The translations under genes were made by a program, and so were the position numbers. The notes under the pieces were generated by a model. The model ran no database searches, was not told the origin of the DNA, and saw only the letters and a program-made list of their open reading frames with translations. Positions 1 to 64,000 of a DNA stretch of 64,000 bases are shown here, in pieces. The first letter of the stretch is position 1; each line of letters starts with the position of its first letter. The stretch is from Chthonomonadaceae bacterium (GTDB taxonomy: Bacteria; Armatimonadota; Chthonomonadetes; Chthonomonadales; Chthonomonadaceae), in contig DASRGZ010000215.1 of the NCBI GenBank assembly GCA_035650735.1, forward strand, positions 1 to 64,000. The letters run 5' to 3'.

Positions 1-50
1 CGCTTTAAGGCATCTCTTATGGCACAATAACGGGTGAGGTTGTCGCTCAT
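1..50 (-). mobile_element. 5' end of a probable IS4-like transposase (runs off the window)
   Basis: Minus strand reads GGAGA-N7-ATG then MSDNLTRYCAIRDALK; resembles the 'MSDNLRRYRAIRDAL' N-terminus I recall for IS4-type transposases; only 16 codons visible. Confidence 0.55.
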
Positions 51-154
51 TTTAGGTTCTCCAGTGTCTGTGGTAAGCACTAGAGTACCCAATGCGGCAA
101 CCTCTACGCCCTCCTTCCAAAAAGTGTACGGCAGTGAAGAAAGGGAGAGCACCG

Positions 155-466
155 ATGCGTCCCTATGGAGAGGATGAGAACGCGGCTCCGGATGAGGAGC
201 AGATCATTGAGGAGTTCCTGGGCGAGCATCCCCGCGCCCGTGAGCTGCGCCTGATGCGCGCCGCCCTGGAGCAGCGTCGTGCCGCCTTTGAGCGCGACCT
301 GGAGCGTGCCGCCGGTGAATCGGAGCGCGCCAGCTTAAAGGCCAAGATCGCCGAATTAAATAAGCAGATTGAGGTGCTGCGGCAGGAGGAGGCCATCACG
401 ACCTTTGTGGAGGACTCGGTGCGCGTCACGCTGCACAAGCCCTCCCTGGAGGATCTGGAAGAGTAG
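155..466 (+). CDS. Hypothetical coiled-coil protein (103 aa)
   Basis: AGGGAG SD before ATG 155; GC3-rich codons; heptad-like E/R/L-rich helix. Confidence 0.75.
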   Translation: MRPYGEDENAAPDEEQIIEEFLGEHPRARELRLMRAALEQRRAAFERDLERAAGESERASLKAKIAELNKQIEVLRQEEAITTFVEDSVRVTLHKPSLEDLEE

Positions 467-587
467 GCCTAAAGTGAGTAATCTGCCGGGCGCCTGGTAA
501 GCTGCTCTTGAGATCACGGAACCTTCGCCAATGCGCTGGCGTCTGGCAAATGCAACTCACGCGGTTCTTTTTTTCGTTCGTTTGGTT

Positions 588-618
588 GCCTCTGTCCAGG
601 CTGGACAGGGGCTTTTTT
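588..618 (+). terminator. Intrinsic terminator
   Basis: GCCTCTGTCCAG/CTGGACAGGGGC inverted repeat followed by TTTTTT. Confidence 0.75.
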
Positions 619-701
619 ATGTGGGGGCAGATGGCGCGGGAGGATGGGAACGAAACGCACGGGCTCTGCGCTAGAATAGAGGGGAGAAAGGAAGGCTAGG
701 A

Positions 702-914
702 GTGAATACCCCTGTGCAAAACTGTCCTGAATGCGGCGCGCCGCTTGCCAACGATACCTCGCGCTGCTCCCAATGTGGCTGGTCCGATCCGGTCGCCTAC
801 CGCCGTGCCTCCACCCGGGCTTATCTCTTCCTGATGATCCTGATGCTGGTTCTGGGCGTGGGCGTGCTGCTGCTGACCCGGCATCTGATGCAGGGAATTC
901 CCTCCGTGCCGTGA
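702..914 (+). CDS. Small zinc-ribbon membrane protein
   Basis: CPECG...CSQCG followed by one hydrophobic helix; GTG start. Confidence 0.75.
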   Translation: MNTPVQNCPECGAPLANDTSRCSQCGWSDPVAYRRASTRAYLFLMILMLVLGVGVLLLTRHLMQGIPSVP

Positions 915-1003
915 AAAGCGCCCGGTTTGCCGCAGGAAAGAAGAGAGCGTCTGGCGAAGAGATCACGCGCAGTTGAGACCCCTTCGATAGGGTAGCCGCA
1001 GCC

Positions 1004-1855
1004 GTGATCTTTCTTTTCTTGCGCATCCTCTTCAATCTCAGCTTCGCCCAGCTCCTGAAACTGGCCCAGGCGCGCGACGGGCAGATACTCCCCGCTGCGC
1101 TGGTCAACTACCTGGTGGCCGCGCTTCTGAGTGGGCTAGGCATCGCGCTGCTGCGTCCGCCCACGCCGCAGGGCATCAGCCTCGGGCTGGGCGTGGCGAA
1201 CGGCCTCACCTACGCGCTTTCCCTGCTCAGCATGGAGACCGCCCTGCAAGCCAGCGGCATCAGCATCACCGTGGCCGTCCTCCAGCTTTCGGTGCTGGTG
1301 CCGACGCTCGCCTCCATACTGATCTTCCAGGAGCGGCCCGACCTCGGGCAAGGTTTCGGGATCGCCGCCGCCCTCCCCTCCCTCTGGCTTCTCTCCGGCT
1401 CTCGCGCCGTCCCTGACGGCCCGCGCATTCCGCTGCGCAAGGCCACCGCCGCCCTGCTTTCGCTCTTTTTGATCACCGGCGGCTCCGGCGTCGCCATGAA
1501 GGCGTTTGAGGTCTACGCCCGCCCGACGGATCGGCTCGCCTACTCCGCTGCGCTGTTTGCGACTGCGACCCTGGTTATCGGGATCGCCGTCGTCAGAGAG
1601 GCGCGCGCCTGGGGACGGCTGGCCTGGCCGGTGGGAAGCCTGATAGGGCTTTCCAATCTGCTCCAGTTGGAGGCGACATTAAAGGCGCTGGCCCTGCTCC
1701 CGGCCATTCTCGTCTTTCCCATCAGCAGCGCGCTGACCGTCTCCTTCAATACCCTCCTTTCCGTCTGGCTCTGGAAAGAGCGCTTGAACTACCGCTCTCG
1801 GCTCGGGATCGCGCTGGCGGTTCTCTCCGCGATCCTGATGAACTGGCGCCGCTGA
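1004..1855 (+). CDS. EamA/DMT family transporter
   Basis: ~10 TM helices in two repeats, each ending in a 'xE R' motif (IFQER, LWKER). Confidence 0.85.
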   Translation: MIFLFLRILFNLSFAQLLKLAQARDGQILPAALVNYLVAALLSGLGIALLRPPTPQGISLGLGVANGLTYALSLLSMETALQASGISITVAVLQLSVLVPTLASILIFQERPDLGQGFGIAAALPSLWLLSGSRAVPDGPRIPLRKATAALLSLFLITGGSGVAMKAFEVYARPTDRLAYSAALFATATLVIGIAVVREARAWGRLAWPVGSLIGLSNLLQLEATLKALALLPAILVFPISSALTVSFNTLLSVWLWKERLNYRSRLGIALAVLSAILMNWRR

Positions 1856-1930
1856 TATGCTCGCATGATAGCCACTCGCTCACGGGTGGGCTGCCAGAAG
1901 GCTTCACAGGCGCTTGAAACCTGGGAGTCG

Positions 1931-1956
1931 GGAACCAATCCGGGCGCATTTCCGTT
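1931..1956 (+). promoter_or_regulatory. Possible ECF-sigma promoter
   Basis: GGAAC-N17-CGTT about 55 nt upstream of ATG 2011. Confidence 0.3.
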
Positions 1957-2010
1957 AAAAAGCTGAATATTCCTTCCGCTTGTGCGCCAAAGTAGGGCAT
2001 AATAGGATCT

Positions 2011-2436
2011 ATGCAATTCGCGTGGCAGAAAAAATTTAATCTGGCCCTGTGGCTGATGGCGGCGCTCTGCATCCTGGCCGGGCGCGCGCCAGCATACGCC
2101 TCCTGCCATGCGATACCGCCCTCCGCTCCGGCAAAGTCCTGCTGCGCGGCGGCAGGGCAGTCCTGCCATTGCCCCCTTGCATCCCCGACGGCTCCAGCAT
2201 CGCCGGCCCATCCAGGCGGGATGGAATGCTCCTGCCTTATAAACCCGTCCCCTTCTGAGTCGGCCCCGCCGTCGCAGGGCGTGCGCCTGGTTCTTCCTGC
2301 CGTTCCCGCCGTGTGTCCGTTTTGGCGCATTGCCGCGCCGGAGCATCCCGTTCTGCGGGAAACGGCTTTGCTGGCCGCCCCGCGCGGCCTCGCCTTTGCT
2401 CCCTCCCCACCGCGCGCCCCGCCTTTCCAGGGATGA
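2011..2436 (+). CDS. Cys-rich exported leader peptide with C-terminal RAPP motif (DUF2946/CruR-like)
   Basis: Signal-like N-terminus, CC/CxC clusters, Pro-rich linker, PPRAPP three codons before the stop, upstream of a metal-related operon. Confidence 0.7.
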   Translation: MQFAWQKKFNLALWLMAALCILAGRAPAYASCHAIPPSAPAKSCCAAAGQSCHCPLASPTAPASPAHPGGMECSCLINPSPSESAPPSQGVRLVLPAVPAVCPFWRIAAPEHPVLRETALLAAPRGLAFAPSPPRAPPFQG

Positions 2437-2501
2437 GTCTGACTCGGCCAGACTGATGCTGCCGAGCCAATAGCATCACTTGACCCTGGAAAGGAATATC
2501 T

Positions 2502-3698
2502 ATGTTTCCCCGAAACATCTATGCTTTTGTGGCCCTCAGCGTGGCTATGCTTCTGTCGGGCGTCTCCGCTTGGGCACAGCAGGCCGCGCCCCATCCCACG
2601 CAGAAGGCCGGCAAATATGCCGTTGAATTACGTATCCCGGCGGAGGGACTCTATGCCGACGAAGAGACCGATATCGAGTTCCGCGTCACCGATACCAGCC
2701 AGGACGATCCCGTTCAGGGCGCGCCCCCGGTGGTGAAGGCTAAAGTCAGCGCGCGCCTCACCATGCCCTCCATGCCCTCCATGCCGGCGCAGACGCCCAA
2801 GACGCACAGCGAGGGCGTACCCGGCGACTACGGCGTGGTCGTCTACTTCCCGCACGGCGGCGAGTATCATCTAGACCTGAACATCACCCCGCCGGACGAC
2901 AAGCCGTTCACCGTCTCCTTTCAGGTTCCGGTGGATGACGCTGATGCGGTCAAGAAGCGTCCCCCGAAACCCCGGCCCTACACGCTGGAAGTCGTCCCGG
3001 CTCCGAAGACAGTGCGCGCCGGGCAGCCGGTAGACCTGACCATCCTTATCCGCAGCCGCGACACCAGGCAGCCGGTCACGGATTTCGATACCGTCCATGA
3101 GAAGAAGATCCACTTCATTATCGTGTCGCGGGACCTGAGCTTCTTTGCGCACGAGCACCCTGAGTTGGGCCTGGACGGCAAGTTCGCCCTGCGCTTCACC
3201 TTCCCGACGGGCGGCGAGTACCGCCTGTTTGCCGACGTGGCGCCCCACGGCGCCGGCTCGCAGGTGCTGATGCAGCCGCTGAAGGTGGAGGGGATGCCGG
3301 CAGCCGGTGTGCCGACTCTCAAGCCTGCCGTATTGATGGAGCCGGTAGGCGGCGTGCGGGTCACGCTGCAAACGGACACGGCGGCGCTGCCGTCCGGGCG
3401 CACGATTCCGCTCGCCTTTGCGTTGCAAGACGCAAAGACCAATGAGCCGATCACCGACCTGGAGCCGTATCTGGGCGCGATGGCGCATCTGATCCTGATC
3501 CACCAGGACGGCGCGACCTTCGTTCACTGCCATCCCGACGAGACGGAACCGGCCAGCGGTCAGAACGGCGCCCTGACCTTCCAGGCGCGCTTCCCCAAGC
3601 CGGGCGCCTACCGAGGTTGGCTCCAGTTTCAGCGTCGCGGCCAGGTGCTGACGGCCACGTTTGTCGTGGCGGCTAGGGAGCGTGAGGGCAAGCCATGA
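2502..3698 (+). CDS. Exported heavy-metal (Cu)-binding-type protein with YtkA-like N-domain
   Basis: Signal peptide (AWA-Q); MPSMPSMP; duplicated His motifs HEKKIHFIIV..FAHEHP and HLILI..FVHCHP. Confidence 0.7.
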   Translation: MFPRNIYAFVALSVAMLLSGVSAWAQQAAPHPTQKAGKYAVELRIPAEGLYADEETDIEFRVTDTSQDDPVQGAPPVVKAKVSARLTMPSMPSMPAQTPKTHSEGVPGDYGVVVYFPHGGEYHLDLNITPPDDKPFTVSFQVPVDDADAVKKRPPKPRPYTLEVVPAPKTVRAGQPVDLTILIRSRDTRQPVTDFDTVHEKKIHFIIVSRDLSFFAHEHPELGLDGKFALRFTFPTGGEYRLFADVAPHGAGSQVLMQPLKVEGMPAAGVPTLKPAVLMEPVGGVRVTLQTDTAALPSGRTIPLAFALQDAKTNEPITDLEPYLGAMAHLILIHQDGATFVHCHPDETEPASGQNGALTFQARFPKPGAYRGWLQFQRRGQVLTATFVVAAREREGKP

Positions 3699-5581
3699 TG
3701 GGAAGAAGACGGTATGGGAGAGTCCTGACGCTCTTCCTGATCCTGGCGATGGCAGGCGCGGCGATCTGCGGGGCCGCCCATGAGGACGAGAAGACCAAAC
3801 ACCTGCCCCCGACAAAGGCCAGGCCCGAGCTGGAGGCCGCTCGTCGGCAGATGGACGCGGCCAAGACGCAACTGCTCGCGCAGAGCAAATACGCCTGCTG
3901 CATCAAGGCGCCTGCCGGCTCGAAGGTGGCGGGCTGCGACCTCTGCGCCAAGGAGAACGGCTCGTGCCAGTGCGGCGTGAGCCTGGCGCAGGGCAAGGGC
4001 GTCTGCGGCGAGTGCCTGGGCGCGTGGCAGCAGGGACGGGGCGCGTTCCCCGGCGTTCATCCCAAGAGCGTGACGCTGCTGGCCTCGCCGCATCAGAAGA
4101 AGGAGGGCGAAGCTGCGCCTCCGCCGCCGGAACTGGCGCAGGCGCGCGAAACCCTGAACCACGCAAAGCGCACGCTGGTTCAGGAGGGACGCTATGTCTG
4201 CTGCGTCGGGCATGGCGGCTGCGACGAGTGCGCCTACGAGGCGAGCTGCCCCTGCGGGCGGCAGGCGCTGCTGGGCCAGAAGGGCGAGGGCATCTGCGCG
4301 CAGTGCTATGATGGCTGGTATGCGGGCATCGGACGCCTCTCCGGGTTGACGGCCCAGGAGATGAAGATGAACCCGATGCAGATGGGTGGGCCGCACGGGA
4401 TGCACGGGATGATGGAGTTTGCCGGCGTCCCGGAGACGCAGGAGGCATCGGGAACGGCCTGGCAGCCGGCTAGCACGCCGATGTATGCCTATCACTGGCA
4501 GTCGGGCCGCTGGTCGCTGATGGCCCACTATAACGCCTTCCTGGCCTACGACCGGCAGGACGGCCCGCGCGGCGATTACCAGTATAACTCGATCAACTGG
4601 GCGATGCTGATGGCGCGGCGTCCGGTGCGCAGCGACGAGCTAATGCTGCGGGCCATGCTCAGCCTGGAGCCGCTGACGGTGACGCCCGCCGGCTATCCGC
4701 TGCTGTTCCAGACGGGTGAGAGCTATGCCGGCAAGCCGCTGGTGGATCGGCAGCACCCGCACGACTTCTTCATGGAGTTGGCGGCGCGGTATCGGCACCC
4801 CATCGGCAGCAACAGCGGCGCCGTCGTCTATCTGGCGGCGGTTGGAGAGCCGGCGCTCGGCCCGCCTGCCTATCCGCACCGCCTCTCCGCGATGGACAAC
4901 CCGGCGGCCCCGATCTCCCACCACTGGCAGGACAGCACCCACATCACGCCCGGCGTGCTTACGGTCGGAGGATGGGTTCGCAACCTCCAATTAGAAGGCT
5001 CGATCTTCACGGGCCGCGAGCCGGACGAGCACCGCTGGAACATTGACCCGATGCGCTTCGACTCCTATTCGGGACGCCTGACCTACAATCCGGGCCGGAA
5101 CTGGAGCCTGCAAGCCTCCTACGGCTACCTGCACAGCCCGGAGCAGCTGCATCCCGAGGACGACTTGCGCCGTACCACCGCCTCGGCGGTGTATGTCGCA
5201 CCGCGCCGGGACGGGGGTTTCTGGGCGACCACCTTCGTCTGGGGACGCAATAACATCCATCGCACCAACGCCGATTCCTTGCTGCTGGAGTCGAGCCTCA
5301 ACCTGGCCAATCGCAACACGATCTTCGGTCGGCTGGAGTACGTGCAAAAACCCGGCGAGGAGCTGAATCTATTGCCGGCGGATAAGAAGTTCGAGATCGG
5401 ACAGTTCACGCTGGGCGCGGTCCACGACTTCACGCCCAACCGCACCTACCAGATGGGCATTGGAGCCTCGGTGACGTTCTCGGCGTTTCCGGCCTCGTTA
5501 GAGCCGATCTACGGCAGTTCGCCGGTATCCTACTGGCTGTTTCTGCGCATCCGCCCTGCGCCCATGCGGCACGGCGAATGA
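3695..5581 (+). CDS. Tandem Cys-rich domains fused to a probable outer-membrane beta-barrel (metal-associated family)
   Basis: Signal peptide; two CC-xn-CxxC-xn-CxC-xn-CxxC modules; Met/His linker; ASGTAWQP, DRQHPHDFFMEL, HHWQDSTHI motifs; alternating aromatic C-terminal strands. Confidence 0.7.
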   Translation: MMGRRRYGRVLTLFLILAMAGAAICGAAHEDEKTKHLPPTKARPELEAARRQMDAAKTQLLAQSKYACCIKAPAGSKVAGCDLCAKENGSCQCGVSLAQGKGVCGECLGAWQQGRGAFPGVHPKSVTLLASPHQKKEGEAAPPPPELAQARETLNHAKRTLVQEGRYVCCVGHGGCDECAYEASCPCGRQALLGQKGEGICAQCYDGWYAGIGRLSGLTAQEMKMNPMQMGGPHGMHGMMEFAGVPETQEASGTAWQPASTPMYAYHWQSGRWSLMAHYNAFLAYDRQDGPRGDYQYNSINWAMLMARRPVRSDELMLRAMLSLEPLTVTPAGYPLLFQTGESYAGKPLVDRQHPHDFFMELAARYRHPIGSNSGAVVYLAAVGEPALGPPAYPHRLSAMDNPAAPISHHWQDSTHITPGVLTVGGWVRNLQLEGSIFTGREPDEHRWNIDPMRFDSYSGRLTYNPGRNWSLQASYGYLHSPEQLHPEDDLRRTTASAVYVAPRRDGGFWATTFVWGRNNIHRTNADSLLLESSLNLANRNTIFGRLEYVQKPGEELNLLPADKKFEIGQFTLGAVHDFTPNRTYQMGIGASVTFSAFPASLEPIYGSSPVSYWLFLRIRPAPMRHGE

Positions 5582-5609
5582 AGGGGATCGGGCGCTTCTC
5601 TCCGGTTGC

Positions 5610-5757
5610 GGCCCTCACCCCCGGCCCTTCTTGACCTAACCCCGTCCCCCACTGCCAGGGTCGGGGCTGCCATGGTTCGGCCCTCCGCCTCGCGACACGG
5701 CTCCGCCTTGCGATAGCCCTCCGCTTAGCGATCCCCAAGAACAGGGGAGGGGAGAAA
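5610..5757 (-). repeat. REP hairpin carrying modular GCAAGGCGGAG/CCGACCCTGGCAGTGG insert (copy 1)
   Basis: Reverse complement aligns by eye with 50905-51078 and 19945-20075. Confidence 0.75.
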
Positions 5758-5900
5758 AGAGTCGGAAGGCCGACTTCGTGCCTTTGTTGCTGCGGCTTGA
5801 GCCGCCCGAAATGAAACCAGAAGAAGGGCAGAGGATCAGTGAAACCGGGGGGACGCCGGTTCGTAGAAGGCAGATAGAAGGAGAGACAAGGAGGAGGCAG

Positions 5901-7247
5901 ATGGGCAGGAAACTCACGCGGCGTCAGATCGTAACCGGGGCGGCCCTTGCGGCGGCAGCAGGCGCGGCCAACGGCGTCGGGCGCGGGCTATCGGCGCTGG
6001 CCAGCGTCACCCTGGGGCCGCGCCCGCGTCAGACCGGCGGCGATGCGCTGGTAGTGCTCTTTCTGCGCGGCGGCGCGGACGGCCTCAATATCGTGGTCCC
6101 GCACGGCGATGACGGCTACTACCGCCTGCGCCCTACCCTGGCTCTGGCCCGCCCCAACGACCGCAGGGAGCCCACCGCTGCGCGAGTCCTCGATCTGGAC
6201 GGCTTTTTCGGGCTGCATCCGGCCCTCGCGCCGCTGCTGCCTCTCTACCAGGCCGAACAGTTCGCCGCCGTTCATGCCGTCGGCTCCGGCGACCAGACGC
6301 GCTCCCACTTTGAGGCAATGGCGACCATGGAACGCGGCCTCGCCCAGCAGACCGGCACCGCGAGCGGCTGGCTGGCCCGCCACCTGGCCTCTACCGCCAC
6401 CGAACACGACTCGCCCCTGCGGGCCGTCGCCATCTCCGAAACCATGCCCGACTCGCTGCGCGGTGCCACGCATGCCGCCGCGCTCACGGCACTCACCGAT
6501 TTCCGGCTCGTCGCTCCCAGCGCCCTGCCGACCGGCAGCGGCGGCAAAGTCTTCCATGCCCCGCCGCCCGCCCGCGCGGAAGCCCTCACGGAGACCCTGC
6601 GCGCCCTCTATGGCGATACGCCGCCGCACGCCGCTCCTGACATCCTAACGAACGCCGGACGGGAAACCCTGGCGGCGCTGGAGGCGGTGAAGCGATTGGA
6701 TCCTGCCCACTACCGGCCCGCGCCCGGCGTCGTCTATCCCAACAACGAGATCGGAAACGGCTTCCGGCAGGTGGCGTGCCTGATCAAAGGGGACGTCGGC
6801 TTGGAGGTCGCCTGCCTGGATTTTGGCGGCTGGGATACGCACGTGGCGCAGGGGCGCGACTCCGGCTGGCAGCCAGCCCGCCTGGGCGACCTGGGCCGAG
6901 CGCTGGCTGCCTTCGCCGCCGACCTGGGGCCGCACCTGGCCCACGTCACCACCGTCGTGATGACCGAGTTCGGGCGGCGAGCTTACGAAAATAGCGGCCT
7001 GGGCACCGATCACGGGCGTGCCAGTTGCATGCTGGCGCTGGGTGGGGGCATCACGGGCGGCAAGGTCTATGCGGCGTGGCCCGGCCTGGCCGACTTCCAA
7101 CTGGAGGGCCCCGGCGACCTGCGCGTCACCACCGACTACCGCGACGTGCTGGCCGAAGTCCTCACGCGCCGCCTGCGCAATCCGCACCTGGACGCCGTCT
7201 TCCCAGACTACACGCCCCGCTTCCCTAACCTGACGCACCCAGTGTGA
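5901..7247 (+). CDS. DUF1501 family protein with Tat-like signal
   Basis: LTRRQIV; LVVLFLRGGADGLN; RSHFEA; GGWDTH; TEFGR; GTDHG; strong SD GGAGG. Confidence 0.9.
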   Translation: MGRKLTRRQIVTGAALAAAAGAANGVGRGLSALASVTLGPRPRQTGGDALVVLFLRGGADGLNIVVPHGDDGYYRLRPTLALARPNDRREPTAARVLDLDGFFGLHPALAPLLPLYQAEQFAAVHAVGSGDQTRSHFEAMATMERGLAQQTGTASGWLARHLASTATEHDSPLRAVAISETMPDSLRGATHAAALTALTDFRLVAPSALPTGSGGKVFHAPPPARAEALTETLRALYGDTPPHAAPDILTNAGRETLAALEAVKRLDPAHYRPAPGVVYPNNEIGNGFRQVACLIKGDVGLEVACLDFGGWDTHVAQGRDSGWQPARLGDLGRALAAFAADLGPHLAHVTTVVMTEFGRRAYENSGLGTDHGRASCMLALGGGITGGKVYAAWPGLADFQLEGPGDLRVTTDYRDVLAEVLTRRLRNPHLDAVFPDYTPRFPNLTHPV

Positions 7248-7254
7248 AAGATTC

Positions 7255-7492
7255 CAATAGGATGAACAGGATTTTGCAGGATTTACAGGATTAAGGGTAG
7301 ACACTCCCAGCCGTGTAGATCAATCTCACGCAGCCTGCTGCTGAGGAGATACGTCCACACCGTTGGGAGGGATTACCGGATTAAGACAGAAGCCTTGAAT
7401 CTAAGAGGAACAGAGGCATAGGTACTCGGTTGGTTAGGTAGGTTTTAGAAATCCTGTTTAATCCTGAATCATCCTGTTCATCCTGTTGAGGT
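7255..7492 (+). repeat. ACAGGAT-terminal MITE/REP-like element (copy 1)
   Basis: AGGATGAACAGGAT... / ...ATCCTGTTCATCCTGTTGA ends; core nearly identical to 48145-48292. Confidence 0.8.
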
Positions 7493-7500
7493 TGTTGTTT

Positions 7501-9063
7501 TTAGCCGCTGGGAGTTCTGGCAGGTCTGGCGGGGTTGGAGGATTTCTCGAAGCGGCTGAGGTTCTTACGGGCCAGCGCGTTGCCGGGGTCGGCCTGTAGA
7601 GCCTTTCGATAGCAGGCGACGGCCTGTTCCGTGTTGCCCTGGAACTCGTAGGCGACGCCCAGGTTATTGAGCGCATCCGCGTAGCGCGGATTGACGGCGA
7701 CGGCGCGCTTGAAATAGTTGATCGCCTCGTCCAGCTTGTTCTGTTTCTGCGCCACCAGTCCCAGGCCGTTGAGGGCCTCGGGGTTGTCCGGCGCCTCTTG
7801 CAGCGCGCGCGCATACTCCTCTTGAGCGCGTGTCAGACTATCGGCATCGCCCTTGCGGAAATAATGGCTCGCCAGCGCGCAGTGCACCTCCGCAACACGC
7901 GGCCCATGCCCGTTCTGCCGGAGTGCCGCCTCCAGCGCCGCCACCGCTCCCTCCGCATCCCCTTTGCGCTGTAGGCTGGAGCTGAGGTTGATCCAGTGCG
8001 ACAGATCGTTAGGCGCCAGTTTGGTTAGCGCCTCGAAGGTTTTGGCCGCCTGATCATACTGCTTGAGTTGAAACTGGATCAGGCCCAGGTTATTGAGGGC
8101 TTCCCGACTCTGCGGATGGATCGTCAGCGCCCGCTGGTACGCTGCCGCCGCCTTTTCCAACTGGCCCTGCCGCGCCAGCACATAGCCCAGGTTATAGGCC
8201 GGATCAAACTGTTTGGGGTCGAGCCGCGCGGCTTTCTCAAACTGCGCGGCAGCTTCGGCATTGCGGCCCATGCCCGCCAGCGCCTCCCCGTAGACCTCTC
8301 GCATCCGATAATTGTTCGGGGCCAATTGTACGGCCCGTGTGAAGGCGGCCCGCGCCTCGTTCGCAGCTTTTTCCGCCGCCGCTTTGCTCCGTCCCGTCTT
8401 GCGCGCCAGTTCCTGCGATGCCAGCCCCAGGTTAAACCAGAAATCCGCCTGGCTGGGCAGCAGTTGCGTCGCCTTCTGGTAGGCGGCCACAGCGCCGGCA
8501 GCGTTGCCGGAAGCCTGCAGCACAAAGCCCAGATTCAGATGGGCGTAGGGGTCGTCGGGCTTGAGGGCCACCGCGCGCCGATAGGCTGCGATGGCGTCAG
8601 GCAGGCGCTTCATCTTGTAGTAGACGCTGCCCAGGTTATAGTAGGAATCCGGGGCGTTGGGCCGCAGCTTCGCCACAGTCTGGAACTCGCGCACGGCGTC
8701 CGTGTAGCGTTTCAAGCCATCGTAGACGTTGCCCAGGTTGGTGTGGGCGTCCGCCGAGTTGGGGTCGAGCGCGACCGCCTGCTCCAGCGGCTCCAGAGCC
8801 TCCGTGAATCGCTGCTGCTGCAGCTCGATAAAGCCGATCCAGTTGAGGATCGTGGCATCATTGGGGGCCAGCTTACGGGCGGCGGCAAACTCCTCCAGCG
8901 CCTCGCCGGGCTTGTTCTGGTTGTAGAGGGCGATGCCCTTATCAAAATGGGTCTTCACATCATCGGCAAGGACGGGCCTGCCGGATAGCAGGAGCGCGGC
9001 TCCCAGCAGAAGGCCGGAAAGCGCGCGTTTCCACAAGGCGGGGATACGTGCGGGGTGTGACAT
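7501..9063 (-). CDS. Exported tetratricopeptide repeat protein
   Basis: Many 34-aa TPR units (NLG...A...P); signal peptide; GGAGGAG SD before ATG 9063. Confidence 0.92.
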   Translation of the reverse strand: MSHPARIPALWKRALSGLLLGAALLLSGRPVLADDVKTHFDKGIALYNQNKPGEALEEFAAARKLAPNDATILNWIGFIELQQQRFTEALEPLEQAVALDPNSADAHTNLGNVYDGLKRYTDAVREFQTVAKLRPNAPDSYYNLGSVYYKMKRLPDAIAAYRRAVALKPDDPYAHLNLGFVLQASGNAAGAVAAYQKATQLLPSQADFWFNLGLASQELARKTGRSKAAAEKAANEARAAFTRAVQLAPNNYRMREVYGEALAGMGRNAEAAAQFEKAARLDPKQFDPAYNLGYVLARQGQLEKAAAAYQRALTIHPQSREALNNLGLIQFQLKQYDQAAKTFEALTKLAPNDLSHWINLSSSLQRKGDAEGAVAALEAALRQNGHGPRVAEVHCALASHYFRKGDADSLTRAQEEYARALQEAPDNPEALNGLGLVAQKQNKLDEAINYFKRAVAVNPRYADALNNLGVAYEFQGNTEQAVACYRKALQADPGNALARKNLSRFEKSSNPARPARTPSG

Positions 9064-9161
9064 GGCGCAACTCCTCCATACAAACCGAGGGGTCCGGCGT
9101 GTCCGGGCCTTTCGCCCGGCAAGGGACTCTTTCATAATGCCAGTTACGGCAAAGGAGGACG

Positions 9162-10523
9162 CTATTCCTGCCTGCGGATCTCAGCCTGCGCGCGCCGATA
9201 GGAGCGCATTGAGAGCATCTGAAACGTTGCCCCCACCAGCATGATGCCCAGGCAGGTCAGGAAGGAATGCGTCCAATCTTTGCTCAGCGCCAGGAACAGC
9301 GGCATGGCCAGCAGCGGCGCCAGTGTGCCGCGCAGGCCAAAGAAGGTGGAGTGCAGCGCCTGATACTGGGCCGCGCGGCCCGGCTCGGCGAACATCAGCG
9401 TGGTATTGAGGTAGCCCAGGTCAATGCCGAAGCTGGCCGCGCCGCTGGCCGCCGCCGCCAGATAGAGCCAGGTCACATCGGGGGCAAACGCATAGATGAG
9501 CGGCGTCAGGCAGATGAGCAGGCTGGAGAGCAAAACCGCCGCCAGCGAGCCGTACCGATCCATATACCAGCCCCAGAAAAACAGGCTCACCAGCGAGAGT
9601 CCGCCCGCAATATTTTGCAGCGTGGCGATCTGGGTCGGCAGGATATGGAAGCGGTCTACCTGATAGATGGGATAGAAGGTGTTGGCGACCAGGTTACCGA
9701 AGCCGGCAATAAACACGCTGGCCGTGAACCAGCGGTAGCCCCGGTTATGGCGCAGTATGCCGAACGTCTCCCGCAGGAACGCCCCGACGGGCGGCGGCGC
9801 GGTGGCGTGCAGCACGGGCAGCAGCCGCAGGCGGCTAAATGCAAACGCCGTGCCGACGCCGAAGAGGCCGCCGAGAGCGAACATCCAGCGAAAATCCAGC
9901 CCGCCATGCTCCAGCCAGTAGCCCATGACGCGGGCCGTCAGCAGCATTGCGGCGACCATCCCCACGCGCACGTAGCTCATCAGCCGGCCCCGGTGCTCGT
10001 CCGGGTAGATCTCTTTCATTACGGCGGTATAGGCCGGCGTGGAGACGGAGAAGAGGATGGGCGTGGCGCAGATGAGCAGGATAAACATCTCCCGGCTGGC
10101 CGGCCCGCGCACCAGCAGCGGCGTCAGCAAAAACAGGCCGCGCGAGAGCACCCAGGTCAAGGTGACGAAGGGCAGCTTGGATCGGCCCTCCATCTGCCGC
10201 GCCCACAGGATCGCAAACAGGTAGCCGATGGCGGGGGCAGCGGTAGCCAGCCCCATCTGAAAGCCGGTGGCGTGCAGCTTGCCGCGCGCCAACTGCAAGG
10301 CAAACGTCCACACGCAGCCCTGGTAGATGCCGGAGCAGATTCCCGCCGCAGCATCCCAGCACCAGTTATGCCAGACCGCGTCGGGCACGAAGCGGCCTAG
10401 ATGGCGGCGCAGCAGGCCCAGGCGCAGCAGAACCGGCGGGGGCAGTCGGTCGCGCAGGGCCTCCAGCGGCGGCGCGCTGCGCGGCTTGATGGGCGGTGGC
10501 GGCGATGTTGTGGACACAGGCAT
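9162..10523 (-). CDS. MFS transporter
   Basis: ~12 TM helices; GWYMDRYG MFS motif A; start placed at MPVST, after the stop of the upstream gene. Confidence 0.85.
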   Translation of the reverse strand: MPVSTTSPPPPIKPRSAPPLEALRDRLPPPVLLRLGLLRRHLGRFVPDAVWHNWCWDAAAGICSGIYQGCVWTFALQLARGKLHATGFQMGLATAAPAIGYLFAILWARQMEGRSKLPFVTLTWVLSRGLFLLTPLLVRGPASREMFILLICATPILFSVSTPAYTAVMKEIYPDEHRGRLMSYVRVGMVAAMLLTARVMGYWLEHGGLDFRWMFALGGLFGVGTAFAFSRLRLLPVLHATAPPPVGAFLRETFGILRHNRGYRWFTASVFIAGFGNLVANTFYPIYQVDRFHILPTQIATLQNIAGGLSLVSLFFWGWYMDRYGSLAAVLLSSLLICLTPLIYAFAPDVTWLYLAAAASGAASFGIDLGYLNTTLMFAEPGRAAQYQALHSTFFGLRGTLAPLLAMPLFLALSKDWTHSFLTCLGIMLVGATFQMLSMRSYRRAQAEIRRQE

Positions 10524-10531
10524 ACAAAACC

Positions 10532-11419
10532 TCAAGCCGGAATATCCCGGCGCTGAAAGATGAGGGCGCCGAGGAGAAACACGGCCACAATATACAGGGC
10601 GACGTAGACGGCATCCAGGTGCGCGAAGTTCAGGTGATCGGCGCCCCACTGTCTCAAGAACAGAGGAGAGCTCCAGGTAAACCGCTGCGGCGGCGTCATA
10701 ATCACCTGCTCCGTCAGGCCCTCCACCCACCAGCCGACATAGCCCTGCGGCACGACCAGCCCGGCGAACCGCGCCAGAACGCGCAGGGAGTGGACATCGA
10801 ACGTGTTTCCGAGCGCATAGAAGATCCCGTCAAACCAGGCGAACGCGCCCAGGGTGAAGGCCAGCGATGTCCCGAACAGGCGCGGAGCGAAGGTTGACAG
10901 AGTCAGGGCCAGCGTCGAAACCAGCACGGGGAACAGGCACAGGTATACCCCCGCATCCAGCAGGGGCATCAAATCCCGGTGCGTCTGCCAGGAGAGCGAG
11001 GCCCAGACCATCGCCGTCCACACCAGCACGCTGCCGCAAAGAATGACGTTCAATCCGATCCATTTGCCGAGCAGCACCTGCCAGCGGGTGATCGGCTTGG
11101 GCAGGATGACCGCCAGCAGCCCGCGCTCGATCTCGCTGGATACGGCTCCTCCGGCCAGCAGGATCGCGAAGAGCGCGCTCAGGGATTTGATAGCCGACAG
11201 GCAGAACGTTGCGATGAAGCTGGTCGCCAGGGCATACTCTGTCGCAAACCAGGCCAGATCGCGGTGACGCACGACCATCGCATGCTGTAAACTGACGCGA
11301 ATGCGCAGCAGCAGCAGCGAGAGGCCCAGCACCAGCAGCCCCATCAGCAGCGCTCCCCAGAGCGTTCGCCGCCGCACCGCCTCCTTGAGCGTCAGCCCCG
11401 CAATCGTAAAAACTGCCAT
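10532..11419 (-). CDS. ABC transporter permease subunit (ABC-2 type)
   Basis: LTLKEAVRRR; EIERGLLAVILPKPITRWQVLLGKWIG; FQRRD C-terminus. Confidence 0.88.
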   Translation of the reverse strand: MAVFTIAGLTLKEAVRRRTLWGALLMGLLVLGLSLLLLRIRVSLQHAMVVRHRDLAWFATEYALATSFIATFCLSAIKSLSALFAILLAGGAVSSEIERGLLAVILPKPITRWQVLLGKWIGLNVILCGSVLVWTAMVWASLSWQTHRDLMPLLDAGVYLCLFPVLVSTLALTLSTFAPRLFGTSLAFTLGAFAWFDGIFYALGNTFDVHSLRVLARFAGLVVPQGYVGWWVEGLTEQVIMTPPQRFTWSSPLFLRQWGADHLNFAHLDAVYVALYIVAVFLLGALIFQRRDIPA

Positions 11420-11654
11420 TGCCGTCTGTCTTCCTTCCCTGCCGGGGACGCCGTTCGCCTGGCTTGCCTTCCGACGGCCCTTATTGTACGGCTTTTGCAG
11501 GCGCGGCGTCAACGTCTGGCCGGTAGCCAGACGCGAAAAAGCAGGAATTGGCGAGCAAAAAGCGAACATTGGCTATGTCTCGATGCAGACGGCTTCCCTG
11601 CCACCGACCGCGTTGCTTGCAGGAAGCCTCATTTAGAGCGAACAGGAGACAGGC

Positions 11655-12947
11655 ATGAAACGAATGGCTCTTTTTGCCGCAATCGCTGCGGTCGGACTCT
11701 GGGGACTTTCCGGCTGCGCCCGCCCTCAGCCCGTCACGATGGCCCCGCCCGTCGGCGGCGGGATAGCGCAGGGACAGGTTCCGATGGCCCCGCCCCCAAA
11801 CGCGGGCGTCTATTCCTGGCTGGATGTGCCGCAGGGCCAGCAGGTTCCCGTGCAGCGCGTCGTCTTCGACCAGGGCGGCTACCAGATCTACGCGGCCACC
11901 GGCGAAACCATCGTCGTGCCGTTTGCTAACCAGAACCTCTACGTCATGAAATTCGGGCGCACCTACGGCTCGACCATGTACTTTGTCAACGAGGGGGATG
12001 CGCCCGTTCTCTACTTGCGCCCCGGCGACTTCCTGGAGAACGCGGCGGCCCAGGGCGCTCGCTGGTACCCCATCCCGGACAACTACCCGTATACGCGCCC
12101 GATGTACGTCAGCCTGGCCCCCACCTGGGGAGATTACGTGGCGATGGGCTGGTATCCCGGCATGGTCACCTACGGCGGCATGTGGAGCTATCGCCCGTTT
12201 GCGGCCTCCTTTGTCTGGATGCCCGGCTTCAGCATCAATATCGGCGGAACACGCTACCCCAATTACGTCAGCTATCGGACGTATTACACCTCGCACCCCG
12301 GCTATATCCGCAACCGTGTCGTCTATAACAACTACACGACGACACGCACCGGCTCGTTCGGCGCAGGCCGCATGAGCCGCCAGACCGGCTCCTTTCACCC
12401 GAATCGCGGCTTTGGCACAGGCGGGACCTTCGGCGCGACGGGCTTGACCGGATCGTTCGGAATGGGACGCCGCAACGCCACCTTTGGCGGCGGCAGCACA
12501 TTCGGAACCCGGCGTTTTGGCGGCAGCGCTTCCGGTAGTTTCGGCGGCTCCTTCCGCAGTACAAGCCCCCCTTCCAGCAGTTCCTTTGGCGGGACACGCT
12601 CCTTTGGTGGCGGCGGTTCCTTCGGCGGCTCCTCTGGTGGCGGCAGACGCTCGTTTGGAGGCTCCTTCGGCTCTGGAAGCAGCACAGGCAGCAGCTTCGG
12701 CAGCTCGTCCGGTTCCGGCAGTTCGTTTGGCGGAGGGCGCAGTTCCTTTGGCGGCAGCACTTTCGGCGGCACTTCCGGCGGACGCCGTTTTGGCAGCGGC
12801 GGCTTGTTCGGCGGCGGGCGCTCCTCCGCAAGCGGCGGCTCCTTTGGGGGGACGCGCTCCTATGGCGGGGGCGGCGGTTCCTTCGGCGGCGGTTCCTTTG
12901 GTGGAAGGCGCTCGTTTGGAGGCTCCTTCGGCGGGCGCCGCCGTTAA
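11655..12947 (+). CDS. Lipoprotein with long Gly/Ser FG-repeat C-terminal tail
   Basis: Lipobox LSGC; Tyr-rich folded region; ~200 aa tail with about 24 FG dipeptides; AGGAG SD. Confidence 0.85.
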   Translation: MKRMALFAAIAAVGLWGLSGCARPQPVTMAPPVGGGIAQGQVPMAPPPNAGVYSWLDVPQGQQVPVQRVVFDQGGYQIYAATGETIVVPFANQNLYVMKFGRTYGSTMYFVNEGDAPVLYLRPGDFLENAAAQGARWYPIPDNYPYTRPMYVSLAPTWGDYVAMGWYPGMVTYGGMWSYRPFAASFVWMPGFSINIGGTRYPNYVSYRTYYTSHPGYIRNRVVYNNYTTTRTGSFGAGRMSRQTGSFHPNRGFGTGGTFGATGLTGSFGMGRRNATFGGGSTFGTRRFGGSASGSFGGSFRSTSPPSSSSFGGTRSFGGGGSFGGSSGGGRRSFGGSFGSGSSTGSSFGSSSGSGSSFGGGRSSFGGSTFGGTSGGRRFGSGGLFGGGRSSASGGSFGGTRSYGGGGGSFGGGSFGGRRSFGGSFGGRRR

Positions 12948-12992
12948 ATCGGCTGGCCCGCCTTCCTTCTGAGGAAAGGACTCACGCACTCC

Positions 12993-14525
12993 ATGTCATC
13001 CTCCCCTGCCCAGCCGTCGCATCCCTTTGGGGACAGCCGCTGGCCTGTCTTGCTGATACTATTGCTGGTCATTGCGGGCGGCATCGTGGCCTACCGCTAC
13101 TTCTTCAACCGTCTAGGCGAGGCTGCCGTCCAGATGATACCCGGCGACGCCATGCGGGTCGTGACACTGGACACGAACGCCTCGCCGCAGCAGGTGCTCG
13201 TCTTTAGACGGATCGACGACGCCTTCAAGCGCGAGAAGGTAGATACCGGCTTTGACGACATGGTGACGAGCATGATGCAGAACTCGCCCGTCGCCAAAGA
13301 GATTCGTCCCCTCTGCGCCAAAAGCTTTGCCTTCGCCGCGCTGAATACCGGCGGGCCGGGCAGCGGCCCGGACTTCGTGCTATTCTGTGCCCTGAAAGAT
13401 CCCGGAAAAGCTGCTAACGTCCTGGCGAAATACGGGCAGAAGAGCACCCAGGACGGCCTGGACTACTATCAGCTTAAAAAGGAGAACTCCTGCGCCGCGA
13501 TACTCTCCAACTACCTGGTCGTCTCGCAGAAGCCGGGAGCGCTGACCCGAGTCGAGCAGGTACGGAAAGGCGAAGCGAAGCCGGTCGTGTCGCTGCCGGA
13601 GTATCAGCAGGCCCGCGCCGCGCTGCCCGCCGACGCCAACCTGATGGTCTTCGTCTCGCCGAGGGCGCTCTCCAAAATGCAGGAGGCCGGCAAGTCGCGG
13701 GGCGTCAACCCGCTTCCAAACACGCGCTGGATGGCGGTGGGCGCGGCAGTGCATGACAAGGGATTGGATGCAGTCTATCGTGTTCCGCTGCCCTCCGGAC
13801 AGGCGGCTGGCTGCCACAGGCTGGAATGCCCTCCACCGACCAGAGTCATGCTGTAGGCAAAGCCTTGAAACATGCCACCAAGCAACTCGACTCGGAAAAC
13901 GAGAGGCTGGACCGGGCGAAACGGGCCATGGAGCGCTTTAAGCGCAAAAAGCACGTCTCCGATATTACTATGAGCGCGCCAGAGGCAGGAATGGTGCTAA
14001 GCGGTCCCGCTCCGCAACCCAAACCGCCGATAGAAAAGTGGGCCAAAAAGAAAGTCGGTAGTTTACGCCCAGGTCGGCCAGGCCGTTCTGCTGGCCTCTT
14101 CGCAGAAGAGGCTGGACCGCGCGCTGGCGGCCTACAATCGCGGCGCAAACTCCCTGGCCGACGACCCGGCCTATGCGCAGATGCGCGCCATGCTCCCTCA
14201 GGGCGCGCAGGACGTGCTGCTGGTCAACCTGCCCGGCATCATGAATGCGCTGCGGCCTACTCTGGCGCGCTCGATGGGCAAGCCGTCCGGCTCTTCCTCC
14301 GTCTCCGTAGACGATATCGTGCAGATGTTTGGCCCGACCAACGGCGGCATCGCCGGCACCCAGAAATGCGATGGCCAGGAGATGACCCTGACCTTCTTCC
14401 TGCCTATAGACTATGACCGGCTTATCCATGTCATCGGCCAAATGACCGGCCAATCCGCCAACGGCCCATCGCGCGGCGGCAGCCCGAACGCCATGCCCAC
14501 AGCAGGCGGCGGCAATCTGCCCTAG
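12993..14525 (+). pseudogene. Membrane-anchored DUF3352-like protein interrupted by a foreign segment
   Basis: ORFs 12993-13856 and 14181-14525 share a frame; host-like coding resumes near 14052 (KSVVYAQVGQAVLLASS); internal repeat YQQARAALP / YAQMRAMLP; stops lie only within ~13790-14050. Confidence 0.7.
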
Positions 14526-14562
14526 CGCAAGCACTTCTATCTAAAGAAAGGGAACAGCAGCC

Positions 14563-15009
14563 ATGAATAATGTGGTATTCAGTACCGGAGGCGATTGGGA
14601 TACTACCACGCTCTACAATAACGGCGAAGAAGTCCTGGCGACCCAGCTTTTCGTGGAATTGCATGCGGGTCGGAATGAGTTCGGCGAGCCGGCCATGGGC
14701 GGCATCAACACCGGCGGCGAAATTACCGCCATCATTCGCCCGCAATATAATCCTAATGAAGAGATCGGTATTTTCCCCGGACGGCTGGAGATGAATTTTC
14801 CCGGCCACTCCATTGTCATAGAGAACACGCACCCTGGTTTCGCGTTTGAGTTTACCCGCGTGTGGTACAATGGCCGGGATGTCACAAATAACGTCATGGA
14901 TGTGTACGTAGACATTAACGCGGCGGATAACATCGTCAAAGCCTATATCACGCTCTATAGGCCCCACTGGCTTTCCGCAGACGAAGTGGCTACGTACAAC
15001 ATCCTGTGA
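14563..15009 (+). CDS. Hypothetical beta-rich protein, family X copy A (148 aa)
   Basis: AAGGGA SD; internal duplication TTLYNNGEEV / TRVWYNGRDV; no signal peptide. Confidence 0.8.
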   Translation: MNNVVFSTGGDWDTTTLYNNGEEVLATQLFVELHAGRNEFGEPAMGGINTGGEITAIIRPQYNPNEEIGIFPGRLEMNFPGHSIVIENTHPGFAFEFTRVWYNGRDVTNNVMDVYVDINAADNIVKAYITLYRPHWLSADEVATYNIL

Positions 15010-15081
15010 GTCGCACCTCGCTTCCCGTTCCTTCTTGCAGAGGAACGCGACCCTGCGCATGCGCTTGAGGATTAACGTAAC

Positions 15082-15780
15082 ATGAAACCGTGTGTCAATT
15101 CCTGGCTGCCTCGTCTGGCCCGGCTTGTCCTCGTGGGCCTACTGGCCGCGCTGCTGGCGATGAACATCGACTCCGCCTACGCCCAGCGCGGCAGATTTGG
15201 CGGGGGCTCATTTGGCGGCGGGCGCTCTTTCGGGGGCGGTTCGTTCGGAGGGGGCGGCAGTTTTGGGGGCGGTCGTTCCTTTGGCGGGGGCGGCTCCTTC
15301 GGTGGCGGCTCCTTTGGAGGCGGACGCTCCTCCGGCGGCTCGTTTGGCGGCACGCGCTCCTATGGGGGAGGCGGCTCCTTTGGCGGCGGCAGCTTGTTCG
15401 GCAGGAGCCGCTCCAGTGGCTCCTTTGGCGGAAACCGCTCGTTTGGCGGCTCCTTTGGACGCAGCGGCTCGTTTGGCTCCTCCGGCGGCTATACGCGCTC
15501 TTCAAACACGTATACCTACCGGGGCATCACCGCGCCCGTCCGCTCTTACGGGGGCATCAACCACTTCAGCTTTTACTGGACTCCCGCCCCGCCCTGGTAC
15601 TATTGGACGCCGTTCCATCCCGCGTTCTACTTCTATCCGCCCGTCTACGACGGCGGGTATTGGTACCCGGGCGGCTTCAACTGGGGCCATTTCTTCATTG
15701 GCCTGATCGTCTTCGCCTTTGTGCTGTGGCTGATCAGCCGCCTCTTCCGACCCAAATACGTGCGCTACACGAGCTACTGA
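15082..15780 (+). CDS. Exported FG-repeat membrane protein
   Basis: Signal peptide (AYA-Q); about 15 FG in (SFGG)n; Tyr/Trp/Pro-rich segment; C-terminal TM helix; GAGG SD. Confidence 0.85.
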   Translation: MKPCVNSWLPRLARLVLVGLLAALLAMNIDSAYAQRGRFGGGSFGGGRSFGGGSFGGGGSFGGGRSFGGGGSFGGGSFGGGRSSGGSFGGTRSYGGGGSFGGGSLFGRSRSSGSFGGNRSFGGSFGRSGSFGSSGGYTRSSNTYTYRGITAPVRSYGGINHFSFYWTPAPPWYYWTPFHPAFYFYPPVYDGGYWYPGGFNWGHFFIGLIVFAFVLWLISRLFRPKYVRYTSY

Positions 15781-15879
15781 GCTTTGCCGGCCCGCAAGTA
15801 CCGATCTGGGGGCGGCAAGCCCACTCGTTTACGGGTGGGCGGCTACTCTCTTTGAACAGGGAACGAGAAAGGAGCCGCC

Positions 15880-16398
15880 GTGTTCGGCAGACATCCGCAG
15901 AGTCCGAACGGCTCTGCCCCACCTTACCGTGCGGCCCATGAGGTCGCTAAAATCCAGGGCGGCGGACTGGTGCAGGTCATCGTCACCAGCCTCACCCCGA
16001 TGACCTATTACCTGTTCCTTAACGACCAGGCCGTCTCGCAGATGGATATCGAGAGCCTGTCCGTCTCCATTGAAGCGCCAGAGGGAACGGGCAACGGAAT
16101 CGTGCGCGCCACGCTCTCGCGCTACGTCGGTACCGTCACCGGCCAGAAGACCCTCCAGCGCACGGAGTTGTTTCCCTGCACCCTGGAGATCGTGGCGCTG
16201 GGACGGCGTATCTCCGTTACCTGCATGCGCCCCGACTCCCTGGAGGGCTGCTGGATCAGCCTGGGCCTCGCGCCCGACGGCACCGGCTCCGACATCACCG
16301 GGGCCAAAGCCCTGCGATTCCTGTTGACCGAAGGCATCCTGGATGCGAAGCTAACCTGGGAAGACGGTCAAACCGAAGACCTCCTGCCCCAAACGTAG
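15880..16398 (+). CDS. Hypothetical beta-rich protein, family X copy B (172 aa)
   Basis: AAAGGAG SD plus GTG; motif similarity to 14563-15009. Confidence 0.75.
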   Translation: MFGRHPQSPNGSAPPYRAAHEVAKIQGGGLVQVIVTSLTPMTYYLFLNDQAVSQMDIESLSVSIEAPEGTGNGIVRATLSRYVGTVTGQKTLQRTELFPCTLEIVALGRRISVTCMRPDSLEGCWISLGLAPDGTGSDITGAKALRFLLTEGILDAKLTWEDGQTEDLLPQT

Positions 16399-16610
16399 AG
16401 GCTGTGACAGAGAATAGGGGATAGGGTTTAGGCCCTTCTACCACAGACGTAGAGGCTGTGATATAATAGCGATAGAAGTCACAAATGGGTGTGGACGGGC
16501 CCTTGCTGGCCCTGGTTGGGAGTGTTTGTCGTCCCCGGTTCCGAGTTGCCAACGGCCCTTGTCGAGCCGTTGCGCCTATCGAGCCGTGGGAGAAAGGCGA
16601 TGCACTGGCA

Positions 16611-17909
16611 ATGATGTCCTGCAAACTATCCGGTTCACGGTCGACCCATAGAGCGCGAAAGACAACTCGGCAACGGGTGCGCTCCCTGGGATGGCCCCTG
16701 GCCCTGGCTCTGGTTCTGGCCGCAGGCGCGCTCGTTGGGCCGCGCCCTGCCTGCGCCGATCAGGGGACAAGCGCCGGCAAAACGACGGATGCTAAGGACA
16801 AAACCGCCGCGCCCGTCCTCACCGAAGACCCGGAAGTCCGGCTGGGCCGCGAAAGTGCGGAAGAGAACGATAAACAGGTCAAATTTGTCACCGATGCGGC
16901 CCTGGTTGAGCGCGTCAACCGTATCGGGCAGGAGATCGCCGCCGTCGCCAACAAAGAGGCCATTCCGGCGCTCTGGGGCGACTCCAAGCTCAAGAAGTTC
17001 AACTACACCTTTAAGATCGTAGATGATAAGGATGTCAACGCCTATTCCCTGCCCGGCGGATTCATCTACGTTGACAAAGGCTTGCTGGACTTCGCCCACT
17101 CGGACGATGAGCTGGCCGGCGTTCTGGCCCACGAGATCGCCCACGCCGCCCACCATCACATGCTCAAGCTCCTCCGCGAGCAGAACAAGATTGATCGTGT
17201 GCTGCTGCCGCTTAAGCTGATCACTCTGGCCGTCGTGCTTGGCGCCCGGGGCAACGCCAACGACGCGCAGGGCATTATGCTCGGCTCTCAACTCTATACC
17301 ATCGCCAAAATCAACACCTACGGCATTGAGGCCGAAAAGGACGCCGACCAGACGGGGATTCGCCTGCTGACGCACACGCGCTACAATCCGGTCGGGCTCT
17401 ATAGCTTCATGCTGCGCCTGGCGGTGCGAGAACAGCAGCGCGGCCCGGTCGAGCTGGGCATCTTCCGCACGCACCCGCCCGGCCCCGAGCGCGCCGAAGC
17501 CGCAAAAAAGCTCCTGGAAGAGTTGAATATCCCAATTCACCTCAGCGAGGTCGATCCCAGGCTCAGGCCGACCGTCACCCTGACCAAAGACGCCAAAAGC
17601 GGCGCGGAACTGGCCGAGATACGGATACGCGATATCGTGCTCTGCCGTGTGGCTGCCGCCGACGGACTGAGCGCCCAGGAGCGGGGCGAGCGCATCGCAA
17701 CACGCCTCAACAGCCTGGTGGATGCCAACCTCCAGCCGTTTGAGATCAAGACCAGCCCGGACCAGACTCGCGTTCTGGCGCGCGGCTTCACCATCCTGAC
17801 CCAGGACGACGCTGCTGCCCAGCAGAAAACCGTTCCAGCATTGGCCCGCGAGTTTACCGACGCGATGTCTCAGTATCTCCTCAAACAGCAGTTGGAGTCC
17901 GGAATCTAG
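16611..17909 (+). CDS. M48 family zinc metallopeptidase (exported)
   Basis: NAYSLPGG, DELAGVLAHEIAH, EKDAD, THPP; start uncertain (16485 or 16611). Confidence 0.9.
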   Translation: MMSCKLSGSRSTHRARKTTRQRVRSLGWPLALALVLAAGALVGPRPACADQGTSAGKTTDAKDKTAAPVLTEDPEVRLGRESAEENDKQVKFVTDAALVERVNRIGQEIAAVANKEAIPALWGDSKLKKFNYTFKIVDDKDVNAYSLPGGFIYVDKGLLDFAHSDDELAGVLAHEIAHAAHHHMLKLLREQNKIDRVLLPLKLITLAVVLGARGNANDAQGIMLGSQLYTIAKINTYGIEAEKDADQTGIRLLTHTRYNPVGLYSFMLRLAVREQQRGPVELGIFRTHPPGPERAEAAKKLLEELNIPIHLSEVDPRLRPTVTLTKDAKSGAELAEIRIRDIVLCRVAAADGLSAQERGERIATRLNSLVDANLQPFEIKTSPDQTRVLARGFTILTQDDAAAQQKTVPALAREFTDAMSQYLLKQQLESGI

Positions 17910-17958
17910 CAGGGCGGCCAGACCCCGGGCTGTTCCGTTCTTGCCCTCATTCCAGAAG

Positions 17959-18186
17959 CCCTCACCCCTCCCCCTCTCCCGCAGCGTCGGGAGAGGGGAG
18001 AGACCTCACCCCGGCCTGCGGCCACCCCTCTCCTTCGCAAGGAGAGGGGAGAGGTAGAGTTGGCTTCTGCTCCCCTTCTCCCTGCAAGGGAGAAGGGACG
18101 GGGATGAGGGTAGAAGGGAGAATGGAAGAACCCGGGAGTAAGAGAGGCTCCCCTCTCCTTGTGAAGGAGAGGGGCCGGGGGTGAAG
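17959..18186. repeat. Cluster of CCCTCACCCC/CCCTCTCCC palindromic REPs
   Basis: Four hairpins of the form CCCCTCTCC-loop-GGAGAGGGG. Confidence 0.85.
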
Positions 18187-18229
18187 TCTATCTAGACTCC
18201 AACCCGGCAAGAAAATGGCATCGTTGCGG

Positions 18230-18258
18230 TTGAAAAGGAACGCAGAATCGTATATAAT
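18230..18258 (+). promoter_or_regulatory. Sigma70 promoter of rpmE
   Basis: TTGAAA-N17-TATAAT. Confidence 0.8.
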
Positions 18259-18290
18259 ATACTGATAGCAGTAAGGAAAGCGAGGAGAGC

Positions 18291-18497
18291 ATGAAGCAGG
18301 GAATCCATCCAGAATATAAGACCGCGCGCGTCGTGTGCCAGTGTGGCAACACGTTTGAGACCCGCTCCACGCGCGATATGATCCGCGTCGAAATCTGCTC
18401 GCAGTGTCATCCGTTCTACACGGGCAAGCAGAAGATCGTGGACACCGAGGGGCGTGTCGAGAAGTTCCTCCAGAAGTACAAGATGAAGCAGAAATAG
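18291..18497 (+). CDS. rpmE: 50S ribosomal protein L31 (Zn-binding type)
   Basis: [37 protein letters not shown]. Confidence 0.97.
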
Positions 18498-18676
18498 CGG
18501 GGGCTGCCCTCGCGCTGCGCCCCTCCGCAACGGAGTAGCGCAAGAAAGCAACGGGCGCTTCGGTGCTGCCTTCCGGTTTCTGGGCGCGTTTCCTTGCCGC
18601 CGGTCATTCAAGACCTTGTATGCAGGAAGGAGACGCGCCCTTCGTATAACTGCTGCCTTCGACCTGAGGAGAAAAC

Positions 18677-19822
18677 TTGATGGACGCTAAGCGCGATAAC
18701 GCCCCCCGCGCGGCAGGGACCAATACTGCGTTCCTGCAATATGGAGGACAGGCCGTCATTGAGGGCGTGATGATGCGCAGTCCTCACTACTTCGCCGTCG
18801 CCTGCCGCAAGCCGGATGGCTCCGTCGTTACGAAACGTGAGGAAGTGGACAAGAGCATCATCGGCAGGCTCAAATGGCTAAACAGGCCCTTCCTGCGCGG
18901 CACGCTGGCCCTCATTGATGCCATGGCCCTGGGCACGCGCGCCCTGGCCTTCGCCTCCAACGTCCAGATGGAAGCCGAGCAGCAGAAGGCCCAGGCCAAC
19001 CAGATCCCTCCTGCTTCCGACCGGCTGCGCGAGACCCTTGCGGAAGAGGGCGAGGTCGCCGCCGCCTCCATCGTTAACGGCCCGCCCGTCCTCGTGCCGG
19101 AACAGATGCCCAAAAGCGGTAACATCAACGATATTGCCATCGGCGGCACCATCGCTTTTAGCTTCGTCTTCGGCATCGCCCTGTTCGTGCTGCTGCCCAC
19201 GGTGCTGACCCAGTTGGGCAAGAAAATCGGCCTCTTTAGCATTACCTATAACCAGACCCTCTGGCTCAACATCGTGGATGGCCTGATCCGTATGGCGATC
19301 TTTTTTGGCTATATTGGACTCATCTCGCTCATGCCTCAGATCCAGCGCGTTTTTCAGTACCACGGCGCGGAGCACAAGGCCATCAATACCCTGGAGGCGG
19401 GCCTGCCGCTCACGCCCGACAACGCCCTGAACGCCTCCCGCATTCACCCGCGCTGCGGCACCAGCTTTATCTTCATCGTGCTGGTGATCAACCTGATCGT
19501 CTTTGCGTTCCTGCCGCGCCCGCCCCTCTGGATACGCTTCCCCATGCACCTGGCCATAGTGCCCCTGGTCGCCGGGATCGCCTATGAGGTCATCAAATTC
19601 GCAGGCAAGTTCCGCCGGAACGCGCTCGTCATGGCCGTGCTGGCGCCGGGCATGTGGTCGCAATACCTGACGACCCGCGAGCCGGACCGCGAGCAGGTGG
19701 AGGTGGCCCTCACGTCCCTGCGCGCCGTGCTGGAGGCGGAGGGCCATTCGGTCTCGGACGCGGGCGTTGTCGGCCTCGTCCCCGCTCCCAACCCGCTCGA
19801 ACCCGAAGCCGTCACCGCATAA
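18677..19822 (+). CDS. DUF1385 (YqhQ-like) membrane protein
   Basis: YGGQAVIEGVMMR, FQYHGAEHK, HPRCGTSF, QYLTTREP; usual position after rpmE. Confidence 0.92.
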   Translation: MMDAKRDNAPRAAGTNTAFLQYGGQAVIEGVMMRSPHYFAVACRKPDGSVVTKREEVDKSIIGRLKWLNRPFLRGTLALIDAMALGTRALAFASNVQMEAEQQKAQANQIPPASDRLRETLAEEGEVAAASIVNGPPVLVPEQMPKSGNINDIAIGGTIAFSFVFGIALFVLLPTVLTQLGKKIGLFSITYNQTLWLNIVDGLIRMAIFFGYIGLISLMPQIQRVFQYHGAEHKAINTLEAGLPLTPDNALNASRIHPRCGTSFIFIVLVINLIVFAFLPRPPLWIRFPMHLAIVPLVAGIAYEVIKFAGKFRRNALVMAVLAPGMWSQYLTTREPDREQVEVALTSLRAVLEAEGHSVSDAGVVGLVPAPNPLEPEAVTA

Positions 19823-19832
19823 CCAGGAAGAA

Positions 19833-20076
19833 GCCCTCACCCCCAACCCCTCTCCCGCAGCGTCGGGAGAGGGGAGGCGGCCCCCACCCCCGACCCCTCC
19901 CCCAATTCTAGGGGAGGGGAGAGGCCGGGTCATCCCCTTCCCTCGGAGGGTCGCAAGGTGTCGCAAGGCGGAGGGCTGTGGCAAGGTGGAGGCGCGAACC
20001 ATTGTAGGCCCGACCCTGGCAGTGGCGCGAGCGTGCGCAGCACCGACCCTTGCAGTGGGGGACGGGGGGTTTAGGT
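19833..20076 (+). repeat. REP hairpins plus modular insert (copy 2)
   Basis: CCCTCACCCCCAACCCCTCTCCC hairpins; TCGCAAGGTGTCGCAAGGCGGAGG; two CCGACCCT(G/T)GCAGTGG units. Confidence 0.8.
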
Positions 20077-20093
20077 TAAAAAAGGAGGCATCG

Positions 20094-21965
20094 ATGGGAC
20101 TACCCCCTTTGATCCCGCGCGAAGTCCTGTTTGGCAATCCGGAAAAGTCACAGCCGCAGATCTCCCCGGACGGCAAGAATCTGGCCTACCTGGCCCCGGA
20201 TAAAGGCGTGCTCAACGTCTGGGTGCGTACCCTCGGCCAGGAAGACGACCGCGTGATTACCTCAGACAGGAAACGCGGCATCCATATGTTCCTCTGGCAG
20301 GGAGACAGCCAGCACATTCTCTACATGCAGGATCACGATGGCGACGAGAACTTTCATCTCTACCAGACCAACCTACAGACGCATATCACCCGCGACCTGA
20401 CCCCTTTTAGCGGCATCCAGGCTCGGCCCGTTGCCGTGGACCCGCATTTCCCCGACCAGATGCTGGCGGCCCTCAACCTGCGCGACAACCGCTTCCACGA
20501 TGTCTACCGCATCAACCTCAAGAACGGCGCGGTGGAGATGGATACGGAAAATCCAGGGGATGTCGTCAACTGGGTCGTGGACAACGCCTTACAGGTGCGC
20601 GTTGCGCAGGTACAACTGCCCGACGGCGGCACGGAGCTGCGCCTCCGTGACGAGCCCACTGCGCCCTGGCGCACGTTCCAGAAATGGGGCCCGGAGGAGA
20701 CGTTCGGCGGCGTGGCAGGATTCTCGCCGGACAATCGGCGCGCGTGGTTGATCTCCAGCGTGGACGCCAATGCCGCGCGCCTACTGGAAGTAGACCCCGC
20801 CACCAATGAAAGCAAGGTCGTTGCCGAAGATCCGCAGTATGATGTCAGCGGGACATTGATGCATCCCGACACCCATGCGCTCCAGGCCGTGCGGTTTGTC
20901 CGGGCGCGGCGCGAGTGGCAGCTTGTGGATGAATCGCTGCGGCCCGATTTTGAGGCGCTCCAGCAGGTACACGACGGCGACTTTAGCGTGGTCAGCCGCG
21001 ACCTGGCTGACAAGACCTGGATCGTCGCCTATCTTCTGGACGACGGCCCGACCTACTACTACGCCTATGATCGCGCCACGCGGAAGGCGACGCTGCTCTT
21101 CAGCGACCGCCCCGCCCTGGAAAAATACCAACTGGCGAAGATGCAGCCCATCTCCTTCACGGCGCGCGACGGCATGACCATTCACGGCTACCTGACGCTG
21201 CCGGTCGGCGTGGAGCCGCCCAACTTGCCGATGGTGCTGTTTGTGCATGGCGGGCCGTGGGGACGCGATGTCTGGGGCTTTCACCCCTTCGTGCAGTGGC
21301 TTGCCAATCGCGGCTTTGCGGTGCTTCAGATCAACTTCCGGGGCTCGACCGGCTACGGCAAAGCCTTCCTGAACGCCGGAGACCGCCAATGGGGCGCCGC
21401 CATGCACGACGACCTGATTGACGGTAAGCGCTGGGCAGTGCAGCAGGGCTACGCCGACCCGAACAGAGTCTGCATTATGGGCGGCAGCTACGGCGGCTAT
21501 GCGACCCTGGTCGGTCTGGCCTTCACGCCCGACGAGTTCGCCTGCGGCGTGGATATTGTCGGTCCCTCCAACCTGGTGACGCTCATGGAGACCATTCCGC
21601 CTTACTGGACGCCGATGCGGGCCATGTTTAAGAAGCGGGTCGGCGACCTGGAGACCGAGCCGGAGTTCCTGAAGTCGCGCTCGCCGCTCCACAAGGCCGA
21701 CCAGATTCGCGCGCCGCTGTTAATTGCCCAGGGCGCCAACGACCCGCGCGTCAAGCAGGCCGAAAGCGACCAGATCGTGGAAGCCATGCGCAAGAACGGT
21801 AAGCCGGTAGAGTATCTGGTCTTCCCGGACGAGGGGCACGGCTTCGCCCGCCCGGAGAACAACCTGACGTTCGCGGCGGCAGCGGAAGCCTTCCTGGCAA
21901 AATACATGGGCTGCCGCGCCGAGCCGCCCTCCCCGCAGGAGAACGCGGAAGCCCTTCGCCGCTAA
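20094..21965 (+). CDS. S9 family (prolyl oligopeptidase-like) peptidase
   Basis: AAGGAGG SD; VHGGPW, GGSYGG, NDPRV, DEGHG. Confidence 0.93.
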   Translation: MGLPPLIPREVLFGNPEKSQPQISPDGKNLAYLAPDKGVLNVWVRTLGQEDDRVITSDRKRGIHMFLWQGDSQHILYMQDHDGDENFHLYQTNLQTHITRDLTPFSGIQARPVAVDPHFPDQMLAALNLRDNRFHDVYRINLKNGAVEMDTENPGDVVNWVVDNALQVRVAQVQLPDGGTELRLRDEPTAPWRTFQKWGPEETFGGVAGFSPDNRRAWLISSVDANAARLLEVDPATNESKVVAEDPQYDVSGTLMHPDTHALQAVRFVRARREWQLVDESLRPDFEALQQVHDGDFSVVSRDLADKTWIVAYLLDDGPTYYYAYDRATRKATLLFSDRPALEKYQLAKMQPISFTARDGMTIHGYLTLPVGVEPPNLPMVLFVHGGPWGRDVWGFHPFVQWLANRGFAVLQINFRGSTGYGKAFLNAGDRQWGAAMHDDLIDGKRWAVQQGYADPNRVCIMGGSYGGYATLVGLAFTPDEFACGVDIVGPSNLVTLMETIPPYWTPMRAMFKKRVGDLETEPEFLKSRSPLHKADQIRAPLLIAQGANDPRVKQAESDQIVEAMRKNGKPVEYLVFPDEGHGFARPENNLTFAAAAEAFLAKYMGCRAEPPSPQENAEALRR

Positions 21966-22102
21966 TATCCAATCCGGTGAATTTCTTCCCATATGCGCTG
22001 CACCTTGAGGTAGCCATACGATAAGTATTCCCTCGGACTTGGTATAAGGACAGAGCGAAGCGCCTGCCAGAATTCTTCCGTTTCTATAAGTGTAAGGGAG
22101 AG

Positions 22103-22519
22103 ATGTGGATGCGTGATGGCGAGTACGTAGATGGAAAGAAGCATGGCCTCTGGGTATCCTACTTTGCCAACGGCAACAAAATGAGCGAAGGGACCTATCG
22201 CAAGGGCAAGAAGGAGGGTCGCTGGGTTCAATACTGGCCCAACGGCAACAAGAAGAGCGAGGCGACCTTCGTGGATGGCAAGTACACGGGCTACTACGTC
22301 TGCTACTACGAGAATGGCAACAAGCAGTGGGAGGGCTACTACAATCCCATCCGGGGCAATTCGGCAGACGGGACGAAGGAGGGCGCCTGGCTCACTTACG
22401 ACAAGGAGACGGGCGAGGTCAGCCGCCGCATTACTTACAAACGTGGGAGCCGCGCCAAGCCCGATGAGTACCCGCCTTTTGAGGACGTTCCACAGATCGG
22501 GCCGCCGTCCGAAGAATAG
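22103..22519 (+). CDS. MORN-variant repeat (YwqK-like) protein
   Basis: Repeated Y(F/W/Y)xNGNK-xEGxY units. Confidence 0.8.
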   Translation: MWMRDGEYVDGKKHGLWVSYFANGNKMSEGTYRKGKKEGRWVQYWPNGNKKSEATFVDGKYTGYYVCYYENGNKQWEGYYNPIRGNSADGTKEGAWLTYDKETGEVSRRITYKRGSRAKPDEYPPFEDVPQIGPPSEE

Positions 22520-22571
22520 TCTCGATCTGTCAACATTTGCTTTTCCAACTTGAGGAGGCAAAGGAGAACGA

Positions 22572-23423
22572 ATGCCGACACCGACCAGCCAACAAGCGAA
22601 GGCCGACCGCTTTCGCCAACTCCATAACGGCCCGGCCATCCTCGTCCTGCCCAACGCCTGGGACGCCGCCAGCGCCCGCCTCTTCGAGGAGGCCGGCTTC
22701 CCGGCGGTCGGCACTACCAGCGCCGGTGTCGCCAACTCCCTGGGCTACCCCGATGGGCAGTATATCCCGCGCGAGGAGATGCTCTTCGTGGTGCGCCGCA
22801 TAGCCCAGACCGTCCGCATTCCCGTGACCGCCGACATCGAGGCAGGCTTTGGCGCAACGGTGGACGAGGTCGTAGAGACGGTGCGCGGCGTGCTGGAGGC
22901 GGGCGCGATTGGAATCAACCTGGAGGATAGCGAAAAGGGCGGCGAGAAGCGACTGTTACCCATTTCCGATCAGGTCGAGCGGATTCAAGCCGTCCGCGCG
23001 CTTGGTAAGGAGATGGATGTGCCGCTGGTGATCAACGCCCGCACTGACGCCTATCTCGTGCCCCTGGAGCCTGCCGTCCGCTTCGAGGAGGCCGTTGAGC
23101 GCGCGAACGCTTACCTGGCCGCAGGAGCCGACTGCGCCTTCCCCATCCTGGTCACGGATGCCGACACCATCGGCAGGCTTGTCCAGGCCATCCAGGGGCC
23201 GGTCAACATCCTGGCCGTGCCTGGCGTGCCCCCTGTTAACGAGTTAGAACGGCTGGGCGTTCGGCGTGTCAGCATGGGCGCGGGGCCGAGTCGGGCGACG
23301 ATGGCACTCACGCAACGGATCGCCGAGGAGCTGCGGGACAGCGGAACCTACCGTGCGTTCCTGGAGAGGATGATGCCCTCAGCGGAGGCCAACAAGCTGT
23401 TCGCACGGAGTGAGCCGTCATAG
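22572..23423 (+). CDS. Isocitrate lyase/PEP mutase family protein
   Basis: LPNAWDAASA, TTSAGVA, ADIEAGFG, GINLED, INARTD. Confidence 0.92.
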   Translation: MPTPTSQQAKADRFRQLHNGPAILVLPNAWDAASARLFEEAGFPAVGTTSAGVANSLGYPDGQYIPREEMLFVVRRIAQTVRIPVTADIEAGFGATVDEVVETVRGVLEAGAIGINLEDSEKGGEKRLLPISDQVERIQAVRALGKEMDVPLVINARTDAYLVPLEPAVRFEEAVERANAYLAAGADCAFPILVTDADTIGRLVQAIQGPVNILAVPGVPPVNELERLGVRRVSMGAGPSRATMALTQRIAEELRDSGTYRAFLERMMPSAEANKLFARSEPS

Positions 23424-23434
23424 GAGGAACTGCC

Positions 23435-24277
23435 ATGCATCGGATGCTCCCGAGCGGCACCTATTACGGGCACAACTACCGACAGCGGCAGGTCGGCGAC
23501 TTCCTCTTCTCTGAATCCCGATACGAGGCAAGCCGGGCTATCCCCCCGCATGCCCATGAGAGCGCCTTCTTCTACCTCGTTCTGGATGGGGCCTGTCTGG
23601 ACACAGTTAACGGAGGCGAACGGCAGGCGGCGCGCTCCAGTCTGATGTTTCATCCCGCCGGAGACACGCACGCAAATATCTGGTCTCCATCCGGGGGCGC
23701 CTGCTTTCACATCGAGATCCTGCCGGCGAAGTGGGTACACTTGCAGGAGCGCGGCACGACGCTCCGCGATAGGCTGTACTGTGATGGGGGCATGGCAGCG
23801 TGGATCGCGGATCAAGCATTCCGAAACTTCCAGCAGACCGACGCTGCCTCCGTACTTGCTCTAGAAGGGCTCACGCTCGAGCTCATCGCCGAAATCGTTC
23901 GCGCACAAATGGGTTCCACGGACTCGACCCCTCCGCGCTGGCTGCGACGGACGCATGACCTCCTCCGGGAACGATTTGATGAGAATCTCTCCCTGGAGGA
24001 GATCAGCCGGGTAGTGGATGTTCACCCCTCGCATCTGGCGCGGGCTTTCCGGCAGCACTACCACTGCACCATCGGAGACTTCGTACGCCAGCTTCGTATC
24101 GAATTTGCTTGCCGTGAGCTCCTCGGATCGGATCGACCCCTCATTGAGATAGCGCTGGAGGCGGGCTTTGCCGATCAGAGCCACTTTGCCAGGGTCTTCC
24201 GACGCTATACTGGACGGAGCCCGACAGAGTACGCCAAGCACTTCGGAAAATGCAATACACGAACCAGGAGATGCTAA
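23435..24277 (+). CDS. AraC family transcriptional regulator
   Basis: Cupin PHAHE; HPSHLARAF; GFADQSHFARVF. Confidence 0.92.
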   Translation: MHRMLPSGTYYGHNYRQRQVGDFLFSESRYEASRAIPPHAHESAFFYLVLDGACLDTVNGGERQAARSSLMFHPAGDTHANIWSPSGGACFHIEILPAKWVHLQERGTTLRDRLYCDGGMAAWIADQAFRNFQQTDAASVLALEGLTLELIAEIVRAQMGSTDSTPPRWLRRTHDLLRERFDENLSLEEISRVVDVHPSHLARAFRQHYHCTIGDFVRQLRIEFACRELLGSDRPLIEIALEAGFADQSHFARVFRRYTGRSPTEYAKHFGKCNTRTRRC

Positions 24278-24351
24278 GCACAGACAAGACGGACGGCCAT
24301 CCGGTATGATACCCTACAGGCAACACCTATTCGATATGGATGGAGGAAGCC

Positions 24352-25449
24352 ATGCATCGGGTACTCTGGCGGATACTGTTGGGGGTCCTCTCTTGCTTAG
24401 CGCTGCTGCCGGTCGGCGCGTCCACGGCGGCGGATGGCCCCGACGCGACGGCACAGGCGGCTCCCAAGCCGCTCGGACGGTTGGTGGACATTGGGGGCTA
24501 CCGCCTTCACATCCATATCACGGGGACCGGCAGCCCCACAGTCGTCTTACTCTCAGGGATGGGCGATTACTCCTTTGTCTGGAGCCTGGTCCAACCCGGA
24601 GTTGCTTCCTTCACGCGCGTCTGCTCGTACGACCGGGCGGGCGAGGCATGGAGCGATCTGGGTCCGGTCCCGCGCACGATGCGGCAAGAGGTCTATGAGT
24701 TGCATCTCCTGCTGGAACGGGCCGCTCTCCGTCCGCCTTTTGTCCTGGTGGGCGCCTCCTATGGCGGGCTGCTCGCGCGCTTGTATACCGATCAATATCC
24801 GGACGAGGTGGTCGGGATAGTGCTCGTGGACAGCACGCATGAGAACACGATCCTGAGTCTGGGACATATGGAGAACGGTCACTTTGTAGCGAAGCTCGTC
24901 CGTATACGGGAATCCAGTCAAGGCCGTCCCATCCCCCCGATCCAGACAATGCAGACCAGTCCGCCCAAGCCTCCCACCCAGGAGCAGGTCCGTGGCTGGG
25001 AGGCGTTCCAGAAGCAGATGGGTCCTCCCAGGATCGAGCCGCCCTTTGATCGCCTGCCGCCTGCAATCCAGCAGCTTGAACTCTGGGCGCGCTCGCATCC
25101 GAAGCTTGCTGCCGAATCGGATAGCTATATGGGCGAGGAGTTCCAGGCTCTCTATGAGGCTCGAAAGAAAGTGGAGCATCCGCTCGGAGACAGACCACTG
25201 ATCTCTCTGCGCGCCGGCACTCAGGACTGGACCCCAGACCCCAAGCTCCTGGCAACCATCGGCATGACCGCGGAAGACTGGAAGAAGGAGGCCCAGGCGA
25301 AGTCAGCAGACCTGGCGAGCCTCTCCAGCAATAGCCGCTGGTACGTCGCCGCCAAGAGTGGGCATCACATCCATCTGGAGGACCCGCCGCTGGTCATCTG
25401 GGCGATCCGCCGGGTAGTGGAAGCGGCCAGGCATCGTTCCTCGCTCTAG
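24352..25449 (+). CDS. Exported alpha/beta hydrolase
   Basis: GGAGG SD; YDRAG, GASYGG nucleophile, SGHHIH. Confidence 0.88.
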   Translation: MHRVLWRILLGVLSCLALLPVGASTAADGPDATAQAAPKPLGRLVDIGGYRLHIHITGTGSPTVVLLSGMGDYSFVWSLVQPGVASFTRVCSYDRAGEAWSDLGPVPRTMRQEVYELHLLLERAALRPPFVLVGASYGGLLARLYTDQYPDEVVGIVLVDSTHENTILSLGHMENGHFVAKLVRIRESSQGRPIPPIQTMQTSPPKPPTQEQVRGWEAFQKQMGPPRIEPPFDRLPPAIQQLELWARSHPKLAAESDSYMGEEFQALYEARKKVEHPLGDRPLISLRAGTQDWTPDPKLLATIGMTAEDWKKEAQAKSADLASLSSNSRWYVAAKSGHHIHLEDPPLVIWAIRRVVEAARHRSSL

Positions 25450-25633
25450 ATGAGTACTCTCTCCTATTAGGCGGACGGGGTAATGCCGGGTCAGCATCGC
25501 GACGCTTCCTGCTGTCGAATGTGGGCGTCTGCAAGATGTTGAGACAGGGTAGGAGATGGGCGGGTGGAAAGGGAATAGAATAGCAATACCCAATTTCCCA
25601 AATCGTAGACAACGCCGGAAAGGATAAAAATCC

Positions 25634-27439
25634 ATGGCTTGGCCCGCTCTGTTCCGCCTGGTTAAGCGTACCGTCCTCTCACTTGCGCTTCTGGCCTTCG
25701 CTTCTGCACTCAGCCTTGCTCAGCAGCCTGTCCCGCAGGACACGCCTGGGTACAGGGAAACCCCTGAGCAGTTCGCCAAGCGGACGCAATGGTGGCGGGA
25801 GGCGAAGTTCGGCATGTTTATCCACTGGGGCATCTACGCCGTGCCTGCCGACTCGTCGCAGGGCATCGCCGAATGGTACTTCTCGAACCACACTTCTCCC
25901 AATGGCGAACACCTTCAAGTGCGCGATTACGAGAAGTTCGCCGGCCAATTCAACCCGGTTCGCTTCGACGCCCGGAAATGGGTCCAGGCCGCCAAAAACG
26001 CCGGGATGAAGTATATCGTCATCACCAGCAAGCACCACGACGGCTTCTGCATGTTCGATAGCAAGCTGACCGACTACACCATCGTCAAGGCGACCCCGTA
26101 TAAGCGCGACCCCATGAAGGCGCTGGCCGCCGAGTGCCGCCGGCAGGGGATCAAGCTCTGCTTCTACCACTCCATCATGGACTGGCACCATCCGGATTAC
26201 CTGCCGCGCCGCCCGTGGGAAGGCGCCAACCGTCCCGCAGAGGGCGCCAGCCTCGACCGCTATATCGAGTATATGAAGGGCCAGTTGCGCGAGCTGCTCA
26301 CCAACTACGGCCCCATCGGCATCCTCTGGTTTGACGGCGGCTGGGAGCACAACGCGGACGAGCTGCACTCCCAGGAGGTCAACGCGCTCATCCGCTCCTT
26401 GCAGCCCAACATCCTCATCAACGACCGCAACCACCTGCCGGAAGACTACTCTACCCCGGAGCAGACGATCCCGGCCAACGCCCTGCCGGGCGGACGGCTC
26501 TGGGAGACCTGCATGACGATGAACGATACCTGGGGCTATTCCAGAAACGACCACAACTTTAAGTCCGCCGAAGACCTCATCCACAAGCTCTGCGATATTG
26601 CCAGCAAGGGCGGCAACTTCCTGCTCAACGTGGGGCCGACGGAACTGGGCGAGTTTCCCCCGGAGTCGCTGGATCGCCTGGCACGGATCGGCCAGTGGAT
26701 GCGGGTAAACAGCGAAAGCATCTACGGCACGACGAAAAGCCCCTTCCGCAAGCTGCCTTTCGAGGGCCGCTGCACCCAAAAAGGCAACACGCTCTATCTC
26801 CAGGTGTTCCACTGGCCGGAGAACGGGCTGATCCTTCCCGGCTTGAAAACCGGCGTTAAGGAGGCCCGCGCGCTCGATGGTAGGGAGCGCCTCTCCTTCA
26901 GCCTGCTCCACGAGAATCCAGGCTTTGCCATCAGCAAGCCCAGCAGGCTTGACCCCGTTGCCACGGTTATCAAGCTGGAATTGGCCGGGCCGCCCGAAGT
27001 GGAGGAAATTGCCAGCAGCATCGCTCCCAACCGGGATGGCAGCTTCACCCTGTCTGCGGCGGATGCCACCATCCGGGGCACTGCCGCCCAGCTTGAAACT
27101 AAAGACAACATTCCCAACATCGGCTTCTGGACAGACAGCAACGATACAGTGGAGTGGACGCTGGCAGTACCGAAAGCGGGCGATTACACCGTAGAGATCA
27201 ATTACGCCTGTACGCCAGAGAATGCGGGCAGCACTTATCGCGTACAGGTCGAGGGCGCGCAAGCGGGCGTCGAGGGAACGGTCTTAAGCACAGGCGATTG
27301 GGCGGCATTCCGGTCGGAGAGTCTGCCCGGCACAGTGCGCCTCTCTGTCGGGGGCCAGATCGTGCGCGTGAAGCCGCTCTCCATGCCGCACGGCGCCGTG
27401 ATGAACCTGCGCTCGCTCACTCTCAAGCCCGCCCCTTAA
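25634..27439 (+). CDS. Alpha-L-fucosidase (GH29) with C-terminal CBM-like domain
   Basis: KFGMFIHWG, TSKHHDGF, LWFDG, WETCMT, LLNVGP. Confidence 0.93.
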   Translation: MAWPALFRLVKRTVLSLALLAFASALSLAQQPVPQDTPGYRETPEQFAKRTQWWREAKFGMFIHWGIYAVPADSSQGIAEWYFSNHTSPNGEHLQVRDYEKFAGQFNPVRFDARKWVQAAKNAGMKYIVITSKHHDGFCMFDSKLTDYTIVKATPYKRDPMKALAAECRRQGIKLCFYHSIMDWHHPDYLPRRPWEGANRPAEGASLDRYIEYMKGQLRELLTNYGPIGILWFDGGWEHNADELHSQEVNALIRSLQPNILINDRNHLPEDYSTPEQTIPANALPGGRLWETCMTMNDTWGYSRNDHNFKSAEDLIHKLCDIASKGGNFLLNVGPTELGEFPPESLDRLARIGQWMRVNSESIYGTTKSPFRKLPFEGRCTQKGNTLYLQVFHWPENGLILPGLKTGVKEARALDGRERLSFSLLHENPGFAISKPSRLDPVATVIKLELAGPPEVEEIASSIAPNRDGSFTLSAADATIRGTAAQLETKDNIPNIGFWTDSNDTVEWTLAVPKAGDYTVEINYACTPENAGSTYRVQVEGAQAGVEGTVLSTGDWAAFRSESLPGTVRLSVGGQIVRVKPLSMPHGAVMNLRSLTLKPAP

Positions 27440-27444
27440 AAAAC

Positions 27445-27592
27445 CTTTAAGACAGGATGAACAGGATTTACAGGATTAGGAAAAGACAAGCGAGCCTTGC
27501 TTCTCTGAGTTGTTGAAATCCGGTTAATCCCGTTAATCCTGTCTAAATGGCTTTTATCTTCAGCCTGTAAATCCTGTCAAATTCTGTTGAAG
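27445..27592. repeat. ACAGGAT-terminal palindromic element (different core)
   Basis: AGACAGGATGAACAGGATTTACAGGATT ... AATCCTGTCT / AAATCCTGTC. Confidence 0.75.
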
Positions 27593-27615
27593 CGGTTTAC
27601 GTATTTATAGATAGG

Positions 27616-28809
27616 ATGGCAATCGAATTTCCCATATACCTGGATCATGCGGCAACAACGCCCGTAGCGCCCGAAGTGCTGGAGGCGATGCTGCCCTATT
27701 TTAGCGAGTACTACGGCAATCCGGCCACGCTGTATAGCCTGGGCATGGCGGCGCGGGAGGCGGTGGAGAACGCGCGCGAGATCGTGGCCGAGACGCTCAA
27801 CGCCTCGCCGGAAGAGATCGTCTTTACCTCGGGCGGCACGGAGTCGGACAATATGGCGCTGCGCGGTGTGGCTGAGGCCAATAGTGCGCGCGGTCGCCAT
27901 ATCCTGACGACGCCCATCGAGCATCATGCCGTGCTGGAGCCGCTGGAGCTGCTGGCGCGACAGGGCTTCGAGGTAGAGTTTCTGCCGTTGGACGCCGAGG
28001 GCCGGGTCGCCCCGGCGGAGGTCGCCCGCCGCATTCGCCCGGATACCCTGCTGGTCTCCGTGATGCACGCCAACAACGAGATCGGCACAGTAGAGCCCAT
28101 CGCCGAAATCGGCGCGATCTGCCGAGAGCGCAGCGTCCTGTTTCATACCGACGCCGTACAGACCTTCGGGAAGCTGCCCCTGGACGTGCGCGCCATGCGC
28201 ATCGATCTGTTGAGCCTGTCGGCGCACAAGCTCTATGGCCCCAAAGGCGTCGGTGCGCTCTATGTACGGCGCGGGACGCCCCTGGCGCGTTTCCAAGCGG
28301 GCGGGGAACAAGAAAAAGGGCGTCGAGGTGGAACTCTAAACGTACCCGGAATCGTAGGTTTGGGAAAAGCTACGGAACGGGCGCGTGCCGAGATGGACTC
28401 GGAAGCGCAGCGTCTCTCGGCGCTGCGGGATCGGTTCCTGGAGCGGTTGAGGACGGCGATTCCCGGCGTTCATATCAGCGGCAGCCGAACGGAGCGTCTG
28501 CCCAACAACCTCCATTTCTGCGTGGAGGGCGTAGAGGGCGAGCCGATGCTGCTGGCGCTGGATGCGGCGGGCATCTGTGCGGCGGCAGGCTCAGCCTGCA
28601 CCACCGGTTCTCCCGCGCCCTCGCATGTTCTGCTGGCGCTTGGAATGCCGGAAGAGCTGGCGCGCGGGGCGCTGCGGCTGACGTTGGGCCGCGCGACGAC
28701 AGAAGAGGCGCTCGATTATACGCTGGAGACCTTGCGCGCCCTCGTCGCCGACCTGCGCGGGCTGGCCGGCTTCGGGGGAAGGCCGGGCGTATTGGCAGGC
28801 ACTCTGTAG
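27616..28809 (+). CDS. Class I cysteine desulfurase (IscS/NifS type)
   Basis: YLDHAATTP, FTSGGTESDN, HTDAVQ, SAHKLYGPKG, GSACT. Confidence 0.93.
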   Translation: MAIEFPIYLDHAATTPVAPEVLEAMLPYFSEYYGNPATLYSLGMAAREAVENAREIVAETLNASPEEIVFTSGGTESDNMALRGVAEANSARGRHILTTPIEHHAVLEPLELLARQGFEVEFLPLDAEGRVAPAEVARRIRPDTLLVSVMHANNEIGTVEPIAEIGAICRERSVLFHTDAVQTFGKLPLDVRAMRIDLLSLSAHKLYGPKGVGALYVRRGTPLARFQAGGEQEKGRRGGTLNVPGIVGLGKATERARAEMDSEAQRLSALRDRFLERLRTAIPGVHISGSRTERLPNNLHFCVEGVEGEPMLLALDAAGICAAAGSACTTGSPAPSHVLLALGMPEELARGALRLTLGRATTEEALDYTLETLRALVADLRGLAGFGGRPGVLAGTL

Positions 28810-28909
28810 GCGCATTTAGCGATTACAAGCGAAAAATGCCTCTACATGAAGAGACGCGCACGCCGAAAACTTTTTATGTATAAATGGGGCATACGTGGCG
28901 CCAAACCGC

Positions 28910-28938
28910 TTGACAAACGAGAAAGGGTGCCTTATAAT
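28910..28938 (+). promoter_or_regulatory. Consensus sigma70 promoter
   Basis: TTGACA-N17-TATAAT exactly. Confidence 0.85.
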
Positions 28939-29343
28939 ACGCACATACAGCAATTTTTCCAACCTGTCGCAGACGACTTTGTGAACAAAAGAACAAAATA
29001 GCACGCCCCGTTGGTGTTTTTCCAGCCTGTCTTTTGTGCGCTCGTTGCCCTGGGCGACACGGTTGACTCCCCGCAGTCGTCGCAGGGATTGGGAAAACGA
29101 AGCCAAACCGCCCAGGCATGTAGCGGTTGATGCCCATCAGGATGTACGGAAATGGCTTTCGTCTCGCCAACAAGCCTCCCCAGGCAGATAGAGGAGCCGA
29201 TGCGAAACCAAAACCGCCTGGCATTCCACCGGATTTAGCGCTGATGCGGGACTGGGCCTGTGAAAAAAGGAACATAGTCGCAGCGAAGGACAATGGCGCC
29301 ACCGATTCCGCCCTGATTTGCGTGGAAAGAGAGGGGTATCTTA

Positions 29344-30453
29344 ATGAGTAGCAAGAATGCTATTCTGGAGAGACAGCCGGGCCGGGAGAAGTCCCGCGAT
29401 CCCCATTTGGGTGTCGGCACGTTCCGACCGGAACTGCCGGAAGAGGATGTGGACGAGACCTTCGAGAAGGAACCAAACGACGACCTGCTGCATCTCTATG
29501 ACAGCGACATCGCCGCCGGCAGCGTCGCCCTTCAGGAGGAAGTTTTGAGCGCTTCGGCGTTGACCGAAGCCGAGGATGAGGAGATGGAGCCGGTCTCTCG
29601 GGCTAGCCTCCTGGCCGATGAAGAGGAGCATCCCCGCCATGACGAGAGCCTCCAGCTCTGGATGAGCCGGGCGCGTGGGGCGCAGCTGCTCACCGCCGAG
29701 GAAGAGATCCGGCTGGCCCGCGCCGTCCAGCGCGGCGATAAGCAGGCCAAAGATAAGCTGACGGAAGCCAACCTGCGGCTTGTCGTCTCCATCGCCAAGA
29801 AGTACAGCGTGCGCGGCATTCCTCTGCCTGACCTGATTCAGGAAGGCAACATCGGCCTGATCCGCGCCGTCGAAAAGTTTGACCCCGACAAAGGCTATCG
29901 CTTCAGCACCTACGCTACCTGGTGGATCCGCCGCGCCATCGCCCGCGCCATCATCAACCAGGGCCGCACCATCCGCATCCCCGTCTACGTCGCCGAGATC
30001 ATCCACAAGCTCGTCAAAGCCTCCGGTCGCCTGCGCCAGCAGCTCCATCGCGAACCGACCGTCGAGGAGATCGCGCGCGAGTTGGAAGTGTCGGTGGATC
30101 GCGTCAACGAGATCATGCGGATCGCCCTGGAGCCGCTCTCCCTGGAAACGCCCGTCGGCGAGAAGGACAACAGCCAGTTGGCCGATTTCATCCAGTCACA
30201 GACGGCCATCTCGCCCTCGGAGGCGACGCTGAACCTGATCCGGCGTGAGCAGATTGATGAGGTCTTGAACAAGCTGACCGGGCGCGAGAAGGAGGTACTG
30301 CGGATGCGCTTCGGCCTGGACGACGGTTATGCGCGGACGCTGGAAGAGGTGGGCCTGCGCCTGCGGGTCACCCGCGAGCGCGTCCGCCAGATCGAGCTGC
30401 GCGCCCTCAAGAAGCTGCGCCATCTCAACCCGAATGAACTTCCTCGCCACTGA
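29344..30453 (+). CDS. RpoD/SigA-family sigma factor paralogue
   Basis: [42 protein letters not shown]; non-canonical regions 1.2 and 2.4. Confidence 0.92.
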
Positions 30454-30484
30454 GCGCGCTTTGCGTTCTCGCTCCGTTTGCATA

Positions 30485-30519
30485 CGGGGTGGCCTGGATG
30501 GCCACCCCGGTTTTGTTTG
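30485..30519 (+). terminator. Intrinsic terminator
   Basis: CGGGGTGGCC/GGCCACCCCG stem followed by a T-rich tail. Confidence 0.7.
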
Positions 30520-30594
30520 CGCCCTATCCTCCCGCGCGTCTGCCACTGCTCCTGATTTGATGGGAATGGCCGCCCCGGTTCTGTTGGCGCAGTT

Positions 30595-31827
30595 CTAAGG
30601 CTCCAGCAGGAGGACGGTGGCGGTCTCGCCCGCCGGAATACCCGGCGAATCCTGCGGCACGATGAGCAGGGAGTTGGCGCGGGTCATCGAGTGGAGAATG
30701 CCGGACCCTTGCGCGCCCGTGGGCCGCGTGACAAACCGCCCGCCCTCGGTCGCTGTGACGGCGCGGACATATTCACGGCGTCCGGGCGCGTGGGGCACAT
30801 CCTCCAGGACGACCGCCTGCACCTGCGGCCGCGCCAATTCCGACTCGTCCCGGCCCGCCATCTTCCAGAGCGCCGGGCGCACGAAAAGCTCGAAGGTCAC
30901 CATGGCGGAGACCGGGTTGCCGGGCAGGCCGAAGAAGAGCGCCTTCCCAATGCTGCCGAAGGCCAGCGGCTTGCCCGGCTTCATCGCCACCCTCCAGAGG
31001 TCCAGCCGTCCCAGCCTCTCCAGCGCGGGCTTGACGAAGTCGCGGTCGCCCACCGAGACGCCTCCCGCCGTCACAAGGACATCCGCCCCGCCGACCGGGT
31101 CGGCGCAGGCGCGTAGCGCGGCTTCGGTTGCGGCCAGATCGTCGGGGATGTGGGTGATGGAGTGGAGGACGGCCCCGGCCTCGCGCACCAGCGCCGCCAG
31201 CGCATAGCGGTTGCTGTCGCGAATTTTGCCGGGCGGCGGCGCCACGCCCTCTTCAATATCCACAACCTCGTCGCCGGTGGAGATGACGGCGACGCGCGGC
31301 GGGCGCACGGTCGGCACGGAGGCGCGGCCCATCGTCGCCAGCATGGCGATCTCGGCGGCGCGAATGCACGCTCCTGCCCGCAGCACAACCTCGCCGCGCC
31401 GCACGTCCTCCCCCGCCTGGCGGATATGCTGGTTGGGCTGGGCGGCCTCCAGAATGGCGACCTGTCCCGCTCCCGCCGGGCGCGTGTCCTCCACCATCAC
31501 CATCGCGTCAGCGCCGGGCGGCATCGGCGCACCTGTCATGACGCGCGCCGCTGTGCCCTCTGTCACCGTCTCCCGCGCCAGTTCCCCGGCAGGCACGTCG
31601 GCCAGCGTCCGCAGGAGGACCGGCGCCTCGGGCGTGGCCCCGGCGGTATCGGCGGCGCGCACGGCATAGCCGTCTACCGCCGAGTTATCAAAAGGTGGCA
31701 CGTTGATATCGGCGGCGATGTCTTCGGCCAGCACGCGGCCCAGCGACTCCAGCAACGGCACGCGCTCCGACGGCAGCCGCCGCGCGCTCCTCAAAATCGC
31801 CTCTAGCGCTTCCTCAACAGTGAACAT
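30595..31827 (-). CDS. moeA: Molybdopterin molybdotransferase
   Basis: PPFDNSAVDGYA, MTGAPMP, STGDE, GGVSVGDRD, MKPGKP, GLPGNPVS. Confidence 0.95.
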   Translation of the reverse strand: MFTVEEALEAILRSARRLPSERVPLLESLGRVLAEDIAADINVPPFDNSAVDGYAVRAADTAGATPEAPVLLRTLADVPAGELARETVTEGTAARVMTGAPMPPGADAMVMVEDTRPAGAGQVAILEAAQPNQHIRQAGEDVRRGEVVLRAGACIRAAEIAMLATMGRASVPTVRPPRVAVISTGDEVVDIEEGVAPPPGKIRDSNRYALAALVREAGAVLHSITHIPDDLAATEAALRACADPVGGADVLVTAGGVSVGDRDFVKPALERLGRLDLWRVAMKPGKPLAFGSIGKALFFGLPGNPVSAMVTFELFVRPALWKMAGRDESELARPQVQAVVLEDVPHAPGRREYVRAVTATEGGRFVTRPTGAQGSGILHSMTRANSLLIVPQDSPGIPAGETATVLLLEP

Positions 31828-31861
31828 GATGCCTCGCTCCTCTGGCCCGCATCCCGGTTCT

Positions 31862-31942
31862 GGCTCCTCTTCTTCGCAAGGAGAGGGGAGAGCAGAAGCC
31901 GGGTCACCCCCTTCCCTGGTAGGGAAGAGGGACGGGGTTAGG
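31862..31942. repeat. REP hairpins
   Basis: CCCCTTCCCT-GGT-AGGGAAGAGGG type palindromes. Confidence 0.65.
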
Positions 31943-32093
31943 TCAATCCTGGAATGGCGCTTGCATGAATAGTGGTTTTGCGCTACAATACAGTCTACCC
32001 GTATTTCTGGTAGTGTCCCTCTACAGAGTTGATAAGGTCATCGGCGACGAAGTATCAACTCTCTATGGGTACACTACCGTATTTCTCCTGACC

Positions 32094-32900
32094 ATGAAAC
32101 GCCGACACCACATCCAACTGATCAAAGCCCTCTTGCTCCTGAGCCTGACGCTCGGCGGGCTGAGCCTGGCCGCCAGTGCGCTCTCCTGGCACGGCTTCAC
32201 GTTCGTGGAGTGGTGGCGTGAGGGCCACTCCGGCCTCGTTCTCTGGAAGGCGGACACGGGGCAGAAGTGCGTCGCGCTCACCTTCGACGACGGCCCCGAC
32301 CCGCGCTACACGCCGCGCATCCTGGCGATCCTGCGCCGGTACGGAGCGCGGGCGACGTTTTTTGAGGTCGGCAGGCAGGTGCAGGCTTACCCGGCGCTGG
32401 CCCGCGCCGTGGCCGCGCAGGGGAACGTCATCGGCAATCATACTTACTCGCATCCCTATCTGGATCGCAAGCCGGGATGGGAAGTGGCCCAGGAGATCGC
32501 TCAGTGCGACTCCTGCCTGGAGGCCGTGCTGGGCCGACATAGCTATCTCTTCCGCCCGCCGCGCGGCGATTGGAATCCGACCATCTTCCGCGAGGTGCGT
32601 CGTCGTGGAGACCATCTCATCCTCTGGACCTTCGCCGTCGAGCACCGCGAGGCGCGCACGCCCCAGGCGATGGCGGCGCGCGCCCTGCGGCTTGTTCGGC
32701 CCGGCAGCATCCTCCTGATGCACGACGGCGCGGATAGCACGCGGGAAAAGACCGTGCAGGCGCTGCCGCTGATTCTGGAAGGCTTGCGGGCGCGCGGCTA
32801 CCGGTGCGTTACCGTGCCGGAATTGCTGCGCATTCGCGGCGCTTCTCCCCTGCCGGCGATAGCAACATCTCAGATAGGAAGCAGAGGAGGCGCAGAGTGA
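32094..32900 (+). CDS. Polysaccharide deacetylase (NodB/CE4)
   Basis: LTFDDGP, GNHTYSH, FRPPRG, LMHDG; N-terminal TM. Confidence 0.92.
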   Translation: MKRRHHIQLIKALLLLSLTLGGLSLAASALSWHGFTFVEWWREGHSGLVLWKADTGQKCVALTFDDGPDPRYTPRILAILRRYGARATFFEVGRQVQAYPALARAVAAQGNVIGNHTYSHPYLDRKPGWEVAQEIAQCDSCLEAVLGRHSYLFRPPRGDWNPTIFREVRRRGDHLILWTFAVEHREARTPQAMAARALRLVRPGSILLMHDGADSTREKTVQALPLILEGLRARGYRCVTVPELLRIRGASPLPAIATSQIGSRGGAE

Positions 32901-32997
32901 GGCTTACCCGGTGCATGGTTGCCATACGCCCCACCTGGTCTGCGCGCTCCTGTGACATCACGGCTGCCCCCCGCCCTCACAAGCAAGGAAAATCGTC

Positions 32998-34290
32998 ATG
33001 AAGTCTACACACCTACTCTGGCCCGGGCTGACAGCCGCCGCGCTGTTGCTCGGCGCCTCTCTCCGCGCCGATGTCGTCAAGCTCAAGCCGGTTCCCTCCG
33101 TCTGGGAGAAGTCAAAACAGCGCCTTCCCTACGGCAAACGGCTGATCTTGACCGATGCTCTGCCCGACTCCTTACAAAAGCTTCCCGCCGACCTGACGGC
33201 CCCTCAGTATCAGGTGCTTACCCTCGGCCCGAAGGAACACCCGACCTCTGTGGCCGTCGTCGTAGACGCGCCGGACGGCAGAGCGCCGCGCCTGTTCGTG
33301 GACGCTAACGCCAACGGCGACCTGACCGATGACCCGGCCCTGGAATGGACCCGGCAGGAGTCGAAGGGGCAAAATGCCGGAAGCCCGACGCTCTATAACA
33401 GCAGCGCGACGGTCTCGGTCTGCTATGGCGAGGCGGCGATCCCGCTGCATCTTGCCTTCACTCTGTACCACTATGAACGGTCGGAGGAGAGCCAGGTGGC
33501 GCGCAAGGACGTGCTGCTCGTTTCCGTCGAAAGCGGCTATGAAGGCGAGGTGACGCTTGGCGGCAAGACGTACCCGATCCGGCTGGCCGATACGGCGGCG
33601 ACCGGCGATTTTCGCGGCAACACGGCGGGCGGAACGTCGGGCGTCTTGTTGCTGATTGACGTCAACGGCAACGGCGTCTTTGATGCGCGCGGCGAGTCGT
33701 TTGACATCGGGCAGCCGTTCAACATTCGGGGCATGACCTACGAGATCACGGACGTGAGCGCCTCCGGCGACACGCTCACTCTCCGCAAGTCCCAGCGCAG
33801 CGTGCCGGAAATTCCGCCGCCGCCCGATCTGCGGCCCGGCCAGAAGGCCGTTCCATTTGAGAAGAAGACGCTCGATGGCCAGACGGTAAAGTTCCCCGTC
33901 AGCTACAAAGGCAAGCTGGTGCTGCTCTACTTCTGGGCCAGTTGGTGCGGCGATTGCGCGGCGGAACGGCCCAACCTGAAAAAAACCTATGAGACGTTCC
34001 ACGCGCAGGGTCTGGAGGTGCTGGGGATCAGCCTGGACGAGGCCAATGCCGCCGCGCAACTGGCCGCCTTTCTCAAGGCGAACAACATGCCCTGGCCGGA
34101 GGTCTACGACGGAAAGAAGTGGGAGGCCGACATCGCCCAGCTCTATTTCATCAACTGGATACCGAGCGCCTTTCTGGTGGACGGCGATACCGGCGAGATT
34201 CTGGCGGCGGGCGATGACCTGATGGGGGAGCGTCTCTCCGAAACCGTTCGGAAGGCGCTGGCAGCCAGAAAGCAGAAGCCTACCCTGTAA
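32998..34290 (+). CDS. Exported TlpA-family thiol-disulfide protein with N-terminal DxNxNG domain
   Basis: FWASWCGDC; DANANGD and DVNGNG motifs; signal peptide. Confidence 0.85.
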   Translation: MKSTHLLWPGLTAAALLLGASLRADVVKLKPVPSVWEKSKQRLPYGKRLILTDALPDSLQKLPADLTAPQYQVLTLGPKEHPTSVAVVVDAPDGRAPRLFVDANANGDLTDDPALEWTRQESKGQNAGSPTLYNSSATVSVCYGEAAIPLHLAFTLYHYERSEESQVARKDVLLVSVESGYEGEVTLGGKTYPIRLADTAATGDFRGNTAGGTSGVLLLIDVNGNGVFDARGESFDIGQPFNIRGMTYEITDVSASGDTLTLRKSQRSVPEIPPPPDLRPGQKAVPFEKKTLDGQTVKFPVSYKGKLVLLYFWASWCGDCAAERPNLKKTYETFHAQGLEVLGISLDEANAAAQLAAFLKANNMPWPEVYDGKKWEADIAQLYFINWIPSAFLVDGDTGEILAAGDDLMGERLSETVRKALAARKQKPTL

Positions 34291-34350
34291 GGCTAGGGAC
34301 ACTGCCGCATGCGGGAAACACAGCAAACCGGCTGCGCTGAGAAAGGGATC

Positions 34351-35538
34351 ATGTCCACTTTTCATATCACTGGAGGAGACAGCAAAGGCAGCAAAACCTC
34401 ACGCAAGCCGCAGAGGAGGCATGGACTGCCAGCTTTGCCGTTTGCCCTCGCCGCGCATTCTGTCCTGCCGGCGCGCTTCGACCTGTATAGAACGCTGCCT
34501 CTTGCCTGTCTACTTACCGTTCTGGGGCTGGCAGGCTGCGGTGGCGGACGAGGCAACACGAGCGGAATATCCCAGTACGTCGCTCATTTTCGCGAGTTTC
34601 CGGTGCCGGTAGGCAGCAATGACCCGACCGCGACGATTCCGGGCTCCTGGCCGGACGACCTGCGAGGCGACGACCAGGGAAACATCTGGTTTGCCGAGCA
34701 TCATTCCAATGAGGTCGGGCGCATGTCGCCGACGGGGACCTACACGGGGTTTGCCGTGCCGACCCCCAACAGCGAAATGGACGGTATTGCCGTAGATAGC
34801 GCGCATGGGCGGGTTTGGGTGACGGAGACCGCCGGAAACAAGGTCGTTCGCATTGAGATGGCGACGGGGCAGGTGACGGAAATCCCCGTTCCCACGCCCC
34901 ATGCCGACCCGGGCGATCTGGCAGTGGCCCCCGATGGCACGGTCTGGTTCACCGAGGGCTATGAGGGCGGCATGGGCACCGGCCGCCTGGCCCGCATCGA
35001 TCCGGCGGCCAACCAGATCACCGAAATAGCCCTGCCGGGGCCGCGCAACGGTCTGGATGGGATCACGCTCGACGCCTTTGGGGCCGTCTGGTTCGTCGAG
35101 ATCAACGATAACCGCATCGGCCGCTATGCCAGCGGGCAGTTTCGCGAGTTCGCACTGCCGCGTCCGGGCGTGCTTCCCACCAACCTGGCCGTAGACACGC
35201 AAGGCCGTGTCTGGGTCACGGAGCAGGTCGGCAACGCCATCGCCATCTTGAACCCGGTCAACAACTCCTGGCAGGAGTTGTCGCTGCCCACGCCTAACGC
35301 CCTTCCGTCAGGCATCACCATTGATCGGAGCGGCAACGTCTGGTTCACCGAGTTTCAGGCCAGCAAGATCGGCCTGGTTCTTGCCGGAACCACCACCGTA
35401 CTGGATTTCGCCATACCCACGCCCAATAGCGGCCCGGAGGATGTCTTTGCTGCCGCCAATAGCACAGTCTATTTCACGGAGCAGTACGCCAACAAAATCG
35501 GCCAGATCACCGTCTCCCGCCAGCCGCTATCCCGCTAA
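34351..35538 (+). CDS. Vgb (virginiamycin B lyase)-like beta-propeller lipoprotein
   Basis: Repeated P-x-I-x-D-GxxWFTE-NKIG blades; LAGC lipobox; start uncertain. Confidence 0.85.
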   Translation: MSTFHITGGDSKGSKTSRKPQRRHGLPALPFALAAHSVLPARFDLYRTLPLACLLTVLGLAGCGGGRGNTSGISQYVAHFREFPVPVGSNDPTATIPGSWPDDLRGDDQGNIWFAEHHSNEVGRMSPTGTYTGFAVPTPNSEMDGIAVDSAHGRVWVTETAGNKVVRIEMATGQVTEIPVPTPHADPGDLAVAPDGTVWFTEGYEGGMGTGRLARIDPAANQITEIALPGPRNGLDGITLDAFGAVWFVEINDNRIGRYASGQFREFALPRPGVLPTNLAVDTQGRVWVTEQVGNAIAILNPVNNSWQELSLPTPNALPSGITIDRSGNVWFTEFQASKIGLVLAGTTTVLDFAIPTPNSGPEDVFAAANSTVYFTEQYANKIGQITVSRQPLSR

Positions 35539-35547
35539 AACCTAATT

Positions 35548-35662
35548 TTCAACAGGATGAACAGGATTTCTAAAACCCAACCAACCGAAGTCCCTATGCC
35601 TCTGTTCCTCTTAGTTTCAAGGCTTCTCTCTCGAGCCTTAATCCTGTAAATCCTGTTGGAGG
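35548..35662 (-). repeat. ACAGGAT-terminal MITE/REP-like element (copy 2, inverted)
   Basis: Reverse complement shares the core AAGAGGAACAGAGGCATAGG..CGGTTGGTT..TTTTAGAAATCCTGTT. Confidence 0.8.
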
Positions 35663-35694
35663 TTTTTCGAGTTCTGGAAAGGAGCATTGCGAGC

Positions 35695-37077
35695 ATGCCA
35701 TTGTATGCCGGTGTCTGTGAGACCAATATCACGCCGCCGCCCGGTGTCTGGATGAGCGGTTACGCCGGACGCCCGACGGGAGCCGTCGGCATCCACGATG
35801 AGCTCTACGCCCGCGCCCTGGCGCTGGACAACGGGCAGCGGCGGGTCGTACTGCTGGCAATGGACCTGATCGCCCTGGATGAAGACCTGGTCAAGCGCAT
35901 TCGGGAGGGCATTGCCTCGCAGGCGGGCGTCGCGCCGGAAGCCGTAATGCTCCATTGCACGCACACGCACGGCGGCCCCAGCGTGCGCAGCTACCGGGCG
36001 ATGGGCACGCGCGATGGCGCTTATGTAGATATCCTGGCGCGCAAGCTCATCGGGGTAGCAAAACAGGCGGCGGAGAGCCTCCAGCCCGCTCATCTGACCT
36101 ATGGCGAGACCTCCGCCCAGATCGGCGTCAATCGGCGTCAGACCCTCCCGGATGGACGCGTTATCCTGGGCGCGGACTATGGCGGTCCCATTGCGCCCAT
36201 CGTGCAGGCCCTCTGCGTCAACGGGGCGGACGGGCGTACCTTCGCGCTACTGTTCTGCCACGCCTGCCATCCTACCACGATGGGCGGCGAGAACCTGCAT
36301 ATCACCGCCGATTGGCCCGGCGGCGCCGTCGCCCACCTCAAAAAACGGTTTCGCGCCGAGGGGGTGGAGAGCGGCATCGCAGAGGAAGCGCTGCCGTTCT
36401 GCCTGCAAGGCTGCTGCGGCGACATCAATCCGCTCCGGCGCGGCACCTGGGAGGCTGTAAACGCCAACGGGCGTGCCATCGCTGATGCCGCGCACACCGC
36501 CCGCTGGAACGCGCATGGCCGTCTGGACGAGACGCTGGAAGCGGTGGAGGAGACGGTGGAACTGCCGCTGCTGCCCCCGCCGGCCCTGGAGGAGTGCGAG
36601 CGGCAGATAGCGCAATGGGAGGCGACCCTGGAAAATGATCGCGCCGCCAACGCTCCCGCGGGCCGCATTCTCTTCGACGAGGGGCGGCTGGCCTGGGCCA
36701 AAGCGGCGCGGGAATACGCCTTACGTTCCGATTTCGCCGAGAAGCAGCCGTTCACTATTCAGAGGCTGACGCTGGGCGGCGTTCACCTGCTGGGCTTTCC
36801 CGCCGAGATGTTTGTACAGTACCAGCAGGATTTCTCGGCGCAATCTGCCGCGCCGGTGCTTTCGCTGGGCTACACCAACGGCTGCTGGAACTATGTGCCG
36901 ACCGCCGCCGAATATGCGCGCGGAGGTTATGAGGTTGACGATGCCCATAAATACTACGGCACGCTGATGTTTGCGCCGGAGTGCGAGCCGATCTTGCGCG
37001 CCGCCGCCTACCGGCTGTTGGGCATCGCCGATCCCGATAGGACGCCCTACCCCCTGCAAAACGGGCGTCCCCGTTGA
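35695..37077 (+). CDS. Neutral/alkaline ceramidase N-terminal domain family hydrolase
   Basis: ITPP, HDELYARAL, THTHGGP, ACHPT, QGCCGDINP. Confidence 0.85.
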   Translation: MPLYAGVCETNITPPPGVWMSGYAGRPTGAVGIHDELYARALALDNGQRRVVLLAMDLIALDEDLVKRIREGIASQAGVAPEAVMLHCTHTHGGPSVRSYRAMGTRDGAYVDILARKLIGVAKQAAESLQPAHLTYGETSAQIGVNRRQTLPDGRVILGADYGGPIAPIVQALCVNGADGRTFALLFCHACHPTTMGGENLHITADWPGGAVAHLKKRFRAEGVESGIAEEALPFCLQGCCGDINPLRRGTWEAVNANGRAIADAAHTARWNAHGRLDETLEAVEETVELPLLPPPALEECERQIAQWEATLENDRAANAPAGRILFDEGRLAWAKAAREYALRSDFAEKQPFTIQRLTLGGVHLLGFPAEMFVQYQQDFSAQSAAPVLSLGYTNGCWNYVPTAAEYARGGYEVDDAHKYYGTLMFAPECEPILRAAAYRLLGIADPDRTPYPLQNGRPR

Positions 37078-37125
37078 GACTGGTCGCCCGGCCTTACAGC
37101 CCATTCCTTTAGGGATTGCCGTCCG

Positions 37126-37277
37126 GGCGAATAAATTCGCGGCAACCAAGGCACGAAGTCCGCCTGCGCGGACTCCATCCTCCCCTCTCCCGCAGCGTCG
37201 GGAGAGGGGCCGGGGGTGAGGGCTGGAGTGTCCGTAGGGGGACTGCGTGCTTTTGTTGCTGCGGTTTCAACCGCCCG
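37126..37277. repeat. Nested REP: outer palindrome enclosing a CCCTCTCCC hairpin
   Basis: GGGCG..CGCGGCAAC..GCACGAAGTCC pairs with GGACTGCGTGC..GTTGCTGCGG..CGCCC; a half copy lies at ~5768-5808. Confidence 0.7.
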
Positions 37278-38574
37278 CAGAGAGGTTCCGGGTCGGAGGC
37301 GCGCAGAGGAGGCGCAGCAGTGGGTGCAGGCAGGCAGGGCCGCGCGCCACAAGCGAGGACGGGGACGGATGCGACTCCTGCACCTGCGTCAGAAAGACGC
37401 CCGCCGCGACTGCACCCATGGCCGACATCGCCGCAAACATCCATCCCATGCCGAAATGCCCCGCTATCCAGCCGCATACGGCCGGGCCAAGCGCGGTCGC
37501 CAGTCCACCAGCCGCCGCCAGGCGGGCCTGGGCAGCGCCCCGCTCCCACTCGGTGGCCGAATCGTTGACGAAGACGACGGCGATAGCGCCCATGATGCCG
37601 AAGTTGAGCCCATGCAGCGTCTGCACCAGCAGCACCCAGAGCGGGCCGGTGGCCGGAATATAGAAAAGCAGGCGCAGAGGCATTACCAGAAAGGCGAGGG
37701 CCAGCGCAGGACGACGCCCATAGGTGTCGGTGAAGCGGCCCACGCGCGTCATCACCAGCACCTCACAGACGACGCCGGCGGCAAACGTCCCCGTGATCCA
37801 GAGCGGCGAGGCGTGGAGCGATTTCAGGTACAGGCTCAGGAAGGCTGAGGCGCCATACAGCGCGAACTGATACAGGCAGAATGCCAGCAGAAAGGCGCGC
37901 AGATTGTGCGGCAGCGGCTGACGCTGTCGGGAGGGGGAATGCGCCTGGAGCGGGGCCGCGAGCGCGTTCTTGCGGTCGGGGACGAAGAGGGCCGCGGCGG
38001 CGATGGCGAAAAACAGCAGCGGGCCATAGGCAAAGACCGGGTTCAGCACCTCCCGGCTCAGGGCGGCGCCCGGCCCCCGCACATGACTGACCAGCCAGCC
38101 GGTCAGCAGCGTCACCAGAATATAGCCGACCGAGCCCCAGACCCGATAGCCCGCATAGGTCCGTCCGCCGCCGGCAGTCCCGCCGACCATCCGACCCACC
38201 AGCACGCCTCCCACCGCATTAAGATACATGGCGCCGTTGATGCCGATAGCGGAGAGCAGCAGGAAAGCGGCCAGGCCGTGTGCGGCGCGGTAGGAGAGAT
38301 AGGCCAGCCCGGCGCTGAGAGCCGCCAGAGCCATGAGCGGGCGGCGGGAATCCAGGAGGTCGGAGAGGCGGCCCAACAGCGGCTGCACCAGCAGGGCTAA
38401 TCCAGCGCCAAGCCCACTGACAAGGCCGATCTGCCCCCTGGTCAGCCCTCCCGCCTCCAGGTAGAGCGGCACGAACGGCTGTAGGAAGCCCACCGTCGCC
38501 GTGATCAGGAACATGCACAGGACGAGCGCAAAGCGCCGCCAGCGAGGCGCCGGAGCAAGCGTGGCCGGGGTCAT
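37267..38574 (-). CDS. MFS transporter
   Basis: GRLSDLLDSRR, GRFTDTYGRR, RVWGSVGY; 12 TM. Confidence 0.88.
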   Translation of the reverse strand: MTPATLAPAPRWRRFALVLCMFLITATVGFLQPFVPLYLEAGGLTRGQIGLVSGLGAGLALLVQPLLGRLSDLLDSRRPLMALAALSAGLAYLSYRAAHGLAAFLLLSAIGINGAMYLNAVGGVLVGRMVGGTAGGGRTYAGYRVWGSVGYILVTLLTGWLVSHVRGPGAALSREVLNPVFAYGPLLFFAIAAAALFVPDRKNALAAPLQAHSPSRQRQPLPHNLRAFLLAFCLYQFALYGASAFLSLYLKSLHASPLWITGTFAAGVVCEVLVMTRVGRFTDTYGRRPALALAFLVMPLRLLFYIPATGPLWVLLVQTLHGLNFGIMGAIAVVFVNDSATEWERGAAQARLAAAGGLATALGPAVCGWIAGHFGMGWMFAAMSAMGAVAAGVFLTQVQESHPSPSSLVARGPACLHPLLRLLCAPPTRNLSAGG

Positions 38575-39455
38575 GCGGAGGCGGTGCCCTCCCCACAGAT
38601 CGGAAACTCATCGCGCGTCAGCGGCGTGCCGTCGGCCAGGTGCAGGTAGTTGGTGCAGGGATGGTTGGGCGATTGGGCGTGATTATAGCGCGTCCCGTCC
38701 GGCATATAGATGATGACAAAGGCTCGGCGCTGCCGGTCGGTGACGTTCTGCGGCGTCATATGGTAGTTCAAGCAGTGATGGAACATGCACTCGCCCGCCT
38801 TCAACTCCACCGGAACGGCCCGCTCCGGGCCCCACGTCCGCACCTCCTGATACAGGCTGCCCGGCTCACCCGGCCCCAGCGGCGCAGGCGAAAGGTGGAT
38901 GTCTTCCGACAGGTCACAGCCGACCGGTTGGAAGCGCGGGTCGCGGTGGCTGCCTGGGATGACGTGCATGCAGCCGTTGGCGACCGTGGCATCATCGAGG
39001 GCCAGCCAGCAGGTGATCATCGTGGGCCGATCCAGGGGCCAGAAATAGAAGTCATGATGGCAGCTAAAGTGAGCGTTGTCGCCCGGCGGCTTGGAGATCA
39101 CCTGATCGTGCCAGAGTCGGATCCGGTCAGCGCCCATCAAATCCCGGATGGCCCCGGTGATCTTCGGGTTGTGGATGACCTCGCGGTACTCCGGGACCAC
39201 CTTCCACATGTTCACAAACTGGTGAATGGCGCGTGCCGGGCGCTGCCCGCCTGCCTTTAGGTCGGCCCTGCGGTCGTGCCCATAGGCGAACTCAGGCGGC
39301 CGGCCGCTGTCATCCTCCCGCTCCTGCTCCTCCCGAATCACCCGATCCAGGGCGTCGCGCAGCCTCTGCACCTGATCCTCAGCAAGAACGCGGGTGAACT
39401 TCAGATATCCGTTGCGGTGAAACTGTTCCACCTGAGCCGGAGTTAATATTTCCAT
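38571..39455 (-). CDS. Phytanoyl-CoA dioxygenase family protein
   Basis: QFHRNGY, HHD, WLALDDAT, NGCMHVIPGSH. Confidence 0.9.
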   Translation of the reverse strand: MEILTPAQVEQFHRNGYLKFTRVLAEDQVQRLRDALDRVIREEQEREDDSGRPPEFAYGHDRRADLKAGGQRPARAIHQFVNMWKVVPEYREVIHNPKITGAIRDLMGADRIRLWHDQVISKPPGDNAHFSCHHDFYFWPLDRPTMITCWLALDDATVANGCMHVIPGSHRDPRFQPVGCDLSEDIHLSPAPLGPGEPGSLYQEVRTWGPERAVPVELKAGECMFHHCLNYHMTPQNVTDRQRRAFVIIYMPDGTRYNHAQSPNHPCTNYLHLADGTPLTRDEFPICGEGTASA

Positions 39456-39661
39456 AGCGATCCCCCATAGCGCCGCAGCGTGCGGCTCCCTGATAGGCTA
39501 TGCGCGGCTAAATTCTCCGGCCAGGGGACGCTTTCCTGCATGGAATTGAGCTTTACAATGGCTGTTAAACCCGGCCCTCTATATTGCAGGAGACGCAAGA
39601 CGCTCTGTCGAAGAAGTTTGGTGTATCCGTCCACTCCTCTGCATTGCCGGAGGAACACGCC

Positions 39662-42640
39662 ATGCCCGAACGACCGCGCGGAACCGTTACGTTCCTGTTT
39701 ACCGATGTGGAGGATAGCGCCCGGCTTTGGGAGCAGCATCCCGAGGCGATGCGCGAGGCGCTGGCCCGGTACGACGCCATCCTCCAACAGCATATGGAAG
39801 CCAACAACGGCTACGTCTTCAAGACCATCGGGGATGCCTTCTTCGTCATCTTCGATACCCCACAGGAGGGCGTTGCCGCCGCCGTCGGCGCGCAATGCGC
39901 CCTCCACGACCAGGACTGGGGCGCTATCGGGACGCTGCGGGCGCGCATGGCTCTGCACACGGGCGTGGCCGAAGAGCGCGACGGCGACTACTTCGGGCCG
40001 GCGCTCAACCGCGTCGCCCGCCTGCTGGCGGTCAGCAACGGCGGGCAGATATTGATGTCACAGGCCACCTGTGAGCTGGTGCGCGATTCCCTGCCGTCAG
40101 AGGTCCGCCTCTACGATCTTCACCTGCACCGCCTCAAGGACTTACAGCAGCCGGAGCATATTTTCCTCTTGCTGCACGCGACGCTGCCCGCCGAGTTTCC
40201 GGCCCTGCGCACGCTCGATACCCTCCCCAACAACCTGCCCCAGCAGTTGACCAGCTTTATCGGGCGCGAGACCGAGATCGCTACGGTCAAGGGGATGCTG
40301 GCAGCCTCCCGCCTGCTGACTCTGACGGGTTCCGGCGGCTGCGGTAAGACGCGCCTGGCGCTGCAGGTCGCCGCCGACCTGCTGGAAGAGTATCCGGAGG
40401 GCGTGTGGCTGGTGGAGCTGGCGGCCATTACCGACCCGGCGCTCGTGCCACAGACGGTGGCGGCAGCGGTGCGCGCGCGTGAGGAGCCAGGCCGCCCCCT
40501 CATCGAAACTCTGGCCAACTTTTTGCGCCCGAAATCGGTCTTATTATTGCTGGATAACTGCGAGCATCTGGTGGCCGCCTGCGCTCAGCTGGCCGAAGCG
40601 CTGCTGCGAACCTGCCCGAAACTGCGCATTCTGGCGACCAGCCGGGAGGCGCTGGGCATCCCCGGCGAGAGGTCCTGGCGTGTGCCCTCGCTGGCGCTGC
40701 CCGACGCCCTGCACTTGCCGCCCCGGGAGGCCCTGGCCGAAAATGAGGCCGTGCGCCTGTTTGCCGAGCGCGCGGTGACAGCGCAGCCGAGTTTCGCCCT
40801 CACCGAGCGCAATGCGGCGGCAGTGGCCCAGATCTGCGTGCGGCTCGACGGCATTCCGCTGGCGATAGAGTTGGCAGCCGCGCGGGTCAAAGTGCTCTCC
40901 GCAGAACAGTTGGCCCAGCGTCTGGATGACCGTTTCCGCCTCCTGACCGGCGGCAGCCGCACGGCGCTGCCCCGGCAGCAGACGCTCCGGGCCACCATTG
41001 ATTGGAGCTATGACCTGCTCTCGCAGGCCGAGCGCACGCTGCTCAGACGCCTTTCGGTGTTCCTGGGCGGCTGGACGCTGGAGGCGGCGGAGGCGGTCTG
41101 CGCGGATGCCTCTCATGCCCCCCCTCGCGCCGCAGCAATGGGCGCAGGGGAGCACGCAGCGGCCCCATTAGAAGCAGGCAGCCGGGAGAACGCGGGCGGG
41201 CCGGTCGCGGCGGAGGCGGTGCTGGATCTGCTGTCCCGGCTGGTGGATAAATCCCTGGTCCTGGTTGAGGAGAGCGCGGAGGCAGAGGCGCGTTATCGCC
41301 TGCTGGAGACCGTACGGCAGTATAGCCGCGACCGGCTGATGGAGTCGGAGGAAGCCCGGGATCTGCGCTGCCGACATCGGGATTGGTTTCTGACGCTGGC
41401 GGAGGGGGCGGAACGTAGACTGCGCGGCCCGGATCAGGTCGCTTGGCTCAATCGGCTCGCTCAGGAGCACGACAACCTGCGGATGGCGCTGGAGTGGTGC
41501 CGGGCCGAAGAAGACGCCGGCGCGGAGGCGGGCCTGCGACTGGCCGGGGCGCTCTGGAGGTTCTGGCGGGTGCGCGGGTATCTGAGCGAGGGCCGGGAAC
41601 GGCTGGAGGCCGCGCTCGCGCAGGCGTCGGCTTCAGAGCGGACGGCGCAGCGGGCCAAAGCGCTCTATGGGCTGGCGGCCCTGGCCTGGGGGCAGGGCGA
41701 CTACACGAGCGCACGCGCCTATTTTGAGGAGTGCCTGGGTATCTGGCGCGCGCTTGGCGATAAAGAGGGCATCGCCAGCGTCCTCAACGGCCTGGGCCTG
41801 CTGGCCACCGATCAGCAGGACTATGTGGCGGCGCGCGCGCTTTACGAGGAAAGCCTGGCCCTGTTCCAGGAATTGGGCAATAAGCCGGGCCTCGCCCTGC
41901 TGCTTAGCAATCTGGGGTTGGTGGCCTGGCATCTGGGCGATTATGCCGAGGCGCGCGCCCTCACCGAGCGCAGCCTGGCCCTCCACCGGGCCATAGGGGA
42001 CAAGGGCGGCATCGCGCTGGCCCTGACCAACCTGGGCGTGATCCTGCGGGATCAGGGCGACTACGCGGCATCTCAGACCTATCATGAAGAGAGCCTGGCC
42101 CTCTTCCGCGAATTGGGCAACAAGCAGGGAATCGCCCACGCCCTGATGAGCCTGGGCAACCTCGCCTATATTCGGGAGGATTTTGCGACGGCTGGCCCAC
42201 TCTATGACCAGGGCCTGACGCTCTTCCAGGAGTTGGGAGACAAGCCCCATATCGCCTTCTCGCTGGGCAATCGAGGCAACATAGCCCGCCAGAACGGCCA
42301 GTACGACGAGGCCGCCGCACTCTATCGGCAGGCGCTGGCGATCTGGCGGGAGCTAGGGCATAAGCAGGGCCAGAGTGGGCTGCTCCAGGAAATCGGGCGC
42401 CTGGCCCTGGCGCGAGGCCAGGCCGAAGAGGCGGCGCAGTTGTTCGGCGCGGCGGAAGGCTTACGGGAGGCGATGAGCGAGAAGCTCTCTCCCTACGAGA
42501 TCGCGGCAGAAGAGGAGGCCAAAGAGAGCCTGCGGGCCTGTCTGGGTGAGGAAGCCTGCGCGGCGGCCTGGGCGCAGGGCCGCATCCTGTCCGCAGAGCA
42601 GTCCTATCTCTACGCCTTGCAGAAGGTCCTTGCCGTCTGA
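39662..42640 (+). CDS. Adenylate/guanylate cyclase-like domain + STAND ATPase + TPR protein
   Basis: TFLFTDVE, GDAF, GSGGCGKT, LLLDNCEH, GIPLAIELAA, TPR tail; GGAGG SD. Confidence 0.92.
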   Translation: MPERPRGTVTFLFTDVEDSARLWEQHPEAMREALARYDAILQQHMEANNGYVFKTIGDAFFVIFDTPQEGVAAAVGAQCALHDQDWGAIGTLRARMALHTGVAEERDGDYFGPALNRVARLLAVSNGGQILMSQATCELVRDSLPSEVRLYDLHLHRLKDLQQPEHIFLLLHATLPAEFPALRTLDTLPNNLPQQLTSFIGRETEIATVKGMLAASRLLTLTGSGGCGKTRLALQVAADLLEEYPEGVWLVELAAITDPALVPQTVAAAVRAREEPGRPLIETLANFLRPKSVLLLLDNCEHLVAACAQLAEALLRTCPKLRILATSREALGIPGERSWRVPSLALPDALHLPPREALAENEAVRLFAERAVTAQPSFALTERNAAAVAQICVRLDGIPLAIELAAARVKVLSAEQLAQRLDDRFRLLTGGSRTALPRQQTLRATIDWSYDLLSQAERTLLRRLSVFLGGWTLEAAEAVCADASHAPPRAAAMGAGEHAAAPLEAGSRENAGGPVAAEAVLDLLSRLVDKSLVLVEESAEAEARYRLLETVRQYSRDRLMESEEARDLRCRHRDWFLTLAEGAERRLRGPDQVAWLNRLAQEHDNLRMALEWCRAEEDAGAEAGLRLAGALWRFWRVRGYLSEGRERLEAALAQASASERTAQRAKALYGLAALAWGQGDYTSARAYFEECLGIWRALGDKEGIASVLNGLGLLATDQQDYVAARALYEESLALFQELGNKPGLALLLSNLGLVAWHLGDYAEARALTERSLALHRAIGDKGGIALALTNLGVILRDQGDYAASQTYHEESLALFRELGNKQGIAHALMSLGNLAYIREDFATAGPLYDQGLTLFQELGDKPHIAFSLGNRGNIARQNGQYDEAAALYRQALAIWRELGHKQGQSGLLQEIGRLALARGQAEEAAQLFGAAEGLREAMSEKLSPYEIAAEEEAKESLRACLGEEACAAAWAQGRILSAEQSYLYALQKVLAV

Positions 42641-42689
42641 TACCTCGCTCCAGGCTATCGGCGCGCTGACAACACGCAAAGGAGAGGCA

Positions 42690-42980
42690 TTGAGGACAAA
42701 AGCACGCATTCGCCATAAAAAGCAAGAGCGCATCCAGCGGCAGGCTGCCGAGCGCATCCTTCAGGGGCTGAGCGCCGATCAGCGCCGCATCCTGAGGCTC
42801 TCGCAGGAAGGCTACGCACCCGGCGAGATCGCCCGCGAGCTGGCGCTGCCACTGGAGTACGTAACGCACTTCATGACGGGGCTGGTACAGCGGCTCACCC
42901 AGGAGGGCCTGATCCCCTCCCCGGAATGGCGAAACGTCCTGCACTGGGCCGGCGAGGAAGGGCTGCTGCCCGCCGAATAG
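42690..42980 (+). CDS. Small LuxR/sigma-region-4-like HTH protein
   Basis: AAGGAGAGG SD plus TTG; LSADQRRILRLSQEGYAPGEIARELAL. Confidence 0.7.
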   Translation: MRTKARIRHKKQERIQRQAAERILQGLSADQRRILRLSQEGYAPGEIARELALPLEYVTHFMTGLVQRLTQEGLIPSPEWRNVLHWAGEEGLLPAE

Positions 42981-43095
42981 CCCTGCGGAGAAGGTTCGGT
43001 TCCCGGCTCCTTTTCCGGCAGGCGAACAGGCATCCTTAATCCGCTTCCGTTTCGTAATAATTTTCAAACTTTTTGCTCTCCTTGGGCTGAAACTA

Positions 43096-43125
43096 TTGAC
43101 AGGAGGTGGTCTGTTTTTCTATAAT
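43096..43125 (+). promoter_or_regulatory. Sigma70 promoter
   Basis: TTGACA-N18-TATAAT. Confidence 0.75.
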
Positions 43126-43453
43126 ATGATCGTCTCGCTCGAAGTCCCATCCTGTACCTGCAAGGCAAGACCACGCGCAGCCGACACTCTGCCAAGCGAT
43201 TGTGGACAGTTACGCCTAGCAATTATCTGTATACCCTCGGGCGTTTCACAGCGACGGTATCTCTTGCTGTACCGGGATTTCCTTTGCTTACTGTCCCCGA
43301 AATTGGCGGGTGCCCAGTCGCTCCGCTACCGGCATTTCCTGGCCGGATCGATCCGGCGTTGAAAGCCGGCGTAGCGGCGAAAAGGCCGAGAAGATGCACT
43401 GGCGTTTTCCGCGCGCCGGAAAACGCAGACACCGCGTGAGGAGTAGGTACATT

Positions 43454-43666
43454 ATGTGGCAACGATCTGAGCACGATCCAACTGGAGAAGAGCTGTTCCT
43501 GGCCGGCGAGAAAGTGCGGCCGGGAATCTACCGACAAGTGGGGGGGGGCCGCGAAGTCCACCTGGAGCAAGAGGATTTTCTTCCTGCCAGCCTGGATGGG
43601 CGGGTCGCCTGCTACAAGCGAGTCAAGAACACCTGGGCCCAGATATTGGAACGGACTCCTGCCTGA
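43454..43666 (+). CDS. Small YjzC-like protein (70 aa)
   Basis: GAGGAG SD; GEKVRPGIYRQVG..REVHL..FLP resembles the YjzC pattern. Confidence 0.65.
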   Translation: MWQRSEHDPTGEELFLAGEKVRPGIYRQVGGGREVHLEQEDFLPASLDGRVACYKRVKNTWAQILERTPA

Positions 43667-43748
43667 GAGGCCCGGTCGTTCTCAATAGCACGCCATTATA
43701 ACCCCCGCGGCCTATGATCGGGGGAAACCAAGGAAGGAAAGGTGAACA

Positions 43749-43782
43749 CAAAAGGCCGGCCTGGTCTCAGGTCGGCCTTTTG
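43749..43782. terminator. Bidirectional terminator
   Basis: CAAAAGGCCGGCCTG/CAGGTCGGCCTTTTG between convergent genes. Confidence 0.8.
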
Positions 43783-43811
43783 TCGTCGCTGCCTGGCGGA
43801 GCCTGGCCCCG

Positions 43812-44924
43812 CTACTTGCGCGCCCGCTTGATCGTGCAGCCGAACGCCTGCGTCTGTGTCTGTGGCGGCTCCTTGCCCGCTAGCAGGGCGTCAAGCGCGT
43901 CGGCCAGGTAGTGGGTCTTAACCTGGCTAGCATCCTGGCTATCGTCAATCGCGCCGTGATAGCGGGCGACGCCGCGCCCATCCAGCACCCAGATTTCGGG
44001 CGTGTGCTGGGCCGCAAAGCGGTCGGCGATCACGTTGCGCGTATCTTTGAGGATTGGAAACGGAAAGCCGTGCGCCCTGGCGTTTGCGGCGATCTGGGCG
44101 GGCGTCTCTCCCTGATTGGCATTAATGCCCAGGAAGCGAACGCCCTTCGGCCCATACTGCTGGGCCAGTTCCACCATCCGTGCGCTGTAGGCGTTAGAGA
44201 CCGGGCAGGTGGTGGAGACAAACATCAGCACGGTCAGCTTATGCCCGGCATCCGTGGAGGTGACGGGCTTGCCGTTGACGTCGTTGAGGGTGAAGCTGGG
44301 AACCGGCTGGCCGATCTCAGCCTTCCAATCCCCCTTCAGGGCCATAAGCAGCGCGATGCCGTGACTGCTGAGAATGCCTTCGGGGCTGCGATCAAAGCGC
44401 ATCGCACGATCAATGTTCTTGATCCGGCCGTCCGGCCCGACGATGAAGGTAACGCGGTCGGCGTATCCATTTTGATTCAGCACGCCGTATTCCTGGCTTA
44501 CCTTTTTGTCGGCGTCGGCCAGGATGGGGAAGTTGAGATGGTTCTTATCGGCAAAGGCGCGCTTGGACTTCACATCCTGCACGCTGATGCCAAACACGAT
44601 GGCTCCTTCGCGCTGGAGCTGAGGCAGGTGATCCCGCAGGGAACACATTTCCGCCGTTCATCCAGGGGTGCTATCGGCGGGATAGAAGGCTAGCACGACC
44701 GTTTTGCCGCGCAGGTCGGCCAGGTGGTGAACTTTGCCGTCCTGGTCGGGCAGGGTGAAATCGGGGGCCATCATGCCGACCTCCAACTCCGCCGGAGCGC
44801 CGTTAGGAGGCGCAGCCTGGGCGGGCGGCTCCCCGGCGCGGGCGATGAGGCCGGCAGCCGGGATAAGCAGGGCCGCCAGGACCATCGCGCCGCCTACGCC
44901 CCGTCGCCAGCTATATCTTCGCAT
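43812..44924 (-). CDS. Selenocysteine-containing BCP/PrxQ peroxiredoxin fused to a second redoxin domain
   Basis: In-frame TGA 44660-44658 gives FYPADSTPG-U-TAEMC; same frame continues to 43812; second domain STTCPVS; AAGGAG SD. Confidence 0.85.
44623..44655 (-). promoter_or_regulatory. Candidate bacterial SECIS hairpin
   Basis: GGCGG-AAAT-GTGTTCCC-TGC-GGGATCAC-CTGCC just after UGA; apical loop starts 20 nt downstream and contains G. Confidence 0.6.
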
Positions 44925-45105
44925 TACGGCAATCTCCTTTCTTTTCGCGTTTCTTATTCTGGTAATCCCTCCCAACGGTGTTGACGTATCTCCTCAGCAG
45001 CAGGCTGCGTGAGATTGATCCACACGGCTGGGAGTGTCTAGCCTTATTCTAGTTTCACCAACATTTGCGGGTTTTCCGTACCCGAGCATTAAAAATACCC
45101 GTCTC

Positions 45106-47742
45106 TTAGCCCTCCAATGCGTACTCGATGGCCTGCTCCCGGGAGAGGGTGCGACCTGCGGCAAAGACGGTGGCGAAGGCAGGTTCGCCAAGTGCCTGCC
45201 GGACAACAGCCAAGTCACGGTCATGCTGGGCACGAACGCTGGGCGCGACCGGAATACCGCTGGCCTCGCCCAAGACCTCCGCTGCCCCGTAGAGCCGTGC
45301 TGCCCGCTCAGGCTGTGCTTGCAGGGCTGCCAGGGCTGCAAAGGCTTTCAAGCACTCGACCATTCCCCACTTATGTCCCAGTTCCTGGCGCAAGCGCAGG
45401 CTCTCCGTCAACAACGTCTTGGCGCGCGCAGGTTCTGCCTGGGATAACGCCACTTTCCCTAGCGTTTCCAGGCAGAGGGCCTGTCCCCAGGTATCCCCTT
45501 CTATCAAAGTCATACTTTCCTCACACAGGGTGCGTGCCTCCGTGTAGTGGCCCTGATCATAGAAAACGCCTCCCTGATAGGCCAGCGTCCAAGCCACCCC
45601 CATCTTGTCTCCCAATTCCCTGTAGATCGCCAGGCACTCCTGCAAAGCCTGCGTTGCGCGCGCATAGTCGCTCTGCTGCCAATGCATAAAACCCAGATCT
45701 TGCAGCCCACCAGCCATCCCCCCCTTATCTCCGAGTTCCCTCCATAAGGCCACGCTCTCGTCCAGGAGCGGTTCCGCGCGCGCATAGTCCTGCTGATAAC
45801 CCGCCATACTCCCTGTGGAACGCAGCACCTCGGCTCGCAGGGAAGCAGATAGGCCGCTGCTTCGTTGCAGCGCTCGTTCCAACCACTCCCGTCCTTCGCT
45901 CCAATAGCCGCGCAGATACCAGAAGTTAAACACAGAAAATGGATCATGGGCAGAAAATAACCTTATCACCAACCCTAACAGGGCTTCGGGGGCGTCGGCA
46001 TCGTCCAAGCACCGGGCCAGGACGCTTCTCAGGTTGTCGTGTTCAGCTTCCAGGCGGGCCAACCATGCTTTCTGGTTCGAACTGGGTGCCTCTGCCAGTG
46101 CCAGAAAGTAGTCGCGGTGCCTGTCTCGTACCTGGGACGCCTTGCCGCTCTCCTCCAACCGCTCCCCTCCATACTGCCGCACCGTCTCCAACAGGTGATA
46201 GCGCGCCTGCCCGTTCTGCTCCTCCACCAGCACCAGCGACTTCTCCACCAGACTGGTCAGCAAGTCCAGTACCTCCCAGGCTTCTATGCCCTCCCCGCAA
46301 CAGACCGCCTCCGCTGCTTCCAGCGTCCAGCCGCCCGCGAAGACCGACAGACGGCCAAACAGAGCCTGTTCCGCCTCCGAGAGCAGGTTGTAACTCCAAT
46401 CTATGGTCGCCCGAAGCGTCTGCTGGCGCGGCAAGGCCGTCCGGCTGCCCCCCGTCAGCAGCCGGAAGCAGTCATCCAGCCGCTGGGTCACCTGTTCGAC
46501 CGTCAACGCCTTTATCCGCGCCGCCGCTAACTCTATCGCCAGGGGAATCCCATCCAGGCGATGACACACCTGCGCCAGCGCGGGCGCATTCTGGTTGGTC
46601 ACGGCAAAGGTGGGCACAACCGCCATCGCCCGGTCAAGGAAGAGACGCACCGCCTCGTACTGGCTCAGGTGGGGTAGCGGCGGCAGCCGATTCGTGTCGG
46701 GCATCCTCAAGGAGGGCACGCGATAGGTCTGCTCGCCGGTGATCCCCAGCCCTTCACGGCTGCTGGCCAGGAGGCGAAGATGCGGGCAGGCATGCAGCAG
46801 GCTGTCGGCGAGGTGAGCACAGGCAGCCAGAAGGTGTTCGCAGTTGTCCAGCACCAAGAGCAGTCGCCGAGGCTTGAGATAGTCGGTGAGCGTCAGAAGG
46901 AGCGTGCGGCCCGGCTCTTCCCGAACGCCCAGCGCCGAGGCCACCGCCTGGGCAACCAGCCCTGGGTCGGATAGGGGGGCCAACTCCACCAGCCAGACGC
47001 CTTCCGAGTACTCTTCCAGCACGTCGGCGGCCACCTGAAGGGCGAGACGGGTCTTGCCGCAGCCCCCAGAGCCGGTCAGGGTCAGCAGACACGTCGTCGA
47101 CAGCAGGCGCTTGACCTGCTCGATCTCCTGCTCTCTGCCAATGAAGGAGCTCAGTTGCCGGGGCAGGTTGTTGGGCAGGGCATCTAAGGACTTGAGAGGC
47201 GGGAAGTCGGATGGAAGGTCAGGATGCAGCAGCAGGAACACCTGTTCGGGTCGGGCCAGGTCGCGCAGACGCTGCTCTCCGGCATCTTGCAGATGCGCTC
47301 CCTCCGGCAGAGCGTCTCGAACCAGGTCATAGGTGGTTCGGGAGATCACAACCTGTCCACCGTGTGCGATAGCTCGCAGTCGAGCGCAGCGATTGACTGG
47401 CGCGCCGTAGTAGTCTCCCTCCCGCAGGTCAGCCTCGCCGGTATGGACAGCCATGCGGACGCGCAGTGGCATCTCGGCGGGCCACAGTTCAGACAAGAAC
47501 GCCTGCTGGAGAGCGCAGGCGGCAGTGACGGCATCGGTGGCGCGGGCGAAGACAGCAAAGAGACTGCCCCCTTCTCCCCGACTCTTGACCAACGTACCCT
47601 CGTGCTGCTCGACAATAAAGGCGGCGAGGGCGTCGTGGCGGGCAAGGGCCTGGCGCATCGGCTCCGGTTGCTGCTCCCAGAGTTTAGTGCTGCCCTCGAT
47701 GTCAGTGAGAAGGAAGGTGATCGTTCCCGTAGGCAGGCTCAT
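45106..47742 (-). CDS. Cyclase-like domain + STAND ATPase + TPR protein (paralogue)
   Basis: TFLLTDIEGST, GSGGCGKT, LDNCEH, GIPLAIELAA. Confidence 0.9.
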   Translation of the reverse strand: MSLPTGTITFLLTDIEGSTKLWEQQPEPMRQALARHDALAAFIVEQHEGTLVKSRGEGGSLFAVFARATDAVTAACALQQAFLSELWPAEMPLRVRMAVHTGEADLREGDYYGAPVNRCARLRAIAHGGQVVISRTTYDLVRDALPEGAHLQDAGEQRLRDLARPEQVFLLLHPDLPSDFPPLKSLDALPNNLPRQLSSFIGREQEIEQVKRLLSTTCLLTLTGSGGCGKTRLALQVAADVLEEYSEGVWLVELAPLSDPGLVAQAVASALGVREEPGRTLLLTLTDYLKPRRLLLVLDNCEHLLAACAHLADSLLHACPHLRLLASSREGLGITGEQTYRVPSLRMPDTNRLPPLPHLSQYEAVRLFLDRAMAVVPTFAVTNQNAPALAQVCHRLDGIPLAIELAAARIKALTVEQVTQRLDDCFRLLTGGSRTALPRQQTLRATIDWSYNLLSEAEQALFGRLSVFAGGWTLEAAEAVCCGEGIEAWEVLDLLTSLVEKSLVLVEEQNGQARYHLLETVRQYGGERLEESGKASQVRDRHRDYFLALAEAPSSNQKAWLARLEAEHDNLRSVLARCLDDADAPEALLGLVIRLFSAHDPFSVFNFWYLRGYWSEGREWLERALQRSSGLSASLRAEVLRSTGSMAGYQQDYARAEPLLDESVALWRELGDKGGMAGGLQDLGFMHWQQSDYARATQALQECLAIYRELGDKMGVAWTLAYQGGVFYDQGHYTEARTLCEESMTLIEGDTWGQALCLETLGKVALSQAEPARAKTLLTESLRLRQELGHKWGMVECLKAFAALAALQAQPERAARLYGAAEVLGEASGIPVAPSVRAQHDRDLAVVRQALGEPAFATVFAAGRTLSREQAIEYALEG

Positions 47743-47765
47743 TACAAGATTCTCTATCGCCAACT

Positions 47766-48086
47766 TCACCGCCGGCCTTTGAATGGGTTGATATACAGGT
47801 CGTCCTGGCACTCGACTCCGACCTCGAACTTGCAATCCGAGCGCGGGTAGGCGATGCAGAGCAGCACGTAGCCCATCGCCACCTGCGCCGGTTTCAGCGC
47901 CTCTCCCTCCGACTGGTCTACCTCCCCTTCCAGCAGGCGGGCCGCGCAGGTCACGCAGACGCCGAAGCGACAGCCATAGGGCAGGCGCAACCCGGCATCC
48001 TCCAGGGCATCCAGGAGGTATTCGCCCTCGGCCACTTCCACCACCCGGTTATCCCGGTTGACCAGCGTGATTCGATGCTTCTTCAT
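47766..48086 (-). CDS. 2Fe-2S ferredoxin
   Basis: CRFGVCVTC...LLC plant-type motif. Confidence 0.9.
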   Translation of the reverse strand: MKKHRITLVNRDNRVVEVAEGEYLLDALEDAGLRLPYGCRFGVCVTCAARLLEGEVDQSEGEALKPAQVAMGYVLLCIAYPRSDCKFEVGVECQDDLYINPFKGRR

Positions 48087-48144
48087 GCCTTTTAAACCAC
48101 CCGCTGCGCTAGAGGCACAGAGACACAGAGGAAAAACTAAAGAC

Positions 48145-48292
48145 CTCAACAGGATAAACAGGATTTACAGGATTAAGGCACAAGACAGAGGTCTTGAAAC
48201 CAAGAGAAAAAGAGGCATAGGTATTCGGTTGGTTAGGTAGGTTTTAGAAATCCTGTTTAATCCTGAATCATCCTGTTCATCCTGTTGAAAGG
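48145..48292 (+). repeat. ACAGGAT-terminal MITE/REP-like element (copy 3)
   Basis: Near-identical 3' half to 7410-7490. Confidence 0.85.
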
Positions 48293-48312
48293 TTTTTTAC
48301 GGGTGGTGAATT

Positions 48313-49695
48313 CTAAATCCAGATGTCGGAGGTGCAGTCACCGCCGGGATAGCGCATCTCATGGGCGCGGGCCGGGCCGCCAGGCTCCTTGCCGAAGTCC
48401 ACGTAGAAGTTCTCGTTGATCTTCAGGCCGCCGTTGTCCGTGTCGCAATCAATCTGGAGCATGTAAGAGCCGGACTTGGCCATATCGGGATAGAACTGGT
48501 TGTCCCAGGTGCTGAAGAGCGAGTTGGTGACGTAGAGCCGCTTGCCGTCCAGGCTAAGCTGGAGCATCTGCGGCCCGCCCTCCAGCTTATGGCCCTGCAC
48601 CGTGCCCGCGTTGCCGAGCAGTCCGCCGCACCAGACCTGCCCCGTCAACTTCGGATGGGCGGGATCGCGGATGTCGTACTGGCGGATGTCGCCGTGCAGC
48701 CAGTTCGAGCAATAGAGGTAGCGGTCGTCCATCGAGAGAAGCAGGTCGGTGATCAACGACGGGACGGGGATCGGCCAGCCTTCGACCTCCACCGACGGTA
48801 TATCAATGACCTTTTCCGCCTGCCACTCGCCTCCGTCCTGCTTGGAGAAGTGCCACATATTGCTGCTGAGCGCTGCCGCGACGTATCCGTGCGTGCTGTC
48901 CGGATTGTGATGGAAGCGGACTTCCAGCGGGATCATCCCCTCCTCGCCCAGGTCCACGCTCTTAATAATCTCGTGATTGTTCCAGTCCCAGAAGTGAATC
49001 TGATGACCGTACTTCCCGGCAGCGACATCGTTGAGGTCGAAGCCGGGATAGTAGGTCTTGGGCGCGCCCCACTCGCTGCTAACCATGACGTTGTGACGGG
49101 GCTGATACCAGAAGTCGTAGTTGAAGCGCATCCCGTCCATCTTATGTTCCCAGCGGCCCGCGATGTCAAATTTATCGTCCAGCAGCAGGAAACCGCCCGG
49201 CCCGTTGCCCTCGCTGTCGCCCAGCATCGAGAGCATCACATGGCCGTCGGCCAGGCAGTGGACGGTGTGCGGGGCCGTGAGGTTGACTTTAGACTTGACC
49301 TCCTCCGGCTCGATGACCTTGTGGAGTTTGGGGGCGCGCTCATCGGCGGTATCTATAATGTGGACGCGGCTGGAGCGCTGGCCGGGAACGACCAGGAAGC
49401 GGCGGGATTTGGTCTCATCGCCGTAGCAGGAGCTACAGGCATTCCATCCGAAGTGATGCAGCTCATCTCCGATGTTAGGCATGGGTGTGCGGTGAATGAC
49501 CTGGGAGTAGGTCGGGGAGCTGGGGTCTACATCTACGGTCGCCAGGTAGTCCGGCTCTTCGATCCCGGTTCCTGTGTAGAGCGCAATCGTGTAGAGTACT
49601 TTTTCGCGCTCCGCCTGCATCGCCTCGGCAGGCGAGGCATAGCCGGGACCGCAGCAGGCGTGGGCTTCGTGACCGGTCGCATGCATCTCAGACAT
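48313..49695 (-). CDS. Selenium-binding protein SBP56 (SELENBP1/methanethiol oxidase-like)
   Basis: GPGYASP, DELHHFGWNACSSC, YDFWYQP, GGPQMLQLSLDG, GGDCTSDIW. Confidence 0.93.
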   Translation of the reverse strand: MSEMHATGHEAHACCGPGYASPAEAMQAEREKVLYTIALYTGTGIEEPDYLATVDVDPSSPTYSQVIHRTPMPNIGDELHHFGWNACSSCYGDETKSRRFLVVPGQRSSRVHIIDTADERAPKLHKVIEPEEVKSKVNLTAPHTVHCLADGHVMLSMLGDSEGNGPGGFLLLDDKFDIAGRWEHKMDGMRFNYDFWYQPRHNVMVSSEWGAPKTYYPGFDLNDVAAGKYGHQIHFWDWNNHEIIKSVDLGEEGMIPLEVRFHHNPDSTHGYVAAALSSNMWHFSKQDGGEWQAEKVIDIPSVEVEGWPIPVPSLITDLLLSMDDRYLYCSNWLHGDIRQYDIRDPAHPKLTGQVWCGGLLGNAGTVQGHKLEGGPQMLQLSLDGKRLYVTNSLFSTWDNQFYPDMAKSGSYMLQIDCDTDNGGLKINENFYVDFGKEPGGPARAHEMRYPGGDCTSDIWI

Positions 49696-49899
49696 GGTTA
49701 CCCTCCTCGTGAGGCAGCGGCTCCTTCTGGGGAGTTCACAGGCAGGCTGCCGGATGATCTTGACCAAGTACATGTACGAGGTCATTCTAACATAGGGCTG
49801 TACGCGCGTCAAGGAGTTTCGCGGCAGGCTAAACCCTGTCGCCTTTGCGCAGGAATCGCCGCGCTAAACCCGAAACTCAATCCAAAAGGAGGCCATAAC

Positions 49900-50838
49900 A
49901 TGCCAAGAGCCATCGGGCGGAGTTGCCTGCTCACTGCGCTTGTGCTTGTCCTGGGAAGCGCCGCAGAAGGCGCAGTGGCGGTCAAGCAGATCACCTACCA
50001 CGGCTGGCCGGGGGCCTATCAGCTTTCGAACGGGACGGTGGAGCTCGTCGTCGTGCCCCAGATCGGGCGCATCATGCGTTACGGCTACGTCGGTGGCCGG
50101 AATATGCTCTGGGAGAACCCCAGACTGCGCGGTAAGACAGCCGACCCGGCGCAGGCCGCCAAAGAGTGGCCCAACTTCGGAGGCGACAAGCTCTGGAACG
50201 CCCCGCAATCGAGGTGGAACTGGCCGCCCGACCCGGACATTGATAGCGCCCCGCAGGCGGTGCGCGTCTTGCCCAACAATCATCTGCTTCTTACCGGGCA
50301 GTCCAGCAAACAGTTCGGCGTCCGCTTCACCCGCGAGATCGCCCTCGATCCGACGGGCACGGGCGTCACGCTGACCAACAGGATGGAGAACACGGCGGAT
50401 AAGGACGTGGAATGGGGCGTCTGGGAGGTGGCACAGGTGGATTCGCCGGACGTGGCACGCCTACCGTTCTACGACAAAGGTAGGAATCCGAGCGGCTACT
50501 ATATCTTTAAAGGCAGCGAGCCGGCCCCGGATAGGGTGCGCGTGGAGGGCAAAGAAGTCCTGTTTCGGCGGCATCCGAAGCGTTCCGGCAAGATCGGCGC
50601 GGACTCGCCGGAGGGCTGGATTGCTGAGGATAAAGCGGGCCTGCGGATGACGGTCTCGGCGGCCTATGAGCCGGGCCAGAACTATCCGGACGACGGCTGC
50701 GGACAGGAGATCTGGTCGAACCCCGATCCGGATCGCTATATGGAACTGGAATTATTAAGCCCCATTCGGACCCTCCATCCCGGCGACGCCATGACCTTTG
50801 AGACGCACTGGCGTCTGGAGCGGATAGCGGGCGGCTAA
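49900..50838 (+). CDS. Exported DUF4380-like protein
   Basis: AAGGAGG SD; PQIGRIM, NFGGDKLWNAPQ..WPPDP, YMELELLSP. Confidence 0.8.
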   Translation: MPRAIGRSCLLTALVLVLGSAAEGAVAVKQITYHGWPGAYQLSNGTVELVVVPQIGRIMRYGYVGGRNMLWENPRLRGKTADPAQAAKEWPNFGGDKLWNAPQSRWNWPPDPDIDSAPQAVRVLPNNHLLLTGQSSKQFGVRFTREIALDPTGTGVTLTNRMENTADKDVEWGVWEVAQVDSPDVARLPFYDKGRNPSGYYIFKGSEPAPDRVRVEGKEVLFRRHPKRSGKIGADSPEGWIAEDKAGLRMTVSAAYEPGQNYPDDGCGQEIWSNPDPDRYMELELLSPIRTLHPGDAMTFETHWRLERIAGG

Positions 50839-50904
50839 GGGCCTCTGTCTCTCCTTATCACCCTAGCCCTCCATGTGCGGGGCGCACCACCGAGCATGAA
50901 AACA

Positions 50905-51078
50905 CTCTCCCCTCCCCTGTTGTTGGGGATCGCCAGGCGGAGGGGTGTGGCAAGGCAGAGCCGTGTCGCAAGGTGTCGCAAGGCGGAGGCAAGGGCCGTA
51001 ACCTTGCCGACCCTGGCAGTGGGGCGAACCGTTGTAGCCCCGCCCCTGGCAGTGGGTGGCCGAAGGCCGGGGTGGGGG
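50905..51078 (+). repeat. REP hairpin with modular insert (copy 3)
   Basis: TCGCAAGGTGTCGCAAGGCGGAGG and two CC(G)xCCCTGGCAGTGG units. Confidence 0.75.
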
Positions 51079-51085
51079 CCTATTT

Positions 51086-53827
51086 TCACCCTAGCGACTT
51101 GAGCGCAGAGGCGAGGAAATGCACACCGCCGAGGTGCCGCAGCAGGCCGTCCGGCTGATCGCCCAATCCACCGTGCGGCCGCAGCGTGGTGAGCAGGAGT
51201 CGCCCGCCGCCGGGGAAGGCCGCTTCCGTCAGGTAGTCGGTCACGGCGAAGGTGCGGGCGTCCACCCGGCGCAGCAGCGGGCGGAAGGCGGCCTCCGGGA
51301 AAGCGGCGGCAAGGGCGTCCGGGTCGAGCGCGCAGTCCGGGCCGAGGCCGTAGAAGTTGAGGTCGGTAAAGCCCTCGTGCGGGAACGCATTCCAGAACGG
51401 GCGTGGCTCAAACAGCTTCATCGCCTCCCGCCAGAAGGGACATTCGACGACCGGCAGCCCGCCGCCTCTATCCACAAAGACGAAGGCGCGTCCGCCGTTG
51501 CGCAGGAAGTCCGCGATTTCCGGCCTCCAGCGCGACGCGACGAGCATGGAAGTTCCCCGTTCTGGAGCGGAAGGCGATTGGTCCAGATTTTCCCACTGCG
51601 CGCCGTACCGCTCCAATCCGGCCAGGCGGTTGTCCGGGTCATAGGCGGCCCAGGCAGGCAGCGCGCTCCAGTCCGGGCGCGGCACGATCCAGAGCGGCCA
51701 CTCGTTTTCTATTGTCTCCCCTGTCTCCAGCCGCACGGTAACACGCAGCAGCAGGCGCGTCATCGCAGCAACGGTGGGCGCTTGCAGTTCCACCAGGCCC
51801 AACTGCCGCACTTCGCCGGACACCAGGGAACTTCCTATAGCCTCCGCCAAGATCCCGGCTGCGATCCGCCTGCCGCTTGCTTCCCGCAACTCCCACCGGG
51901 CCTCGGCGACTGTGCTCTCTAACCCATAGTGCGAGATGCCGATACGCGGCAGGAGCGTGTCGCCGCTCCAGTGATTCCAGTGGTCAATATAGGAAGGGCG
52001 GTCGCCGCCCGCAACCCAGTTGCGCCGCCGATGCCAGCCGAGAAAGAGAACGGTATCGGCGTTGAAGCGGCGGAACTCCTCCGGTGTGTAACGGAAATCA
52101 CCGAAGTCGTCGAACATCCCGGCGATGGAGATGGGCGTATCCCGCAGGCCCGTGATAACATAGCCGGACATCTCCCGATAGGAGCGCACCAGTTCGACCG
52201 TGAACTTACGGTGCAACAGAGTCTGCCGACGCTGGCTCTCCTTTAACTCCTCCCGCCGAGCGAACAGGTTGTGCCGCTCCATCTGCGCCCACTGCCCGGT
52301 GATATTCATGTCCCAGCGCGCGCCTTGCGGGTTGCGGCGCGGATCGGCGACGGCCCACCAGGGCAGTTCCCCGCCGTTGGCCTCGCGCAGCGCGACGAAA
52401 TCGCGGAAGGCGTCGGCGTCGCAGAACTCTCCGAAGAGCCAGGGCTGCGCGGGCCGCCAGCGCGGCAGGAAGTAGTCGAAAGTGTTGCGGAGGAACGGCA
52501 GGTCACAGTAGAAATGATAATCGTAGTAGTCCGCGTACTCTTTGAGCAGGCCGCCGTAGCACTCTCCACCGCCGCTGTTGTCGCGCACGAGCGGACTTTC
52601 GGTCAACTCCTTGACACGGTCATACAGCTTGTGCAGAAATTCGTCGCCGCAGGAGGCGGACAACTCACAGCCGAGCGTCCAGATAACGATACACGGATGG
52701 TGCCGTACCTGCCGCACGATGGCCTCGTACTCCCGCAACGTATGTTCGCGCTGTTCGGCGCTCATCTCCGGCAGCCAGAGCGGCAGTTCTAGCCAGACCA
52801 GCATTCCCATCTCGTCGCACAGGTCGAGATAGGCAGGCGGCGGAACCCACAGACAGCACTTGACGCCGTTGTAGCCGAGCGCGCGGATCTTCTCCAGTTC
52901 GGCGCGCATCATCTCGACGGGCGGGTTGCAGTGCAGCGTTTCGGGATACCAGCCCCAGGAGAGCGGCATACGCGGATAGAAGGGAACGCCGTTGAGGAGC
53001 GGCGTGTCGCCTTCCACGCGCACCTGCCGGAAACCAAAGCGTATCTGGCCCTCGTCGCTCCGTTTCCCATGATGGTAGAGCCGCACGACCGCCGTGTATA
53101 GCGCTGGCGTTTCGGAGGACCAGTTTTCGGCGGTGGGCACGAGAGCGCACAGTTCCCCGTCGGCAATCTCCCCCGTCGGTTCCGGCGCGTTCGTCTCGGC
53201 CCAGCCTACTCCTGTCTGAATCTTCTGTCCCTGCGCATCTAAAATCTCTAGCTCGTACCGCTCGGATTCATCGTAGGGCAGCATCCCCTCGTCCTGTTGC
53301 AATACGACCATGCCGTTATCGGGCCGCGCCAACAGACGCAGCCCTTCGGGAAGCCGGACGGGGCCAGTCACCTCCAGGGTCACATCCTGCCAGATGCCGC
53401 CGAACAGGTAGCCCCAGACGTAGGGCAGGAATCCGGCGGTCGTCTGTTTTGTCGGGTAGGTCAGCCCGCCCGGCTTGATAACCCGCACCAGGATTTCTGC
53501 CTCCGCCGCGTCGCCGACCGCCTCCGTCACCTCCAGCGTGAAAGCATCCCACGCGCCGATGTGCGCGCCGACCTCCACGCCGTTGACCCAGACTGTGCAG
53601 GCGTAGGAGACGGCCCCGAAGCGCAGCCAGAGCCGTCGGCCTTCTCCCCGCCACGCTTCAGGAATCTCCACCGTGCGCCGGTACCAGCCCGGCCCCTCCC
53701 AATCGTGCGGCAGACCGAGATTTTCCCAGCAGCCAGGGACGGCCAGCGGCTGCCAGTCATCACGGTCTTCGGGTCGAAACTGCCAGAGGCGGGAGAGCGA
53801 TATCGAACGGTCGTCAGGACGTATCAC
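51086..53827 (-). CDS. Glycoside hydrolase family 2 protein
   Basis: GWYRR, LRFGAVSY, GGIWQDV, FGFRQV, HPCIVIWTLGCE, WLFGEF. Confidence 0.85.
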   Translation of the reverse strand: MIRPDDRSISLSRLWQFRPEDRDDWQPLAVPGCWENLGLPHDWEGPGWYRRTVEIPEAWRGEGRRLWLRFGAVSYACTVWVNGVEVGAHIGAWDAFTLEVTEAVGDAAEAEILVRVIKPGGLTYPTKQTTAGFLPYVWGYLFGGIWQDVTLEVTGPVRLPEGLRLLARPDNGMVVLQQDEGMLPYDESERYELEILDAQGQKIQTGVGWAETNAPEPTGEIADGELCALVPTAENWSSETPALYTAVVRLYHHGKRSDEGQIRFGFRQVRVEGDTPLLNGVPFYPRMPLSWGWYPETLHCNPPVEMMRAELEKIRALGYNGVKCCLWVPPPAYLDLCDEMGMLVWLELPLWLPEMSAEQREHTLREYEAIVRQVRHHPCIVIWTLGCELSASCGDEFLHKLYDRVKELTESPLVRDNSGGGECYGGLLKEYADYYDYHFYCDLPFLRNTFDYFLPRWRPAQPWLFGEFCDADAFRDFVALREANGGELPWWAVADPRRNPQGARWDMNITGQWAQMERHNLFARREELKESQRRQTLLHRKFTVELVRSYREMSGYVITGLRDTPISIAGMFDDFGDFRYTPEEFRRFNADTVLFLGWHRRRNWVAGGDRPSYIDHWNHWSGDTLLPRIGISHYGLESTVAEARWELREASGRRIAAGILAEAIGSSLVSGEVRQLGLVELQAPTVAAMTRLLLRVTVRLETGETIENEWPLWIVPRPDWSALPAWAAYDPDNRLAGLERYGAQWENLDQSPSAPERGTSMLVASRWRPEIADFLRNGGRAFVFVDRGGGLPVVECPFWREAMKLFEPRPFWNAFPHEGFTDLNFYGLGPDCALDPDALAAAFPEAAFRPLLRRVDARTFAVTDYLTEAAFPGGGRLLLTTLRPHGGLGDQPDGLLRHLGGVHFLASALKSLG

Positions 53828-53844
53828 AAGCCAAAAACCCCTTA

Positions 53845-53925
53845 ACACGGATGGGACAGATCAAACGGATACCACGGATTCCAGGCCCTTATCCGTTCTA
53901 TCCGTGTCATCCGTCCCATCCGTGT
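53845..53925. repeat. (A)CGGAT-type palindromic repeat
   Basis: ACACGGATGGGACAGAT..ACGGAT / ATCCGT..ATCCGTCCCATCCGTGT. Confidence 0.7.
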
Positions 53926-53930
53926 TTATT

Positions 53931-54045
53931 TAGATAACCCAAGTTGCTACCTAGGAACACGTTTGAGAGAGAATCGCTCTGGAAACCGGCTTTTGCATCA
54001 CCGTTTGCCTTCTCGAAGAGGCAAGGTAGCAACTTGAGTTAGATA
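53931..54045 (+). mobile_element. MITE copy 1 (103 bp plus flanking TAGATA)
   Basis: TIR ACCCAAGTTGCTACC/GGTAGCAACTTGAGT; identical to 57959-58073. Confidence 0.85.
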
Positions 54046-54803
54046 GGTTTGCCGTTGCGGCGCAGAGGCAGTTCGGCGAAGGCGCACTTGTTGCCCCAGC
54101 GATCCAGCGTCTCCATCGTCTTGTACTCGTTGATAATGGCCGAGCGGTTGCGGTCGGTCGTATTGGGCGAGGCGCGATGGACGATGAGGACGTGGATGAT
54201 GGCGACAGAGCCGGCGCGCACGGCCACCGGCACAGGCTCTCTCCCGAACTCCTTCACCTGCTCTTCCGAGATGGCGTTGTGCTCGTCGTGCGGCCACTCG
54301 CCCTGCTTGTGGCTGCCGGGGATCACCTCGGTAGCCGCCGCGCCGACATCGGTATCATCCAGATAGAAGAGGGCGGCGGCGAGATCGGGCGACGTGTGGT
54401 GCTCATAGGGCCAGTCTTGATGCCATATCTGATGGGTCTGATAGCCCGGCGGCTTGATGCGCGCCTTGCCGTTATGGAAGTTGATGTTGGGGCCGAGCAG
54501 ATCGGCCATGGCGTCCACCACGCGCGGGTCGCGGATATTGTTGTACCACCAGTCGCCCGCTAACGGCGTATCGAAGATCATCCAGACGCGGCGCGGGTTG
54601 TCCGGATCTATTGGATACTTGCCGGCCTCTTCGGGCGGCTCATACGAAAACTGCACGCCGGGCCGCGCGCTATCCGGGTCACGCAGCAGCGCGCGCATCT
54701 GCCGCCGCGCCTCCGCCAACTCCGCCTGCGACCAGACATTCTCGAGCACAAGATAGCCGTTCGCATTAAAAAACGCTTTCTGTTCCTGAGTGAGCATCCC
54801 CAT
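54039..54803 (-). CDS. Phytanoyl-CoA dioxygenase family protein
   Basis: WHQDW, YLDD, VIPGSH. Confidence 0.9.
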   Translation of the reverse strand: MGMLTQEQKAFFNANGYLVLENVWSQAELAEARRQMRALLRDPDSARPGVQFSYEPPEEAGKYPIDPDNPRRVWMIFDTPLAGDWWYNNIRDPRVVDAMADLLGPNINFHNGKARIKPPGYQTHQIWHQDWPYEHHTSPDLAAALFYLDDTDVGAAATEVIPGSHKQGEWPHDEHNAISEEQVKEFGREPVPVAVRAGSVAIIHVLIVHRASPNTTDRNRSAIINEYKTMETLDRWGNKCAFAELPLRRNGKPI

Positions 54804-54889
54804 CTCCCATCGTGAAAAAGGCCCCTACCCCCATCCCCTCCTCCAAGAACAGGAGAGGGGATAAGCATTTGCAGGGAGGCCATATTATC

Positions 54890-56944
54890 TTATTCTGCTT
54901 TGAGCCAGCGATTGAGCCATTCCAGATTGCGGCGCAGGCGGTCGAGGCGTAGGTTGGGCGGGCCGTTGCGAGACAGGCCGTGCGAAGTCTCCGCCGGATA
55001 GCGCACAAACTCGACCGTCTTGCGCTGGAGGCGCAGGGCCGCGAACAGCTCCTCCGCCTGCCCGACCGGGCAGCGCAGGTCGCCGTCGCTATGGATCAGG
55101 AGCAGCGGCGTCGTGATGCGGCCCGCATAGGCTAGCGGCGAGCAGCGCCACAGATCGGAAGGGTCATCCCAGGCATTGCCCTTGAAATAGACGCTATGCC
55201 GCCAGGGAAAATCGTCCGTGCCGCTCATGCTGTGCAGATTAGCGACGAGGCGATCCGCAATGGCGCAGGTAAAGCGGTCGGTATGGCCGACGGCCCAGGC
55301 CGTCATAAAGCCGCCGTAAGAGCCGCCCATGATGGCCGTGCGGTGGGCGTTCACATAGTCCAGGCCGGTAGCGTAGTCCGCCGCCGCCATGATGTCGCGG
55401 AAGTCCGCCCCGCCCCAATCGCCTTTGATGGCCTTTGTGTGCGCCTCGCCATAGCCCTTGCTGCCGCGCGGATTGGTGTACAGGACGACGTAACCCTCCG
55501 CCGCTAACCACTGCAACTCGTGGAAGAGCGTGTTGCCGTACTGCATATGCGGGCCGCCATGCACATAGAGGACGAGCGGATACTTCTGCGTCGGGTCGAA
55601 GTCCGGCGGCCTGAGAAGCCAGCCCTGCACCGTGCCCCCCTCGCCGTTCGGGATGCGCAACCGCTCCGGATGGACAAGCTGCACCTCGTTCCGCCATTCC
55701 CGATTGAAGGAAGTCTTCGTGATTTCGAACGTGCGAATAAAGCGCCTGCCGGCCTCAGCCTCTATCCCCGTTCCGTCCTGCCATTGGAAAACGTAGAGCT
55801 CCTGCGGCGTCGTGGAGGAGGCGAGCGTCACCGCGAACGTGCGGTCATCCGAGGCGACATCAAAATCGCCCATCTCGGCCTCAACGGTCACCAGCACCGG
55901 ATCGCCGCTGCCGTCCGCCTCGACAAAGTAGAGCTGGCAGTTGCCTAGCGCGCTAAAGGGGAAAAACAGCCGCCTGCTGTCGGAAGACCATTGGATCAGA
56001 TCGCCCGTGCCGACATCATGAACATCCGAGAGCGTGAGATAGCCGACCGTCCTATCCGTAGGGCCGGTCAGGTCCAGGGCCGCCTCGCCGCCCTCCGCAG
56101 ACAGGACAAACAGCCGCTGGTTGTTCGTTCCCCATTGATCCTCCGGGTCGGGATTGCCCACGTAGGCGAACATCCTTCCATCCGGTGACCAGGCGAGCGC
56201 GCCTTTGGGGCCGGGCGGCGAGGGAATGCGCGTCAGCTCACCACCCGCGACCGGAACCGTCCATATCTCGTCCCGCTCCGGCTCTATGTCGGCGTCGTCG
56301 CGGCGGTCGGAGAGGAAAGCAAGCGTCTGGCCGTCCGGCGACCAGACCGGCGCACCGCAGTTATAGTCCCCGATGGTCAGTTGGCGGGCTTCGCCGGTCC
56401 GGGCGTCCGCCACCCAGACCTGCCAGTACGAGTCGTCATAGTAGCCGAAGCCGTCCAGCCGGTAGTACAGGCGCTTATGCACGCGTGGCGGGGCCGGAAG
56501 CTCCTTCTTCTGGCGCTCTTCCGTGACCTCCTTGCGGTAGGCTTCGGGCGTCTCGCGGAACAGGAAGGCGATCCGCGTGCCGTCGGGCGACCAGCGAAGG
56601 CCCTGGATGCCGCCCTCTGCTTCCAGCTTCGTCAGGGGCTGCGCCTCCCCGCCGTCCGCCGCGATCACGTAAATCTGGCTCTTGGGCTTTTGCCTATCCG
56701 AGAGGAAAGCAAGGCGCGTCCCATCGGGCGACCAGCGCGGGCTGCTATCGCTCCAATCCCCGCCCGTGAAGCGGCGCGGCTCCCCGCCCTCCCTCGGAAC
56801 CATCCAGATTTCGCCGCGATACTTATTCTTCTCGGCGTCAATATGCTTTACCACACAGGCCACGCGCTTGCCGTCCGGGGCGATCTGCGGGTCGCTCACC
56901 GTACGAATTTGCAGCAAATCTTCCGCCGTTATTTTCCGAGCCAT
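54890..56944 (-). CDS. S9 family peptidase (acylaminoacyl-peptidase-like)
   Basis: WSPDG propeller repeats, VHGGPH, GGSYGG, DLRC, SHG. Confidence 0.93.
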   Translation of the reverse strand: MARKITAEDLLQIRTVSDPQIAPDGKRVACVVKHIDAEKNKYRGEIWMVPREGGEPRRFTGGDWSDSSPRWSPDGTRLAFLSDRQKPKSQIYVIAADGGEAQPLTKLEAEGGIQGLRWSPDGTRIAFLFRETPEAYRKEVTEERQKKELPAPPRVHKRLYYRLDGFGYYDDSYWQVWVADARTGEARQLTIGDYNCGAPVWSPDGQTLAFLSDRRDDADIEPERDEIWTVPVAGGELTRIPSPPGPKGALAWSPDGRMFAYVGNPDPEDQWGTNNQRLFVLSAEGGEAALDLTGPTDRTVGYLTLSDVHDVGTGDLIQWSSDSRRLFFPFSALGNCQLYFVEADGSGDPVLVTVEAEMGDFDVASDDRTFAVTLASSTTPQELYVFQWQDGTGIEAEAGRRFIRTFEITKTSFNREWRNEVQLVHPERLRIPNGEGGTVQGWLLRPPDFDPTQKYPLVLYVHGGPHMQYGNTLFHELQWLAAEGYVVLYTNPRGSKGYGEAHTKAIKGDWGGADFRDIMAAADYATGLDYVNAHRTAIMGGSYGGFMTAWAVGHTDRFTCAIADRLVANLHSMSGTDDFPWRHSVYFKGNAWDDPSDLWRCSPLAYAGRITTPLLLIHSDGDLRCPVGQAEELFAALRLQRKTVEFVRYPAETSHGLSRNGPPNLRLDRLRRNLEWLNRWLKAE

Positions 56945-56976
56945 GGCGACCTACCCTCCTTAAATCCACCACCCGC

Positions 56977-57702
56977 TCAAACTTTCACCCCGTTATGGGC
57001 GACCAGAATGCGATCCTCGACCGTAGCCCCGGTGGAGCGCAGTCGGGTGTGGGCGTGGCAGTACTGCATGATATAGGCTTTGCGCACTTCGGAGGCGGTC
57101 CGGTTTGGGCCGCTCTTGTGCAGCAGCAGCGAGGAGAAGACGGCCATGCTGCCCTTCCGAAGCGGAACCGGGACGCCGGGGTCGGGGCCGTCGTAGCCCA
57201 CCTTGCCGATAGGACTGTCCTTGTGTGGCCGCGTGCCGTTCTTGTGGCTGCCGGGCAGCACCCAGATGCAGCCGTTCTCCAGGGTGGCATCGCTGAGGGC
57301 CAGCCAGCAGGTAAGATACTGCTCCGGATCGATGGGCGTATAGCCGTTGTCCTGGTGCCAGGGAAAATCGCGGGGCGTTTCCGGATGCTTATACACCGAC
57401 TGGTTCCAGTAGAGGCGCACATCCGGCCCCAGCAGTTCCGCCGCCAGCAGGGCCATCTTCTCCTGTGTGGCAAAGGCGCGAATGGCGTCGTCATGCTCGG
57501 CCAGGAACGCCGTGAACTGAATCTCGTCGGCGCGGGAGATGCCTTCCGTACCCTTCTCGCGCAGGCGGGCGTTGTGCGCCTCGGTATATTTTTCAATGAC
57601 CGCCGCCAGTTGATCCATCTCTTCCGCCGTAAAATAGTCCTCCAGGATAAAAAATCCGTCTTTGTCCAACTGCGCGCGCTGCGCTGCCGTCACAATGGCC
57701 AT
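56977..57702 (-). CDS. Phytanoyl-CoA dioxygenase family protein
   Basis: PWHQDNGY, ENGCIWVLPGSH, LLHKSGPN. Confidence 0.92.
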   Translation of the reverse strand: MAIVTAAQRAQLDKDGFFILEDYFTAEEMDQLAAVIEKYTEAHNARLREKGTEGISRADEIQFTAFLAEHDDAIRAFATQEKMALLAAELLGPDVRLYWNQSVYKHPETPRDFPWHQDNGYTPIDPEQYLTCWLALSDATLENGCIWVLPGSHKNGTRPHKDSPIGKVGYDGPDPGVPVPLRKGSMAVFSSLLLHKSGPNRTASEVRKAYIMQYCHAHTRLRSTGATVEDRILVAHNGVKV

Positions 57703-57752
57703 CGGTACGCTCCTTATATAAATAGAATTAAGCCCTTCCGTTTGTCGTTGCG

Positions 57753-57901
57753 GCCCTCACCCCGGCCTGCGGCCACTCCTCTCCCACGCTGCGGGAGAGG
57801 GGAGAGACCTCACCCCCAACCCCTCTCCTTGCGAAGGAGAGGGGAGAACAGAAGTCGGGTCACCCCCTTCCCTGGGAGGGAAGGGGGTCGGGGGGTTAGG
57901 T
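57753..57901. repeat. REP hairpin cluster
   Basis: Same CCCTCACCCC/CCTCTCC hairpins as 17959-18186. Confidence 0.8.
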
Positions 57902-57958
57902 GCCCGAAGGTAAAGAGGAATCCGCTACCCCGTTTGGCGAACGATGCGAATACGCGAA

Positions 57959-58073
57959 TAGATAACCCAAGTTGCTACCTAGGAACACGTTTGAGAGAGA
58001 ATCGCTCTGGAAACCGGCTTTTGCATCACCGTTTGCCTTCTCGAAGAGGCAAGGTAGCAACTTGAGTTAGATA
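57959..58073 (+). mobile_element. MITE copy 2
   Basis: Identical to 53931-54045, same orientation. Confidence 0.85.
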
Positions 58074-58101
58074 ATTTGCCAACGAGAAAGGAAAGACCTG
58101 C

Positions 58102-60321
58102 ATGTGCCGATGGATCGGCCTCGTCCTCATGGCTTTTGCGCTCGCTATCACGGCGACTGCGGCACGCGCGCAACGGCCCAACGATAAACAGCCCGACACC
58201 TTCACCTTCCTGCATATTACCGATACGCACCAGACCGCCGACGGCAGCACGGAACCCCTAAGAAAGCTCGTCGAGGACGCGGCCCGGATGCCGACCCCGC
58301 CCGCCTTCATCATTGATACCGGCGACATCACCGAGGCAGGACGGCCGGAGGAGTACGCCCGGTTCAAGGAGGCGATTTCGGGCCTGGAGCCGGCCAAGAT
58401 CGGCTTCTACGCCGTGCCGGGCAACCATGATGTGCGCTGGAGTCCCGATGGCAAGGAAGGCTTTCAGAAAGCCTTCGGCAAGCTCTATCAATCCTTCGAC
58501 TACGGCGGCGTCCACTTTGTCCTGCTCGACACCACCGTGCCGCTGGAGCATTGGGGCCACTTTGATAAGCCGGAACTCGACTGGCTGACAAAAGACATCA
58601 AGCGCGTGCGCGCAGAGACGCCCGTGATGCTCTTCATGCACCACTGGATCGGGCGGGACACGCCCAGCACGCGCATGGTGGATAACGAGTACGATATCTG
58701 GCCGATCCTGCGCGGCCACAACGTCGTCGCCATCTTTACCGGGCACGGGCATCAAGACCTGGTCTGGAAGACCAACGGCGTCACGACCGTCATGGCGCGG
58801 GGGCTCTACCAGGGCTCCTACGACCGCGTTACCGTCGAGCCCAGCACCATCACCATTGATCGGATCGTCCGTGAAACGCCCGACCAGCCCGTCCACGTCG
58901 CCACTATCCCCATCTCGCGCGGAGCCCATCCCTCCGTGCTGCGCGTTGGCTGGGACGACCCGGACGTGCCCTTCCTGGAGCGCCGCCGCCCCTCGGCCCT
59001 GCTTGAGCCGCGCGCCGTCACCGACAATCCGGATAAGGAGCGGGCCGAGTACCGCATTGACGATGGCCCCTGGAAGCCGATGACCAAAACCCCGAGGGAC
59101 ATCTGGCACGATGAGTTCCCGACAAAGGGCATTCCCGTCGGCGTTCACAGCGTGGATATTCGCCTGACCACCAGCAACAACGTTACCTATGAGGGGGAGC
59201 TTATTTTTGAGGTTGAATCCCCGGATAAGGACACGCGCAAGTGGGCGATCAACCTCGACGGGGCGATCCAGTCGAGTCCGCTGCTGGCCTCCGATCAGCT
59301 CTATGTCTCCTCGGAGGATAGCCGCGTCTACAGCCTGGAGCTAGAGCGGGGCAAGAAGCGGTGGACGTTCGGAACGAAGGGGCCGGTGATCGCCTCGCCC
59401 GTTCTCGCCAACGGCACGATCTATATCGGTTCCACCGATCACACCTTCTATGCTCTGGACGCCCAGACCGGCAAGCAGCGCTGGAAGTACGATACGGATA
59501 GCCCCATTTTCGCGACGGCAGCGGTGGCGCAGGGAATCGTGTGCGTAGGCGGCAACGGCAAGATCTTCGGCCTGGACGCGGCTACCGGGCAACTCAAGTG
59601 GCAACAGCCTGCCGGAAGCTTCTTCCAGTCGCAGGCCGCCACCGACGGCAGCACCTTCTATCTCGGTGGCTGGGATAACACCCTCTACGCCCTGGACGCG
59701 CAGACTGGCGCCCCGAAGTGGAAGGCGCCGATGGGCCGCACGGAGGGCGGGAACGGCACGCTCTCCTTCTACTTCTCGCCCGCCATCGCCTCTCCCTCTA
59801 TAGCGCACAACCGCGTCTATATCTGCTCCAACGACGGCGTGCTGCACGCGGTCAACGCGGCCACCGGCAAGGACGACTGGGCGGCCCGCGCTCCCGAAGG
59901 CGGAGACACCTTCGGCTACTCGTCCCCAGTTGTCTCGGGCCTGGATATCTATGTGGGCGGGCTGGGCCAGAACGGCGACGTCTACTGCCTGGATGCGACG
60001 AACGGCAACCTCCGCTGGCGTGCCTCCATCGGCCAGACCATCTACGACTCCTCGCCCAAAGTCGCCCCGGACGGCAAATCGCTGGCGATCATGGGCGTGC
60101 GCGGCAAGGTTGCGGTGCTGGATACGGCTACGGGCAAGCGTCTGTGGGGCTATGAGCTTGGCCCTGGCAACATCTTCTCCACGCCGGAGTACGACGGCCA
60201 TATCGTCTACACGACCACTATGGCCCATGACGTGCAGGCGCTCATCGTCGAGGGCGCACCGGCCCCGGCCCGCGCGCAAGCGCAGGAGTCCCATGCGACA
60301 CGGCAGCCTGCCAGGCGATGA
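58102..60321 (+). CDS. Exported metallophosphoesterase with PQQ-like beta-propeller repeats
   Basis: DTH, TGDITE, GNHD, GHGH; repeated YALDAxTG..W blades. Confidence 0.9.
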   Translation: MCRWIGLVLMAFALAITATAARAQRPNDKQPDTFTFLHITDTHQTADGSTEPLRKLVEDAARMPTPPAFIIDTGDITEAGRPEEYARFKEAISGLEPAKIGFYAVPGNHDVRWSPDGKEGFQKAFGKLYQSFDYGGVHFVLLDTTVPLEHWGHFDKPELDWLTKDIKRVRAETPVMLFMHHWIGRDTPSTRMVDNEYDIWPILRGHNVVAIFTGHGHQDLVWKTNGVTTVMARGLYQGSYDRVTVEPSTITIDRIVRETPDQPVHVATIPISRGAHPSVLRVGWDDPDVPFLERRRPSALLEPRAVTDNPDKERAEYRIDDGPWKPMTKTPRDIWHDEFPTKGIPVGVHSVDIRLTTSNNVTYEGELIFEVESPDKDTRKWAINLDGAIQSSPLLASDQLYVSSEDSRVYSLELERGKKRWTFGTKGPVIASPVLANGTIYIGSTDHTFYALDAQTGKQRWKYDTDSPIFATAAVAQGIVCVGGNGKIFGLDAATGQLKWQQPAGSFFQSQAATDGSTFYLGGWDNTLYALDAQTGAPKWKAPMGRTEGGNGTLSFYFSPAIASPSIAHNRVYICSNDGVLHAVNAATGKDDWAARAPEGGDTFGYSSPVVSGLDIYVGGLGQNGDVYCLDATNGNLRWRASIGQTIYDSSPKVAPDGKSLAIMGVRGKVAVLDTATGKRLWGYELGPGNIFSTPEYDGHIVYTTTMAHDVQALIVEGAPAPARAQAQESHATRQPARR

Positions 60322-60330
60322 TACCTGCGC

Positions 60331-60864
60331 ATGAGGAGGGCCGCAGCCTTGAAACGCGCTTTGGTCTCTCTGCTGGCGCTAGCGGCGCTGGCTTGCACGG
60401 CGTGGGGGCTTTCCAGAGGCGCCTCGCCTCCCGGCGAGCGCTCTGCCAGAAAATCCCCGCGCTCGCCTGTAGCCGCTTTGGTCGTGCCGCCGAAGCATCC
60501 GGTCAGCCCGGACGAACCGGCGGCCTATACCTTCTACGAGCGCTTCTCCCCGTAGAGCGCGCTGGAGAGCTTTCGCCAGCTAACCGAGAAAAGCAAGGGA
60601 CACATTCCGGCCAAAACGTGGCCCAAGATCGACTCTACCGGCTGGGACGAGCAGTATCTTGCCTTCCCAAACTGGACGGGCGCTATCGAGGGCACGCTGC
60701 GCAAGCAGGAGTACCAGATACGCGCCCTGGAATACGCGCTGGCACAAAAGCAGTTTGCGGAGGGAGAGATCGGCAGGGCGGCGCTCAAACAGAAAGCGGC
60801 GCGCTATCGCAAGGCAAAGCGCGCCTTCGAGCGGTTCTGGAACTCCTTCAGCGTTGCCGATTGA
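60331..60864 (+). pseudogene. Exported hypothetical protein with an in-frame TAG at 60553-60555
   Basis: Frame stays open for 102 codons after the TAG (SALESF...SVAD) with host-like codons and no ATG restart. Confidence 0.7.
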
Positions 60865-60954
60865 GAGGACAGACAGAAGCCCCTGGCAGCCCGGCTGCCA
60901 GATGCCGACGGAGAAAGAGTATAACGGGGCTGCGCAGGGCTGGTTGGTTCTGGA

Positions 60955-61116
60955 TTAGTGCTGCGCGGTATGCGGGCCAACAAAGAGTTGTGGGTTCTGG
61001 TCGAAGCGCTCCTTGCAGGCCGGACAGCAGAAGTAGTAAGTTTCTCCCTGATAGGCGCTCTGCCCTGCCGCCTGATCGGGGGAGATCATCTTTCCGCACA
61101 CGGGATCTTTGACCAT
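60955..61116 (-). CDS. YHS domain protein (53 aa)
   Basis: MVKDPVCGKMI...YQGETYYFCCPACKERFDQNP; GGAGG SD; below the ORF-track cutoff. Confidence 0.88.
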   Translation of the reverse strand: MVKDPVCGKMISPDQAAGQSAYQGETYYFCCPACKERFDQNPQLFVGPHTAQH

Positions 61117-61196
61117 CGTAATGCCTCCATCCCTACATATTGCTTCCTAACGGCCCAGGAACGGCAGAGCATACCCTTTCTCGCCATCCCCAGCAG

Positions 61197-61273
61197 CCCT
61201 CACCCCCTATCCCCCTCTCCCAGCGCTGGGAGAGGGGGATAGGGGGTGAGGGCTGCTGGGGACGGGGGGTTAG
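61197..61273. repeat. REP hairpin
   Basis: CCCTCACCCCCTATCCCCCTCTCCCAG/CTGGGAGAGGGGGATAGGGGGTGAGGG. Confidence 0.8.
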
Positions 61274-61310
61274 GTGAACCGAGAAGGGGAAAGAGGAAGC
61301 CCGTAACGCT

Positions 61311-62135
61311 CTACTCGGTTGCCTGAACGGGCACGTTTTGCGCCTGTGTTGTGCCGGCCTGCTCTGCCGGGCGCTGCTCGGCGCGGCCTGCATGCTCGGT
61401 TGACTGGGCACCCGCCTGTGACTGCCCCGCGCTGGAAGCGCCGGCCTGCTGTACCCCCTCGGCCTGCACGCTAATGGGAATGCGCTTGCTCGTGGGCGCC
61501 TGGCGCTTGGGCAAGCGAAGCTCCAACATGCCGTTGCGGAAGTTGGCCTTCACAGCGTTGGGATCGATCTCGGCAGGCAGCGTGGTGGAGAATTGGAAGC
61601 ATTCGATGCCGGAAAAGCGGCTCTGGCGGTGCTGGACATAGGGCTGCTGCTGTGCTGGCAGGTTGGCCTGCCCCGCTGCCGACGGCGTGCCTGTCTGCGT
61701 TGTGGTCTGCGTCGTGCCCTGGGACTGTGTGCCCTGCGGCGTCTGGCCCTGAGGCTGCACGTTTACCGGCTGCCCCTGCCCCTCGAACTGGGAGCGGCAT
61801 TGAGCCGACAGAGCGATGCTGTCTTCCGTCGCCTCGATATGAATGTCCTTGGGATCGACTCCGGGCAGCGCCGCCTGAATGATATACTCGTTATCGGTCT
61901 CATAGATGTCCACATCCGGCTCTGCGCCGATAGCCTGCCCGCCCCAATTGGCGCTCCAGTCCCAGGTAGGAGCGCCGAAGAAGCGGCTGAACAGCATATC
62001 CATGCGGCGCTGCATGTCCTCAAATTCACCCCAGGGATCGAAGCGAGACAACAGCGTGGCGCCGGATGGACGCGCCGGCATCCCTTGTGGACGGCGCGCA
62101 ATCGCGCCGGGCCAATTTTGACGGTTGTACCACAT
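61311..62135 (-). CDS. Hsp20/alpha-crystallin small heat shock protein with Gln-rich insert and tail
   Basis: PDVDIYET, ALPGVDPKDI, ANFRNGMLELRLPK, IPI motif. Confidence 0.9.
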   Translation of the reverse strand: MWYNRQNWPGAIARRPQGMPARPSGATLLSRFDPWGEFEDMQRRMDMLFSRFFGAPTWDWSANWGGQAIGAEPDVDIYETDNEYIIQAALPGVDPKDIHIEATEDSIALSAQCRSQFEGQGQPVNVQPQGQTPQGTQSQGTTQTTTQTGTPSAAGQANLPAQQQPYVQHRQSRFSGIECFQFSTTLPAEIDPNAVKANFRNGMLELRLPKRQAPTSKRIPISVQAEGVQQAGASSAGQSQAGAQSTEHAGRAEQRPAEQAGTTQAQNVPVQATE

Positions 62136-62459
62136 GGTATCTAACCTCCTTTGACATGCGGCTTCCAGGCCGCACAGATTGGATTAGGGCCGATTTTGCT
62201 CCCTGCCGTTCCGGGTACGGCGGCGTCAGGATCGCGCCTATAAGATACGCAGCAGTCACCGAGAAGTTTTCAGGCGGGCAGCAAAAGTTGGCGCTCTCAA
62301 GGCAGGGGCGAGAGGGCTTCCTCTCCAGGCGGCAAGCAAGCCTGATGCGTAGGCTACTCCCTGCGGAACCTTCTCTGGCCTCCTCCGTCTTACTACCGGG
62401 CGCGGAAAATAGATTAAGCGCCGGCCTGCGGCATAGGTCAGCGCAGGGAGGGATTCCAG

Positions 62460-63152
62460 ATGCAAGTCGAATTAGGAGCGCGCGTGCGCTCCAGCGATAA
62501 TCAGGACATCGGAACGATCAAGCACCTGATCCTGGATCCGAACAACGGGCGGGTGAAGGCAATCGTGGTGGAAAGAGGAGTTTTACTGCCAGAGGATACC
62601 GAGATCCCGGTGGAGGACATACAGTCCGCCGATAGCAGCGGCGTCCATGTGAGCTACACCGCCGCACAGACCAGGGATCTGCCGCGCTTCGACAGGAGTC
62701 TCTACACGGAAGCGCCCGGAGAGCAGACGCATCTCTATCCCGGTTGGCCGGCGGGAGGTATTCTCTGGCCCTCCTACTATCCGGCCATGACCTATGGGCC
62801 GGGCCTATATCCTTCAGCGATCCCGGTGGAGGTCAAGGATGCCGACGCTCCGCAATCGCGGGAAGAGGCGCAGATATTAGAGCAGGTGGAGAGGAGCAAC
62901 GCCGTCATTGAGGCCGGAGACGACGTGATCAGCCTGGATGGGCAGAAGCTCGGTCAGGTGCATAACGTGATCTTCGATCCGCAGACCGGCCAGCCGATCA
63001 CGCTGGTGATCCGCAAGGGATTGGTGTTCACGGATCACGTAGAGCTTCCGGCCCAGGCCATCGCCTCGGTAGAAGACGGCGTGGTACGCCTTAACCTCAC
63101 GAAGGTGCAGGTCGAGGCGGCTAAGCGCGAGCCCGGCGTTCCGGTCTTCTAG
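62460..63152 (+). CDS. Tandem PRC-barrel protein
   Basis: GARVRSSDNQDIGTIKHLILDP and GDDVISLDGQKLGQVHNVIFDP. Confidence 0.85.
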   Translation: MQVELGARVRSSDNQDIGTIKHLILDPNNGRVKAIVVERGVLLPEDTEIPVEDIQSADSSGVHVSYTAAQTRDLPRFDRSLYTEAPGEQTHLYPGWPAGGILWPSYYPAMTYGPGLYPSAIPVEVKDADAPQSREEAQILEQVERSNAVIEAGDDVISLDGQKLGQVHNVIFDPQTGQPITLVIRKGLVFTDHVELPAQAIASVEDGVVRLNLTKVQVEAAKREPGVPVF

Positions 63153-63177
63153 CGCCGCTTCTATCCCTTCCGACAGG

Positions 63178-63969
63178 TCACGGGCGGGTGATCTTCTTGA
63201 GGGCGCGCAGCCAGGCGTCCTTTTCCGGCCCCCAGGGCTCGCCCCGGAAGCGATAGTCGTTTTTGCGGATAATCTCGTCTAACTCGGCTTGCAGCGCGGC
63301 CAGGCGGGCGGCCTCTAGCTGCCGGAGGCGGGCGGCGTGCGCAGGCGCGGCCTGCCGCATCACCTGCTCGGCGTGCGCCACGCACAGTCCGCTGCCCGCC
63401 TCCAGCGCCTCCCAGACGCGCGCCTCGCCCAGCCCGGCTGCCAGCGCGCCCGTATAGCGCCTCTCCGCCTCCTGCGCGTCCGCACAGGCCGGGCACGGGG
63501 CAGAGGGCACGGGAGCGTGGCGCGGCCATCCCCACCGCAGCCCCTTCCTGCCGCCGGTTTCGCCCGCCGTCCCGCTCTCCCACCGTTCCTGCGTCAGCCG
63601 GGCCAGGTCGCTATAGAGAATGGCGACGCCCAGCGCATCGCCCAGCGTTGCCAGCAGCGCCGCATGTTCTCCGCAGAAGCCGCGTGCCCGCCGCAGCTCC
63701 TCGCGCGCCCGGGGATCGTTGACAAACTCGGCGAAGAAGGCGCGCACCGACTGCGCGATGCTGCGCGCGACCAGCCGGCACACCGCGCACGTACTCTCTG
63801 TTCTGGAAGAGGCCGAGAGGGAATCGGGGGAGGGAGCGCTAACACGCGGCCCGATATCGGCAGGTCCAAGCGGCAGCAATGCGGTCAAAATTTCGTGGAG
63901 GGTCGCTTCGGAGGAACGTTCCTGCTCGGACGACTTCGCGCTCACAAACCACCTCCTGCCCCTTCTCAC
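63178..63969 (-). CDS. DUF6062-like Cys/His protein
   Basis: CAVC..GFCGEH..CPAC..LCVAH, KNDYRF..W; start uncertain. Confidence 0.75.
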   Translation of the reverse strand: MRRGRRWFVSAKSSEQERSSEATLHEILTALLPLGPADIGPRVSAPSPDSLSASSRTESTCAVCRLVARSIAQSVRAFFAEFVNDPRAREELRRARGFCGEHAALLATLGDALGVAILYSDLARLTQERWESGTAGETGGRKGLRWGWPRHAPVPSAPCPACADAQEAERRYTGALAAGLGEARVWEALEAGSGLCVAHAEQVMRQAAPAHAARLRQLEAARLAALQAELDEIIRKNDYRFRGEPWGPEKDAWLRALKKITRP

Positions 63970-64000
63970 GAAGGCGGGAAACCGTTCCCTGCGCTTAGAT

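What the first reader, a model, noticed from the sequence alone, without database searches (positions are those of the whole stretch)
11655..16398. Candidate undescribed envelope system: five-gene cluster with two exported FG-repeat proteins
Seen: five co-oriented genes. They encode a lipoprotein with a ~200 aa acid-free Gly/Ser/Arg tail (about 24 FG), a membrane-anchored DUF3352-like protein, an unknown protein, a signal-peptide protein with about 15 FG followed by a Tyr/Trp-rich stretch and a C-terminal TM, and a paralogue of the unknown protein. Established: dense FG motifs in polar spacers form cohesive phases in nucleoporins; short GGFG tails occur in DUF1190 and TPM-domain envelope proteins. 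Inference: both FG domains would lie outside the cytoplasmic membrane and could co-assemble into a gel, sieve or amyloid scaffold built or controlled by the other three genes. The downstream M48 protease may process them.
Basis: partly seen in the sequence, partly recalled or inferred. Interest (0 to 1): 0.85.

Follow-up and report, generated by a model that had tools for sequence, protein, structure and literature searches.

The report
Undescribed bacterial FG-tail membrane module
Two exported proteins with long, positively charged glycine-serine-phenylalanine tails sit beside a signal-less protein with no recognised fold, forming an undescribed membrane module kept together in two distant bacterial groups; whether the tails gel like nuclear-pore proteins is untested.

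Summary
The FG tails are real, the two densest in the genome, but the unit is not five genes. DUF3352 is a broken, occasional neighbour (2 of 19 family loci; its middle is replaced by wzc-like DNA). M48 follows only within this family.

The core is g3 (148 aa, no signal, all-beta model, no fold match), g4 (signal, SFG tail, aromatic segment, TM, short tail), g5 (remote g3 paralogue, hhalign 94%) and lipoprotein g1. In 301 phylum genomes, all 50 with g3 carry g1 or g4, 45 within 4 kb. A g3-g4 pair recurs in 65 of 78 loci whose proteins are named Kapabacteria/Ignavibacteria; there g4 has few FG (median 4). Tails of g3-linked g1 are acid-free (19 of 20); 15 unlinked paralogues are not. What is conserved is a cationic, acid-free tail plus g3, more than FG density.

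Best reading: a two-sided membrane module for envelope homeostasis, built like FLAP1/FlpA (DUF1517); a cyanobacterial g1 look-alike sits beside soluble DUF1517. Function and binding are inferred, not shown. A nucleoporin-like gel remains possible but minor. Look-ups in earlier scan notes found no same module.

The parts
11655..12947 (+). g1: lipoprotein with Pro linker, conserved aromatic domain (about aa 52-230, no Pfam/NCBIfam match) and a 199-aa acid-free Gly/Ser/Arg SFG tail ending GRRR; accessory or alternative FG partner of g3
   Evidence: (L-x-G-C and GRRR invariant in 9 of 9)
12993..14525 (+). Disrupted DUF3352 gene (N part 12993-~13823, C part ~14052-14525, same frame); not part of the core
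13824..14051 (+). About 230 bp replacing about 555 bp of the DUF3352 gene; includes 128 bp 86% identical to a wzc-type chain-length/kinase gene on contig C126
   Evidence: bridged by contigs of three runs
14563..15009 (+). g3: core gene; 148 aa, no signal peptide, ten-strand beta model made of two ~65-aa repeats, no fold match; always accompanied by g1 or g4
   Evidence: (pLDDT 91)
15082..15780 (+). g4: core gene; signal peptide, SFG tail, conserved W-x(2-3)-PFHPAFY segment, TM and short basic tail ending in an RY-containing motif
15880..16398 (+). g5: remote paralogue of g3, found only in genomes that have g3 (44 of 44)
   Evidence: (pLDDT 86)
16485..17909 (+). M48 metallopeptidase (BepA-like, far below the equivalog cut-off); family-level neighbour only; true start may be 16608

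Best explanation
A two-sided cytoplasmic-membrane module. Outside (inferred from signal, lipobox and TM): g4 and/or lipoprotein g1 display long, disordered, acid-free Arg/Ser/Gly polymers studded with Phe. These would bind anionic envelope polymers or lipid headgroups and associate weakly with each other, and an aromatic segment packs at the membrane surface. Inside (inferred from the lack of a signal): g3, often with paralogue g5, is a beta scaffold held at the membrane by g4's short C-terminal tail and by an exposed aromatic-Leu-Gly loop. The module most likely organises or reports on a membrane patch during envelope or proton-gradient stress, as proposed for the similarly built FLAP1/FlpA. 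Shown: gene content, linkage, tail composition, paralogy, absence of family matches. Inferred: topology, contacts and function.
For: g3 never lacks an FG-type partner: 50 of 50 genomes carry g1 or g4, 45 of 50 within 4 kb; g4 (36 of 36) and g5 (44 of 44) never occur without g3 in 301 genomes (one weak hit each dropped for g1 and g4). The g3-g4 pair recurs in a second phylum-level group: 63 of 78 loci, median gap 2 nt, plus 2 further profile hits; hhalign 95%, 20 shuffles at most 1% (names). Tail selection: 19 of 20 g3-linked g1 tails have no D/E and all 20 end GRRR/GRHR, whereas 15 of 15 unlinked paralogues carry acids and lack a lipobox. The g4 cytoplasmic tail is conserved in both groups (RY motif; SSF-x in 60 of 78). 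FLAP1/FlpA-type proteins have the order signal, GGGSF, Tyr/Pro-rich, TM, cytoplasmic domain, and their mutants show altered proton handling (PMC9174948, passages). A cyanobacterial g1 look-alike lies directly behind a soluble DUF1517 protein in 17 of the 23 loci parsed (of 30 fetched).
Against: 14 of 50 genomes have g1+g3+g5 with no g4 found (full-length g4 re-search of 5 of them gave no convincing g4; its 2 hits were not inspected), so no transmembrane link is evident there. The RY tail is missing in all 4 examined g4 of family f29, whether adjacent to g3 or not, so tail loss is confounded with kinship. g3/g5 are not DUF1517 homologues and the g4-FlpA profile match covers only the signal peptide. 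The g1-cyanobacterial link is weak (hhalign 23%, 1 of 40 shuffles higher; no direct HMM hit in 5 genomes). No pspA or stress gene is a conserved neighbour. The genomes are related, so counts are not independent.
Confidence: 0.4

Rival explanations
1. g3/g5 are dedicated cytoplasmic chaperones or export helpers that bind the aggregation-prone SFG/aromatic segments of g1 and g4 before Sec export; the exported tails then act as cationic surface or periplasmic binders.
For: The only thing g1 and g4 share is the acid-free SFG tail and an aromatic stretch (their conserved domains do not match), yet either one suffices as g3's neighbour: 19 genomes g1+g5, 18 g4 without g1, 8 both. This explains the 14 g4-less genomes.
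Against: g3 is kept where g4 has few FG; unlinked g1 paralogues are exported without an adjacent g3, and 7 genomes carry only such paralogues and no g3; g4's conserved cytoplasmic tail is left unexplained.
Confidence: 0.2
2. One reading: the exported FG domains form a cohesive gel, sieve or amyloid scaffold in the envelope.
For: One FG per 6.6-8.3 residues, 24 of 26 and 15 of 15 Phe followed by Gly, no acids; density kept in 30 of 30 g4 (5.7-13.9 FG per 100 aa) and 17 of 20 linked g1 (at least 5 per 100). Charge-depleted FG domains phase-separate (PMC9579204, abstract start in listing).
Against: About 10% Arg gives a strong net positive charge, unlike charge-depleted Nup98 domains; SFGG in Gly/Ser is closer to keratin glycine loops or RGG-type domains (recalled). 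FG is sparse in the second group and in 2-3 linked g1; both FG genes are adjacent to g3 in only 8 of 50 genomes.
Confidence: 0.15
3. The Arg/Phe/Gly tails are nucleic-acid or polyanion binders (extracellular DNA/RNA, polyphosphate, or cytoplasmic RNA if the g1 tail stays inside) and g3/g5 handle the captured ligand or signal.
For: Strict exclusion of acids and terminal RRR; F/YGG motifs bind RNA in hnRNPA2 (PMC9067507, title and abstract start).
Against: No nuclease, transporter or competence gene is a conserved neighbour; g1 has no canonical TM after its signal (best KD19 0.84).
Confidence: 0.12
4. A protein-conducting FG phase: g4/g1 tails and aromatic segments form a selective conduit at the membrane, like the PEX13 YG phase of peroxisomes (recalled), and signal-less g3/g5 are receptors or cargo.
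For: Architecture of low-complexity FG domain, aromatic segment and membrane anchor; obligate soluble partner without signal peptide and without known fold.
Against: No cargo, ATPase or channel gene is linked; one TM only; lipoprotein-only versions exist; FG is sparse in the second group.
Confidence: 0.05

Closest known systems
FLAP1/FlpA (DUF1517, PF07466) of cyanobacteria and plastids
   Same: Order signal - GGGSF Gly-rich - Tyr/Pro-rich - TM - cytoplasmic domain equals g4 plus g3 as separate genes. A g1 look-alike lipoprotein with an acid-poor Arg/Ser/Gly tail, mostly ending in an Arg run, sits behind soluble DUF1517 in cyanobacteria.
   Different: No DUF1517 in 301 phylum genomes; g3/g5 do not match it; g4 tail is far longer and FG-denser; the FlpA domain is fused.
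PspA-associated envelope operons with DUF1190/DUF4247/Ctha_1186 lipoproteins and TPM-domain YdjH (PMC11237479, section 19 read)
   Same: Lipoproteins or membrane proteins with low-complexity segments, paired with intracellular beta-rich proteins; Kapabacteria-type g4 carry a G-x-M-x-G-Y-x-x-G motif like the one I recall for DUF1190.
   Different: No Pfam match to these families; no pspA, DUF350, spermidine synthase or ATP-grasp gene recognised as a conserved neighbour; the own pspA is on another contig.
FG nucleoporins (Nup98) and PEX13 YG domain (PEX13 recalled)
   Same: Dense Phe-Gly motifs in acid-free polar spacers.
   Different: Gly 37-46%, Arg about 10%, SFGG not GLFG/FxFG; no scaffold pore; no homology; behaviour untested.
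DUF3352 (PF11832) and peptidase M48 (PF01435)
   Same: The flanking genes are members of these families.
   Different: DUF3352 is broken here and rarely adjacent; M48 adjacency is confined to one family.

Membership tests
FLAP1/FlpA (DUF1517) | PF07466 domain | tested here: not met
   0 of 301 phylum genomes; hhalign of g3 and g5 profiles to soluble DUF1517 0.6% and 0.1%
FLAP1/FlpA (DUF1517) | Signal + Gly-rich GGGSF segment + single TM before a cytoplasmic part | tested here: met
   g4 architecture; profile match only over the signal peptide, so analogy, not homology
FLAP1/FlpA (DUF1517) | Role in proton homeostasis | not testable with these tools
   needs mutants
Cyanobacterial DUF1517-linked lipoprotein (no Pfam) | Homology of the g1 beta domain | tested here: inconclusive
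   Atlas structure rows 1-3, TM 0.44-0.45 on a low-confidence model; hhalign 5.6-23%, 1 of 40 shuffles higher; no HMM hit in 5 genomes
DUF1190/DUF4247/TPM PspA-associated operons | Pfam domain in g1 or g4 | tested here: not met
DUF1190/DUF4247/TPM PspA-associated operons | Linkage to pspA, DUF350 or polyamine genes | tested here: inconclusive
   none recognised among conserved neighbours, but neighbours were read by eye or clustered, not all scanned with Pfam
FG nucleoporin-like phase | High FG density in acid-free disordered spacers | tested here: met
FG nucleoporin-like phase | Charge-depleted spacers | tested here: not met
   about 9-11% Arg/Lys, net positive
FG nucleoporin-like phase | Cohesive phase with selective permeability | not testable with these tools
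   needs purified protein
Bacterial lipoprotein (g1) | Hydrophobic signal ending in a lipobox Cys | tested here: met
   L-x-G-C invariant in 9 of 9; pattern found in 19 of 20 linked copies; no SignalP available
Known folds (g3, g5), including phage hub/tail-tube fold | Structural match | tested here: inconclusive
   best Z 3.7 (rmsd 5.4, 83 aligned) and 4.0 (rmsd 6.0, 94 aligned); Foldseek no hit at E<=0.001
DUF3352 | Intact PF11832 reading frame | tested here: not met
   matches profile 5-274 of 536, then interrupted

The most novel reading that the evidence does not exclude
A bacterial FG-phase system: membrane-tethered SFG polymers form a cohesive, selective layer or conduit at the envelope, served by a dedicated new-fold partner (g3/g5) as receptor or chaperone. 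It would be a prokaryotic counterpart of nucleoporin or PEX13 phases, old enough to be shared by Armatimonadota and Kapabacteria/Ignavibacteria.
Probability: 0.15. Interest if true: 0.9.

Novelty: new variant of a known kind. Interest (0 to 1): 0.6.

Why it matters
It defines an undescribed module (g3-g4 core, with g1 and g5) of families without Pfam/NCBIfam models, including a confidently modelled protein with no recognised fold, kept together across two distant groups. It offers a natural test of whether exported low-complexity FG tails condense in bacterial envelopes. It may also be a split, non-homologous counterpart of FLAP1/FlpA, whose partners were unknown in the 2022 review read here (PMC9174948, passages).

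Tried and rejected
Complex prediction of g3 with the g4 TM and tail gave no verdict (0.31 against a mark of 0.32); it is not used as evidence.

No RNA holder was listed, so co-transcription is untested. Promoter/terminator scan was at chance level.

Fold searches for g3 and g5 found nothing clear. Several top g5 rows were phage baseplate hub proteins at Z 3-4, too weak to name; PHROGs gave no hit shared by more than 1 of 52 members and viral contigs held no g3. PDB sequence searches were empty or chance. Atlas feature hits were all below 0.9.

Fusions: none among 84 g4 hits of 177-279 aa (weak test) and none evident among 78 g3 representatives (one ankyrin hit and one apparent chimera set aside). 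Tim44 was not found in the own genome. No plasmid hit for g1. No convincing g3 in 5 cyanobacterial genomes (one hit at E 0.06); g1, its cyanobacterial look-alike and DUF1517 were not found in the 80 Kapabacteria-type loci. Assembly artefact as the cause of the DUF3352 break was rejected.

Literature: searches listed no paper describing this module (listings only); timed out and 142 errored. Subscription papers and supplements of PMC11237479, which could list such neighbourhoods, were not seen.
Full report
Observation. The window encodes, on the + strand, g1 (11655-12947), a DUF3352 gene, g3 (14563-15009), g4 (15082-15780), g5 (15880-16398) and an M48 peptidase. Close homologues are labelled Chthonomonadaceae, so the source is taken to be Armatimonadota. 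g1 has a lipobox-like LSGC and a 199-aa tail with 24 FG, 21 Arg and no acidic residue; g4 has a signal-like N-terminus, 15 FG in 106 aa, an aromatic stretch and one TM. FG and SFG counts exceed all 1000 composition shuffles, and the two proteins are the most FG-dense of 27,252 six-frame ORFs (15 and 13 per 100 aa). The next two, at 8, look by eye like envelope proteins too. g3 and g5 have no signal-like hydrophobic N-terminus.

The DUF3352 gene is not a working member. Its frame is interrupted at about 13824-14051, where residues of about 288-472 of an intact orthologue are replaced by DNA that includes 128 bp 86% like a wzc-type gene elsewhere in the genome. Contigs from three runs bridge the break. 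It lies beside g3 in 2 of 19 family loci and 0 of 19 loci from other families. M48 follows g5 in 11 of 19 family loci (others: absent, scattered or cut by contig ends) and in none of the 19 from other families, although one has an M48 upstream of g1.

The real unit. In one sample of 301 phylum genomes, g3 was found in 50 (six families), g5 in 44, g4 in 36 and the g1 domain in 38, after dropping one weak hit each for g4 and g1. Every g4 and g5 genome has g3; every g3 genome has g1 or g4; 45 of 50 have one of them within 4 kb on the same strand. The arrangements are g1+g3+g5 (19), g3+g4+g5 (9), g3+g4 (9), all four (8), g3+g5 only (3) and scattered (2). These genomes are kin, so the counts are not independent tests. 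A more independent test came from distant g4 homologues. Of 80 metagenome loci, 78 gave a parsed g4-like gene; 63 have a ~160-aa gene directly upstream (median gap 2 nt) and 2 more have a g3-profile hit; 10 of the other 13 start near a contig edge and 3 showed none by my filter. This upstream family matches g3 (hhalign 95%, E 2.6e-8; 20 shuffles at most 1%) and its members are labelled Kapabacteria, Ignavibacteria or Bacteroidota. So g3-g4 is the cross-group core.

g3 and g5. AlphaFold2 gives confident beta models (pLDDT 91 and 86) with a similar strand order. Deep profiles support paralogy (93.9%) and a shared ~65-aa repeat (g3 halves 44%; g3 C-half to g5 N-half 94%). No Pfam, NCBIfam, PHROG, PDB-sequence or fold match was found; a missing match does not prove a new fold. 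g3 homologues show an aromatic-Leu/Phe-Gly loop near the C-terminus in both groups, which I infer may touch the membrane.

What the tails conserve. Among 20 g3-linked g1 copies (one 12 kb away), 19 have no D/E in the tail, all end GRRR or GRHR, and 17 have at least 5 FG per 100 aa; two have only 1-2 FG. Fifteen unlinked paralogues (two further hits dropped by filters) lack a lipobox, carry 0.5-18% acids and, bar one, at most 3.4 FG per 100 aa. All 30 g4 examined have 5.7-13.9 FG per 100 aa and 26 have no acid. In the second group g4-like proteins have only 1-10 FG (median 4), but their low-complexity stretch is still acid-poor (53 of 4778 residues) and their cytoplasmic tail ends SSF-x in 60 of 78. 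Acid exclusion with about 10% Arg is therefore more conserved than FG density, which argues against a nucleoporin-like gel as the core function without excluding it in Armatimonadota.

Relation to known systems. The Atlas structure search pointed weakly to cyanobacterial lipoproteins. One was retrieved, is present in 34 of 48 genomes searched, has the same layout with an acid-poor tail mostly ending in an Arg run, and lies behind a soluble DUF1517 protein in 17 of 23 parsed loci (30 fetched). Its homology to g1 is suggestive only (23%, 1 of 40 shuffles higher). Membrane-bound DUF1517 proteins (FLAP1/FlpA) read signal, GGGSF, Tyr/Pro-rich, TM, cytoplasmic domain, which is g4 plus g3 in one chain, and affect proton handling (PMC9174948, passages read). 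DUF1517 was not found in 301 phylum genomes and is not homologous to g3/g5. PspA-linked operons with low-complexity lipoproteins and intracellular beta proteins are a second analogue (PMC11237479, section 19), but no membership feature was met. The module thus works like these, at best, and belongs to none.

Mechanism. Most likely (0.4) a two-sided membrane module: cationic aromatic polymers outside, a g3/g5 scaffold inside, coupled through g4's tail or the membrane itself, serving envelope or proton homeostasis. Its weak point is 14 genomes with g1+g3+g5 and no g4 found, which favours the rival that g3/g5 chaperone the shared tails before export (0.2). Loss of the RY tail in family f29 is confounded with kinship. 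The gel or sieve (0.15), nucleic-acid binding (0.12) and FG-conduit (0.05) readings remain open. Keratin, PEX13 and DUF1190 motif comparisons are recalled, not tested.

Novelty. Seven literature searches (listings only) and four look-ups in earlier scan notes showed no description of this module; one note describes a different aromatic-domain lipoprotein pair. Verdict: a real, undescribed module, smaller and more widespread than proposed, with unknown function; interest 0.6.

Noticed in passing
window 13824-14051: A wzc-like fragment replaces the middle of the DUF3352 gene; it matches neither wzc-type copy in the assembly exactly (68% and about 44-50% aa), suggesting capture from a lost or unassembled copy.
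   Followed up: yes
window 15818-15845: A short palindromic intergenic element between g4 and g5 recurs at 3 other places in the genome (C10, C46, C132) and once in the window.
   Followed up: partly
L235:640-1521 and L244-L273: Cyanobacterial lipoprotein without Pfam match, with an Arg/Ser/Gly tail, paired with a soluble DUF1517 protein; two DUF1517-TIR fusions lie next to the pair (L267, L269).
   Followed up: partly
L087-L101: A family of secreted, non-lipoprotein paralogues of the g1 domain with varied Gly/His/Asp/Arg low-complexity tails, up to 6 copies per genome; one copy follows a possible anti-sigma-like N-terminus (L095, by eye).
   Followed up: partly
L036:1063-2154, L040:8753-10150, L041:7016-8014, L042:6365-7402: In several g1-less family genomes a different secreted Pro/Gly-rich protein sits directly upstream of g3, possibly replacing g1.
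   Followed up: no
G000 C72:18709-20385 and C218:17794-20553: Two other exported proteins with FG-rich glycine stretches, one acidic and TPM-like, one secretin-like by eye.
   Followed up: no
L026:6205-7611: Two unrelated genes are inserted between g3 and g4 in genome G017.
   Followed up: no
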